A DNA stretch of 7,580 nt. Source: a virus (lineage: Duplodnaviria > Heunggongvirae > Uroviricota > Caudoviricetes). The stretch lies in the IMG/VR virus record IMGVR_UViG_2671180631_000001. The stretch is one strand, 5' to 3'. The notes under the pieces were generated by a model. The model searched no databases and was not told the origin of the DNA. It saw nothing but the letters and a program-made list of their open reading frames with translations. This document shows, one piece after another, positions 1 to 7,580 of the stretch. The position numbers were made by a program, and so were the translations under genes. The first letter of the stretch is position 1. Each line of letters opens with the position of its first letter.

Positions 1-34
1 CTCCAATGACTAGTCTAAAAACTAGTATTAAGAC

Positions 35-54
35 TATCACTTATTTAAGTGATA
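35..54. repeat. Perfect 9-bp inverted repeat TATCACTTA-tt-TAAGTGATA (operator-like 20-bp dyad) in AT-rich sequence upstream of the endolysin
   Basis: Read directly: 35-43 tatcactta, 44-45 tt, 46-54 taagtgata; the right arm is the exact reverse complement of the left arm. The existence of the repeat is certain, its function is unknown. Confidence 0.6.
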
Positions 55-108
55 CTGGTTGTCTGGAGATTCAGGGGGCCAGTCTAGTAAGGCTGCGAGA
101 GGTGAATA

Positions 109-500
109 ATGTCGCCATCATTACGCAAGGCTGTTGCAGTTGCTATTGGTGGCGGGGCTGTTGCTATAGCATCTGTGTTAATCACTGGCCCAGGTGGTAA
201 CGATGGTCTGGAAGGTGTCAGCTACATACTATACAAAGATATCATTGGTGTATGGACTGTATGTCACGGACACACCGGAAAAGACATCATGCCTGGTAAA
301 ACGTATACCGAAGCAGAATGCAAAGCTCTCCTGAATAAAGACCTTGCCACTGTCGCCAGACAAATTAACCCGTACATCAAAGTCGATATACCGGAAACAA
401 CGCGCGGCGCTCTTTACTCGTTCGTTTACAACGTGGGCGCTGGCAATTTCAGAACATCGACGCTTCTTCGCAAAATAAACCAGGGCTATATCAAAGGCGC
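109..500 (+). CDS. SAR endolysin (phage lysozyme, P21 R-like), 3' end lost in the N-gap
   Basis: ATG at 109 in a TAATG stop/start overlap. N-terminal Gly/Ala-rich weakly hydrophobic segment ([18 protein letters not shown]) typical of a signal-arrest-release domain, followed by a T4-lysozyme-like catalytic region (GLEGVSY...[16 protein letters not shown]). The frame runs straight into the N run at 501, so about 35 C-terminal codons are missing if the full length is ~165 aa as in P21 R. Confidence 0.9.
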
Positions 501-551
501 NNNNNNNNNNNNNNNNNNNNNNNNNNNNNNNNNNNNNNNNNNNNNNNNNNN
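501..551. other. Assembly gap or masked segment (51 N)
   Basis: Uninterrupted run of n at 501-551. Flanking gene content shows the true missing length is much larger than 51 bp (see findings). Confidence 0.95.
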
Positions 552-734
552 AAATGCCCTGTGCCATCCTCAGCCGAAACCTCCAGCGCCTCCGGCATGG
601 GCAATGATGCCACCGTCGAACTCTCTCCAGTTGCTGGACGAAACGTTCTCGGTATCCGGGACGGAATCATCAGCGACCAGACAGCATTGAGAATGCTTCA
701 GGAGTACATCAGGATCCAATGCCTTGGGGGGTAG
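552..734 (+). CDS. Rz-like i-spanin, C-terminal 60 codons only (5' part lies in the gap)
   Basis: The frame starting at 552 translates to KCPVPSSAETSSASGMGNDATVELSPVAGRNVLGIRDGIISDQTALRMLQEYIRIQCLGG, ending at TAG 732-734. This matches the pattern of the lambda Rz C-terminus as I recall it (…ASGVDNAASPRLADTAERDYFTLRERLITMQKQLEGTQKYINEQCR), including the penultimate conserved Cys. Confidence 0.8.
   Translation, partial: KCPVPSSAETSSASGMGNDATVELSPVAGRNVLGIRDGIISDQTALRMLQEYIRIQCLGG
553..690 (+). CDS. Rz1-like o-spanin (proline-rich lipoprotein), 3' part, embedded in the +1 frame of Rz
   Basis: The frame starting at 553 gives NALCHPQPKPPAPPAWAMMPPSNSLQLLDETFSVSGTESSATRQH, ending at TGA 688-690. 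CxxxPKPPAPPAW matches the lambda Rz1 core (QCVKPPPPPAW). It lies wholly inside the Rz frame, the classic embedded-spanin architecture. Start codon and lipobox are in the gap. Confidence 0.8.
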   Translation, partial: NALCHPQPKPPAPPAWAMMPPSNSLQLLDETFSVSGTESSATRQH

Positions 735-822
735 CGGTAATTTTACTCATTATCCTTCAAATCAGATTCTGTTGTCAGAGGAATGGGGGAAGCTGGATTC
801 GCAAGAGCTTTTTATGGGCAGT

Positions 823-1335
823 TTAGCTAAAAAAAGGCAACACGAAGCTAAAACTACCAACATAAAGTGCTGACCAGCTAGCAGCTGAAATCAGACTCAC
901 TGTATACACTTTCACTGGATGAAGTTGCAACATTCCTGCCACCAAAGGAGCAATATAACGCAGCACGGCGATAAAGCGCGAAGTGAAAAGTATTGACACA
1001 GAGTTATTTTGCAACTGAAGGCGAACCCGTTCTATTGTATTGGAACGGCTTGATATTATACATGCAAGTTGAGGGATATGCCCAATTATTATACCAAGAT
1101 GGTAATTAACGATAGTACCGCACCATGCGCCACTCATGACCGTGATTCCAGCTTCCCATGGTGAAAGAGTCGTCTTGCTGACTGTAATTACAGTGGCCAT
1201 CATAATTGATGCTGGTGGCAATATCGCCGAAATGAGTAAAGTGGATTTTGTGAACGCTATTATAAAAAGAAGCCCCCATAGGCGATATGGATGAAGTACA
1301 AAATAGTTCATCAAAGCATTTATCCACTCCATCAA
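823..1335 (-). CDS. DedA/YqaA-like (COG1238-type) polytopic inner-membrane protein; AT-rich cargo (moron) gene
   Basis: 170-codon minus-strand ORF with stop TAA (reverse complement of 823-825). TTG at 1335 is immediately followed by ATG at 1332, with AAGGAAAG 7-10 nt upstream. The product is hydrophobic with a YqaA-like pattern (ILPPAS...SPWEAGI...GAWCGTIVNYHLGIIIG...). Sampled 60-nt blocks are about 35-45% GC against about 55% in the phage structural genes. Family assignment is from recalled similarity, not a search. Confidence 0.6.
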   Translation of the reverse strand: MMEWINALMNYFVLHPYRLWGLLFIIAFTKSTLLISAILPPASIMMATVITVSKTTLSPWEAGITVMSGAWCGTIVNYHLGIIIGHIPQLACIISSRSNTIERVRLQLQNNSVSILFTSRFIAVLRYIAPLVAGMLQLHPVKVYTVSLISAASWSALYVGSFSFVLPFFS

Positions 1336-1529
1336 TGTCTTTCCTTCTGTGAATTTTTCTTTGCTATTTAACCGTGATACGACTTAATTTAGGCTTAAAC
1401 ACCTTACATTTACAAGGTACTCCTGTGGGGGGCCCTGCCACGGAGCGTCGCAGGAGTGAGTGATGAGGAAGAATTAAAGCAACCTATTGTGACAGGCAGC
1501 GATAACAGTAAATCACAGGAAGCATAATC

Positions 1530-2294
1530 ATGGCAAAACCGGACTGGGAGGCCATCGAATCGGCATACCGGGCCGGAGTCCTTAGCCTCCGTGATATAGG
1601 CGAGAAATACGGCGTTACAGAAGGGGCTATCAGGAAGAGGGCCAAAAAGCTTGGTTGGGCACGCAGTGGCGGTACGCAGGTTTGCAAAAATGGTACGCAA
1701 AAAAGGAAAGTGCGTACCAGCAGAAAGCCTGCCATTACTGGCCTTACACAAAAAAGTACGCAACTAAAAACAGAATCTACACCGGATACGAAACCGATAC
1801 GCGGAATGCGTACCGATCCCCCGACTAACCCATTCCAACCCGGTAACCAGCAGGCATTAAAACACGGTGGTTATGCCCGTCGCCTTCTGCTCAAAGATGA
1901 GGTGATAGAGGACGCTAAAGCGTTGACGCTCGAGGACGAATTATTTCGCCTTCGTGCTAACAACCTTGTCGCTGCAGAGAATATTGGTCGGTGGTTGGTG
2001 TCGCTGGAAGATGCTAATGGGGACCAGGAAAGGAAGATGCTGATTGAAAATATCAGCGCCGCCGAGAAAGCAATGATGCGCAATACAGTTCGTATTGAGT
2101 CCATCGTTGGCACGCTTGCGACGGTAGGAAAAATATTTGCTGATACAGCCTACCGCAAGGCCGCCACTGATAAGGTGTCTCTGGAGGCTGATCGTCTTCG
2201 CCGTGATGCAGGTATTGATGATGGCAATGGAGAGCGTGACCTCAATGACTTCTACTCTGACATCCAAACCGACGCTGAATCCGGCTTTACGTAG
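1530..2294 (+). CDS. Terminase small subunit (TerS) with N-terminal helix-turn-helix
   Basis: ATG at 1530 with AGGA 9 nt upstream; 254 codons; stop TAG 2292-2294. N-terminal HTH-like segment (SLRDIGEKYGVTEGAIRKRAKKLGW) followed by a basic/Thr-rich linker. Lies immediately upstream of the large terminase subunit. Confidence 0.8.
   Translation: MAKPDWEAIESAYRAGVLSLRDIGEKYGVTEGAIRKRAKKLGWARSGGTQVCKNGTQKRKVRTSRKPAITGLTQKSTQLKTESTPDTKPIRGMRTDPPTNPFQPGNQQALKHGGYARRLLLKDEVIEDAKALTLEDELFRLRANNLVAAENIGRWLVSLEDANGDQERKMLIENISAAEKAMMRNTVRIESIVGTLATVGKIFADTAYRKAATDKVSLEADRLRRDAGIDDGNGERDLNDFYSDIQTDAESGFT
1671..1814. repeat. Cluster of five GGTACGCA / TGCGTACC copies with flanking A-tracts inside terS (candidate pac or TerS recognition site)
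   Basis: GGTACGCA at 1671-1678 and 1692-1699; reverse complement TGCGTACC at 1711-1718 and 1807-1814; GTACGCA at 1756-1762. A5-6 tracts at 1686-1690, 1699-1704, 1750-1755 and 1766-1770. Copies in both orientations argue for a DNA-level rather than peptide-level constraint. Confidence 0.5.
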
Positions 2295-3648
2295 TTTCTG
2301 GACTATGCGGGCACGTAACAAAGTGCTTTATGGTGGTCGGTCATCGTCAAAATCATGGGATGCCGCTGGCATTGCCATATTTCTGTCGAATAAATACACC
2401 CTGCGTTTTTGTTGTGCCCGTCAGATCCAGAATAAAATCGAAGAGTCGGTGTATACCCTGCTCAAAATTCAGATAGACAGGTTTGGTCTGCGGCACCGTT
2501 TCCGTATTCTGAACAACAAAATCATTAACCGGGTTACTGGCTCGGAATTTGTTTTTTATGGATTATGGCGCAACATCGAAGAAATTAAGTCACTGGAGGG
2601 GATCGATGTGTTGTGGCTGGAAGAAGCCCACGCACTGACGGAATACCAGTGGAAAATTCTGGAGCCAACGATCCGTAAAGAGGGTTCGGAATGCTGGTTC
2701 ATATTCAACCCCGGACTTGTTACTGATTTCGTCTGGCGCAACTTCGTTGTTGATCCGCCCGAAGGCACTCTCATCCGCAAAATTAACTATGACGAAAATC
2801 CGTTTCTGTCTGACACCATGCTTAAGGTTATCGACGCGGCGCGACGCCGTGATCCGGATGGTTTTAAACATGTGTATGAGGGCGTTCCGGAGTCTGATGA
2901 TGATGCGGCAATCATCAAACTGTCTTGGATAGAAGCCGCAGTGGATGCGCACAAAACGTTAAATTTCGAACCCAGTGGAAGAAAGCGTATTGGCTTTGAC
3001 GTGGCTGACAGTGGTACAGATAAGTGCGCTAACGTTTACCGTCACGGATCCGTTGTTTTCTGGGCCGACGAATGGAAGGCCAAAGAAGATGAATTACTGA
3101 AGAGCTGCCAGCGTACTTATCAGGCGGCGCTGGAGCGTGAAGCAGATATTGTTTACGACTCTATCGGTGTTGGTGCGTCTGCCGGTGCTAAATTCTCTGA
3201 AATTAACGCTGACCGGAAGAGCGAGAACGCATACGCGCGACGTGTGAATTACCAGAGGTTTAACGCCGGTGCTGGTGTGCATGAGCCAGATGACGAGTAC
3301 AACGGCATCCCCAACAAAGACTTTTTCGCAAATCTTAAGGCTCAGGCATGGTGGCTGGTGGCTGACCGTTTCAGAAATACGTTTAACGCCATTAACAACG
3401 GAGAACAGTATCCTGTGGATGAGCTGATCAGCATAGATTCTCGTTGTCCGTTGCTTGAAAAGCTGAAACTGGAACTGACAACACCTCATCGTGATTTCGA
3501 CCGTAACGGACGTGTGATGGTCGAAAGTAAAAAAGACCTCGCAAAACGCGAGATACCGTCACCAAACGTTGCTGATGCATTCATTATGGCCTTCGCGCCA
3601 ATCGATACATCGCTGGATATCTGGGAACAGCTGGGGAGACAGGCCTGA
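2245..3648 (+). CDS. Terminase large subunit (TerL), PBSX-type ATPase plus nuclease
   Basis: Open frame from 2137 to TGA 3646-3648. Walker A-like YGGRSSSKS, Walker B-like IDVLWLEEAH, and C-terminal nuclease acidic motifs (FDVADSG, IVYDSIG, NVADAFIMA). The start is ambiguous: ATG 2245 (GGAGAG 10 nt upstream, overlaps the terS 3' end) is chosen here; alternatives are ATG 2218/2221/2227 or ATG 2305 (11 nt after the terS stop, no clear SD). Confidence 0.9.
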   Translation: MTSTLTSKPTLNPALRSFWTMRARNKVLYGGRSSSKSWDAAGIAIFLSNKYTLRFCCARQIQNKIEESVYTLLKIQIDRFGLRHRFRILNNKIINRVTGSEFVFYGLWRNIEEIKSLEGIDVLWLEEAHALTEYQWKILEPTIRKEGSECWFIFNPGLVTDFVWRNFVVDPPEGTLIRKINYDENPFLSDTMLKVIDAARRRDPDGFKHVYEGVPESDDDAAIIKLSWIEAAVDAHKTLNFEPSGRKRIGFDVADSGTDKCANVYRHGSVVFWADEWKAKEDELLKSCQRTYQAALEREADIVYDSIGVGASAGAKFSEINADRKSENAYARRVNYQRFNAGAGVHEPDDEYNGIPNKDFFANLKAQAWWLVADRFRNTFNAINNGEQYPVDELISIDSRCPLLEKLKLELTTPHRDFDRNGRVMVESKKDLAKREIPSPNVADAFIMAFAPIDTSLDIWEQLGRQA

Positions 3649-5114
3649 TGGCACGAAACAAACAAGCCCTGCGGCGAACTGTGCAGGCCACAGCTGATGG
3701 TTATGAGAATTTTATTGCCCGCGTAGGGATGCAGACACCTAACCAGCACTCAGCATCCACCTACCGGGCTAATTTCACCAGTCGTAACCGCATGCTGGTG
3801 GAATGGTCCTATCGTTCATCCTAGATCATCGGCGAAGCAGTCGATGCTATCCCGGATGATATGACCCGCAAAGGCATTCGCATCACTTCGGAAATTGATG
3901 CAAAAGATCGTGGCATTCTCGAATCACAACTGGATGAGTTGCAAATCTGGGATGCGCTGAATGACGTGCTGAAATGGTCGCGCCTCTACGGCGGCGCGGT
4001 GGGTTTCATCATGATTGAGGGGTAGGCACCAATGACCCCGCTGCGACCCGAAACCATCGGTAAGGGCAAGTTTAAGGGGATTCTCCCGCTCGACCGCTGG
4101 ATGGTCGACCCGGCACTGACCCGCCGCATTAAAGATATGGGGCCGGACCTGGGTAAACCTGAGTTTTACGATGTGGTGACCACAGCAACGGGAATTCCTG
4201 CCTGGCGCATTCATCACAGTCGCCTGATTCGCTTTGATGGCGTCACGTTGCCATTTCAGCAGAAGATGACCGAGAACGAATGGGGAATGTCGGTTGTAGA
4301 GCGTATCTGGGATCGTCTTACCGCGTTCGACAGCGCTACTGTCGGCGCGGCGCAGCTGGTCTACAAGGCGCATTTGCGTACCTACAGCGTGGAGAAGCTA
4401 CGCGAGCTTATCGCACTTGGTGGTCCTGCGTATGAAGCGTTGCTGAAGAATATCGACCTGATTCGACAGTTCCAGAGTAATGAAGGCATGACGCTCATGG
4501 ACTCGCGGGATAAGTTTGAAACCCATCAGTACAGCTTCAGTGGTCTGGATGACATCCTTTCGCAGTTTGTAGAACAGATTAGTGGCGCTGTTGGTATCCC
4601 ACTGGTGCGGTTGTTCGGACAGTCCCCGAAAGGATTTTCTACCGGTGATGCAGACCTTGCCAACTATTACGATCGCATCAGTTCGTTGCAGGAGAGGCGT
4701 TTACGTCTTCCGGTGCGGCGGATACTGGACATCATGCATCGTTCGGAACTTGGCAAGCCGCTGCCGGACGATTTCACGTTTGAGTTTAACCCGCTCTGGC
4801 AAATGTCTGATGTCGATCGCTCAACGGTGGCGTTAAACACCACCAACGCAATCAGTACGGCGCTGGGTGATGGTCTGATGACACTGAAAGCCGCTATGAC
4901 TGATTTGCGAGAAAATTCTGACGTAACCGGCATCGGGGCATCCATTACCGACGAGGACATCGAGAATGCCGAAGATGAAGCGCCGCCCGGCATCGGCGAA
5001 CCTGATGACGAACCGCAGGAGCCGTCAGGCGGAAATCCGGTATCGAACCAGCCTACGCAGGATAGCGAGGGCGGTCGGAGACATCGTAAATGGTCGCTAC
5101 GATGGTTCAAATGA
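3648..5114 (+). pseudogene. Portal protein gene interrupted by two in-frame TAG codons (3822-3824 and 4023-4025); longest intact segment is 4032-5114
   Basis: ATG 3648 overlaps the TerL stop (TGATG). One frame runs 489 codons to TGA 5112-5114 except for TAG at codons 59 and 126. The translation across both stops reads as one protein (…NRMLVEWSYRSS*IIGEAVDAIPDDMTRKGIRI…GGAVGFIMIEG*APMTPLRPETIGKGKFKGILPLDRWMVDP…), with an acidic C-terminal tail typical of portals. Confidence 0.8.
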
Positions 5115-5748
5115 CAGTATCACGGAAATTATTGCGGCGCTGGAGCGTTACAGTGAAATCATCACCCCCTGGGCGACAAAGGTCGCGGAAAACTTTACTG
5201 CGGACCTAACCCGGCAGAACGAGAAAGTTTGGCGGCAACACAGCAAGAACATCAGTCGCGAGCTCCGCAATCTTGTGGAAAGCGCTCCTGTGGGCCAGGT
5301 GATGCAATCCATCATCGCCGAACAGGTCAAGTACATCAAATCTCTGCCTCTCGAGGCCGCAGACAGGGTGTACGACATCCAGAACAAAGCGATAGAGGCT
5401 GTTGTCACCGGTGGTCGGGCGGAGCAGTTTGCTAAAGAGATTGCATCTACCGGCGATGTTGCTAAGTCTAGGGCCGATCTGATTGCCCGAACGGAACTGG
5501 GAAGAGCAACGGGCGCGCTGGATATGGCCCGAGCGATAGCTATTGGCTCGGATGGTTATATTTGGCGTACAGCCGATGATGGCGATGTCCGAGATTCCCA
5601 CGATCACATGAAAGGTAAATTCGTCCGCTGGGATTCACCTCCAACTTTGGACGGCATGACCGGCCACGCGGGCGAGCTGCCAAACTGCCGCTGCTATAAA
5701 GAGATCGTGTTTGTTCGCGTTCCATTCGCAATGAAAAGGGCAGCATAA
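4966..5748 (+). CDS. Head morphogenesis protein, Mu F / SPP1 gp7-like minor head protein
   Basis: ATG 4966 with GAGGA 8 nt upstream; 260 codons; stop TAA 5746-5748. Conserved Mu-F-type motif YIWRTADDGDVRDSHDHMKGKFVRWDSPP. The 5' end overlaps the portal 3' end by 149 nt in another frame. Confidence 0.85.
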   Translation: MPKMKRRPASANLMTNRRSRQAEIRYRTSLRRIARAVGDIVNGRYDGSNDSITEIIAALERYSEIITPWATKVAENFTADLTRQNEKVWRQHSKNISRELRNLVESAPVGQVMQSIIAEQVKYIKSLPLEAADRVYDIQNKAIEAVVTGGRAEQFAKEIASTGDVAKSRADLIARTELGRATGALDMARAIAIGSDGYIWRTADDGDVRDSHDHMKGKFVRWDSPPTLDGMTGHAGELPNCRCYKEIVFVRVPFAMKRAA

Positions 5749-5751
5749 CCC

Positions 5752-6972
5752 ATGAAATACTTTTTTGAGACCAGGCTCGGGGAAACCCGATACCGCCTGG
5801 CTGACGGCTCGTTGCTGTGCAAAGACGTGCCGATAGGACGAACAGGTAAGCAGCTCTATGGTGCTGATGACCTGCCAAAACTGAAACCCGATAAGTTCGG
5901 TGAAATAGTCGTCACGCGTTCTCCTGAGCAGGTATTCCATCCGGCCACGCTTGCCTCATTCGAAGGGATGAGCATCACGATCCTGCATCCTGAAGATGAA
6001 AACGGGAATGTGCGGCTGGTAAATCCCGAGAACTGGAAAGAGCTTGCTGTCGGGCACCTCCAGAATGTCCGGCGCGGGACGGGTGAGCAGTCTGATTTGA
6101 TGCTGGCTGACCTTATCGTCAAAGACGAAAGCGCCATTCAGCTTATCGAAGATGGCCTGCGCGAAGTGTCGTGCGGCTATGACGCGGAGTACGAGCAGAC
6201 CGAGCCAGGTAAAGCCGAGCAGGTCGATATTACCGGAAACCATGTGGCTCTTGTCCCTAAAGGCAGAGCCGGAAATCGTTGTGCAATTGGAGACAGAGAC
6301 ACAATGGCAAATCAAAAGAAAAACTGGTGGAACCGCATGCGTGCGGCCATCAAGACAGGAGATGCCGACACCATGAACGAACTGGTGGAGTCGGCTCCCG
6401 CATCGGTTACAGGAGATGAGGGGGATTTGCCGCAGGGCGTTAATCTCAACATCAACCTGTCCCCGCAGCAACCACTACCGGACAAAGCACCAGAGATGGG
6501 CGGAGATCCAACCGGCGACAGTGATGATGACCTCAAAACATTACTGAAAGCCCTGCTGGCTAAGCTGGAAAGAAATGCCACGGGCGATAACGATAATAAG
6601 CCTGACGATAATCCGACCGGTGACGGCGAGGACGATGAAGAGGAAACCACGATTACTGGTGACTCAGCCTGGCGTGCCGAAGTTATCGTTCCGGGTATCG
6701 ATCTGAGCCGTAAGATGAAACCGACCGCGTTCAAACGCGAGGTTCTGGCTTCTGCTGACAAAACGCTGGTTCGCCAGATAGTCGGTGATGCGGATATCCG
6801 CAAATTACCGAAACAATCGGTCGACATGGCGTTTAATGCCGTGTCTGAGGTTGCCAAAGGGCGAAACACCCGCGCCACCACCGGCGATGCACAGCGCCTA
6901 AACATGGGCATGACCAGTATCGCTTCCCTGAACAAACAAAACGCTGAATTCTGGGCAAACCGTAAAGGGTAA
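5752..6972 (+). CDS. Head scaffolding / prohead-maturation-like protein (conserved N-terminal domain, possibly DUF2213-type, plus acidic low-complexity C-terminal half)
   Basis: ATG 5752, 3 nt after the previous stop; 406 codons; stop TAA 6970-6972. N-terminal about 180 aa globular, with HP...GH...SCGYDAEYE...GNHVALVPKGRAGNRCAIGD. C-terminal half is D/E/G/T-rich with repeated TGD motifs, typical of scaffolding proteins. Position between the Mu-F-like gene and the downstream head genes fits. Family name is from memory. Confidence 0.65.
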   Translation: MKYFFETRLGETRYRLADGSLLCKDVPIGRTGKQLYGADDLPKLKPDKFGEIVVTRSPEQVFHPATLASFEGMSITILHPEDENGNVRLVNPENWKELAVGHLQNVRRGTGEQSDLMLADLIVKDESAIQLIEDGLREVSCGYDAEYEQTEPGKAEQVDITGNHVALVPKGRAGNRCAIGDRDTMANQKKNWWNRMRAAIKTGDADTMNELVESAPASVTGDEGDLPQGVNLNINLSPQQPLPDKAPEMGGDPTGDSDDDLKTLLKALLAKLERNATGDNDNKPDDNPTGDGEDDEEETTITGDSAWRAEVIVPGIDLSRKMKPTAFKREVLASADKTLVRQIVGDADIRKLPKQSVDMAFNAVSEVAKGRNTRATTGDAQRLNMGMTSIASLNKQNAEFWANRKG

Positions 6973-6975
6973 AAA

Positions 6976-7482
6976 ATGAATAATGTATTTCTGTACCGGA
7001 TGCCTGTTGGCATTGCCGGGGCTGTCTCTCGCCCGCAGGACTTAACCGTCGAACCGGTGGTCCTTAAATCCGATAACGCCTTCGCTGCCTATGGCCTGGC
7101 TGGTAAATACGATGATGACGGTTTTTTCGTGCCGCTGGCAGATGGTGATACCGCAGACAAGGTGAAGGGGATCTACGTGCGCCCTTATCCGACCACGTCG
7201 CAGCCGGACATGGTTCGCCAGGTGGGAACAGGCAAGAACTTCCCGGGCGACGCCATGAAGCGTGGCTACGTGACCGTTAATCTCGGTTCTGATTTTGATG
7301 CCAGCACTATCAAAAAAGGCGATCCGGTATACGTTGTCGTCTCCACTGATGAATCCATCAAAGTGCCGCTGGGTGGATTCATGTCCACGTCAGTCAGTGG
7401 CAAAAACGTGGTGCTGACCAACGCTGAATTCACAGGTGCCGGTGATGCTGACGGCAATGCAGAAATTTCCTGGAAGATTTAA
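6976..7482 (+). CDS. Head-module protein of unknown function (possible capsid accessory or decoration protein)
   Basis: ATG 6976 with AAGGG 7 nt upstream, 3 nt after the previous stop; 168 codons; stop TAA 7480-7482. Same strand and tight spacing as the morphogenesis operon. No motif recognised with confidence. Confidence 0.55.
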   Translation: MNNVFLYRMPVGIAGAVSRPQDLTVEPVVLKSDNAFAAYGLAGKYDDDGFFVPLADGDTADKVKGIYVRPYPTTSQPDMVRQVGTGKNFPGDAMKRGYVTVNLGSDFDASTIKKGDPVYVVVSTDESIKVPLGGFMSTSVSGKNVVLTNAEFTGAGDADGNAEISWKI

Positions 7483-7497
7483 GGAACAGACGAATGA

Positions 7498-7520
7498 GGT
7501 GATGCTGCCAACTTACTGAT
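7498..7520 (+). repeat. IS1 left terminal inverted repeat (IRL)
   Basis: GGTGATGCTGCCAACTTACTGAT read at 7498-7520, matching the IS1 terminus as I recall it. Confidence 0.85.
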
Positions 7521-7552
7521 TTAGTGTATGATGGTGTTTTTGAGGTGCTCCA

Positions 7553-7580
7553 GTGGCTTCTGTTTCTATCAGCTGTCCCT
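7553..7580 (+). CDS. insA: IS1 InsA (transposition regulator), 5' partial, truncated by the window end
   Basis: GTG 7553 followed by GCT TCT GTT TCT ATC AGC TGT CCC, giving (M)ASVSISCP, the known InsA N-terminus. Confidence 0.85.

Follow-up and report, generated by a model that had tools for sequence, protein, structure and literature searches.

Organization of the lysis region

The window, by which we mean the whole stretch of 7,580 nucleotides that was analysed, contains the lysis genes of a lambdoid prophage followed by terminase, portal and head genes. It is bounded by IS2 on one side and by IS1 on the other. The phage-derived features discussed below are the following.

87–109, plus strand: 3′ remnant of a class II (S21-type) holin gene, consisting of the last 2 nt of codon 65, codons 66–71 (KAARGE) and the TAA stop codon
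87–91, plus strand: GTAAG, right-hand copy of a 5-bp target-site duplication attributed to IS2
109–500, plus strand: SAR endolysin gene (rrrD/R21-like; RefSeq 'lysozyme RrrD'), with its last 106 nt hidden by the N-run
501–551, no strand: run of 51 N, standing for 390 real bases as judged by mapping onto sequences L006, L007 and L010
552–734, plus strand: 3′ portion of Rz (i-spanin), inside which the Rz1 (o-spanin) frame runs to 690, based on open reading frames
3648–5114: portal gene (DUF1073/Phage_portal_3), with amber stops at 3822–3824 and 4023–4025

The break between foreign and native sequence is at 86/87. Window 87–108 corresponds to the final 22 nt of a holin gene of the S21 type, and the remnant is 100% identical to the 3′ ends of the intact holin genes of E. 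coli CFSAN029787 and VL40. In intact relatives, the gene encodes a 71-aa 'class II holin family protein' ending in ...FKIREDKRKAARGE and matching Pfam PF04971 'Bacteriophage P21 holin S' (E = 2.6e-35). KAARGE, which the original prediction had likened to the tail of an S21-type pinholin, is indeed the true C-terminus of this protein. The frame ending at TAA 107–109 overlaps the endolysin ATG at 109–111 and contains further stop codons at 11–13, 23–25, 29–31 and 50–52; the original prediction had located the first of these correctly but misplaced the other three, at 20–22, 26–28 and 44–46. Its statement that window 1–108 holds no holin ORF was borne out.

The endolysin gene retains its native ribosome-binding site, GAGGTG, at 99–104. 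Read from the translation, residues 8–27 form a weakly hydrophobic, Gly/Ala-rich SAR-like N-terminal segment and the catalytic motif E-X8-D-X5-T is present, while the full 165-aa product of Shigella sonnei sequence L006 matches PF00959 (E = 1.1e-43). The 390 bases behind the N-run have a G+C content of 51% and cover the 3′ end of the endolysin gene as well as the initial ~290 nt of the gene for the Rz spanin. The possibility that the N-run marks a true deletion joining R to Rz1 was rejected, because the identical chromosomes carry 390 ordinary bases at this position and L006, L007 and L010 have intact genes for R (165 aa) and Rz (156 aa). The 193-aa 'ORF' at window 109–690 is an artefact of the N-run. 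The Rz product of L006 matches PF03245 (E = 9.9e-30), and in VL40 the gene is annotated as 'lysis protein'. Between Rz and the small terminase gene, a minus-strand gene at window 823–1335 encodes a 170-aa DedA/VTT-domain membrane protein; it resembles a moron and also occurs in the intact VL40 prophage.

The arrangement is that of the phage 21 S21/R21/Rz-Rz1 cassette, as found in the essD-rrrD-rzpD type of E. coli DLP12, with the gene order holin-endolysin-spanin and a TAATG stop/start overlap. Likeness to the S21 pinholin extends to the PF04971 match, the tail ...RKAARGE and a pair of Met codons (MxxM) at the N-terminus, and likeness to R21 to the Gly/Ala-rich N-terminal SAR-like segment and the E-X8-D-X5-T motif of the endolysin. 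In contrast to the S21 cassette, the holin gene discussed here is split by IS2 after codon 66, a 28-residue tail replaces AARGE and the holin and endolysin genes are separated by 1.3 kb.

Sequence upstream of the holin remnant

IS2 together with its promoter and operator has been characterised for decades. By comparison with the published sequence of the left inverted repeat (IRL) and promoter of IS2 (PMC3219604; PMC3299598), window 1–86 is almost certainly the reverse complement of the first 86 bp of this IS3-family element. The features assigned to it are as follows.

1–86, minus strand: the 86 bp at the left end of IS2, numbered so that IS2 nt n = window 87−n; included are the left inverted repeat (42 bp), the site of the OrfA repressor, the weak promoter of the extended −10 type and the 5′ UTR of orfA
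1–30, minus strand: orfA mRNA 5′ leader, with two ACTAGT (SpeI) sites; the orfA ATG is placed at IS2 nt 92
31–39, minus strand: P_IRL, weak native extended −10 promoter, TGATAGTCT, IS2 nt 48–56 (PMC3299598; PMC3219604; reverse complement checked)
35–54, no strand: perfect 9-bp dyad, IS2 nt 33–52; the published numbering (PMC3299598) matches the window bases exactly
41–47, minus strand: TAAATAA, site where OrfA (InsA) docks in its role as repressor, IS2 nt 40–46 (PMC3299598; reverse complement checked)
45–86, minus strand: IS2 IRL, 42 bp, TAGACTGGCCCCCTGAATCTCCAGACAACCAGTATCACTTAA, aligned with the 41-bp right inverted repeat (IRR) of the L006 element

The G+C content of window 1–58 is 31%, compared with ~50% in the remainder of the window. 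The orfA and orfB genes of IS2 point to the left, leading out of the window and against the direction of the lysis genes, with the orfA ATG (IS2 nt 92–94) lying 6–8 nt to the left of window base 1 and the complement of its Shine-Dalgarno sequence, GGAG, at window 1–4. As the window starts inside the element, only the last 86 bp of the IS are visible in it, and the following description of the IS body is drawn from identical sequences elsewhere.

The full element of L006 is 1,331 bp long and 99.7% identical, with 4 mismatches and no gaps, to the IS2 of E. coli 042, where the reference element is annotated in RefSeq as 'IS3-like element IS2 family transposase'. The same length of 1,331 bp was found in L003, L004, L006, L007, L008 and L010. 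Aligned in L006, the terminal repeats are imperfect, with a 42-bp IRL ending TA-3′ and a 41-bp IRR ending CA-3′, as in the published element, whose repeats are 42 and 41 bp long (PMC3299598), and the termini TAGACTGG... and TGGATTTG... agree with those reported (PMC3299598; PMC3219604). The 121-aa orfA product, starting at IS2 nt 92, contains a PF01527 domain, the 301-aa orfB product contains a PF00665 rve domain, and an A6G window for −1 frameshifting is located at IS2 nt 409. In its 42/41-bp repeats, 5-bp target duplication, orfA/orfB genes with A6G window, TAAATAA site and TGATAGTCT promoter, the element is the same as the IS2 of E. coli and Shigella, and it agrees with IS2 in every structural feature tested. 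The ORFs of the element and its termini are intact. Another copy of IS2, that of E. coli 042, is likewise flanked on each side by a 5-bp target duplication (GTGTA). Relative to laboratory IS2, one base inside the IRL differs, reading CCAGTATCAC here and CCAATATCAC in the published oligonucleotides (PMC3219604); apart from this base, the sole difference from the known IS2 left end is the site of insertion.

When window 1–108 was used as a query against 5,426 complete E. coli genomes, the 86 bases were found at 20,770 places in 4,678 of them, on chromosomes and plasmids alike; per genome, the median was 3 places and the highest number 41. Presence at thousands of genomic places is the behaviour of a mobile element and not of a phage regulatory region. 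The match in E. coli 042, for example, lies inside a porin pseudogene, beside and on the opposite strand of an IS2 transposase gene whose start is 6 nt past the end of the match.

The dyad, the OrfA site and the repeats

All sequence features named in the original prediction, namely ACTAGT at 9–14 and 21–26, ACTATC at 33–38, the perfect 9-bp dyad at 35–54 and the AT-rich stretch, were recovered at exactly these positions. The dyad, TATCACTTA-tt-TAAGTGATA, has 9-bp arms and a 2-bp spacer, and no dyad of this kind with up to 2 mismatches arose in 200 shuffles. ACTAGT at 9–14 and 21–26 are the only two copies in the window, where mononucleotide shuffles of the entire window give an expected mean of 1.7. 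Taken together, these features are far from chance, yet they are not specific to this locus, because the same 86 bases recur at 20,770 E. coli places.

According to the map of the IS2 left end by Lewis and co-workers (PMC3299598), the IRL occupies nt 1–42, nt 39–48 are protected in footprints and the weak extended −10 promoter P_IRL opens with TGAT at nt 48–51 (PMC3299598; PMC3219604). This map fits the window base for base, with exact matches to the OrfA operator and the promoter just inside the IRL, at window 41–47 and 31–39, respectively. The inner end of the IRL forms the outer arm of the dyad, TAAATAA lies at the centre, and the inner arm overlaps the extended −10 promoter at its TG. Going by the literature on IS2, the dyad would thus cover TAAATAA and the inner end of the left repeat, a portion of the domain bound by the transposase, and the 14-kDa OrfA protein would be expected to bind TAAATAA and repress the adjacent weak promoter. 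P_IRL points leftwards, away from the endolysin gene, and would transcribe orfA and orfB in this direction. The dyad had originally been taken for the binding site of a dimeric regulator or an insertion junction. Both ideas came close: it lies at the inner edge of the IRL and contains a published binding site of the OrfA repressor and transposase (PMC3299598), but the junction itself is at 86/87 and not at the dyad.

Three imperfect 12-bp tandem units, TCCAATGACTAG, TCTAAAAACTAG and TATTAAGACTAT, span window 2–37, and a 16-nt imperfect palindrome is centred on the ACTAGT at 21–26. Both lie within the IS2 promoter and leader, and a described function for either was not found in the IS2 literature examined. 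A SpeI site downstream of the left-end promoter has been reported (PMC3219604), as has a maximum of intrinsic DNA curvature near IS2 nt 60 (PMC3299598).

A split holin gene and its uninterrupted counterpart

In the S. sonnei chromosomes identical to the window, codons 1–66 of the 71 holin codons, encoding both transmembrane segments, are found directly beyond the 1,331-bp IS2. The holin body is thus displaced 1.3 kb upstream and not replaced. GTAAG is present at both ends of IS2 in seven independent sequences (L003, L004, L006, L007, L008, L009 and L010), and there is little room for doubt, judging from these alignments, that IS2 inserted between the first and second base of holin codon 65, duplicating GTAAG. 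Read in the same direction as the lysis genes, the locus consists of holin codons 1–66, IS2 right repeat, orfB, orfA, promoter and OrfA operator, left repeat, GTAAG, window 92–108 and endolysin, with 92–108 forming the final 17 nt of the holin gene and running into its stop codon. Both orfB and orfA are antisense to the lysis genes. Two IMG/VR contigs, read in the orientation of the window, illustrate the same junctions: the holin body ends in ...AAGCGTAAG, the IS2 right repeat starts with TGGATTTGCCCC, the 1,331 bp end in GGGGGCCAGTCTA and GTAAGGCTGCGAGAGGTGAATAATG leads into the endolysin gene.

The holin ORF at this locus is consequently not complete, being interrupted by IS2 after codon 66 of 71, with the native tail KAARGE 1,331 bp away from the body. 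In L004, the upstream ORF reads MYQMEKISTGIAYG...LYFKIREDKRK and continues with 28 IS-encoded residues, so that the last five residues of the holin, AARGE, are lost and a tail of 28 mostly basic residues (WICPYISRHLLSLNPLQARCRRYSRGER) is gained. The resulting re-tailed ORF is 91 or 94 aa long and matches PF04971 at profile positions 1–62/64 (E = 1.7e-34). L003 (around 4700, minus strand) differs from L004 in an extra 1-nt deletion in the A6 run at holin codons 5–6, which shifts the frame of the gene start. It also diverges from the window after Rz, where a lambda Nu1-like terminase is found. The IS2::holin allele therefore exists in at least two downstream contexts. L003 was rejected as the locus of the window, since it shares the junction but diverges after Rz and carries the extra holin frameshift; the true matches are L006, L007 and L010.

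E. coli VL40 carries the same prophage segment as one contiguous stretch in which the holin-endolysin junction is uninterrupted. The gene order is Q-like gene, four tRNAs, holin, rrrD, Rz, DedA-like gene, terminases, portal and head genes. Identity to the prophage of the window is 99.5–99.9%, with 2 base differences in 87–500 and 9 in 552–7497. VL40 and the window resemble a before-and-after pair, as close to one as sequence data give.

Distribution of the junction

The exact junction is found in two IMG/VR viral contigs. The 94-aa fusion protein is publicly listed as 'lysis protein S [Shigella sonnei]', and the 91-aa form is encoded on 234 contigs of up to 5.04 Mb, 18 of them longer than 1 Mb and almost all annotated as S. 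sonnei. Six near-complete S. sonnei chromosomes share one layout: holin fusion, IS2 orfB/orfA on the opposite strand, 165-aa endolysin, 156-aa Rz, DedA-like gene, terminases, three-piece portal, head genes and IS1. Compared with S. sonnei L006, L007 and L010, the window shows 0 mismatches from base 1 to 7580, the N-run excepted.

None of the 5,426 complete E. coli genomes had a place covering at least 80% of window 45–175, and the exact junction was likewise absent from the species-representative genome contigs scanned. We take this collection to contain one genome per species, with Shigella presumably folded into E. coli as in the GTDB taxonomy. There was no pair of filled and empty sites within E. 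coli proper; the filled site occurred only in sequences annotated as S. sonnei. Where phages and E. coli prophages match the lysis region, the match starts at window base 86–87 and a holin lies directly upstream.

Overall, comparison of these sequences leaves us highly confident that transposition placed a complete 1,331-bp IS2 in the 3′ end of an S21-type pinholin gene, within a lambdoid prophage of the S. sonnei lineage. Nothing contradicts this structural identification.

Decay of the prophage

The insertion in the holin gene is one of several lesions. Most S. sonnei loci contain an extra segment of ~1.45 kb with an IS110-family transposase gene, located in L006 at 8533–9981, 19 bp before the called holin start at 10001 (blastn against L010). 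In loci with this segment, the genes of the early-right operon (cro, replication genes and QueH) are inverted relative to the lysis genes (L006 1–8500). In L010 (7379–9981), an IS3-family (IS911-like) element lies between the Q-like gene and the holin gene.

Further downstream, the portal gene differs from that of VL40 in having amber codons at two positions, codon 59 (TGG>TAG) and codon 126 (CAG>TAG), resulting in pieces of 58, 54 and 360 aa. The same split is seen in five of the six S. sonnei loci, and only the 58- and 360-aa pieces are called in L011. At window 7498–7580, an IS1 end (GGTGATGCTGCCAACTTACTGATTTAGTG...) truncates the head region just after the 'cement protein' gene, at the point from which additional head genes follow in VL40. 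Expansion of IS elements, pseudogenisation and rearrangement have been described for Shigella genomes (PMC8072062), and as in other IS-riddled defective Shigella prophages, IS2, IS1, IS110-family, IS911-like and IS600-like elements interrupt or rearrange a single lambdoid prophage that also carries point-mutation pseudogenes. The prophage discussed here does not differ from these in kind and is one more instance.

Probable consequences for lysis

At the level of the holin, the insertion would remove AARGE and add 28 IS-encoded residues. It would further uncouple the holin from the endolysin by a 1.3-kb antisense IS2 and remove translational coupling through TAATG. The endolysin keeps its own ribosome-binding site, and its transcription would probably depend on read-through across the IS from the phage late promoter. 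A scan of the holin-IS2-endolysin stretch, blind to extended −10 promoters and rho-dependent sites, found no promoter-like site, including none directed outward to the endolysin, and detected no intrinsic terminator above chance inside the IS; the only two terminator-like hits were at chance level and both in the holin body. The outward −35 element of IS2 is located at the right end and not the left (PMC9330008), and published outward promoter activity of the left end was not found, the IS2 assays in PMC12095673 covering the right end only. With no outward promoter or terminator found and the −35 element at the right end, endolysin expression would rest on read-through from the late promoter.

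The original prediction had described a SAR endolysin without a holin that could not be triggered normally. The first part is overstated, given the 91/94-aa re-tailed ORF, and the re-tailed holin might still be functional. As to the second part, SAR endolysins can release spontaneously without a holin, although later and less synchronously (PMC9239132), so that a later and less sharp release is possible and even a dead holin would not make an expressed endolysin inert. In L010, the gene for a Q-like antiterminator is still upstream in normal orientation, and some expression of the lysis genes is therefore possible. Nevertheless, based on the sequence, the lysis cassette is most likely a silent, decaying remnant, considering the other IS insertions around the holin gene, the rearranged early region and the two amber codons in the portal gene.

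An explanation compatible with the structural one is that the insertion has been retained in S. sonnei because the lysis cassette was disarmed or re-timed, either through uncoupling or through the new basic pinholin tail, thereby protecting the host or repurposing R and Rz. It would fit the findings that each of the six S. sonnei loci examined has the allele, that it is present on 234 contigs, and that R and Rz are intact while the portal gene is broken. However, in a clonal, IS-rich lineage drift suffices for fixation (PMC8072062), and the neighbouring IS110-family, IS911-like, IS600-like and IS1 insertions together with the portal ambers speak for general decay, which makes selected retention improbable. 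We consider it slightly less probable again that the seemingly fixed insertion would act as a selected 'safety catch', disarming or re-timing a still-expressible lysis module that is tolerated or exploited by the host.

Alternative explanations of the junction

According to the original prediction, the body of the holin gene was deleted and foreign AT-rich DNA with the operator of a phage or host regulator took its place, leaving a holin-less SAR endolysin. The window contains no holin body and its dyad does overlap a published protein-binding site (PMC3299598). The 3′ holin remnant and the foreign origin of the adjacent sequence are also correct. Loss of the body is not, as codons 1–66 lie beyond a complete IS2 with a 5-bp target duplication, which is the signature of simple insertion with no loss of target DNA, and the proteins binding the dyad are the IS2-encoded OrfA or transposase and not a phage regulator (PMC3299598). 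A search upstream of the window for a holin or a mobile-element end had been proposed at the same time; in the identical S. sonnei sequences both are present, IS2 first and then codons 1–66, an outcome that the original prediction had itself named as counting against it. Replacement of the holin body is therefore very unlikely, and insertion of IS2 remains the preferred explanation.

Less probable still is an assembly chimera at a repeat-bounded contig end. The window does have the appearance of a short-read draft contig, starting in IS2, ending in IS1 and containing an N-run. The same junction with matching target duplication is, however, present in independent assemblies, comprising two IMG/VR contigs and six near-complete chromosomes, and the fusion ORF is found on 234 contigs, all of which reduces a chimera to the slightest of chances.

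Finally, that window 1–108 is a conserved late promoter, qut or leader region with the holin encoded elsewhere can practically be dismissed, its position upstream of a lysis gene being all that speaks for it, whereas intact phages and prophages match only from 86–87, with a holin directly upstream, and bases 1–86 occur at thousands of non-phage loci such as the porin pseudogene beside an IS2 transposase.

Implications

IS2 and its parts are textbook material, and the allele described here is already known in that it is contained in public S. sonnei genomes. For annotation, the locus illustrates two cautions: a window that starts inside an IS makes an interrupted gene look deleted, and the strong dyads and repeats at IS ends mimic operators. 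The insertion itself carries little biological weight, since it is just another IS in a degenerate prophage of Shigella, and its junction could serve as a marker of the S. sonnei lineage.

What the first reader, a model, noticed from the sequence alone, without database searches (positions are those of the whole stretch)
1..7580. Overall state: packaging genes intact, lysis and head assembly apparently crippled
TerS, TerL, the Mu-F-like protein and the scaffold-like protein are full-length with good translation signals, whereas the portal has two amber codons, the probable capsid gene is knocked out by IS1, the holin appears to be missing and the lysis cassette has an assembly gap. This pattern fits a recently inactivated or cryptic prophage in an IS1-rich host such as Shigella or some E. 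coli lineages. If the amber codons are suppressed and a capsid is supplied in trans, it could alternatively be a helper-dependent element.
Basis: inference. Interest (0 to 1): 0.4.

Follow-up and report, generated by a model that had tools for sequence, protein, structure and literature searches.

The report
Decayed prophage remnant of Shigella sonnei
The window is a short piece of a dead, insertion-sequence-riddled prophage that sits in every sequenced Shigella sonnei chromosome examined; this is ordinary genome decay, not a working or helper-dependent virus.

Summary
The window is 100% identical to Shigella sonnei chromosomes such as 53G. It lies in a remnant of a SEN34-like temperate myophage integrated between modC/ybhA and pgl.

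TerS, TerL, the Mu-F-like protein, the DUF2213 scaffold-like protein and a 168-aa cement protein are full length. The portal carries two derived amber codons, W59* and Q126*. Bases 501-551 are an N gap.

Three points need correction:
- The holin is not missing. IS2 (window 1-86, 5-bp duplication GTAAG) sits 23 nt before its stop codon, and the gene body lies on the other side of IS2.
- The IS1 at 7498 is not a simple insertion. It marks a 19,075-bp deletion that removes the capsid gene from its fifth base, every tail gene and ipaH, and it abuts pgl.
- The N gap hides 390 bp in which the endolysin and Rz/Rz1 are full length.

Further left, the integrase is truncated and the excisionase is gone. 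The exact truncated portal ORF is indexed in 2,576 blocks of public assemblies, so the ambers are real.

The helper-dependent reading is not supported. This is known Shigella genome decay, of low interest. One minor oddity: all eight polarised S. sonnei-derived point changes fall in the endolysin, Rz or the portal.

The parts
1..86 (-). Terminal 86 bp of IS2. The transposase reads on the minus strand of the window. The element is 1331 bp in finished genomes.
   Evidence: 100% identical to the end of an annotated 'IS3-like element IS2' in NZ_CP065615.1. The full element is L005 4386-5716, flanked by the 5-bp direct repeat GTAAG.
87..109 (+). Last 23 nt of a class II (phage-21-type) holin gene, cut off from the gene body by IS2. 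Positions 87-91 (GTAAG) are one copy of the target duplication.
   Evidence: Aligns to L001 20001-20023, the 3' end of the annotated class II holin. The holin body (residues 1-66) lies upstream of IS2 in S. sonnei 53G.
109..500 (+). Endolysin with an N-terminal signal-anchor-release-like segment (annotated RrrD), residues 1-130. The rest lies in the assembly gap. It carries derived replacements P41L and D127Y, plus R136C inside the gap.
   Evidence: PF00959, E 1.1e-31. Full length, 165 aa, in finished genomes. The three replacements are at positions invariant in four relatives.
501..551 (.). Assembly gap of 51 N. It stands for 390 bp of real sequence: the endolysin 3' end and the 5' two-thirds of Rz/Rz1.
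   Evidence: Window 1-500 equals L005 5631-6130 and window 552-7580 equals L005 6521-13549, both at 100% identity.
552..734 (+). 3' part of the Rz i-spanin gene (stop at 732-734). The 3' part of the embedded Rz1 o-spanin gene is in another frame, ending at 690.
   Evidence: PF03245. PHROG 13 'Rz-like spanin', E 3.8e-73, for the full 156-aa protein. The Rz1 frame has a lipobox-like ...VVGC... motif.
823..1335 (-). DedA/VTT-family membrane protein gene (170 aa). It is an oppositely oriented insert between the lysis and packaging genes, and it is intact.
   Evidence: PF09335, E 9.3e-14. Annotated 'DedA family protein' WP_011069285.1 in relatives.
1530..2294 (+). Terminase small subunit, 254 aa, intact. 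No S. sonnei-derived change.
   Evidence: PHROG 370, E 7.5e-95. Same length as in relatives. The single difference from L001 is synonymous and derived in L001's lineage.
2245..3648 (+). Terminase large subunit (PBSX/Terminase_3 type), 467 aa, intact. No S. sonnei-derived change.
   Evidence: PF04466, E 3.9e-38. PHROG 3717. The differences from L001 are ancestral states shared with the outgroup.
3648..5114 (+). Portal pseudogene (DUF1073 / Phage_portal_3; 488 codons in relatives). TAG at 3822-3824 (W59*) and 4023-4025 (Q126*), plus A308V.
   Evidence: All five relatives have W, Q and A at these positions. None of 338 E. coli genomes that carry the gene is identical to the window; the three best differ by about three bases, the number of S. 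sonnei-derived changes.
5005..5748 (+). Mu-F-like head morphogenesis protein (247 aa from the RefSeq start; a longer ORF starts at 4966). Intact.
   Evidence: PF04233, E 1.5e-18. PHROG 324, E 1.1e-84.
5752..6972 (+). DUF2213 / Pa193_gp24-family protein (406 aa), a putative scaffolding protein. Intact.
   Evidence: PF09979, E 2.8e-42. PHROG 1961, and weaker matches to families labelled head maturation protease. Pa193 gp24 is proposed as a scaffolding protein in PMC11456595.
6976..7482 (+). Capsid cement or decoration protein (168 aa). Intact.
   Evidence: Annotated 'structural cement protein Gp24'. PF22758 Phage_cement. PHROG 563.
7494..7497 (+). First four bases (ATGA) of the DUF2184 major capsid gene. 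Everything after them is deleted.
   Evidence: Homology to L001 ends at 27750, four bases into the annotated DUF2184 gene (PHROG 264 'major head protein', E 1.4e-99).
7498..7580 (+). First 83 bp of IS1 (768 bp in finished genomes). It marks a 19,075-bp deletion that reaches almost to pgl.
   Evidence: 100% identical to an annotated IS1A end. In L005 IS1 is 13467-14234, and it is followed by sequence equal to L001 46826-47750. InsA/InsB domains are called downstream.

Best explanation
The window is the middle of a fixed, non-viable prophage remnant in the Shigella sonnei chromosome.

Origin. The ancestor was a roughly 40-kb temperate myophage of the SEN34 type. It had lambdoid early genes, a phage-21-type lysis cassette (class II holin, endolysin, Rz/Rz1), a TerS, TerL, portal, MuF, scaffold, cement and capsid head module, and a contractile tail. 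It carried an ipaH effector gene and was integrated between ybhA and pgl.

Decay in the S. sonnei lineage:
- IS2 inserted 23 nt before the end of the holin gene.
- IS1 produced, or mediated, a 19-kb deletion from base 5 of the capsid gene to just before pgl.
- Other IS copies truncated the integrase, removed the excision and recombination genes and, in some lineages, inverted the early region.
- Point mutations put two amber codons into the portal and changed invariant residues of the endolysin and Rz.

The intact terminase, MuF, scaffold and cement genes are most simply leftovers that have not yet been hit, because only about 0.1% divergence has accumulated on this branch.

The window's ends in IS2 and IS1, and its N gap, are the signature of a short-read scaffold that broke at repeats.

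Shown: the identity, the architecture, the lesions and their polarity. Inferred: that no particles, excision or packaging can result.
For: - Identity. The window is 100% identical to S. sonnei 53G (HE616528.1) and to six of the nine other S. sonnei places shown; the remaining three are 99.9% or more identical. Public sources name the exact proteins as Shigella sonnei.
- Near-complete relative. E. coli FDAARGOS_944 carries the prophage with integrase, head, tail and ipaHb between ybhA and pgl, at 99.9% identity.
- IS2 is a simple insertion with the duplication GTAAG. IS1 abuts L001 46826, so 19,075 bp is deleted.
- The whole remnant was mapped in GCA_040188895.1. The integrase retains only L001 4054-4510. 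L001 4511-11434 is absent. The early region is inverted. Draft contigs also end inside the integrase next to modC.
- The portal changes W59*, Q126* and A308V are derived, with five relatives agreeing.
- The endolysin changes P41L, D127Y and R136C and the Rz changes C18R and A60D are derived.
- The same prophage has decayed independently elsewhere. FDAARGOS_943 has IS2 in TerL and a stop codon in MuF. S. dysenteriae Sd197 has IS1 truncating the portal, while codon 126 is still CAG.
- The truncated portal ORF is indexed in 2,576 blocks of the collection.
- The only tRNA in the S. sonnei locus is one tRNA-Met/Ile-type gene cut at an IS.
- Literature. Shigella reference chromosomes carry 229-348 IS copies, with IS1 dominant, and IS cause gene disruption and deletions (PMC7373316). 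SEN34 is a plaque-forming, mitomycin-inducible temperate myophage with lambdoid early genes (PMC5261728).
Against: - Nothing contradicts the remnant reading.
- The nine S. sonnei-branch substitutions are not evenly spread. Three are in the endolysin, two in Rz, three in the portal, one in DedA, and none in TerS, TerL, MuF, scaffold or cement, which make up 58% of the segment. The global G test gives p about 0.02; the chance of zero hits in that 58% is 4e-4, calculated post hoc. Pure neutral decay does not predict this.
- Expression, excision and particle production were not, and could not be, tested here.
- The left arm was mapped in full for only one S. sonnei lineage. In 53G-type strains the region just upstream is arranged differently.
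Confidence: 0.93

Rival explanations
1. The element is a helper-dependent satellite. It keeps its own terminase and head-assembly accessory genes and relies on a co-resident or infecting SEN34-like phage for portal, capsid and tail, with the ambers read through by a suppressor.
For: TerS, TerL, MuF, scaffold and cement genes are intact and carry no derived substitutions. A related full-length integrase with xis and gam sits at a second locus, next to ddlA-phoA, in some S. sonnei isolates, so related phages do visit this host.
Against: - The structural genes were lost through an IS1-bounded deletion from a full-size prophage that is 99.8% identical.
- The integrase at the locus is truncated and the excisionase is absent.
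- In some lineages the Q-like antiterminator, and in all examined the late operon, is separated from the packaging genes by IS elements.
- No suppressor tRNA is present in the locus.
- Sister lineages have broken TerL or MuF instead, so no conserved satellite architecture exists.
Confidence: 0.02
2. The lesions are sequencing or assembly artefacts of one draft genome.
For: The window does contain an artefact. The 51-N gap misrepresents 390 bp, and both ends stop inside IS copies, as short-read contigs do.
Against: - The amber-truncated 360-aa portal ORF is indexed in 2,576 blocks of the collection.
- The ten places shown, all chromosome-sized and including finished chromosomes such as 53G, have the same portal gene split (fragments called at the same coordinates), the IS2 junction and the IS1 junction; seven of them match the window at 100% across the portal.
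- The proteins are in UniProt for strain Ss046.
Confidence: 0.01
3. The prophage was actively disarmed and partly domesticated. Loss-of-function changes in host-lethal lysis genes, and in the portal, were favoured by selection, while the packaging and head-accessory genes are kept by purifying selection for some host benefit.
For: - All eight polarised S. sonnei-derived substitutions are amino-acid-changing or nonsense, and all lie in the endolysin, Rz or the portal.
- Five of the nine substitutions lie in the 12% of the sequence that encodes the endolysin and Rz (p = 0.002).
- None lies in the other head genes.
- An endolysin of this signal-anchor type can be harmful without its holin (general knowledge of phage 21 and P1 endolysins, not tested here).
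- The L001 branch shows an ordinary mix of synonymous and conservative changes in TerS, TerL and DUF2213.
Against: - The counts are tiny (n = 9) and the groupings were chosen after seeing the data.
- The excess of non-synonymous changes is not significant (p = 0.1-0.3).
- Portal loss has no obvious benefit.
- In a sister lineage TerL and MuF are the broken genes. In S. dysenteriae the scaffold and cement genes are split. This argues against any general retention of these genes.
- The window was selected for study because it contained these lesions.
Confidence: 0.1

Closest known systems
Salmonella phage SEN34 (Brunovirus) and the E. coli phages vB_EcoM-689R2, -611R5, -683R1 and -606R2
   Same: The head module has the same gene order: TerS, TerL, DUF1073 portal, MuF, DUF2213, cement, DUF2184 capsid. 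Nucleotide identity is 82.8% to SEN34 and 94.5% to the vB_EcoM phages over window 3595-7497. SEN34 combines lambdoid early genes with a contractile tail (PMC5261728), as does the near-complete relative L001.
   Different: Those are complete phage genomes, and SEN34 is a viable, plaque-forming phage. The window's element has a nonsense-mutated portal, no capsid or tail genes, an interrupted holin and a truncated integrase. The vB_EcoM phages and SEN34 also use a different terminase pair (1623-nt TerL), so only the portal-to-capsid part is shared with them.
ipaH-carrying prophage between ybhA and pgl in E. coli FDAARGOS_944 and VL40 (ipaH-positive, EIEC-like strains)
   Same: Same chromosomal site and same genes. 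Identity is 99.9% over window 87-7497, with only 10 substitutions.
   Different: That copy still has the integrase, excisionase, holin, portal, capsid, tail and ipaHb, although a few of its genes are also pseudogenes. The S. sonnei copy has lost or broken all of these.
IS-driven genome degradation in Shigella (Hawkey et al. 2020, PMC7373316)
   Same: IS1 and IS2 insertions and IS-associated deletions and inversions, together with nonsense mutations, inactivate genes. The lesions differ between lineages.
   Different: That work does not discuss prophages: the word has zero occurrences in its text. This locus is simply one instance of the process it describes.
Phage 21 lysis cassette (S21 pinholin, R21 signal-anchor-release endolysin, Rz/Rz1)
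   Same: Class II holin of 71 aa with two start methionines. The endolysin has a hydrophobic N-terminal segment and the E35, D44 and T50 positions. Rz1 is embedded in Rz. The resemblance to S21 and R21 themselves is recalled from memory, not tested against their sequences.
   Different: Here the holin C-terminus is replaced by an IS2-encoded tail. The endolysin has three derived replacements at invariant positions, and Rz has two, including an arginine in its membrane anchor.

Membership tests
SEN34-like temperate myophage (head module) | Syntenic TerS, TerL, DUF1073 portal, MuF, DUF2213, cement and DUF2184 capsid genes with nucleotide-level similarity | tested here: met
   The order is identical. 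Identity is 82.8% to SEN34 and 94.5% to the vB_EcoM phages for portal through cement. The capsid gene is represented only by its first 4 nt.
Defective (cryptic) prophage | Integrated in the chromosome between host genes | tested here: met
   It lies between modC (with ybhA mostly deleted) and pgl in S. sonnei.
Defective (cryptic) prophage | Loss or inactivation of genes essential for particle formation | tested here: met
   Portal W59* and Q126*. The capsid gene, all tail genes and the fibre genes are deleted (19,075 bp).
Defective (cryptic) prophage | Loss of excision functions | tested here: met
   The integrase is reduced to its C-terminal ~150-160 residues and the excisionase is absent. 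This is shown in GCA_040188895.1 and CP049179.1, and in draft contigs that end inside the integrase. It was not mapped in 53G-type strains.
Defective (cryptic) prophage | No infectious particles on induction | not testable with these tools
   Needs mitomycin C induction and plaque or particle assays.
IS1 | 768-bp element with InsA/InsB genes and characteristic terminal sequence | tested here: met
   Window 7498-7580 is 100% identical, and the whole 768-bp copy 99.7% identical, to an annotated IS1A. InsA and DDE_Tnp_IS1 domains are called. No target duplication flanks it, as expected where a deletion adjoins it.
IS2 (IS3 family) | 1331-bp element, two-ORF transposase with frameshift, 5-bp target duplication | tested here: met
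   Window 1-86 is 100% identical, and the whole 1331-bp copy 99.3% identical, to an annotated IS2. GTAAG is duplicated.
Phage satellite / helper-dependent element | Own functional integrase and excision system | tested here: not met
   The integrase is truncated by an IS and no xis is present.
Phage satellite / helper-dependent element | A conserved compact architecture that lacks structural genes by design and recurs in different hosts | tested here: not met
   The gene loss is a lineage-specific IS1-bounded deletion from a full prophage. Sister lineages have different lesions.
Phage satellite / helper-dependent element | Mobilisation by a helper phage | not testable with these tools
   Needs transfer experiments.
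Natural amber suppression of the portal | A suppressor tRNA (anticodon CUA) available to the element | tested here: inconclusive
   None is present in the 21-kb S. sonnei locus or in the 48-kb relative. The rest of the S. sonnei genome was not available to scan.

The most novel reading that the evidence does not exclude
The S. sonnei-branch point mutations did not fall at random. The host-lethal lysis genes (endolysin, Rz, and the holin via IS2) and the portal were selectively knocked out or damaged. TerS, TerL, MuF, scaffold and cement genes have been kept unchanged because the bacterium uses them, for example to interfere with packaging by incoming related phages or to package DNA with a helper. 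That would make this a domesticated packaging module rather than mere debris.
Probability: 0.07. Interest if true: 0.4.

Novelty: already known. Interest (0 to 1): 0.1.

Why it matters
The finding matters little beyond correct annotation. It is a clean worked example of how IS1 and IS2 activity, together with nonsense mutations, dismantle a prophage in Shigella.

It also shows how a short-read scaffold can mislead. A contig that ends in IS copies and contains an N gap suggested a missing holin, a 'capsid knocked out by an insertion' and a damaged lysis cassette. The finished chromosomes show an IS-interrupted holin, a 19-kb deletion and full-length endolysin and spanin genes.

The only point of wider interest is the skew of the few lineage-specific substitutions towards lysis genes and the portal. 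If it held up at population scale, it would bear on whether bacteria actively disarm prophages.

Tried and rejected
- Rfam scan of the window at gathering thresholds: no RNA family.
- Repeat search within the window: no direct or inverted repeats of 16 nt or more.
- Promoter and terminator scan of the DedA region: counts no higher than in shuffled sequence.
- Shared ancestry of the amber with S. dysenteriae Sd197, suggested because that genome also encodes a 360-aa portal product: rejected. There the truncation is caused by an IS1 at window position ~3955, and codon 126 is still CAG.
A partial integrase from the cluster listing was used instead.
- A full-length integrase labelled S. sonnei (P0054) turned out to sit at a different chromosomal site, next to ddlA-phoA, so it says nothing about this locus.
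- Searching E. coli complete genomes for the S. sonnei alleles of the lysis cassette and the portal: none is identical (best 99.4% and 99.8%).
- The large protein-homology searches, structure prediction and metagenome scans were not used, because nucleotide-level matches already identified everything.

Full report
**What the window contains**

Reading the sequence and its ORFs and scanning them against Pfam and PHROGs gives this map, left to right:

| Window position | Strand | Feature |
|---|---|---|
| 1-86 | - | end of IS2 |
| 87-109 | + | last 23 nt of a class II holin gene |
| 109-500 | + | lysozyme-family endolysin with a hydrophobic N-terminal segment |
| 501-551 | . | 51 N |
| 552-734 | + | 3' ends of Rz and of the embedded Rz1 |
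| 823-1335 | - | DedA/VTT membrane-protein gene |
| 1530-2294 | + | TerS |
| 2245-3648 | + | TerL, PBSX/Terminase_3 type |
| 3648-5114 | + | DUF1073/Phage_portal_3 portal, with in-frame TAG at 3822-3824 and 4023-4025 |
| 5005-5748 | + | Mu-F-like protein |
| 5752-6972 | + | DUF2213 (Pa193_gp24 family) protein |
| 6976-7482 | + | 168-aa cement or decoration protein |
| 7494-7497 | + | first four bases of the next gene |
| 7498-7580 | + | first 83 bases of IS1 |

The two IS ends are 100% identical to annotated IS2 and IS1A copies in an E. coli RefSeq genome. DUF2213 is the family of Pseudomonas phage Pa193 gp24, which that phage's cryo-EM study proposes as a scaffolding protein (PMC11456595).

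**Where it comes from**

An exact-sequence look-up of the 360-aa ORF that follows the second amber codon found it in 2,576 blocks of the public assembly collection. The ten places returned are all chromosome-sized records of S. sonnei; they include strain 53G (HE616528.1). Public sources name the exact protein as Shigella sonnei, including the UniProt entry for strain Ss046.

The window is 100% identical to 53G and to six of the nine other places shown; the other three are 99.9% or more identical. Window 1-500 corresponds to L005 5631-6130, and window 552-7580 to L005 6521-13549. The 51 N therefore stand for 390 real bases.

A window that ends 86 and 83 bases into two multicopy IS elements and contains a mis-sized N run looks like a short-read scaffold broken at repeats. 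That last point is inference.

**The closest near-complete relative**

Three complete E. coli genomes match window 87-7497 at 99.8-99.9% identity. In FDAARGOS_944 the match lies inside a roughly 40-kb prophage between ybhA and pgl. That prophage carries:
- integrase, excisionase, gam, recE and a lambdoid immunity and replication region;
- four tRNA genes;
- holin, endolysin and Rz, then DedA;
- TerS, TerL, an intact 488-aa portal, MuF, DUF2213, the cement protein and a DUF2184 major capsid gene;
- neck, sheath, tube, baseplate and fibre genes;
- the effector gene ipaHb.

The portal-to-cement block is 94.5% identical to four E. coli myophages (vB_EcoM-689R2 and relatives) and 82.8% identical to Salmonella phage SEN34. 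SEN34 is a mitomycin-inducible, plaque-forming temperate phage. It combines lambdoid early genes with myovirus morphology (PMC5261728).

**What the lesions really are**

Aligning 53G with the relative shows four things.

1. *IS2 and the holin.* IS2 is a simple 1331-bp insertion flanked by the duplication GTAAG. Holin codons 1-66 lie immediately on its far side. Only the last five residues are replaced, by a 28-residue tail read from IS2. The holin is interrupted near its end. It is not missing.

2. *IS1 and the capsid.* The 768-bp IS1 is followed directly by sequence equal to L001 46826-47750, which is an invertase fragment and pgl. So 19,075 bp are gone: the capsid gene from its fifth base, every neck, tail, baseplate and fibre gene, and ipaH. 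All ten S. sonnei loci have this junction. No target duplication flanks the IS1. This fits an IS1-associated deletion, although the mechanism is inferred.

3. *The gap.* Within the 390 bp hidden by the N run, the endolysin (165 aa) and Rz (156 aa, with Rz1 in another frame) are full length.

4. *The ambers.* TGG changed to TAG at 3823 and CAG changed to TAG at 4023. A third portal change, A308V, lies at 4570. All five relatives, including SEN34, carry W, Q and A at these positions, so the changes are derived in S. sonnei. None of the 338 complete E. coli genomes that carry this portal gene is identical to the window. The three best matches are 99.8% identical, about three differences, which equals the number of S. 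sonnei-derived changes.

**The rest of the element**

Joining two overlapping loci from one S. sonnei assembly gives the whole remnant:
- modC is followed by a mostly deleted ybhA.
- The integrase is cut to its C-terminal ~150-160 residues by an IS3-family element.
- The block from the integrase N-terminus through xis, gam, recE and rha is absent (L001 4511-11434).
- The immunity and replication region is inverted between IS copies and carries another IS inside it.
- An IS110-family element lies just upstream of the holin.

The architecture seen in the window follows. Draft S. sonnei contigs also end inside the integrase next to modC.

In 53G-type strains the hok-to-antiterminator segment is still in its original orientation, but an IS has replaced three of the four tRNA genes. 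Erosion is therefore continuing and differs between lineages.

The only tRNA left in the S. sonnei locus is a Met/Ile-type gene. There is no suppressor tRNA.

**Independent decay in other lineages**

- E. coli FDAARGOS_943 carries the same prophage with an intact portal, but with IS2 inside TerL and an internal stop in MuF.
- S. dysenteriae Sd197 has a remnant in which IS1 truncates the portal at window position ~3955, with codon 126 still CAG. Its DUF2213 and cement genes are split, and another IS1 cuts the element shortly after the capsid gene.

Different lesions in each lineage are what generic decay predicts. Shigella reference chromosomes carry 229-348 IS copies, mostly IS1. These are documented to disrupt genes and to cause deletions and rearrangements (PMC7373316).

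'Cryptic prophage in an IS1-rich host such as Shigella' is right. The helper-dependent alternative is not supported:
- The missing genes were removed by a lineage-specific deletion from a full-size prophage.
- The element cannot excise.
- Its late genes are cut off from their regulatory region by IS elements.
- No conserved satellite-like architecture exists across lineages.

**One thing that plain decay does not predict**

Polarising every difference with outgroups places nine substitutions on or near the S. sonnei branch:

| Gene | Substitutions |
|---|---|
| Endolysin | P41L, D127Y, R136C |
| Rz | C18R (in the membrane anchor), A60D |
| Portal | W59*, Q126*, A308V |
| DedA | one synonymous change, not polarised |
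| TerS, TerL, MuF, DUF2213, cement | none |

The five genes with no change make up 58% of the segment. Four differences in those genes are instead derived on the relative's branch: two synonymous and two conservative.

A multinomial test against gene length gives p of about 0.02. The chance of no hit in that 58% is 4e-4, and the enrichment in the endolysin plus Rz gives p = 0.002. The excess of non-synonymous changes is not significant.

These groupings were made after seeing the data, n is nine, and the window was picked because of its lesions. I therefore treat this as a weak hint of selection against lysis functions, not as a finding. The broken TerL, MuF, scaffold and cement genes in sister lineages argue against any general retention of the packaging genes.

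**Conclusion**

It is a known kind of IS-eroded prophage remnant, already present and annotated in reference S. sonnei genomes.

Noticed in passing
window 109-734 plus the gap (L005 5739-6703); window 3648-5114: All eight polarised S. sonnei-derived substitutions are amino-acid-changing or nonsense. They fall in the endolysin (P41L, D127Y, R136C), Rz (C18R, A60D) and the portal (W59*, Q126*, A308V). None falls in TerS, TerL, MuF, DUF2213 or the cement gene. The distribution is non-uniform (p about 0.02), but n is tiny and the grouping is post hoc.
   Followed up: partly
window 823-1335 (minus strand): An intact DedA/VTT-family membrane-protein gene sits in the opposite orientation between the lysis and terminase genes. 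The identical protein (WP_011069285.1) is annotated in two EIEC-like E. coli relatives and the gene is called in the S. sonnei loci. It looks like a cargo ('moron') gene. Its function and expression are unknown.
   Followed up: no
L025 1414-1720 versus L001 3089-3837: Most of the host gene ybhA (749 bp) is deleted in S. sonnei next to the prophage end, with no IS at the junction.
   Followed up: no
L025/L006 composite 3441-10782 versus L001 17494-11435: In several S. sonnei lineages the prophage immunity and replication region is inverted between IS3-family copies. An IS110-family element lies upstream of the holin. In 53G-type strains the hok-to-antiterminator segment keeps its original orientation. 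The remnant's left arm is therefore polymorphic within the species.
   Followed up: partly
L032-L035 (S. sonnei draft contigs): Some S. sonnei isolates carry a closely related full-length integrase with xis, an AAA ATPase and gam at a different chromosomal site, next to ddlA, iraP and phoA. This suggests a second, possibly more complete, related prophage in those strains.
   Followed up: no
L005 2320-2393 versus L001 18818-19128: The relative's prophage carries four tRNA genes (Ile/Met-type CAU, Arg UCU, Thr UGU, Gly UCC) upstream of the lysis genes. In S. sonnei 53G an IS has removed three of them and clipped the first.
   Followed up: partly
L001 44525-46351: The near-complete relative carries the type III effector gene ipaHb at the prophage's right end. 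The IS1-bounded deletion in S. sonnei removed this ipaH copy along with the tail genes.
   Followed up: no
L001 29321-29874, 7295-8969, 40675-41931: Even the 'near-complete' prophage in E. coli FDAARGOS_944 has a frameshifted head-tail gene, a truncated recE and a split tail-fibre gene. It may not be viable either.
   Followed up: no

What the first reader, a model, noticed from the sequence alone, without database searches (positions are those of the whole stretch)
501..551. The 51-N gap hides several hundred bp: the endolysin 3' end and the Rz/Rz1 5' ends are missing
The endolysin enters the gap with about 130 codons read (P21-R-type enzymes are about 165 aa as I recall). The sequence leaving the gap is already about 60 codons from the end of Rz (lambda Rz is about 150 aa) and in the middle of Rz1. 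Roughly 0.35-0.4 kb must therefore be missing, so the N run is a placeholder of arbitrary length, not a 51-bp unknown. Because 51 is a multiple of three, ORF callers fuse the endolysin and Rz1 into one artefactual 193-aa ORF (109-690).
Basis: inference. Interest (0 to 1): 0.35.

Follow-up and report, generated by a model that had tools for sequence, protein, structure and literature searches.

The report
Assembly gap inside a prophage lysis cassette
The run of 51 N is a mis-sized assembly gap: finished Shigella sonnei chromosomes that match every determined base of the window have 390 bp there, holding the end of the phage lysozyme gene and the starts of the two spanin genes, so this is an ordinary artefact in a well-known gene cluster.

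Summary
Window 501-551 is the only N run and is exactly 51 N. The ORF lister does produce a 193-aa ORF (109-690) that reads straight through it.

A chromosome-scale contig (L019) is 100% identical to window 1-500 and 552-7580, and has 390 bp between those two stretches. Nine more finished loci also have exactly 390 bp, including Shigella sonnei 53G, as does one IMG/VR contig with the same IS2 and IS1 junctions. No sequence with a 36-66 bp spacing turned up anywhere. The window is therefore 339 bp short.

The hidden 390 bp hold:
- the last 106 nt of a 165-aa P21-R/RrrD-type SAR endolysin;
- the first 96 codons of a 156-aa Rz;
- the first 68 nt of a 68-aa Rz1, which cover its signal peptide and lipobox cysteine.

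Endolysin and Rz1 share a reading frame in the intact sequence. The N run hides the three stop codons between them, so the 193-aa fusion is an artefact.

The gap lies inside a 712-bp stretch that is identical between different lambdoid lysis cassettes, so a repeat-induced contig break is the likely cause. That step is inferred.

The context is a decayed prophage: IS2 sits in the holin gene, the portal gene has two nonsense codons, and IS1 cuts off the right end. Interest is low and nothing here is new.

The parts
1..86 (-). Terminal 86 bp of an IS2 copy. The element lies on the minus strand and continues to the left of the window.
   Evidence: Window 1-500 is 100% identical to L019 1631-2130. 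The adjoining L019 380-1716 is 99.8-99.9% identical to elements annotated 'IS3-like element IS2 family transposase'. The genes called there are 121 aa and 301 aa with PF01527 and PF00665.
87..109 (+). 3' remnant of the class II holin gene: the last 7 codons plus the stop. Bases 87-91 (GTAAG) are one copy of the 5-bp IS2 target duplication. The stop TAA (107-109) overlaps the endolysin ATG.
   Evidence: Window 87-500 aligns to L001 7001-7414, where the holin is annotated at 6808-7023. GTAAG occurs on both sides of IS2 in L019. The holin 5' part upstream of IS2 carries PF04971.
109..500 (+). SAR endolysin (P21 R / RrrD type, GH24 lysozyme), codons 1-130 plus 2 nt. The last 35 codons including the stop are hidden.
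   Evidence: PF00959 at E=1e-31 for the visible 130 aa and 1e-43 for the restored 165 aa. Full-length matches to PDB 4zpu (Lysozyme RrrD) and 3hde, both aligned over residues 1-165.
501..551 (.). 51 N: a scaffold gap that stands in for 390 bp (L019 2131-2520).
   Evidence: the flanks map 390 bp apart. (17 loci, all with exactly 390 bp). (no locus with 36-66 bp). (five finished chromosomes identical across the gap).
552..734 (+). Rz (i-spanin) codons 97-156 plus the stop. The first 96 codons, including the N-terminal transmembrane segment, are hidden.
   Evidence: The restored 156-aa protein matches PF03245 at E=1e-29; the visible 60 aa match profile positions 75-125 of 126. Coordinates.
553..690 (+). 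Rz1 (o-spanin lipoprotein) codons 24-68 plus the stop. It is embedded in the +1 frame of Rz and lies in the same frame as the endolysin. The signal peptide and lipobox Cys19 are hidden.
   Evidence: The restored 68-aa protein matches PF06085 at E=4e-21, and the visible 45 aa at E=3e-18.
823..1335 (-). DedA-family membrane protein gene on the opposite strand, between the lysis genes and the terminase genes.
   Evidence: Annotated 'DedA family protein' in L001. PF09335 VTT_dom in L019-L025.
7498..7580 (+). First 83 bp of an IS1 copy that cuts off the prophage.
   Evidence: Homology to L001 ends at window 7497. L019 9467-10240 is 99.5-99.7% identical to 'IS1-like element IS1A family transposase'. 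PF03811 and PF03400 are on the genes called there.

Best explanation
The 51 N are a scaffold gap of wrong length in a draft assembly of a Shigella sonnei-type genome. Two contigs (window 1-500 and 552-7580) were joined in the correct order and orientation, but 390 bp of real sequence between them were left out and replaced by 51 N.

The missing 390 bp carry the last 35 codons (including the stop) of a 165-aa SAR endolysin, the first 96 codons of Rz, and the first 22.7 codons of Rz1. Endolysin and Rz1 lie in the same frame, and the N run hides the three stop codons between them. That is why the 193-aa ORF at 109-690 appears, and it is an artefact.

The break most likely happened because this part of the lysis cassette is a repeat. 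A 712-bp stretch (window 295-500, the 390 bp, and window 552-667) is identical between lysis cassettes that have different flanks, and such cassettes are usually present in several copies per genome.

Shown: the size and content of the missing piece, and that the join is real.
Inferred: the reason the assembler broke there, and how the number 51 arose.
For: 1. L019, a 4.8-Mb contig, is 100% identical to window 1-500 and 552-7580, with 390 bp between them and no N.
2. All 10 chromosome-scale loci that encode the window's truncated portal ORF have the two flank anchors exactly 390 bp apart, as do L001, L002, L007, L008, L010, L011 and L014.
3. Five of the chromosome loci, including S. sonnei 53G (HE616528.1; named in PMC5447701), are identical to each other across the 1090 bp that span the gap.
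4. IMG/VR contig 2671180821_000008 has the same IS2 and IS1 junctions. It is collinear with the window plus 339 bp and reads through the gap.
5. A 36-66 bp spacing gave 0 hits in viral contigs, genome contigs and all fetched loci.
6. All 25 phage records listed imply 390 or 482 bp. In one search, the 10 two-piece E. coli rows imply 390 bp, and the 15 three-piece rows span more still. None implies about 51 bp.
7. The restored proteins are full-length members of PF00959, PF03245 and PF06085, and the endolysin aligns over residues 1-165 with PDB 4zpu and 3hde.
8. Repeat nature: L002 and L007 are identical over 712 bp around the gap but differ on either side. The 712 bp occur in 4987 of 5426 E. 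coli genomes, with a median of 2 and up to 9 places per genome. An exact 89-mer from the gap occurs in 2-3 proviruses of the same genome in three IMG genomes.
Against: The N themselves cannot be read, so the content is inferred from identical relatives and not from the source strain. I could not show that the source genome, or any S. sonnei genome, holds a second copy of the 712-bp stretch, so the repeat explanation for the break is untested. Several other assemblies read through this region without breaking (L010, L032), so the repeat does not always stop an assembler. How a scaffolder arrived at 51 is unexplained.
Confidence: 0.93

Rival explanations
1. The gap is literally about 51 bp. The source strain would carry a real 339-bp in-frame deletion that fuses the endolysin to Rz1, and the N are 51 uncalled bases.
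For: 339 is a multiple of three, so an in-frame fusion is formally possible. Nothing in the window itself fixes the gap length.
Against: Both flanks are 100% identical to finished chromosomes that have 390 bp. No sequence with a 36-66 bp spacing exists in viral contigs, genome contigs or the fetched loci. A unique 51-bp junction would normally assemble without N (inference).
Confidence: 0.02
2. The gap hides more than the 390 bp, or something different. Examples are a strain-specific IS insertion or rearrangement in Rz, or the 482-bp variant seen in some phages.
For: Other contigs with the same Rz 3' end have unrelated sequence joined inside Rz at several positions; I read this as IS insertions (L009, L013, L018, L012, L016). 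Eight of the 25 phage records listed imply 482 bp.
Against: The two inner contig ends are native sequence 390 bp apart. They carry no foreign end sequence, unlike the outer ends of the window, which run 86 and 83 bp into IS2 and IS1. A simple insertion would put both contig ends at one site. All same-lineage finished sequences have 390 bp.
Confidence: 0.04
3. The scaffold is chimeric. The left contig (IS2 plus the endolysin 5' part) and the right contig (Rz 3' end, DedA, terminase) would belong to two different prophages and were joined wrongly through the shared repeat.
For: L002 has the identical IS2 junction and left flank (500/500) but continues into a different Rz 3' end and a different downstream region. 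L007 has the identical right flank and IS1 junction but a different endolysin 5' part and an intact holin region without IS2.
Against: Ten chromosome-scale contigs, including S. sonnei 53G, and IMG contig 2671180821_000008 carry exactly the window's combination: IS2, this endolysin, Rz, DedA and so on up to IS1.
Confidence: 0.01

Closest known systems
Defective lambdoid prophage of Shigella sonnei (for example strain 53G, HE616528.1, positions 784769-797851)
   Same: Every determined base of the window is identical to L019. L019 is in turn identical to 53G over the 1090 bp around the gap. Gene order, the IS2 and IS1 junctions and the three-piece portal are also the same.
   Different: The window lacks 339 bp because the 390-bp stretch is written as 51 N.
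Phage P21 lysis cassette (SAR endolysin R, Rz/Rz1) and E. coli RrrD of the DLP12 prophage (PDB 3hde, 3hdf, 4zpu). Assigning 3hde/3hdf to P21 is from my memory; the tool lists them only as 'Lysozyme'.
   Same: A 165-aa GH24 lysozyme that aligns over its full length (E=1e-104/1e-103). It has a Gly/Ala-rich N-terminal segment and residues E35, D44 and T50. Rz follows with a 4-nt overlap, and Rz1 is embedded in the +1 frame of Rz.
   Different: Point substitutions relative to RrrD: P41L, D127Y and, in the hidden part, R135C. The holin is cut by IS2, so the cassette is unlikely to work as a lysis system (inference).
Scaffold gaps of estimated or unknown length in draft assemblies
   Same: An N run between two correctly ordered contigs, with the real sequence longer than the N run. 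It lies in sequence that is repeated among prophages.
   Different: 51 is not one of the round placeholder lengths I know of (my own knowledge). The origin of the number was not determined.

Membership tests
Assembly (scaffold) gap of wrong length | N run flanked by sequence that is collinear with closed genomes | tested here: met
   Window 1-500 and 552-7580 are 100% identical to L019 1631-2130 and 2521-9549, in the same order and strand.
Assembly (scaffold) gap of wrong length | Closed relatives have a different length at the gap, and none matches the N-run length | tested here: met
   Exactly 390 bp in 17 loci. No locus and no collection hit with 36-66 bp.
Assembly (scaffold) gap of wrong length | The missing stretch is repeated within the source genome (the cause of the break) | not testable with these tools
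   The source genome and its reads are not available. Indirect evidence only: a 712-bp identity between different cassettes, and multi-copy presence in E. coli and in some IMG genomes.
GH24 phage lysozyme, SAR-endolysin type (P21 R / RrrD) | Phage_lysozyme (PF00959) domain above the Pfam cut-off | tested here: met
   149 bits against a cut-off of 22.3 for the restored protein; 110 bits for the visible 130 aa.
GH24 phage lysozyme, SAR-endolysin type (P21 R / RrrD) | Full-length similarity to solved SAR endolysins of 165 aa | tested here: met
   4zpu (RrrD) and 3hde align over residues 1-165 at E=3e-104 and 2e-103.
GH24 phage lysozyme, SAR-endolysin type (P21 R / RrrD) | N-terminal weakly hydrophobic signal-anchor-release segment and the Glu-Asp-Thr catalytic residues | tested here: met
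   Read directly from the sequence: residues 8-26 are [19 protein letters not shown], and E35, D44 and T50 are present. They align with the same residues of RrrD. That these residues are the catalytic ones is from my own knowledge of P21 R. Membrane release was not tested.
Rz i-spanin | Phage_lysis (PF03245) domain and an N-terminal transmembrane segment | tested here: met
   103.8 bits against a cut-off of 25.4. The hydrophobic N-terminus VTAIISALVICIIVRLSW lies in the hidden part and was read from L019. It contains an Arg where L001 has Cys.
Rz1 o-spanin | Rz1 (PF06085) domain, a gene embedded in the +1 frame of Rz, and a lipoprotein signal with a lipobox Cys | tested here: met
   75 bits against a cut-off of 27.9. 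The ATG is in frame +1 of Rz. The signal MRKLKMMLFGASLIMVVGC, with Cys19, lies in the hidden part and was read from L019.
Functional holin-endolysin-spanin lysis cassette | Intact holin gene upstream of the endolysin | tested here: not met
   IS2 is inserted 7 codons before the holin stop, with a 5-bp duplication GTAAG. Whether the altered holin still works was not tested.

The most novel reading that the evidence does not exclude
In the particular strain that gave this window, the stretch behind the N run differs from the 390 bp of all finished relatives. It could be a real in-frame deletion that makes an endolysin-Rz1 fusion, or a strain-specific insertion or rearrangement in Rz.
Probability: 0.04. 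Interest if true: 0.15.

Novelty: already known. Interest (0 to 1): 0.05.

Why it matters
It matters only for annotation. The 193-aa ORF at 109-690 should not be reported as a protein. The endolysin, Rz and Rz1 of this window should be marked as partial at an assembly gap, and any coordinate to the right of 551 is 339 bp too low relative to the real chromosome. There is no biological novelty, because finished Shigella sonnei chromosomes already contain the complete sequence.

Tried and rejected
1. Chimeric scaffold. L002 (same left flank, different right flank) and L007 (same right flank, different left flank) made this look likely. It was rejected once 10 chromosome-scale contigs and IMG contig 2671180821_000008 showed the window's own combination.

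2. Search for closed sequences with about 51 bp. The first genome contigs pattern included the lineage-specific base at window 487 and was therefore over-specific. The relaxed pattern in viral contigs and in the fetched loci also found nothing.

3. Second genome-contig scan, for the IS2/holin junction, found nothing. I suspect, but did not check, that no genome of this lineage is among the species representatives.

4. Looking for a second copy of the repeat in the same genome as the window-like contig. Inconclusive.

5. The outer ends of the window run 86 nt into IS2 and 83 nt into IS1. I asked whether this points to a de Bruijn assembly with k of about 87, which would predict a second copy differing at about window 414 and 638. 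The locus scan was uninformative, and no whole S. sonnei genome can be read here. Dropped.

6. Only the first locus of each search reached the Python sandbox, so the other loci were read with get_sequence, DNA alignment and pattern scans.

Full report
**Observation.** Window 501-551 is a run of exactly 51 N and is the only N run in the 7580 bases.
- The mechanical ORF list contains a 193-aa ORF at 109-690 that reads through it: 17 all-N codons plus the codon NNA at 550-552, shown as 18 X.
- Left of the gap, the frame starting at 109 gives 130 whole codons plus 2 nt of a phage lysozyme.
- Right of the gap, two overlapping frames are open. One runs from 552 to the stop ending at 734 and ends ...EYIRIQCLGG. 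The other runs from 553 to the stop ending at 690 and is proline-rich (...CHPQPKPPAPPAW...).

**Size of the gap.**
- The closest complete E. coli genome (FDAARGOS_944, locus L001) matches window 87-500 at 99.5% and window 552-7497 at 99.9% without indels. The two matches lie 390 bp apart in L001.
- I then looked up the exact product of window ORF 4032-5114, a truncated portal fragment that marks this lineage. It is encoded on chromosome-scale contigs, and ten such loci were returned.
- One of them, L019 (GCA_965230885.1, a 4.8-Mb contig), is 100% identical to window 1-500 and to window 552-7580. It has 390 bp (L019 2131-2520) between the two and no N.
- All ten loci have the two flank anchors exactly 390 bp apart.
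- Five of them are identical to each other over the 1090 bp spanning the gap. One of these is L021 = HE616528.1, which PMC5447701 lists as Shigella sonnei 53G.
- IMG/VR contig 2671180821_000008 carries the same IS2 and IS1 junctions as the window. Its stored pieces add up to the window plus 339 bp, and it reads through the gap with the same 390 bp.
- A search for the two flank anchors 36-66 bp apart found nothing in viral contigs, in genome contigs (where the pattern was over-specific) or in any fetched locus.
- In one search, all 25 phage records listed imply 390 or 482 bp. In one search, the 10 two-piece E. coli rows imply 390 bp, and the 15 three-piece rows (for example E. coli 042) span more still. 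None implies about 51 bp.

So 390 bp are real and the window is 339 bp short.

**What is hidden.**

| Gene | Full length | Hidden | Visible in the window |
|---|---|---|---|
| Endolysin | 165 aa | last 106 nt | 130 codons plus 2 nt (109-500) |
| Rz | 156 aa | first 288 nt (96 codons, including the N-terminal hydrophobic segment) | 60 codons plus stop (552-734) |
| Rz1 | 68 aa | first 68 nt (signal peptide MRKLKMMLFGASLIMVVGC, lipobox Cys19, four more residues) | 45 codons plus stop (553-690) |

- The endolysin stop overlaps the Rz start (ATGA).
- Rz1 starts in the +1 frame of Rz.
- Rz1 lies in the same frame as the endolysin. Three stop codons separate them, and all three lie in the hidden 390 bp. 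That is why the N run produces one fused ORF.
- 390 is itself a multiple of three, so the frame relation in the window is the native one.

**Family tests.**
- The restored proteins match Pfam Phage_lysozyme PF00959 (149 bits), Phage_lysis PF03245 (104 bits) and Rz1 PF06085 (75 bits), all far above the cut-offs. The visible fragments match the corresponding parts of the profiles.
- The endolysin aligns over residues 1-165 with PDB 4zpu (Lysozyme RrrD) and 3hde.
- The Gly/Ala-rich N-terminal segment and E35, D44 and T50 are visible in the window.

**Why the gap is there (inferred).**
- Two other closed contigs show that the region around the gap is shared by different cassettes.
- L002 has the same IS2 junction and a left flank identical to window 1-500. 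After window 667 it continues into a different Rz end and different downstream genes.
- L007 has the same right flank and IS1 junction. Left of window 295 it has a different endolysin 5' part and an uninterrupted holin region.
- The two are identical over 712 bp: window 295-500, the 390 bp, and window 552-667.
- These 712 bp occur in 4987 of 5426 complete E. coli genomes, with a median of 2 and up to 9 places per genome.
- An exact 89-mer from the hidden part occurs in two or three proviruses of the same genome in three IMG genomes.
- A repeat of this length is a common cause of contig breaks in short-read assemblies. I could not check whether the source genome has a second copy, nor how the number 51 arose.
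- The window runs 86 nt into IS2 at its left end and 83 nt into IS1 at its right end. This suggests the window is a whole short-read scaffold bounded by insertion sequences.

**The chimera question.** L002 and L007 raised the possibility that the scaffold joins two different prophages. The ten chromosome-scale contigs and the IMG contig have exactly the window's combination. The join is therefore real.

**Context.** The window is a decayed lambdoid prophage.
- IS2 is inserted 7 codons before the holin stop, with a 5-bp duplication GTAAG.
- The portal gene has two nonsense codons relative to L001: W59* at window 3823 and Q126* at window 4023.
- IS1 cuts the element after the Gp24-like gene at 7497/7498. 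In the finished chromosomes, host-type genes follow the IS1.

**Verdict.** The N run is a mis-sized assembly gap in a well-known lysis cassette, and the 193-aa ORF is an artefact. Interest is low and the sequence is already known from finished genomes.

Noticed in passing
window 1-109: An IS2 copy on the minus strand is inserted 7 codons before the stop of the class II holin gene, with a 5-bp target duplication GTAAG (window 87-91 and L019 380-384). The holin loses its C-terminal tail AARGE and reads on into IS2.
   Followed up: yes
window 3648-5114: The portal gene (DUF1073 / Phage_portal_3; 488 aa in E. coli L001) carries two nonsense substitutions: TGG>TAG at 3823 (W59*) and CAG>TAG at 4023 (Q126*). 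It is called as three pieces of 58, 54 and 360 aa in nearly all the finished chromosomes read.
   Followed up: yes
window 7498-7580: An IS1A-type element cuts off the prophage right after the Gp24-like 'cement' gene (6976-7482). The DUF2184 gene that follows in E. coli L001 is gone. In the finished chromosomes, host-type genes (lactonase, LysR) follow the IS1.
   Followed up: partly
window 295-667 (with the hidden 390 bp); L002 2274-2985; L007 6914-7625: A 712-bp stretch is identical between lysis cassettes whose left and right flanks differ, with sharp boundaries at window 294/295 and 667/668. This looks like a mosaic recombination module shared among lambdoid prophages.
   Followed up: partly
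L002 (IMGVR_UViG_2526164617_000009), 1-3300: This 6.5-kb contig has the same IS2/holin junction and an endolysin 5' part identical to the window. It continues into a different Rz 3' end and a different packaging region (which I read as lambda-like) that is itself interrupted by a transposase gene. It is either a real recombinant across the 712-bp repeat or an assembly chimera.
   Followed up: no
L009, L013, L018, L012, L016 (alignment A1, columns about 1000-1180): In several contigs with the same Rz 3' end, unrelated sequence joins inside Rz at at least three different positions. I read these as insertion-sequence ends. Rz would then be a repeated target of IS insertion, or simply decaying, in these genomes.
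   Followed up: no
window 230 and 487; hidden part (L019 2144, 2284, 2503): Lineage-specific substitutions in the lysis proteins. Endolysin: P41L (between E35 and D44) and D127Y in the visible part, R135C in the hidden part. Rz, relative to L001: C18R inside the N-terminal hydrophobic segment and W91R, both in the hidden part. These may inactivate the proteins, which would fit a decaying prophage.
   Followed up: no
window 823-1335 (minus strand): A DedA-family (VTT domain) membrane protein gene sits on the opposite strand between the lysis genes and the small terminase gene, in the position typical of a phage 'moron'. It is identical in protein sequence to the E. coli L001 copy.
   Followed up: no
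whole window; statistics: The truncated portal ORF is listed in 2576 blocks of the assembly collection. In 2304 of them the longest contig carrying it is 5-10 kb. This fits a segment bounded by IS2 (or the lysis repeat) and IS1 in nearly all short-read assemblies of this lineage. The window's 7580 bases look like one such whole scaffold.
   Followed up: partly

What the first reader, a model, noticed from the sequence alone, without database searches (positions are those of the whole stretch)
823..1335. AT-rich reverse-strand moron encoding a DedA/YqaA-like membrane protein between the lysis and packaging modules
The gene is antisense to the late operon, visibly lower in GC than its neighbours, and sits at the classic moron position occupied by bor in lambda. 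A polytopic inner-membrane protein expressed from a prophage could act in superinfection exclusion, envelope stress tolerance or lysis modulation. It is the only cargo gene in the window.
Basis: partly seen in the sequence, partly recalled or inferred. Interest (0 to 1): 0.4.

Follow-up and report, generated by a model that had tools for sequence, protein, structure and literature searches.

The report
Prophage cargo gene: a DedA membrane protein
A defective Shigella/E. coli prophage carries, backwards between its lysis and DNA-packaging genes, an intact extra gene for a small inner-membrane protein of the DedA lipid-transporter family; this is an ordinary kind of phage cargo, and its one unusual feature is that it belongs to a small uncharacterised branch in which a normally essential acidic residue is replaced by lysine.

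Summary
A 169-aa ORF (ATG at 1332, stop at 823-825, minus strand) lies between the Rz-like spanin gene (ends 734) and terS (starts 1530). It has 41.8% GC, against 48-56% in its neighbours. It scores above Pfam's VTT/DedA threshold (52.4 vs 33.9 bits) and RefSeq already calls it "DedA family protein". It resembles YabI/DedA/YqjA, not YqaA.

It is inserted cargo. Related phages join Rz to terS directly, and only 6 of 5426 complete E. coli genomes carry it. The same ~600-bp module also sits antisense between lysis and terminase genes in an unrelated Citrobacter youngae prophage.

Its relatives form a small Enterobacterales clade. They are native chromosomal genes in Enterobacter, Lelliottia, Hafnia, Morganella and Arsenophonus. 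The clade keeps both essential arginines (R119, R125) but has K29 and A41 where YqjA has E39 and D51. dN/dS is 0.15-0.25, and all 17 copies checked are intact even in decayed prophages.

No convincing promoter or terminator was found, and the function is untested. The most likely role is a lysogen-expressed envelope lipid or undecaprenyl-phosphate translocator. This is a new member of known kinds and of modest interest.

The parts
823..1332 (-). Coding sequence of a 169-aa DedA/VTT-family inner-membrane protein (stop codon at 823-825). Clade signature residues are K29, S30, T31, P39, P40, A41, S42, G68, G72, R119, R125.
1333..1407 (-). AT-rich (33% GC) 5' region that travels with the gene. It contains a Shine-Dalgarno-like GAAGGA at 1347-1342. 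It is conserved at 77-82% with the Citrobacter youngae prophage and C. meridianamericanus copies. The promoter presumably lies here but was not identified.
   Evidence: The only candidate is the weak TTGTAA-18-TAAATT at 1415-1386 (8/12).
779..822 (-). 3' flank of the inserted segment. The left junction with the widespread Rz-downstream sequence is at 778/779. No terminator-like structure is present.
1408..1522 (.). Spacer that accompanies the gene in E. coli/Shigella prophages but is absent from the Citrobacter versions. It includes a 10-bp-stem hairpin at about 1419-1457. The right junction with DedA-less relatives lies at about 1500-1522.
   Evidence: The hairpin folds at -26.6 kcal/mol, z = -2.0.
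552..734 (+). 3' part of the Rz-like spanin gene, the last gene of the lysis cassette. Its 5' part is hidden by the N run at 501-551.
   Evidence: phrog_13, 2.2e-18; annotated 'lysis protein'.
719..823 (+). Small hydrophobic ORF overlapping the end of Rz. It is 45-50 aa in DedA-less prophages. Here homology ends at 778, and the rest of the reading frame is replaced by inserted DNA.
1530..2294 (+). Terminase small subunit gene, the first gene of the packaging module.
   Evidence: phrog_370, 7.5e-95.

Best explanation
The gene is horizontally acquired prophage cargo. It lies in a 720-745-bp segment (about 779-1522) inserted between the spanin gene and terS of a lambdoid/PBSX-terminase mosaic prophage of Shigella flexneri and a few E. 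coli.

Shown:
- It encodes an intact, selectively constrained, minimal DedA-superfamily (VTT-domain) inner-membrane protein.
- The protein belongs to a small Enterobacterales clade related to the YabI/DedA/YqjA branch.
- The clade keeps both functionally required arginines and the serine next to D51.
- The two membrane-embedded acidic residues are replaced by Lys and Ala, and the extra C-terminal helix of YqjA is missing.

Inferred:
- Because it is antisense to the late operon, it is transcribed on its own in the lysogen, as bor is in lambda, and not during lytic growth.
- In the lysogen it acts as an additional inner-membrane lipid translocator. The most probable substrate is undecaprenyl-phosphate or another anionic lipid, flipped by facilitated rather than proton-coupled transport.
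- That would alter envelope carrier-lipid or membrane homeostasis of the host rather than serve phage lysis or packaging.
For: Identity:
- Pfam VTT_dom is above gathering.
- PGAP names the product 'DedA family protein', WP_011069285.1.
- An AF2 model built on 56 sequences is all-helical, with helix-break-helix segments at 30-52 and 111-134 (pLDDT 77, pTM 0.74).

Cargo status:
- Klebsiella phage ST16-OXA48phi5.2 and E. coli strain 8178 join the lysis genes to the same terS without it.
- The gene is in 6 of 5426 E. coli genomes. The Rz flank is in about 1900 of them and the terS start in about 200.
- The gene plus spacer occurs at 99% identity next to a different terminase in L080.
- The 595-bp core (813-1407) recurs at 82% identity, again antisense between lysis genes and a lambda-type GpA terminase, in a C. 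youngae prophage.
- Its GC is 8.6 points below its flanks in Shigella but matches the flanks in the native hosts.

Functional constraint:
- dN/dS is 0.23 between the two phage copies and 0.09-0.25 overall.
- All 17 near-identical copies are intact, although this prophage has two nonsense mutations in the portal gene and IS insertions.
- The exact protein is seen on at least 1000 contigs.

Lipid-transport inference:
- R119 and R125 align with YqjA R130 and R136, and S42 with S52. These residues are required in YqjA/YghB (PMC6849406; bioRxiv 10.64898/2026.09.20.752871).
- Of the 70 nearest long relatives outside the clade, 44 are fusions to PAP2 lipid-phosphatase domains. That association was used to argue that DedA proteins flip UndP (bioRxiv 10.1101/2022.02.03.479048).
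- Orthologues are syntenic chromosomal genes, retained even in 0.85-0.93-Mb Arsenophonus endosymbiont genomes.
Against: - No expression data are available.
- No sigma-70 promoter of 9/12 or better lies upstream, and there is no intrinsic terminator downstream.
- The clade lacks the E39 and D51 equivalents that are required in YqjA/YghB, so its transport chemistry may differ, or it may not transport at all.
- It scores far below the NCBIfam equivalog cut-offs for DedA (31 vs 236) and UptA (19.9 vs 250).
- The PAP2 association concerns the out-group, not this clade.
- No member of the clade has been studied: nothing was found in the searched literature.
- The first re-entrant region of the model is of low confidence (pLDDT 52-59).
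Confidence: 0.55

Rival explanations
1. Superinfection exclusion or another anti-phage function. The membrane protein, made in the lysogen, would block DNA entry or perturb the envelope steps that incoming phages need. One route is a change in O-antigen or ECA supply through carrier-lipid availability.
For: The position and orientation are typical of lysogenic-conversion and exclusion genes. Another antisense gene (DUF1398) fills the same slot in other E. coli prophages. The module has moved between unrelated phage backbones while keeping the same slot and orientation, which suggests it benefits the phage or lysogen.
Against: There is no match to any PADLOC defence model. Most family members are ordinary syntenic chromosomal genes, some in insect endosymbionts with tiny genomes, and their GC equals the host's. 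No sequenced free phage in INPHARED carries the gene.
Confidence: 0.15
2. Modulatory or dominant-negative partner. Lacking the acidic residues, the protein would not transport on its own. It would heterodimerise through its re-entrant hairpins with host DedA paralogues and tune their activity.
For: E39 is replaced by K in every clade member, while all ~130 out-of-clade proteins among the 150 best profile hits keep an acidic residue there, bar one Gln. YqjA is modelled as a dimer whose interface is formed by the re-entrant hairpins, with E39/D51 and R130/R136 at its centre (bioRxiv 10.64898/2026.09.20.752871). All hosts of the clade that were inspected are Enterobacterales, which normally have several DedA paralogues.
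Against: This is purely inferential, with no interaction data. Retention in strongly reduced Arsenophonus genomes fits an autonomous essential function better. D51 is also absent from the YabI-like out-group, so the loss of acidic residues is gradual rather than a clean switch.
Confidence: 0.1
3. Functionless passenger. The gene would be a hitch-hiking remnant of a past illegitimate recombination. It would be silent in Shigella/E. coli and not yet decayed.
For: No recognisable promoter or terminator is present. The gene is very rare in E. coli (6 of 5426). The copies are 99-100% identical, so their intactness could simply reflect recent spread. The carrier prophage is itself decaying.
Against: dN/dS between the two diverged prophage copies is 0.23 with dS = 0.50, so purifying selection acted while the gene was phage-borne. 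The upstream 75 bp is co-conserved with the gene across Citrobacter and Shigella versions. The gene stays intact while the portal and terL genes of the same prophage are hit.
Confidence: 0.15
4. Lysis modulator. The protein would be a membrane protein that tunes holin or spanin function during the lytic cycle.
For: It lies immediately next to the lysis cassette, and it is a polytopic inner-membrane protein.
Against: It is convergent with, and antisense to, the late transcript, so late transcription would oppose its expression. Close relatives of the lysis cassette and of the terminase genes work without it. Its orthologues are chromosomal housekeeping-type genes.
Confidence: 0.05

Closest known systems
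E. coli K-12 YabI, DedA and YqjA (DedA family, Pfam PF09335)
   Same: VTT-domain core. phmmer gives 39.9, 32.1 and 27.7 bits. The G-A-x-x-G motif, both arginines of the second re-entrant loop (R119, R125) and the serine after the D51 position are conserved. Like YabI, it has no Asp at the D51 position.
   Different: Only 22-23% identical. It is 169 aa rather than 219-254 aa, lacking the C-terminal helix and part of the N-terminus. Lys replaces the Glu (YqjA E39) that almost every nearest out-of-clade relative keeps. It is prophage-borne here.
UptA (B. subtilis YngC) and other DedA-type undecaprenyl-phosphate flippases
   Same: Same superfamily. The nearest relatives outside the clade are often fused to PAP2 phosphatase domains, the association used to support UndP transport (bioRxiv 10.1101/2022.02.03.479048).
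   Different: The NCBIfam UptA equivalogs score 19.9 and 16.3 bits against cut-offs of 250 and 300. No functional data exist for this clade. The acidic residue is replaced.
bor of phage lambda (positional analogue)
   Same: A single extra gene immediately downstream of Rz, on the opposite strand to the late operon and upstream of the packaging genes. It differs in composition from its neighbours and is expressed in the lysogen (lambda facts from established knowledge).
   Different: No homology. Bor is a small outer-membrane lipoprotein, whereas this is a polytopic inner-membrane VTT protein; Pfam reports only VTT_dom. An own promoter and expression in the lysogen are not demonstrated here.
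VTT-PAP2-LssY_C fusion proteins (600-700 aa)
   Same: Their N-terminal VTT domains are the best-scoring relatives outside the clade, at about 72-87 bits to the clade profile.
   Different: They keep the Glu at the E39 position (invariant E31 in A6) and a near-invariant Asp in the G-D-x-x-S-Y motif. They also carry phosphatase and LssY_C domains, which are absent here.

Membership tests
DedA / VTT-domain superfamily (Pfam PF09335) | Significant match to the VTT_dom profile above the curated gathering score | tested here: met
   52.4 bits against a cut-off of 33.9, E = 9.2e-14, covering residues 41-161 and profile positions 3-121 of 123.
DedA / VTT-domain superfamily (Pfam PF09335) | Two conserved arginines in the second re-entrant loop (YqjA R130, R136), required for function | tested here: met
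   R119 and R125 align with them. Both are invariant in the 20-sequence clade alignment. In the 56-sequence alignment R125 stays invariant and R119 is nearly invariant.
DedA / VTT-domain superfamily (Pfam PF09335) | Membrane-embedded acidic pair in the first re-entrant region (YqjA E39, D51), required in YqjA/YghB | tested here: not met
   K29 and A41 occupy these positions. All complete clade members have K/A. The nearest ~130 non-clade relatives nearly all have E at the first position and S/A/T/V at the second.
DedA / VTT-domain superfamily (Pfam PF09335) | Fold with two facing re-entrant helical hairpins flanked by transmembrane helices | tested here: inconclusive
   The AF2 model (pLDDT 77, pTM 0.74) is all-helical with helix-break-helix segments at 30-52 and 111-134. 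No solved DedA structure exists for comparison: the best PDB match has E = 1.9. The only viral fold matches are Megaviridae 'SNARE associated Golgi proteins', TM 0.46-0.61. Model coordinates could not be inspected.
NCBIfam equivalogs: DedA PRK10847 and UptA | Score at or above the curated equivalog cut-off | tested here: not met
   31 bits vs 236, 19.9 vs 250 and 16.3 vs 300. The protein is a family member but not an equivalog of any named protein.
YqaA subfamily | Detectable sequence similarity to E. coli YqaA | tested here: not met
   Neither phmmer nor the clade profile hits YqaA at E <= 10, whereas YabI, DedA and YqjA are hit.
Phage moron (an extra transcription unit between genes that are adjacent in related phages) | Present/absent between the same two genes in related phages | tested here: met
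   The Klebsiella phage has 208 bp where this window has about 800 bp. E. coli strain 8178 has the same terS without the gene. Only 6 of 5426 E. coli genomes carry it.
Phage moron (an extra transcription unit between genes that are adjacent in related phages) | Base composition distinct from the surrounding phage genes | tested here: met
   41.8% GC (GC3 38%) against 47.7-56.3% in the neighbours; 8.6 points below the flanks in the S. flexneri locus.
Phage moron (an extra transcription unit between genes that are adjacent in related phages) | Own promoter upstream | tested here: inconclusive
   No site of 9/12 or better on the minus strand in 1333-1530. There are two weak 8/12 candidates, and neither is conserved in the Citrobacter copies.
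Phage moron (an extra transcription unit between genes that are adjacent in related phages) | Own terminator downstream | tested here: not met
   No terminator-like site on the minus strand below 823. The fold of 735-830 is no more stable than shuffled sequence, z = +0.65.
Phage moron (an extra transcription unit between genes that are adjacent in related phages) | Expressed from the repressed prophage | not testable with these tools
   This needs strand-specific transcriptomics of a lysogen. No paper mentioning the protein accession was found.
Known anti-phage defence systems (PADLOC-DB 2.0) | Match to any defence-protein model | tested here: not met
   0 families at E <= 1.

The most novel reading that the evidence does not exclude
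The K29/A41 'acid-less' short DedA proteins are a mechanistically distinct branch. They would either be proton-independent flippases or scramblases for an anionic lipid such as undecaprenyl-phosphate, or regulatory partners of canonical DedA proteins. Temperate phages would have captured one and spread it through Shigella flexneri, because boosting or retuning carrier-lipid recycling changes O-antigen or envelope properties. That change would benefit the lysogen through antimicrobial-peptide or alkaline tolerance, or through resistance to superinfection. This would be the first lysogenic-conversion function acting at the UndP-recycling step.
Probability: 0.12. Interest if true: 0.6.

Novelty: new member of a known kind. 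Interest (0 to 1): 0.3.

Why it matters
If the protein is active, it adds a ninth DedA paralogue, of a type absent from the E. coli core genome, to nearly all sequenced S. flexneri. DedA proteins are linked to undecaprenyl-phosphate recycling, polymyxin and antimicrobial-peptide resistance, capsule production and divalent-cation and alkaline tolerance (PMC6849406, PMC10846249, bioRxiv 10.1101/2022.02.03.479048). A phage-delivered copy could therefore influence envelope phenotypes of a pathogen.

The clade is also a natural experiment on the Glu that is considered essential in DedA transporters. It is replaced by Lys in every member, including those kept in tiny endosymbiont genomes. As it stands, though, this is a correctly annotated family member in a well-known cargo slot, with no functional data.

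Tried and rejected
- Solved structures: a sequence search of the PDB found nothing relevant, and Foldseek against the PDB found no match. No experimental DedA structure is available for comparison.
- The first AF2 model, built on only 20 clade sequences, was poor (pLDDT 54.5) and was discarded in favour of the 56-sequence model.
- The afdb50 fold library was unavailable.
- Rfam found no RNA family in 600-1700.
- Promoter and terminator scans gave nothing convincing around the gene.
- Literature searches for a prophage-borne DedA, or for the protein accession, found nothing.
- tblastn against 50,697 deposited phage genomes found no member of this clade. The best hits are 24-30% identical DedA genes in records that look like host DNA or bins.
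- The 74%-identical copy on a C. freundii 'plasmid' sits among chromosomal housekeeping genes (icd, purB, mnmA), so it is not evidence of plasmid carriage.
- YqaA-likeness was rejected.
- The IMG/VR locus L095 looked like a Mu-like phage context, but the DinI-DedA pair lies outside the Mu end and matches the C. meridianamericanus chromosomal arrangement. It was not counted as phage cargo.

Full report
**1. The observation**

The window has an ORF at 823..1335 on the minus strand, 170 aa from a TTG. An ATG follows directly at 1332. All homologues start MEW/MTW at that ATG, and two have TTC instead of the TTG. The likely product is therefore 169 aa (1332 to 826, stop at 823-825), preceded by GAAGGA nine bases upstream.

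The gene has 41.8% GC and GC3 of 38%. Its neighbours are lysozyme 47.7%, Rz 56.3%, terS 51.2%, terL 48.5% and head genes 53.7%.

Upstream on the plus strand lie a phage lysozyme (Pfam, 1e-31) and the C-terminal part of an Rz-like spanin (phrog_13, 2e-18) that ends at 734. Downstream lie terS (phrog_370, 7.5e-95, from 1530), a PBSX-type terL, a DUF1073 portal, a Mu-F-like protein, DUF2213 and a cement protein. The gene is antisense to all of them and is the only non-lysis, non-morphogenesis gene in the window.

**2. What the protein is**

Pfam VTT_dom (the DedA/SNARE-associated domain) matches residues 41-161 at 52.4 bits, against a gathering score of 33.9. RefSeq annotates the identical gene as "DedA family protein", WP_011069285.1.

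NCBIfam equivalogs for DedA and UptA are hit only far below their cut-offs. Against the E. coli K-12 paralogues, phmmer finds YabI (39.9 bits), DedA (32.1) and YqjA (27.7), but not YqaA, YdjX or YdjZ.

The protein is very hydrophobic and has no Asp at all. An AlphaFold2 model built on a 56-sequence alignment reaches pLDDT 77 and pTM 0.74. It is all-helical, with helix-break-helix segments at 30-52 and 111-134, where DedA re-entrant hairpins are expected. No solved structure resembles it. In the viral structure library, only giant-virus "SNARE associated Golgi proteins" match, and weakly (TM 0.46-0.61).

**3. A distinct small clade**

Word-indexed and exhaustive profile searches find a compact family.
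- Only 12 of 1.84 billion cluster representatives score below 1e-30.
- Scores then drop from about 130 bits to about 90 bits.

Aligned with YqjA:
- The two arginines required for YqjA/YghB function (R130, R136) correspond to R119 and R125.
- The serine after D51, reported as functionally important in a 2026 preprint, corresponds to S42.
- The two required acidic residues E39 and D51 correspond to K29 and A41.

The residue requirements are documented in PMC6849406 and bioRxiv 10.64898/2026.09.20.752871.

Every complete clade member has K/A. Almost all of the ~130 nearest non-clade relatives have Glu at the first position and S/A/T/V at the second, as YabI does. The Glu-to-Lys change is therefore the clade's signature, while loss of D51 is shared with the YabI-like out-group.

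The protein also lacks the ~45-residue C-terminal helix of YqjA.

Of the 70 nearest long out-group proteins, 44 carry a PAP2 lipid-phosphatase domain and 56 an LssY_C domain. Roney and Rudner used DedA-PAP2 fusions as evidence that DedA proteins flip undecaprenyl-phosphate (bioRxiv 10.1101/2022.02.03.479048).

**4. Where the family lives**

One genome per species was scanned, and 64 species have a member.
- In Enterobacter and Lelliottia (about 50% identity) the gene is chromosomal. In most loci it is divergently adjacent to an MgtE-like gene.
- In several Arsenophonus (about 40% identity) the MgtE-like gene lies just downstream.
- Hafnia, Morganella and Kosakonia also have chromosomal copies.
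- In these hosts the gene's GC tracks the genome, from 21% in an 853-kb endosymbiont to 61% in Enterobacter, so it is native there.

The gene is prophage-borne only in S. flexneri/E. coli (99-100% identity) and in Citrobacter youngae (78%).

The C. youngae prophage has quite different lysis genes (GH19 endolysin, other holins) and a lambda-type DUF1441/GpA terminase. The gene nevertheless sits antisense between lysis and terminase there too.

DNA similarity between the two prophages is confined to window 813-1407. That is the ORF plus 10 bp downstream and 75 bp upstream.

**5. Cargo status and junctions**

- Klebsiella phage ST16-OXA48phi5.2 matches the window up to 724 and again from 1523, with 208 bp in between.
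- E. coli strain 8178 has a 98.6%-identical terS without the gene.
- The Rz flank up to 778 occurs in about 1900 of 5426 complete E. coli genomes and the terS start in about 200. The gene occurs in 6.
- The left junction is at 778/779. There the insertion replaces the C-terminal part of a small hydrophobic ORF that is 45-50 aa in other prophages.
- The right junction lies at about 1500-1522.
- In IMG/VR contigs the same segment, at 99% identity, adjoins a different terminase (L080), or is separated from Rz by an IS110-like element (L092).
- In other E. coli prophages the same slot holds a different antisense gene, DUF1398.
- In lambda it holds bor (established knowledge).
- No deposited phage genome carries this clade.

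**6. Is it functional?**

Pairwise dN/dS is 0.09-0.25. Between the two phage copies it is 0.23 with dS = 0.50, so purifying selection acted while the gene was in phages.

All 17 near-identical copies are intact, with at most one conservative substitution each. The exact protein is recorded on at least 1000 contigs, mostly S. flexneri.

The surrounding prophage is decaying, by contrast:
- The window starts inside an IS2-like end (1-86) that abuts the lysozyme gene.
- The portal gene has two nonsense mutations.
- The S. flexneri reference locus has a 1331-bp IS in terL.

Against autonomous expression, no sigma-70 site of 9/12 or better lies upstream, only two unconserved 8/12 candidates. No terminator lies downstream. 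No Rfam family is present. Expression therefore remains an inference from orientation and selection.

**7. Mechanism**

Best supported (confidence about 0.55): a lysogen-expressed inner-membrane DedA-type lipid translocator that adds to, or retunes, host carrier-lipid or membrane homeostasis.

The shown steps are family membership, retention of the arginine pair and serine, selection, and cargo status. The inferred steps are the substrate (UndP or another anionic lipid, from the out-group's PAP2 fusions and from published DedA biology), transport without the usual acidic residue, and expression in the lysogen.

The rivals are:
- exclusion or defence (0.15). There is no PADLOC hit, and the orthologues look like housekeeping genes;
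- a regulatory partner of host DedA proteins (0.10);
- a silent passenger (0.15);
- a lysis modulator (0.05).

**8. Comparison and novelty**

The gene is a member of the DedA/VTT superfamily but not an equivalog of any named protein. It fails the acidic-pair criterion that defines the studied YqjA/YghB type.

Positionally it works like lambda bor but is unrelated to it. The strict moron criteria are met for presence/absence and composition, not met for a terminator, and unresolved for a promoter.

The annotation already exists in RefSeq, and cargo genes in this slot are commonplace. I therefore rate it a new member of known kinds, with interest 0.3. The Lys-for-Glu clade and its spread through S. 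flexneri are the only elements that could make it more interesting.

Noticed in passing
window 1-86: The window begins inside the terminal 86 bp of a multi-copy insertion sequence, with 20,770 places in E. coli genomes. The same end bounds a 1331-bp insertion with a 5-bp target duplication in another locus. Size and duplication fit IS2 (identification from memory). It abuts the region just upstream of the lysozyme start, so the holin gene that precedes lysozyme in related prophages is not in the window.
   Followed up: partly
window 3648-5114: The DUF1073 portal gene carries two in-frame nonsense mutations relative to E. coli FDAARGOS_944: G->A at 3823 (Trp59 to stop) and C->T at 4023 (Gln125 to stop). 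There are no indels. The prophage in this genome is therefore defective, while the DedA gene is intact.
   Followed up: yes
window 501-551: A run of 51 N masks the end of the lysozyme gene and the start of the Rz/Rz1 spanin genes. This makes ORF listing fuse the two genes into one artificial 193-aa ORF (109-690).
   Followed up: no
L016 5090-6420 (S. flexneri SFBU1023), equivalent to window 2908-2912: In the S. flexneri species-representative genome the same prophage has a 1331-bp IS inserted in terL, with duplication of window bases 2908-2912. The lysozyme region is also missing or rearranged.
   Followed up: partly
window 719-823 (+): A small hydrophobic ORF overlaps the end of Rz (MPWGVAVILLIILQIRFCCQ...). 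It is conserved as a 45-50-aa ORF in many lambdoid prophages and in the Klebsiella phage. Here its C-terminal part is replaced by the inserted DNA. Its function is unknown.
   Followed up: partly
window 1419-1457: A 10-bp-stem inverted repeat (ACTCCTGTGG...CCGCAGGAGT) lies in the spacer between the DedA upstream region and terS. It folds at -26.6 kcal/mol with z = -2.0 and has no T-run on either strand. It travels with the gene in E. coli/Shigella prophages but is absent from the Citrobacter versions.
   Followed up: partly
L024-L054 around 7480-7620; L055, L057-L059 and L079 around 9000: Chromosomal orthologues are next to an MgtE-like (PF01769) divalent-cation transporter gene. It is divergent in most Enterobacter/Lelliottia loci and downstream, on the same strand, in several Arsenophonus. 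It is absent from the Morganella loci. Published work links DedA proteins to Mg2+/Ca2+ homeostasis (PMC10846249), but this could simply be inherited synteny.
   Followed up: partly
P0040 and 69 other proteins (alignment A6): The nearest relatives outside the clade are mostly 600-700-aa fusions of a VTT domain with PAP2 phosphatase (44 of 70) and LssY_C (56 of 70) domains.
   Followed up: yes
L102 3172-3582 (E. coli HR12-1): Another antisense gene (a DUF1398 family protein) occupies the slot downstream of the Rz-like gene in a different E. coli prophage. This shows that the position is a recurrent cargo site.
   Followed up: no
L103 (NZ_CP056259.1, C. freundii 'plasmid' pRHBSTW-00902_4): This 82-kb record, typed as a non-mobilizable plasmid, carries chromosomal housekeeping genes (icd, rluE, mnmA, hflD, purB). 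Beside icd, a classic prophage integration site, lie ars genes, an Ail/Lom gene and a DinI-VTT gene pair. It may be a misassigned chromosomal segment holding a prophage remnant.
   Followed up: no
L092 8485-9934: In one IMG/VR contig a 1.45-kb element is inserted between the Rz gene and the DedA segment. It encodes an IS110-like transposase split into two ORFs.
   Followed up: no

What the first reader, a model, noticed from the sequence alone, without database searches (positions are those of the whole stretch)
1661..1814. Candidate pac site: GGTACGCA repeats in both orientations with A-tracts inside terS
Five copies of an 8-mer (three direct, two inverted; one copy is 7 of 8) lie within about 145 bp, inside the linker-encoding part of terS, interleaved with A5-6 tracts. 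An 8-mer recurring five times at this density is far beyond chance. The inverted copies encode different peptides (GTQ versus RT), so the constraint is on the DNA. Headful (pac) phages with PBSX/P22/SPP1-type terminases typically carry their pac site inside or next to terS, with repeated TerS-binding motifs and bent DNA. This would identify the packaging initiation site of this element.
Basis: partly seen in the sequence, partly recalled or inferred. Interest (0 to 1): 0.6.

Follow-up and report, generated by a model that had tools for sequence, protein, structure and literature searches.

The report
Small-terminase binding-site array inside terS
A cluster of short GTACGCA repeats inside a prophage's small-terminase gene is almost certainly the set of DNA sites that this protein's own helix-turn-helix domain binds to start genome packaging, and relatives with a different DNA-reading helix carry a matching different repeat, which gives a natural recognition code that can be tested.

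Summary
GGTACGCA occurs exactly at 1671(+), 1692(+), 1711(-) and 1807(-). There are 7/8 copies at 1755(+) and 1658(+), and two decayed copies. No dinucleotide shuffle reaches this clustering (0/400).

The constraint is on the DNA:
- Copies fall in three frame/orientation classes.
- They exceed synonymous-codon expectation.
- Within the linker-coding part, motif columns are as conserved as the HTH-coding part, while spacers drift.

The decisive evidence is comparative. Across 312 unique terS 5' regions, residues 31, 32 and 35 of the predicted recognition helix predict the repeated motif in 310 of 311. Examples are EG..R with GTACGC, HG..N with GTATCC and HA..L with GTAACC. Array geometry stays the same while the site sequence changes.

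TerL is a full-length homologue of headful phage Sf6 gp2. The upstream intergenic region is not co-inherited with terS-terL.

The best reading is a TerS recognition array, that is, a pac recognition site. This is a known kind of element, but I found no description of this family. No binding or termini data exist.

This copy lies in a decayed prophage: it is cut by an IS1 copy downstream and flanked by a multi-copy element end upstream, and its portal gene has two amber codons.

The parts
1530..2294 (+). terS (small terminase, 254 aa)
   Evidence: PHROG 370 'terminase small subunit', E=7.5e-95. It lies directly upstream of terL and overlaps it. No Pfam family matches, only weak HTH hits at residues 17-41.
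1545..1652 (+). Codons of the N-terminal three-helix HTH domain (residues 6-41). The predicted recognition helix is residues 31-41 (nt 1620-1652). The specificity residues are E31 (1620-1622), G32 (1623-1625) and R35 (1632-1634).
   Evidence: AlphaFold2 helices 6-15, 20-27 and 31-41 with pLDDT 80-89. A profile of the domain matches the HTH of TyrR and LrpA at E=0.006-0.02, aligned helix 2 - turn - helix 3. Residues 31, 32 and 35 covary with the repeat motif.
1658..1665 (+). Repeat copy 1, GGCACGCA (7/8; GGTACGCA in relatives)
1671..1678 (+). Repeat copy 2, GGTACGCA (exact)
1679..1686 (+). Decayed copy 3, GGTTTGCA (6/8); aligns to GGTACGCA in Klebsiella phages
1692..1699 (+). Repeat copy 4, GGTACGCA (exact), followed by an A6 tract
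1711..1718 (-). Inverted copy (TGCGTACC on the + strand)
   Evidence: kept in relatives at the same position
1743..1750 (+). Decayed copy, CTTACACA (5/8); aligns to CGTACGCA in phage Chronis and in the family consensus
1755..1762 (+). Repeat copy, AGTACGCA (7/8; GTACGCA core intact)
1807..1814 (-). Distal inverted copy (TGCGTACC). Its membership is uncertain because it overlaps the conserved codons IRGxRTDPP and is also present in L009, which has another helix class.
1671..1835 (+). Codons of the disordered linker (residues 48-102) that houses most of the array
   Evidence: pLDDT about 30 across residues 48-102
2245..3648 (+). terL (large terminase). The start is set by homology to annotated relatives. 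It overlaps terS by 50 nt.
   Evidence: Pfam Terminase_3, E=3.8e-38. Full-length match to PDB 4IFE/4IDH 'Gene 2 protein', E=1.4e-78; from memory these entries are Sf6 gp2. PGAP annotates the 99.9% identical E. coli copy as a PBSX family terminase.

Best explanation
The array is the recognition site at which this phage family's small terminase assembles on its own DNA to start headful packaging.

The N-terminal helix-turn-helix domain of TerS reads a site of about 8 bp, GGT-N-N-C/G-C-A, often followed by A's. In this element the site is GGTACGCA. The sites are written into the codons of the disordered linker that directly follows the HTH-coding part of terS.

Proposed mechanism:
1. Several HTH domains of one TerS oligomer engage successive direct copies, which are spaced 8-15 bp apart. 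Other HTH domains engage one or two inverted copies.
2. This forms a wrapped or looped nucleoprotein complex on the concatemer.
3. The complex recruits TerL, an Sf6 gp2-type headful nuclease/ATPase.
4. TerL cuts somewhere nearby and packages unidirectionally by the headful.

Shown here:
- The array is real, clustered and unique in a whole related genome.
- It is under DNA-level selection.
- Its sequence covaries with three recognition-helix residues while its geometry stays fixed.
- TerL is of a headful type.

Inferred, not shown:
- Physical TerS binding and the wrapping geometry.
- The position and precision of the first cut, and the direction of packaging.

In this particular genome the prophage is decayed. 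The site could therefore only act in cis for a related helper phage.
For: 1. Clustering is beyond chance. One 7-mer occurs 5 times in 200 bp, against a maximum of 4 in 400 dinucleotide shuffles.

2. The cluster is unique. In the complete 42-kb genome of the relative GZ7, the terS cluster is the strongest 7-mer cluster (7 copies in 200 bp), and the motif is never more than single elsewhere.

3. The constraint is on the DNA, not the protein.
- With the protein sequence held fixed and synonymous codons resampled, GTACGC counts are 5 observed against a mean of 1.3 for the window (13/5000 reach it). They are 8 observed for L001 (0/5000) and 6 for HK639 (0/5000).
- Copies occupy three frame/orientation classes.
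- Motif columns are far more conserved than spacers.

4. Copy number changes by in-frame 12-bp units, and the motif is kept.

5. Covariation with the helix.
- In 312 unique sequences from 425 loci, residues 31/32/35 predict the repeated motif in 310 of 311.
- The pairs are: EG..R and DG..R with GTACGC; DT..R with GTTCGC; HG..N and HS..N with GTATCC; HT..N with GTTTCC; HQ..S with GTTGCC; HA..L with GTAACC; HN..L and HN..M with GTGACC; HV..x with GTTACC.
- The code is combinatorial. Residue 32 tracks base 4: G, S or A goes with A; T, Q or V goes with T; N goes with G. Residue 35 together with residue 31 tracks bases 5-6: R with CG, N with TC, S with GC, L or M with AC.
- Helix variants first seen after the rule was stated fit it: SHVAIA (14 sequences) and AHNTIM (13 sequences).

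6. Geometry is conserved across motif classes. It is three direct copies then one inverted copy, with spacings 15, 12, 28 in TerS of about 200 aa and 12, 13, 16 in TerS of about 171 aa.

7. The HTH and its array travel together as a cassette.
- The same helix and motif occur with three or more different TerS C-terminal cores and at least two TerL families.
- One C-terminal core carries five different helix/motif pairs.
- L009 has the window-type C-terminal part but another helix with its own motif.

8. The variable residues sit at the start of the predicted recognition helix.

9. TerL matches Sf6 gp2 over its full length, E=1.4e-78. Its nearest phage relatives are E217/PB1-like, IME-AB2-like and APSE-1; none is a lambda-type cos enzyme.

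10. Edno5 carries the same helix and a 3+1 GTACGC array. PhageTerm reported it as permuted with no fixed termini (PMC6372524).

11. The upstream intergenic region is not shared with relatives.
Against: - There is no binding assay, footprint or termini map for any member.
- PhageTerm found no pac peak in Edno5. The first cut may be imprecise, as I recall for Sf6, or the recognition site may lie away from the cut.
[quoted passage not shown] Specific HTH-site recognition is therefore not the default expectation.
- The helix and the array are adjacent on the DNA, so part of their association is linkage. The argument rests on the concerted change of all copies and on the combinatorial pattern, not on independent contrasts.
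- PdC23 has the helix TEGAIRKQAK but no array, and Orisa03, Y7 and Y11 show no clear array.
- The window's array is partly decayed compared with its Klebsiella relatives.
- Predicted curvature is not exceptional, and there is no IHF consensus in the region.
- Foldseek found no solved TerS resembling the model.
Confidence: 0.8

Rival explanations
1. The repeats are TerS-binding sites, but they do not start headful packaging. They could be the cosB-like anchor of a cos-type terminase that cuts at a fixed site, or operators through which TerS regulates its own operon.
For: The covariation shows only that a helix-specific binder reads the sites. Lambda cosB is also a set of direct and inverted TerS sites (PMC4669245). 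The HK639 record starts 50 bp upstream of terS.
Against: TerL is a full-length homologue of Sf6 gp2, and its other relatives are not cos enzymes. The sequence upstream of terS is not co-inherited. Edno5 is reported as permuted with no termini. There is no IHF consensus. Most records are opened at terS by convention, so the HK639 start carries no information.
Confidence: 0.08
2. The repeats are a by-product of a low-complexity, slippage-prone peptide linker (GTQ/STQ units) and have no function at the DNA level.
For: Direct copies in the window all encode G/S-T-Q in one frame. Copy number changes by 12-bp units. The region encodes a disordered linker.
Against: Copies also occur in a second frame (VRK/VRN) and inverted (RT). 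Counts exceed synonymous expectation. Wobble positions inside motifs are frozen while neighbouring ones vary. In short TerS the array lies in different peptide contexts, yet all copies change together with the helix.
Confidence: 0.03
3. The direct and inverted copies form an RNA or single-stranded DNA hairpin that regulates terS-terL expression. The protein-helix correlation would be only linkage.
For: A 9-bp hairpin, 1691-1699 with 1711-1719, is predicted, with z=-2.1 for the region. The inverted copy changes together with the direct copies across classes, which looks like compensatory change.
Against: A hairpin needs one direct copy, not three to eight identical ones. The z-score is modest, and 5 of 200 shuffles fold as well. 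In Klebsiella relatives the stem shortens and the loop changes with no compensation. A hairpin does not explain the residue-to-base combinatorial pattern.
Confidence: 0.04
4. The sites are read by some other lineage-specific DNA-binding protein of the phage or host, not by TerS.
For: No binding data exist. Covariation with the adjacent HTH could reflect co-inheritance.
Against: The cassette moves between phages with otherwise different late and early regions, for example the lambdoid siphovirus HK639, the myovirus-like GZ7, and Pseudomonas and Acidovorax phages. Only the adjacent HTH always travels with it. The changes are concentrated at three positions near the start of the recognition helix.
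Confidence: 0.04

Closest known systems
Phage P22 pac site (22-bp site inside gene 3, the terS gene)
   Same: It is a packaging recognition signal embedded in the coding sequence of terS in a headful phage, and specificity is attributed to TerS (review PMC9611059).
   Different: P22 has a single asymmetric 22-bp site, whereas this element has an array of 4-10 short iterated sites in both orientations. P22 gp3 is a different TerS family. No specific in vitro binding has been shown for P22.
Bacillus phage SPP1/SF6 pac (pacL-pacC-pacR, bound by G1P)
   Same: TerS makes multiple contacts flanking the cut, and a ring of HTH domains is thought to wrap the DNA. The site is next to or overlapping terS (PMC9611059 and PMC4737164).
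   Different: Recognition in SPP1/SF6 is reported as largely sequence-independent. Here the sites are sharply defined and covary with the helix. The TerS families are unrelated, and this element's cut site is unknown.
Lambda cosB (R3, R2, R1 sites bound by gpNu1), with the lambda/21/N15 specificity classes
   Same: It has iterated TerS sites in direct and inverted orientation. Recognition-helix residues and site bases differ together between specificity classes. In N15 one site (rR2) lies inside terS (PMC4669245).
   Different: Lambda is a cos system with a lambda-type TerL, an IHF site and a nearby cosN. Here TerL is of the Sf6 gp2 type, there is no IHF consensus, the whole array lies inside terS, and at least eight specificity classes exist rather than three.
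Shigella phage Sf6 terminase (gp1/gp2)
   Same: TerL is homologous over its full length (4IFE/4IDH, E=1.4e-78), so headful packaging is expected. Sf6 TerS also has an N-terminal HTH (from memory).
   Different: The window TerS has no detectable sequence or fold match to Sf6 gp1. As I recall, Sf6 has no sharply defined pac site and starts its series over a broad region.
Phage P1 pac (hexamer repeats inside pacA) - recalled from memory
   Same: It is a cluster of short iterated motifs on both sides of the cut, inside the gene for the recognition subunit.
   Different: P1's repeats contain GATC and are controlled by Dam methylation and IHF. GTACGCA contains no GATC, and no IHF site is found here.

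Membership tests
pac site of a headful-packaging tailed phage | Lies in or next to the small terminase gene | tested here: met
   The array at 1658-1814 lies inside terS (1530-2294).
pac site of a headful-packaging tailed phage | The cognate TerL belongs to a headful-type lineage | tested here: met
   Full-length match to Sf6 gp2 structures, E=1.4e-78. Pfam Terminase_3. The nearest phage relatives are E217/PB1-like, IME-AB2-like and APSE-1.
pac site of a headful-packaging tailed phage | Unique in the phage genome | tested here: met
   In the whole GZ7 genome there are 7 copies in 200 bp at terS and never more than 1 elsewhere. In HK639 there are 4 copies against 1 elsewhere for GTACGCA.
pac site of a headful-packaging tailed phage | Bound specifically by TerS | not testable with these tools
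   Only indirect evidence exists: recognition-helix residues predict the motif in 310 of 311 sequences.
pac site of a headful-packaging tailed phage | Virion DNA is circularly permuted and terminally redundant, with the packaging series starting at or near the site | not testable with these tools
   No reads are available. For the relative Edno5, a paper reports a permuted genome with no termini by PhageTerm (PMC6372524). That is compatible, but it does not place the start.
pac site of a headful-packaging tailed phage | Required in cis for packaging and sufficient for high-frequency transduction | not testable with these tools
   This needs genetics.
lambda-type cosB | Lambda-type TerL and an adjacent cosN with cohesive ends | tested here: not met
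   TerL is of the Terminase_3 / Sf6 gp2 type. The region upstream of terS is not conserved with relatives.
lambda-type cosB | IHF site between oppositely oriented R sites | tested here: not met
   There is no WATCARNNNNTTR match in 1336-2300 on either strand.
Small terminase with N-terminal HTH DNA-binding domain | Gene immediately upstream of terL; TerS family match | tested here: met
   PHROG 370, E=7.5e-95. terS overlaps terL by 50 nt.
Small terminase with N-terminal HTH DNA-binding domain | N-terminal helix-turn-helix fold | tested here: met
   AlphaFold2 gives a three-helix domain at residues 6-41 with pLDDT 80-89. A profile matches the TyrR and LrpA HTH at E=0.006-0.02. Pfam HTH hits are below cut-off.
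Small terminase with N-terminal HTH DNA-binding domain | Ring-forming helical oligomerisation core resembling solved TerS | tested here: inconclusive
   A long helical hairpin at 114-203 is predicted (pLDDT 75-94). Foldseek against the PDB gives no significant TerS match, with best E=0.26 to generic helical proteins. Oligomeric state was not modelled.
P1-type pac (Dam-regulated hexamer repeats) | GATC within the repeats | tested here: not met
   The motif GGTACGCA(AAA) contains no GATC.

The most novel reading that the evidence does not exclude
The HTH domain and the site array written into the codons just downstream form a self-contained, portable packaging-specificity cassette.

The cassette follows a simple, readable code. 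Helix residue 32 sets base 4. Residues 31 and 35 set bases 5-6 of GGT-N-N-N-C-A.

At least eight natural specificities exist in phages of Enterobacterales, Aeromonas, Pseudomonas and Acidovorax. The cassette is joined to different TerS cores and different TerL families.

If this is right, packaging specificity in this family can be predicted from sequence and reprogrammed. It would also be the first headful system with sharply sequence-specific TerS-DNA recognition.
Probability: 0.6. Interest if true: 0.7.

Novelty: new member of a known kind. Interest (0 to 1): 0.6.

Why it matters
How small terminases of headful phages pick out their own DNA is still described as unclear and controversial. 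Purified TerS of P22, Sf6, SPP1 and SF6 shows little sequence specificity in vitro (PMC9611059).

This family offers something those models lack. It has a sharply defined, iterated 8-bp site and a fixed array geometry. It also has a natural series of at least eight specificity variants, in which three helix residues and the site bases change together. That makes gel shifts, footprints, specificity swaps and cryo-EM of a TerS-array complex directly designable.

Practically, it would:
- allow the packaging start and specificity to be predicted from sequence in several hundred prophages of E. coli, Shigella, Klebsiella, Enterobacter and Pseudomonas;
- flag which co-resident prophages can cross-package;
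- mark chromosomal positions from which lateral or generalised transduction could start, including decayed prophages such as this one that keep an intact site.

Tried and rejected
- Sequence search of TerS against the PDB found only a spurious Cif match.
- A Foldseek search of the AlphaFold2 model against the PDB found no TerS, only generic helical hairpins, with best E=0.26.
- Pfam recognises no TerS family, only sub-threshold HTH models.
- Literature searches for the motif, for HK639, Mulock, RCIP0034 and other relatives found no description of the array and no termini mapping. The supplement of the Chi-site paper that classifies terminase types is not held.
- I considered the ends of the RCIP0034 and RCIP0098 records (equivalent to window position about 2205) as possible termini. 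I rejected this because the genomes were assembled with SPAdes with no termini analysis, so the break is arbitrary.
- The HK639 record start, 50 bp upstream of terS, says nothing about the ends.
- I ran a curvature prediction with a wedge model whose parameters I recalled from memory. It gives a 34 degree peak at 1692, but about nine other peaks in the window are as high, so bending is not established.
- An IHF consensus search found nothing.
- The one search test with one mismatch allowed over the whole window is not significant on its own (10 matches against 5.1 expected; 4 of 200 shuffles reach it). The signal lies in the exact copies and their clustering.
Full report
**What the window is**

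The 7580 bases are the late-region start of an E. coli/Shigella prophage.
- They are 99.9% identical to a prophage of E. coli FDAARGOS_944.
- The TerS protein is identical to one in Shigella flexneri (L005).

Gene order:
- lysozyme and Rz/Rz1 (with an N-run at 501-551);
- a DedA-family gene on the minus strand (823-1335);
- terS (1530-2294);
- terL (2245-3648);
- a DUF1073 portal gene (3648-5114);
- a Mu F-like head protein gene, a DUF2213 gene and a cement-protein gene.

TerS matches PHROG 370 'terminase small subunit' at E=7.5e-95. It belongs to no Pfam family, and most database copies are named 'hypothetical protein'.

**The observation**

GGTACGCA occurs exactly at 1671, 1692 (+), 1711 and 1807 (-). 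AGTACGCA lies at 1755.

- GGCACGCA at 1658;
- a decayed copy at 1679-1686 (GGTTTGCA);
- a decayed copy at 1743-1750 (CTTACACA).

Both decayed copies align to intact copies in relatives.

One 7-mer occurring five times within 200 bp is not reached in any of 400 dinucleotide shuffles; the maximum was 4. The A5-6 tracts directly follow motif copies, so they are the tail of the unit.

AlphaFold2 gives:
- a confident three-helix N-domain (helices 6-15, 20-27 and 31-41, pLDDT 80-89);
- a disordered stretch at residues 48-102 (pLDDT about 30);
- a long helical hairpin at 114-203.

**The constraint is on the DNA**

- With the protein held fixed and synonymous codons resampled, GTACGC (both strands) is over-represented. 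The window has 5 against a mean of 1.3 (13/5000 reach it). Klebsiella phage ST16-OXA48phi5.2 has 8 (0/5000). HK639 has 6 (0/5000).
- In 66 unique window-type genes the copies fall in three frame/orientation classes: GTQ, VRK/VRN and inverted RT. 98.6% of copies lie between nt +120 and +310 of the gene.
- In the alignment of these genes, motif columns in the linker have entropy 0.133, the same as the HTH-coding part (0.136). Non-motif linker columns have 0.341 (permutation P=0.0002).
- In 71 unique HK639-type genes the 24 motif columns have entropy 0.004, against 0.544 for spacers and flanks. Wobble positions vary all around the motifs but not inside them.
- Copy number differs by in-frame 12-bp units. 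Most window-type genes have 6-7 direct and 2 inverted copies. The E. coli lineage has fewer intact ones.
- In the whole 42-kb genome of phage GZ7 the terS cluster is the strongest 7-mer cluster, and the motif is otherwise single.

**Who reads it**

I collected 425 loci (312 unique sequences) that encode the same N-terminal domain. They came from species-representative genomes, IMG/VR and GenBank phages.

The domain is highly conserved except at residues 30-35. These lie at the turn and the start of the third helix, the recognition helix of a classical HTH.

The residues at positions 31, 32 and 35 predict which short motif is repeated just downstream:

| Residues 31, 32 .. 35 | Repeated motif |
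|---|---|
| EG..R, DG..R | GTACGC |
| DT..R | GTTCGC |
| HG..N, HS..N | GTATCC |
| HT..N | GTTTCC |
| HQ..S | GTTGCC |
| HA..L | GTAACC |
| HN..L, HN..M | GTGACC |
| HV..Q, HV..T, HV..A | GTTACC |

In 310 of 311 sequences the predicted motif is present at least three times, and more often than any other class motif.

The pattern is combinatorial:
- Residue 32 tracks base 4. G, S or A goes with A; T, Q or V goes with T; N goes with G. This holds in both the R35 and N35 backgrounds.
- Residue 35, together with residue 31, tracks bases 5-6.

Two helix variants that I first met after writing the rule fit it: SHVAIA (14 sequences) and AHNTIM (13 sequences).

The geometry stays constant while the site sequence changes. 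It is three direct copies followed by one inverted copy. The spacings are 15, 12, 28 in TerS of about 200 aa and 12, 13, 16 in TerS of about 171 aa. In some arrays the third copy is in a different reading frame from the first two (L026: VR, VR, GSQ).

The helix and array move as a unit:
- GTACGC with xEGAIR occurs with at least three further TerS architectures besides the window type: HK639-type, EhrS_49-type and L019-type.
- The 171-aa core carries five different helix/motif pairs.
- L009 has the window-type C-terminal half but another helix with its own GGTTTCC array.
- L010 and L013 have a non-homologous N-domain, with GCGAATTCGC-type repeats at the same place.

Because helix and array are adjacent, linkage contributes to the association. 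What linkage cannot explain is that all three to ten copies change together and in step with three specific residues.

**pac or cos**

- TerL matches the Sf6 gp2 large-terminase structures over its whole length (4IFE/4IDH, E=1.4e-78). The identity of these entries as Sf6 gp2 is from my memory.
- Its nearest phage relatives are E217/PB1-like (54%), IME-AB2-like (65%) and APSE-1 (34%). None is a lambda-type enzyme.
- Homology with every relative that shares terS-terL begins at 1523-1528, just before the start codon.
- Edno5 carries TEGAIRKRAK and a 3+1 GTACGC array. PhageTerm reported it as permuted with no fixed termini (PMC6372524). This is compatible with headful packaging, and possibly with an imprecise first cut.

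No termini map exists for any member that I could find.

**Mechanism proposed**

TerS oligomers present several HTH domains on long flexible linkers. These bind the direct copies in series and the inverted copy or copies. The resulting nucleoprotein complex recruits TerL for the first cut of a headful series.

- Shown: the array, its DNA-level selection, its uniqueness, the helix-site covariation and the TerL type.
- Inferred: binding, stoichiometry, cut position and direction.

**Rivals**

- A peptide-repeat by-product is contradicted by the frames, the synonymous-codon tests and the wobble conservation.
- An RNA hairpin (1691-1699 with 1711-1719, z=-2.1) cannot explain multiple direct copies or the residue-base pattern.
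- A cosB-like or regulatory role for genuine TerS sites cannot be excluded without termini data, but the TerL type and the Edno5 report disfavour it.

**Comparison with known systems**

A pac signal inside terS is classic (P22, SPP1; review PMC9611059). Covariation between TerS recognition-helix residues and iterated sites is established for lambda, 21 and N15 cosB (PMC4669245).

This is therefore a new member of a known kind. I did not find it described in the searchable literature.

Its value is that the sites are sharply defined and come in many natural specificities. In the classic headful models, specific TerS-DNA binding has been hard to demonstrate.

**State of this copy**

The prophage in the window is decayed.
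- An IS1 end replaces the sequence after 7497.
- A multi-copy element end occupies 1-86.
- The portal gene has two amber codons that are absent from the intact E. coli copy.

terS and the array are identical to the intact copy between 1640 and 1830. Here the site could act only with a helper phage.

Noticed in passing
window 7498-7580: This is the end of an IS1 copy (72,699 places in E. coli genomes, annotated 'IS1-like element IS1A family transposase'). The window diverges from the intact FDAARGOS_944 prophage exactly at 7497, so the head gene cluster is cut off after the cement-protein gene.
   Followed up: yes
window 1-86: This is the end of another multi-copy element (20,770 places in E. 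coli genomes, median 3 per genome, with no annotation under the match). From memory it looks like the IS2 terminus. It abuts the lysozyme gene, where the intact prophage has a holin gene.
   Followed up: partly
window 3822-3824 and 4023-4025: The portal (DUF1073) gene has two in-frame amber codons, TGG to TAG and CAG to TAG. Both are absent from the 99.9% identical E. coli FDAARGOS_944 copy, where the gene is intact. This copy of the prophage cannot make portals unless the ambers are suppressed.
   Followed up: yes
window 501-551: A 51-base N-run stands in for about 390 bp, the end of the lysozyme gene and the start of the Rz-type lysis gene in the intact copy. ORFs across it are artefacts.
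   Followed up: partly
window 823-1529: A DedA/VTT-family membrane protein gene lies on the minus strand between the lysis genes and terS, as a moron-like insert. Neither it nor the 1336-1529 spacer is present in relatives that share terS-terL. The spacer holds a GC-rich inverted repeat around 1410-1446, which I did not study.
   Followed up: no
L379 (Klebsiella phage GZ7) about 8959: The second strongest 7-mer cluster of the whole genome is TACCTGA, 4 copies inside the replication protein O gene. These are probably origin iterons, another case of binding sites written inside the binder's own gene.
   Followed up: no
L010 and L013, nt +100 to +190 of terS: The TerS C-terminal core and TerL are the same as in the window, but the N-terminal domain is non-homologous (..GLNYATAKRYIK..). 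At the same spot there are 2-3 copies of a palindromic GCGAATTCGC-type repeat. This suggests a second, unrelated DNA-binding domain with its own site array.
   Followed up: partly
L136 (Pantoea phage PdC23), L135 (Orisa03), L137, L138: These distant members of the N-domain family have no clear repeat array downstream. PdC23 lacks one even though its helix is TEGAIRKQAK. They may recognise DNA elsewhere or not at all.
   Followed up: no
window 1785-1803: Two GATACG repeats (GATACGAAACCGATACGCG) are invariant in all window-type genes, including those with another helix class. They encode the conserved DTKPIRG peptide. It is unclear whether they are also DNA sites.
   Followed up: partly

Follow-up and report, generated by a model that had tools for sequence, protein, structure and literature searches.

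The window, by which we mean the whole 7,580-nucleotide stretch of DNA analysed here, holds the remnant of a prophage, and both of its ends are formed by insertion sequences (Table 1). On the left, an IS2 copy, whose counterpart in locus L002 is annotated as "IS3-like element IS2 family transposase", forms the left boundary of the contig and meets the holin gene at window positions 86/87, and in complete Shigella sonnei genomes IS2 orfA/orfB lie directly to the left of the window start. Homology to the relative L001 restarts at L001 position 1101, inside its holin CDS (908-1123). The endolysin gene that follows, whose product matches PF00959 in S. sonnei loci, carries two lineage-specific missense changes, P41L and D127Y (substitutions at 230 and 487). 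It runs into a scaffold gap covering the end of the lysozyme gene and the start of Rz, with window positions 500 and 552 mapping to 4130 and 4521 in locus L005 and to 1514 and 1905 in L001. Beyond the lysis genes and a cargo gene lies a 254-aa ORF, upstream of the large terminase gene (terL) and overlapping it; a Pfam search with this ORF gave no hit, and it is presumed to be the small terminase gene (terS).

The head genes occupy the rest of the window in the order terL, portal, Mu F-like gene, as in intact relatives, where the 110-nt overlap of the Mu F-like gene with the 3' end of the portal gene is likewise annotated. The cement gene is the last prophage gene kept. It is followed by the end of an IS1 copy, which forms the right boundary of the contig, and beyond the window S. 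sonnei genomes continue with IS1 insA/insB and then with the chromosomal genes pgl and ybhD. This IS1 replaces about 19 kb with the major capsid, tail, tail-fibre and ipaHb genes (19,075 bp are absent in comparison with FDAARGOS_944).

Table 1. Features of the prophage remnant (window coordinates; handles beginning with L denote loci used for comparison).
Feature	Position	Strand	Remarks
IS2 end, 86 bp, in prophage holin gene	1..86	-	100% match to annotated IS2 in L002
Class II (S21-like) holin, 3' stump	87..109	+	Cut by IS2 near codon 65 (71 in all)
Endolysin gene (RrrD-type lysozyme), 5' part	109..500	+	rrrD annotated in L001 and L003
Scaffold gap, 51 N	501..551		Represents 390 bp in finished genomes
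Rz-type lysis (spanin) gene, 3' part	552..734	+	"Lysis protein" CDS 1617-2087 in L001; PF03245
DedA/VTT-domain membrane protein gene (cargo)	823..1335	-	Pfam VTT_dom E=9e-14; WP_011069285.1 DedA family protein
Presumed small terminase subunit gene, intact	1530..2294	+	Assigned by position
Large terminase subunit gene	2245..3648	+	Pfam Terminase_3 E=4e-38; annotated PBSX family; intact in this lineage
Portal pseudogene	3648..5114	+	Single frame with two amber codons; ORF calls split it into pieces of 58, 54 and 360 aa
Amber 1, W59*	3822..3824	+	TGG>TAG (G3823A), codon 59, context TCC TAG ATC
Amber 2, Q126*	4023..4025	+	CAG>TAG (C4023T), codon 126, context GGG TAG GCA
Missense A308V in portal pseudogene	4570..4570	+	C>T, GCA>GTA; specific to S. 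sonnei lineage
Mu F-like head morphogenesis gene	5005..5748	+	Pfam Phage_Mu_F E=2e-18
DUF2213 (Pa193 gp24-like) head protein gene, intact	5752..6972	+	Pfam DUF2213 E=3e-42
Capsid cement/minor capsid gene	6976..7482	+	XM1_gp53_minor_capsid E=4e-30; Phage_cement E=3e-21
End of IS1 copy	7498..7580	+	Prophage homology stops at 7497

The portal region translates as one frame of 489 codons, starting at an ATG (3648-3650) that overlaps the terL stop (TGA, 3646-3648) and ending with TGA at 5112-5114. An uninterrupted full-length frame is absent, since codons 59 and 126 are both TAG. A preliminary description of this DNA had reported a continuous frame with two TAG codons and no frameshift, and had taken the flanking translation to be a single protein; both statements hold, as comparison with intact homologues shows no indels and the conceptual translation aligns end to end with the 488-aa protein WP_000113499.1, from which it differs only by W59*, Q126* and A308V. 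The contrary option that it had named, with the three segments as separate genes in relatives, is ruled out because the homologues have one ORF. The original codons could be read from the homologue alignment that it had proposed, which gives TGG at position 59 and CAG at position 126: each of the seven relatives compared (L001-L004, L025, L027 and L029) has G at the first amber site and C at the second, and among 50 diverse homologues codon 59 encodes Trp in 43 and codon 126 encodes Gln in all 50. Polarised against the seven relatives, the three portal changes, each a single transition with respect to intact copies, are unique to the S. sonnei lineage, and A308V accompanies both ambers in every copy seen.

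A first indication that this gene originally encoded a portal protein comes from the intact orthologue, which matches Pfam PF06381 (Phage_portal_3/DUF1073) over residues 55-402 with E=3e-106 and 355 bits, the score cut-off of the family being 33.8 bits; the 54- and 360-aa fragments carry PF06381 matches as well. The intact orthologue also matches solved portals, namely those of Pam3 (8hds, E=2e-37) and E217 (gp19, 8fvh/9b41, E=1e-14), with homology extending over some 300-400 residues, and three further matched chains were deposited as portal or putative portal proteins. These two phages, after which the families matched by the cement and DUF2213 genes of the window are also named, are distant relatives and serve only to confirm the identity of the ancestral gene. 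Some DUF1073 fragments bear the label "anti-CBASS Acb1 family"; the portal assignment was preferred on account of the Pfam match, the solved portal structures and the gene order. Much closer are the Escherichia coli prophages of FDAARGOS_944, FDAARGOS_943 and VL40, which encode WP_000113499.1 with 99.8% nucleotide identity across the gene and to which phage vB_EcoM-606R2 and Salmonella phage SEN34 are related. These intact copies share with the window the terS-like gene, terL, portal, Mu F-like, DUF2213 and cement protein genes, but they possess an unbroken 488-aa portal together with major capsid, tail and tail-fibre genes, whereas the window keeps nothing past the cement gene. The portal gene of the window is thus a pseudogene of the Phage_portal_3 family and not a functional member of it.

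The stops are not peculiar to this contig. Several complete S. sonnei chromosomes match the window with 100% identity, among them HE616528.1, an entry that serves as S. sonnei reference in published papers, and both TAG codons are found in nine of ten chromosome-scale S. sonnei loci; the tenth (L014) has indels that displace site 1 from its fixed offset. The copies compared differ by 0-1 substitutions over about 7.5 kb. In public assemblies, the 360-, 54- and 58-aa ORF fragments occur in 2,576, 2,758 and 2,737 blocks, respectively, with S. sonnei records among those named, and the haplotype consisting of the two TAG codons and T4570 is also present in four IMG/VR isolate proviruses. A base-calling or assembly error masking sense codons at both sites, which the preliminary description had considered, might be suspected because the window is a draft scaffold in which positions 501-551 are a run of 51 N; given that many independent projects have arrived at the identical haplotype in finished and chromosome-scale assemblies, that isolate proviruses repeat it and that the fragment ORFs recur in more than 2,500 blocks across thousands of assemblies, the probability of such an error is negligible.

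Outside the S. sonnei haplotype, no stop at codon 59 or 126 was seen in seven relatives, 50 homologues and 79 proviruses: 76 of the 79 informative close proviruses carry sense codons, and the other three have the haplotype of the window. An exact-pattern scan for the first amber in species-representative genomes found nothing. Copies with a single amber were absent among the best 80 IMG/VR loci, and exact look-ups retrieved a 125-aa product that keeps W59 and terminates at G125 on three Logan contigs, a 417-aa product on one Logan contig and a full-length V308 allele on one contig.

The preliminary description was right that both stops are TAG, yet the coincidence it found worth a second look is predicted by the codon content of the gene. 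In the intact portal gene, TAG accounts for 50% of all nonsense-creating substitutions and for 57% of nonsense-creating transitions, so that two stops would both be TAG with P=0.25-0.33; the pair was accordingly dismissed as a special signal. Another of its proposals was that the portal depends on a host or phage amber-suppressor tRNA by which the full-length protein is still made. In favour of this are the shared stop type, the intactness of the remaining frame and, in intact relatives, tRNA genes that directly precede the lysis cassette. However, ARAGORN detected no tRNA in the window, and neither the intact relatives nor the S. sonnei loci, covered in stretches up to 17 kb long, contain a tRNA-CUA; at most one tRNA, with anticodon CAT, occurs in the S. 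sonnei loci, and the only anticodons in these loci and the intact relatives are TGT, TCC, TCT, CAT and TAC. Moreover, the ambers are not conserved, being absent from the 50 diverse homologues and from the 76 proviruses with sense codons, and a TAG/TAG pair is expected by chance. Lastly, the element is devoid of capsid and tail genes, which would leave a restored portal without assembly partners, and suppressor read-through could not restore the element because no capsid gene remains. The resemblance to laboratory amber (sus/am) mutants grown on supE/supF hosts, which likewise carry in-frame TAG codons in an essential morphogenesis gene, ends here: the search in and around the element of the window turned up no suppressor tRNA, the element is non-viable for other reasons and its stops are limited to one clonal bacterial lineage. 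We consider suppressor dependence extremely improbable.

Copies of the same prophage in other Shigella are broken by different, independent lesions. In the S. flexneri-type copy, a protein-based scan revealed that TGG and CAG are kept and that the portal ORF is intact, the lesions being IS2 together with a deletion of 7 bp in terL and the loss of 17 bp from the cement gene. In S. dysenteriae strains Sd197 and 1617, a 360-aa product starts from the same Met as that of the window, suggesting that the Q126 amber might be common to both species; this was ruled out by the S. dysenteriae copy in IMG/VR (L171), whose portal gene is joined to IS1 at nucleotide ~308 and reads CAG at codon 126.

Whether the portal gene was inactivated under selection can be weighed against the substitutions that distinguish the S. 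sonnei lineage. There are only six, one synonymous, three missense and two nonsense, and five of the six are G:C>A:T. The proportion altering the protein (5/6) fits relaxed constraint or neutrality, bearing in mind that n=6 is too few for a test and that nonsense changes are nominally over-represented: two in six is nominally above expectation with P of about 0.02-0.05, a post hoc figure for a gene picked for its stops. Similarly, the portal gene, at 20% of the sequence, contains three of the six (P about 0.10, also post hoc). These nominal excesses leave a little room for selection, in which case residual portal protein would be harmful, either toxic in itself or the trigger of a portal-sensing defence, and knock-outs would be favoured; the separate disruption of the S. 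dysenteriae portal by IS1 could be read in the same way. Against this, the figures were computed after the fact on tiny counts, a second stop gains nothing after the first, the S. flexneri-type copy lost terL and kept an intact portal ORF, and the IS elements lying between the Q-like late-regulator gene and the portal region probably silence the operon. Selected inactivation is therefore regarded as improbable.

As the preliminary description had pointed out, an internal ATG at 4032 opens a 360-aa ORF, which might constitute an N-terminally truncated, domesticated portal fragment with a function of its own. Its 360 codons are open in thousands of genomes, and the ATG is preceded, at a distance of ~10 nt, by a Shine-Dalgarno-like motif, GAGGGG. 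Nevertheless, in copies as close to identity as those compared here an open frame tells little about constraint, and the product would be missing residues 1-128 and with them the first part of the Pfam portal domain, would carry the lineage-specific A308V and would belong to an element in which no partners of a portal remain. A functional fragment is thus very unlikely.

The reading that we hold with high confidence is that the portal gene is a neutral, clonally inherited pseudogene in an IS-bounded, defective prophage fixed in S. sonnei. The preliminary description had listed early pseudogenisation of a cryptic prophage among its options; the pseudogenisation is borne out, but "early" is not, in view of the IS2 and IS1 bounds and the loss of about 19 kb of capsid and tail genes. 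The element can neither lyse the cell nor build a particle, because IS2 disrupts the holin and the IS1-associated deletion took the major capsid, tail and tail-fibre genes, and for this reason changes in the portal gene would not have been selected against. The mutations, their ancestral states, their recurrence in different assemblies and the other lesions are observed, whereas we infer that the changes were neutral, that the prophage ceased to be a working phage first and that the portal mutations came later. Two independent, spontaneous G:C>A:T transitions would then have turned Trp59 (TGG) and Gln126 (CAG) into amber codons and a third would have given A308V, after which the mutations would have passed clonally through the S. 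sonnei lineage.

In practical terms, the 58-, 54- and 360-aa calls, already deposited separately as "putative bacteriophage protein" in public S. sonnei genomes, should be merged into a single pseudogene annotation, and a pair of stops of the same type does not on its own signal recoding or suppression where CAG and TGG are the main mutational routes to a stop. According to PMC8072062, Shigella genomes are known for IS-driven pseudogenisation. The window resembles that pattern in combining IS1 and IS2 insertions, an IS-associated deletion and nonsense mutations within one element, and differs from it in nothing of substance. It is a routine, lineage-fixed pseudogenisation of a cryptic prophage gene, and adds one more case of Shigella prophage decay that in itself matters little.

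The portal frame, whose ATG (3648-3650) overlaps the terL stop codon (TGA, 3646-3648), is continuous over its whole length and carries two in-frame amber codons, as the preliminary description had stated and translation of 3648-5114 confirms. The closest intact copies, with 99.8% identity over the gene, are found in three E. coli chromosomes (FDAARGOS_944, FDAARGOS_943 and VL40), where they are annotated as a single 488-aa protein, WP_000113499.1. This protein matches Pfam Phage_portal_3 (PF06381, formerly DUF1073; E=3e-106) as well as the solved portal proteins of Pam3 (8hds, E=2e-37) and E217 (gp19, E=1e-14), and the gene order is the usual one of a head module: presumed terS, terL, portal, Mu F-like gene, DUF2213 and cement protein. 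Related free phages include vB_EcoM-606R2 and its relatives (98% identity) and Salmonella phage SEN34 (85%). The identification of the broken gene as a portal gene is sound. Fragments of this family go under conflicting names in public records ('DUF1073', 'phage portal protein', 'anti-CBASS protein Acb1 family protein'), the 54-aa piece even being named 'Alpha/beta hydrolase'; the solved-structure matches and the gene order support portal over the other names. Some S. sonnei gene calls start the Mu F-like gene at window position 5290 (152 aa).

Features of the window and of related loci (window positions unless a locus is named; L171, S. dysenteriae copy)
Feature	Position	Strand	Remark
End of IS2 copy	1-86		inserted at ~codon 65 of 71-codon holin gene
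51-N scaffold gap	501-551		not true to size; stands for 390 bp
DedA/VTT-domain membrane protein gene	823-1335	-	between lysis cassette and terminase genes
Portal frame	3648-5114	+	489 codons
First amber TAG	3822-3824	+	codon 59
G3823A	3823		TGG>TAG, W59*
Second amber TAG	4023-4025	+	codon 126
C4023T	4023		CAG>TAG, Q126*
C4570T	4570		GCA>GTA, A308V
Mu F-like head morphogenesis gene, overlap with portal 3' end	5005-5114		110 nt, another frame; annotation in intact relatives
Terminal TGA of portal frame	5112-5114	+	translation
End of IS1 copy	7498-7580		prophage homology ends at 7497
IS2 insertion in terL, L025/L026	2908-2912 (equivalent)		
7-bp deletion in terL, L025/L026	3349-3355 (equivalent)		
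17-bp deletion in cement gene, L025/L026	7323-7339 (equivalent)		
Junction of IS1 (last 29 nt) with portal at nucleotide ~308	L171 1-110		at start of L171
tRNA cluster upstream of holin gene, intact relatives	L001 75-228; L003 309-616; L008 320-393		ARAGORN

Compared base by base, window and intact gene differ only by G3823A, C4023T and C4570T; polarised against seven relatives, all three changes are derived and found in this lineage alone. All 50 homologues compared, ranging from Enterobacterales to Burkholderia, have Q at residue 126, and 43 of them have W at residue 59. Since all but one of them (locus L063, 257 aa) encode a single ORF of ~460-560 aa, the three portal pieces represent one broken gene, and the alternative envisaged earlier, that they are separate genes in relatives, falls away.

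Base-calling error, also proposed as the origin of the stops, has a practically negligible probability and is excluded by their recurrence across independent assemblies. Several S. sonnei chromosomes are 100% identical to the window, one matching chromosome, HE616528.1, serves as S. sonnei reference in published papers, and TAG/TAG/T4570 is present in nine of ten S. sonnei loci checked (in the tenth, L014, indels displace the first amber site from its fixed offset). The 58-aa and 54-aa fragments and the exact 360-aa product are indexed in 2,737, 2,758 and 2,576 blocks of a public assembly collection, respectively, and source names such as Q3Z426_SHISS place the portal fragments in Shigella sonnei. 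Of 5,426 complete E. coli genomes searched, none exceeds 99.8% identity to the gene, and the top three have sense codons at both amber sites. In IMG/VR, both amber-specific sequences match the same four contigs; the best 80 portal loci there comprise 76 with TGG/CAG, three with the TAG/TAG/GTA haplotype and one too short to include site 1; no locus has a single amber. Rare products on Logan contigs (P0061, P0076 and P0077) include a 125-aa one with W59 that ends at G125 (three contigs), a 417-aa one from Met72 (one contig) and a full-length V308 allele (one contig); they may fit single-lesion intermediates, or equally contig-end truncations or unrelated lineages.

The element is a dead prophage remnant. 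In finished S. sonnei genomes its right end is followed by IS1 insA and insB and then by chromosomal pgl and ybhD. FDAARGOS_944 has this pgl/ybhD pair 19,075 bp past its cement gene, and the whole stretch between them, with genes for the major capsid protein (DUF2184), the neck, the tail tube and sheath region, the baseplate and the tail fibres, together with that for the ipaHb effector, is missing from the window element. Upstream, S. sonnei has an IS3-family copy between the DUF1133/Q-like late-regulator gene and the late genes, joined in some strains by an IS110-family copy. The window resembles a scaffold of short reads broken off at IS repeats on both ends, which fits the size of most public contigs with portal fragments (5-10 kb); finished S. 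sonnei genomes contain the sequence behind its gap, namely the end of the lysozyme gene and the start of Rz. The T3SS effector gene ipaHb, at the right end of the intact relative (L176 16861-18687, FDAARGOS_944 record 4326760-4328586), lies beside pgl and a truncated gene for a DNA invertase, and the 19-kb arm including it is absent at the S. sonnei locus. The DedA/VTT-domain gene is conserved in the closest relatives and is probably a cargo gene.

With the sense codons ancestral, IS2 in the holin gene and the capsid and tail genes lost, the stops reflect, with high confidence, ordinary pseudogenisation, fixed in the lineage, of a gene in a cryptic S. sonnei prophage remnant, one of the options first considered. 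An element no longer capable of lysing its host or forming a capsid would leave its portal gene without purifying selection, so that TGG->TAG and CAG->TAG transitions would accumulate without counterselection and then be fixed in the lineage; that the changes were neutral, and how they are timed against the IS events, is what we infer. Six substitutions within the 7,360 comparable bases are specific to the lineage; two are nonsense, three missense and one synonymous, and five of the six are G:C>A:T transitions. Two of the missense changes, P41L and D127Y (window 230 and 487), lie in the endolysin gene, which suggests that the lysis gene is drifting too. That both stops are TAG, the original reason for interest, is expected, given a probability of 0.25-0.33: it is mainly TGG and CAG that a single transition turns into a stop, TAG in both cases, and in the intact gene TAG is the outcome of 50% of the possible nonsense substitutions and of 57% of those that are transitions. 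Selected inactivation of the portal gene is improbable; what speaks for it are small-number statistics, namely the nominally high nonsense share (2/6, P about 0.02-0.05) and the three of six substitutions within the gene (P about 0.10), given little weight because the window was chosen, post hoc, for these stops.

Dependence on an amber suppressor, whereby read-through would yield full-length portal protein, is extremely unlikely: the stops are not conserved among relatives, no capsid is left for a restored portal to work with, and neither the window nor the S. sonnei loci nor the intact relatives contain a tRNA-CUA. In the tRNA cluster of the latter, ARAGORN calls Thr-TGT, Gly-TCC, Arg-TCT, Met-CAT (labelled Ile in the record annotation) and Val-TAC; in some S. 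sonnei strains the CAT tRNA alone survives. The 360-aa ORF opened by the ATG at 4032 has an SD-like motif ahead of it, and a functional fragment is nevertheless very improbable. The portal fragments already stand as separate ORF entries in public annotations, and as ordinary pseudogenisation the case is of low interest.

Other Shigella carry the same prophage. The S. flexneri-type copy L025, identical in sequence to L026 (species-representative loci, S. flexneri SFBU1023 and 'E. coli' ECMA0423), keeps TGG, CAG and an intact portal ORF; its decay was independent, with lesions in terL and the cement gene. The S. dysenteriae copy L171 (IMGVR_UViG_2609459817_000001) has peptides specific to the Sd197 protein P0003; a shared Q126 amber was rejected there, codon 126 being CAG, and with the IS1 fusion its 360-aa gene call has a different cause. 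The remaining 360-aa part has four missense changes of its own versus the intact orthologue. Counting S. sonnei, three Shigella lineages show this prophage broken, each in its own way, which fits the IS-driven pseudogenisation known from Shigella genomes (PMC8072062).

Follow-up and report, generated by a model that had tools for sequence, protein, structure and literature searches.

IS1 elements of the IS1A/IS1B type, which occur in Escherichia coli and Shigella, normally yield target-site duplications of 8–9 bp upon insertion. Adjacent deletion by intramolecular replicative transposition is classic IS1 behaviour, and classic IS1 deletions are known from the gal region of E. coli. In IS1 adjacent deletions and in the IS-associated deletion events of the LTEE, a single IS without a duplication is left between collinear flanks and the intervening DNA is gone; the missing duplication is a recognised signature of adjacent deletions or of IS–IS recombination (PMC11708052). 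In all Shigella species, IS1 and IS2 are among the five expanded ISs, and IS-linked pseudogenes and deletions are typical (Hawkey et al. 2020, PMC7373316). On the phage side, the order of the head module analysed here is shared, at 80–99.9% identity, by a group of temperate myoviruses and prophages comprising Salmonella phage SEN34 (genus Brunovirus), the Escherichia phages vB_EcoM-689R2 and 606R2 and the ipaHb-carrying prophage located between ybhA and pgl in FDAARGOS_944.

The window, i.e. the whole stretch of 7,580 nt from IMG/VR record IMGVR_UViG_2671180631_000001, differs from these SEN34-like phages and prophages in that everything from the second codon of the capsid gene onwards is lacking, an IS2 is present in the holin gene, and the portal gene contains two amber codons. 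The IS1 end at position 7498 very probably forms the left border of a complete element of 768 bp, whose position marks the deletion of 19,075 bp from a degraded SEN34-like prophage of Shigella sonnei. As part of this reading, and with the same high confidence, the window covers the surviving segment of that prophage between ybhA and pgl, from the lysis genes to the head cement gene.

The junction between the head module and IS1

Over positions 1–500 and 552–7580, junction included, the window matches five complete chromosomes with 100% identity. Two of the five are confirmed as S. sonnei by name, namely 53G (HE616528.1, lineage II) and 75/02 (CP019689, lineage IIIc) (PMC5447701). The window has the appearance of a draft-assembly scaffold of S. 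sonnei that is delimited by repeats, with an IS end at either side; because the scaffold stops in repeat sequence, no more than 83 nt of IS1 can be seen. A further contig (L006) likewise ends 83 nt into IS1, and its mismatch to the window upstream of position 552 is due only to the N gap. A mechanically called ORF (109–690) was discarded as an artefact that spans the N run. The features of the window are compiled in Table 1.

Table 1. Features of the 7,580-nt window, with L012 denoting the S. sonnei 53G locus
Feature	Position	Strand	Basis or counterpart
Terminal 86 nt of IS2, in the prophage holin gene	1..86	-	Window position 1 = L012 2687; IS2 = L012 1442-2772
51 N, scaffold gap standing for 390 bp of lysozyme/Rz genes	501..551	.	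S. sonnei 53G, L012 3187-3576
Portal gene (PF06381/DUF1073) with two amber codons	3648..5114	+	Codon comparison with the intact FDAARGOS_944 gene
Head cement/minor capsid gene, 168 aa, last intact head gene before the breakpoint	6976..7482	+	PF23982, 4.4e-30; PF22758, 2.8e-21
Spacer and RBS (AAGGA) of the former major capsid gene	7483..7493	+	Identical in uninterrupted 689R2 and SEN34, 5' of the capsid CDS
ATGA, sole remnant of the major capsid gene	7494..7497	+	Alignment; similarity to intact relatives ends at 7497
Left end of IS1, truncated by the window/scaffold end	7498..7580	+	83/83 identical to IS1A/IS1B copies

The last phage-derived bases of the window are …AAGATT-TAA-GGAACAGACGA-ATG-A, followed by the IS1 end GGTGATGCTGCCAACTTACTGAT…. 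A preceding sequence-only reading had described a TAA stop codon at 7480–7482, a ribosome-binding site and an ATG at 7494–7496, and had pointed out that with the IS1 end attached the capsid start now reads ATG-AGG-TGA; all of this is found in the sequence. In both 689R2 (L001 4095–5036) and SEN34 (L002 4093–5034), a 942-nt CDS is annotated to start at the codon aligned with this ATG. In a three-way alignment, the window, 689R2 and SEN34 are identical up to …GACGAATGA; thereafter the window continues as IS1 and both phages continue as TTACTTTTGATCAGG…. Position 7497 is the last base similar to the uninterrupted relatives 689R2, SEN34 and the FDAARGOS_944 prophage. Among the phage records, the similarity to 689R2/606R2 (98.5%), Citrobacter phage Omnitron and Salmonella phage SEN34 stops at this same base, and matches to IS1 begin at the next one.

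The assignment of the last 83 nt to IS1, which had been proposed for verification by BLAST, was verified at full identity (83/83, E = 5e-35) with annotated IS1 copies in 4,963 of the 5,426 complete E. coli genomes. The canonical left inverted repeat (GGTGATGCTGCCAACTTACTGAT, approximately 23 bp, 7498–7520) lies on the very end of the element, the GTG start codon of insA is located at 7553, and nine insA codons lie inside the window. S. sonnei 53G carries the whole element of 768 bp (L012 10523–11290, insA at 10578), and the right inverted repeat …AAGTTGGAGTCATTACC closes the 768-bp IS1 in the S. sonnei chromosomes that are 100% identical to the window. The A6C motif for −1 frameshifting (TTAAAAAACTC) is located at IS1 nucleotide 305, and the insA/insB' products of L010 and L012 matched PF03811, PF12759 and PF03400 (InsA zinc ribbon, HTH_Tnp_IS1 and DDE_Tnp_IS1). 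In left repeat, first 83 nt, length, insA/insB' organisation, A6C motif and domains, the element agrees with the IS1A/IS1B-type IS1 of E. coli and Shigella.

The 36-nt left junction was found in four IMG/VR contigs, and no copy was detected in GTDB representative genomes or in metagenome contigs. A search of complete E. coli genomes at ≥80% coverage gave 0 places. Exact matches of the 168-aa cement protein led to the complete chromosomes bearing the junction, which is identical in all five (L009, L010, L012, L015 and L017). The left junction is thus confirmed as a genuine IS1 end junction and is neither a chance match nor a one-off chimera, because the same 36 nt recur in the four contigs and the five chromosomes. 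The earlier argument that a junction on the terminal IS nucleotide reflects a real event rather than a chimeric join is upheld by this recurrence; the similarity break lies at 7497/7498.

The gene whose start adjoins IS1 is the major capsid gene, as had been suspected. This assignment is supported by the SEN34 annotation of the CDS at the aligned ATG as 'major head protein' and by the intact FDAARGOS_944 orthologue (L008 27747–28688, 313 aa), which matched PF09950 (Major_capside, the DUF2184 phage major capsid family) with 294.7 bits and E = 6.8e-88; the match is that of the intact orthologue, the window keeping only the first four bases of the gene. The upstream synteny of head genes on which the suspicion was based also holds, with the order large terminase, DUF1073/PF06381 portal, Mu-F, DUF2213 and cement protein, followed in intact relatives by the PF09950 capsid gene.

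The far side of IS1 and the missing prophage segment

In five of five complete chromosomes, IS1 is bordered on the right by AACAGGGGG…, which shortly precedes a truncated DNA-invertase remnant and the chromosomal pgl. The left junction, IS1 and the right junction are all common to these chromosomes. In S. sonnei 53G the element is followed by AACAGGGGGATTTACC-ATGCTTATTGGCTATGTACGC…, where AACAGGGGGATTTACC precedes the ATG of the invertase remnant, and pgl comes next. The remnant comprises 43 codons of a serine DNA invertase; its match to PF00239 is weak (20.9 bits versus a curated cut-off of 23.3), and FDAARGOS_944 annotates it as an incomplete DNA invertase. The 9-nt sequences flanking IS1 on the left (GACGAATGA) and on the right (AACAGGGGG) are unrelated, so there is no target-site duplication in any of the five genomes. 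In this respect the copy at the junction differs from a typical IS1 insertion with its flanking 8–9 bp duplication.

The extent of the missing DNA was determined by BLAST against the intact prophage of FDAARGOS_944 (L008, NZ_CP065613.1), which is located between ybhA and pgl. This reference is a different strain, 99.8–99.9% identical over the shared segment. Positions 2773–10522 of L012 correspond to L008 20001–27750, and positions 11291–12215 correspond to L008 46826–47750. IS1 thus replaces L008 27751–46825, that is 19,075 bp of prophage. According to the FDAARGOS_944 annotation, the missing segment contains all of the capsid gene except the initial four bases, the head–tail connector/neck, sheath/tube, tape-measure, baseplate and tail-fibre genes, and ipaHb. 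The capsid gene is deleted and not merely interrupted.

The gene ipaHb (L008 44525–46351) lies at the right end of the intact prophage, within the missing 19 kb, and codes for a 609-aa E3-ligase effector of the type III secretion system (T3SS). The 609-aa ipaHb is class 5/ipaH2610 in the nomenclature of PMC9046306. An assignment of the lost effector as ipaH0722 was rejected in favour of this one, given the annotation as ipaHb and the length of 609 aa. FDAARGOS_944, which contains the most intact copy of the prophage found, is filed as Escherichia coli and has ipaHb annotated in its prophage; the presence of this gene suggests Shigella or EIEC. The sister record FDAARGOS_943 (NZ_CP065615.1) contains the same head module at 99.8% identity, with an IS2 within the matched span.

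A second, inverted IS1 of 768 bp (L012 13888–14655) was observed 2.6 kb to the right, between a LysR-family regulator gene downstream of pgl and an aconitase-family gene. Its flanks, AATACCCTG and CAAAAAAGG, show no recognisable target-site duplication. Shared flanks, which would point to an inversion between the junction IS1 and this neighbouring copy, were not found.

Formation of the deletion and competing explanations

A single complete IS1 without a duplication is thus found between flanks collinear with the intact prophage copy, in which 19 kb separate them. The missing duplication has no bearing on the identity of IS1; it means that deletion or recombination followed insertion. We infer either insertion at one endpoint with adjacent deletion, or recombination of two IS1 copies. 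For the former, IS1 would first have inserted at one of the two endpoints, and intramolecular replicative transposition would then have removed the intervening DNA as an IS1 adjacent deletion, a course to which we assign about even chances. A plausible route that we rate somewhat below even is recombination between IS1 copies present in direct orientation at the two endpoints, with one hybrid copy as the product. The locus shares the single IS, the missing duplication, the collinear flanks and the loss of the intervening DNA with the described IS1 adjacent deletions and LTEE events, and differs from them in that no precursor state was found. Of the two predicted precursor junctions, neither was detected. 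One of them, the sequence upstream of the invertase followed by a duplication and the IS1 left end, had no match in complete E. coli genomes or in IMG/VR; the other is the one expected from insertion into the capsid gene, dealt with below.

The far side of IS1 is not the same in every record. An IMG/VR contig (L004, UViG_2671180338_000008, positions 1–3132) has the identical left junction and an IS1 that is identical at 768 of 768 positions, and its right flank, CACATGCTGGTC…, matches L007 from position 6000. Beyond IS1 it contains the 3' part of a hypothetical ORF, which in E. coli G1/2 is located immediately downstream of sigA; further IS elements come next in the contig. The far side of IS1 therefore differs between strains or assemblies, and L004 is either a strain-specific IS1–IS1 rearrangement or an assembly join across a repeat. 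The source of the window could accordingly have its IS1 joined to an unrelated, SHI-1-like locus of this kind downstream of sigA, brought about by later IS1–IS1 recombination such as an inversion, and high rearrangement rates are reported for Shigella (PMC8072062). We consider this unlikely: the pgl-side flank is present in five of five complete chromosomes, L004 may itself be an assembly join over the 768-bp repeat, and the window is silent past nucleotide 83 of IS1. For the window itself, whose sequence stops at that nucleotide, the pgl-side flank is most likely because it is seen in all five finished genomes.

Improbable, too, is that the insertion and the 19-kb loss occurred as one event without a duplication, or that loss of the structural module and ipaHb was selected during the emergence of S. 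sonnei and was not neutral decay. For other ISs, landing in or creating a break accompanied by a large deletion has been hypothesised (PMC11708052).

The sequence-only reading had interpreted the window end as a simple insertion of IS1 into the second codon of the capsid gene, with a complete IS1, an 8–9 bp duplication and the capsid ORF and remaining prophage resuming behind it. Consistent with such an event, the junction lies exactly on the terminal nucleotide of IS1 and the element normally makes duplications of this size. The complete element does exist beyond the window, as the 768 bp in S. sonnei 53G demonstrate. The duplication and the resumed capsid ORF do not, an outcome that the sequence-only reading had itself named as its refutation: behind IS1, the five complete genomes that are identical to the window have the invertase remnant and pgl, and 19,075 bp are missing. 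A simple insertion would have produced the IS1 right end …CATTACC-GACGAATGA-TTACTTTTGATC, or GACGAATGA (or ACGAATGA) followed by TTACTTTTGATCAGG… where the capsid ORF resumes. No IS1 right end followed by an 8–10 bp duplication and capsid sequence was found in the 5,426 E. coli genomes, IMG/VR, the metagenome contigs or the GTDB representatives. The S. sonnei-type right junction had no match in IMG/VR. How a simple insertion looks in the same locus can be seen from IS2, which serves as an internal control: it lies near the 3' end of the holin gene and is accompanied by a 5-bp duplication, GTAAG (L008 20001–20005). As a description of the present locus, simple insertion is therefore very improbable, though it may well have been the first step in its history. 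In general, a simple insertion should not be concluded from an IS end at the edge of a contig, since IS-rich genomes commonly show missing duplications and large adjacent deletions.

A mis-assembly or a chimeric construct joining the IS1 end to phage sequence, conceivable for a draft scaffold that contains an N gap and is bounded by repeats at either end, can be practically dismissed in view of the identical junction in five independently finished chromosomes and four IMG/VR contigs and its position on the exact IS1 terminus.

State of the prophage remnant and its meaning

In addition to the 19,075-bp deletion marked by IS1, the remnant has suffered damage within the segment that is left. Codon comparison of the portal gene identified W59* (TGG>TAG at 3822–3824) and Q126* (CAG>TAG at 4023–4025). 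Both amber codons are common to the five junction-bearing chromosomes (5/5) and absent from FDAARGOS_944. As predicted from its genes, the remnant is a dead, defective cryptic prophage because structural genes are deleted, IS2 resides in the holin gene and the portal gene contains two ambers. On the minus strand (823–1335), flanked by the lysis cassette on one side and the terminase genes on the other, lies a gene for a DedA/VTT-domain membrane protein that resembles moron-type prophage cargo.

The defective prophage is common to S. sonnei lineage II (53G) and lineage III (75/02). Its occurrence in both suggests that the remnant was fixed before the two lineages split. The IS1/IS2 pattern at the prophage locus fits the IS-driven decay described for Shigella (PMC7373316); unlike the present locus, that account does not concern prophages by name (0 occurrences of the word 'prophage'). 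No description of the IS1–capsid junction was found in the literature searched. Gene calls in published complete S. sonnei genomes already label the IS1 transposase.

The locus is a case of ordinary IS-driven prophage decay; element and phenomenon alike are well known, and published complete S. sonnei genomes already contain the locus. Beyond correct annotation the finding matters little. Lacking the capsid and tail genes and with its portal gene broken, the prophage would be unable to form particles, and viral-contig catalogues that list the locus, such as IMG/VR, thus contain a defective remnant. The fixed junction could act as an S. sonnei lineage marker.
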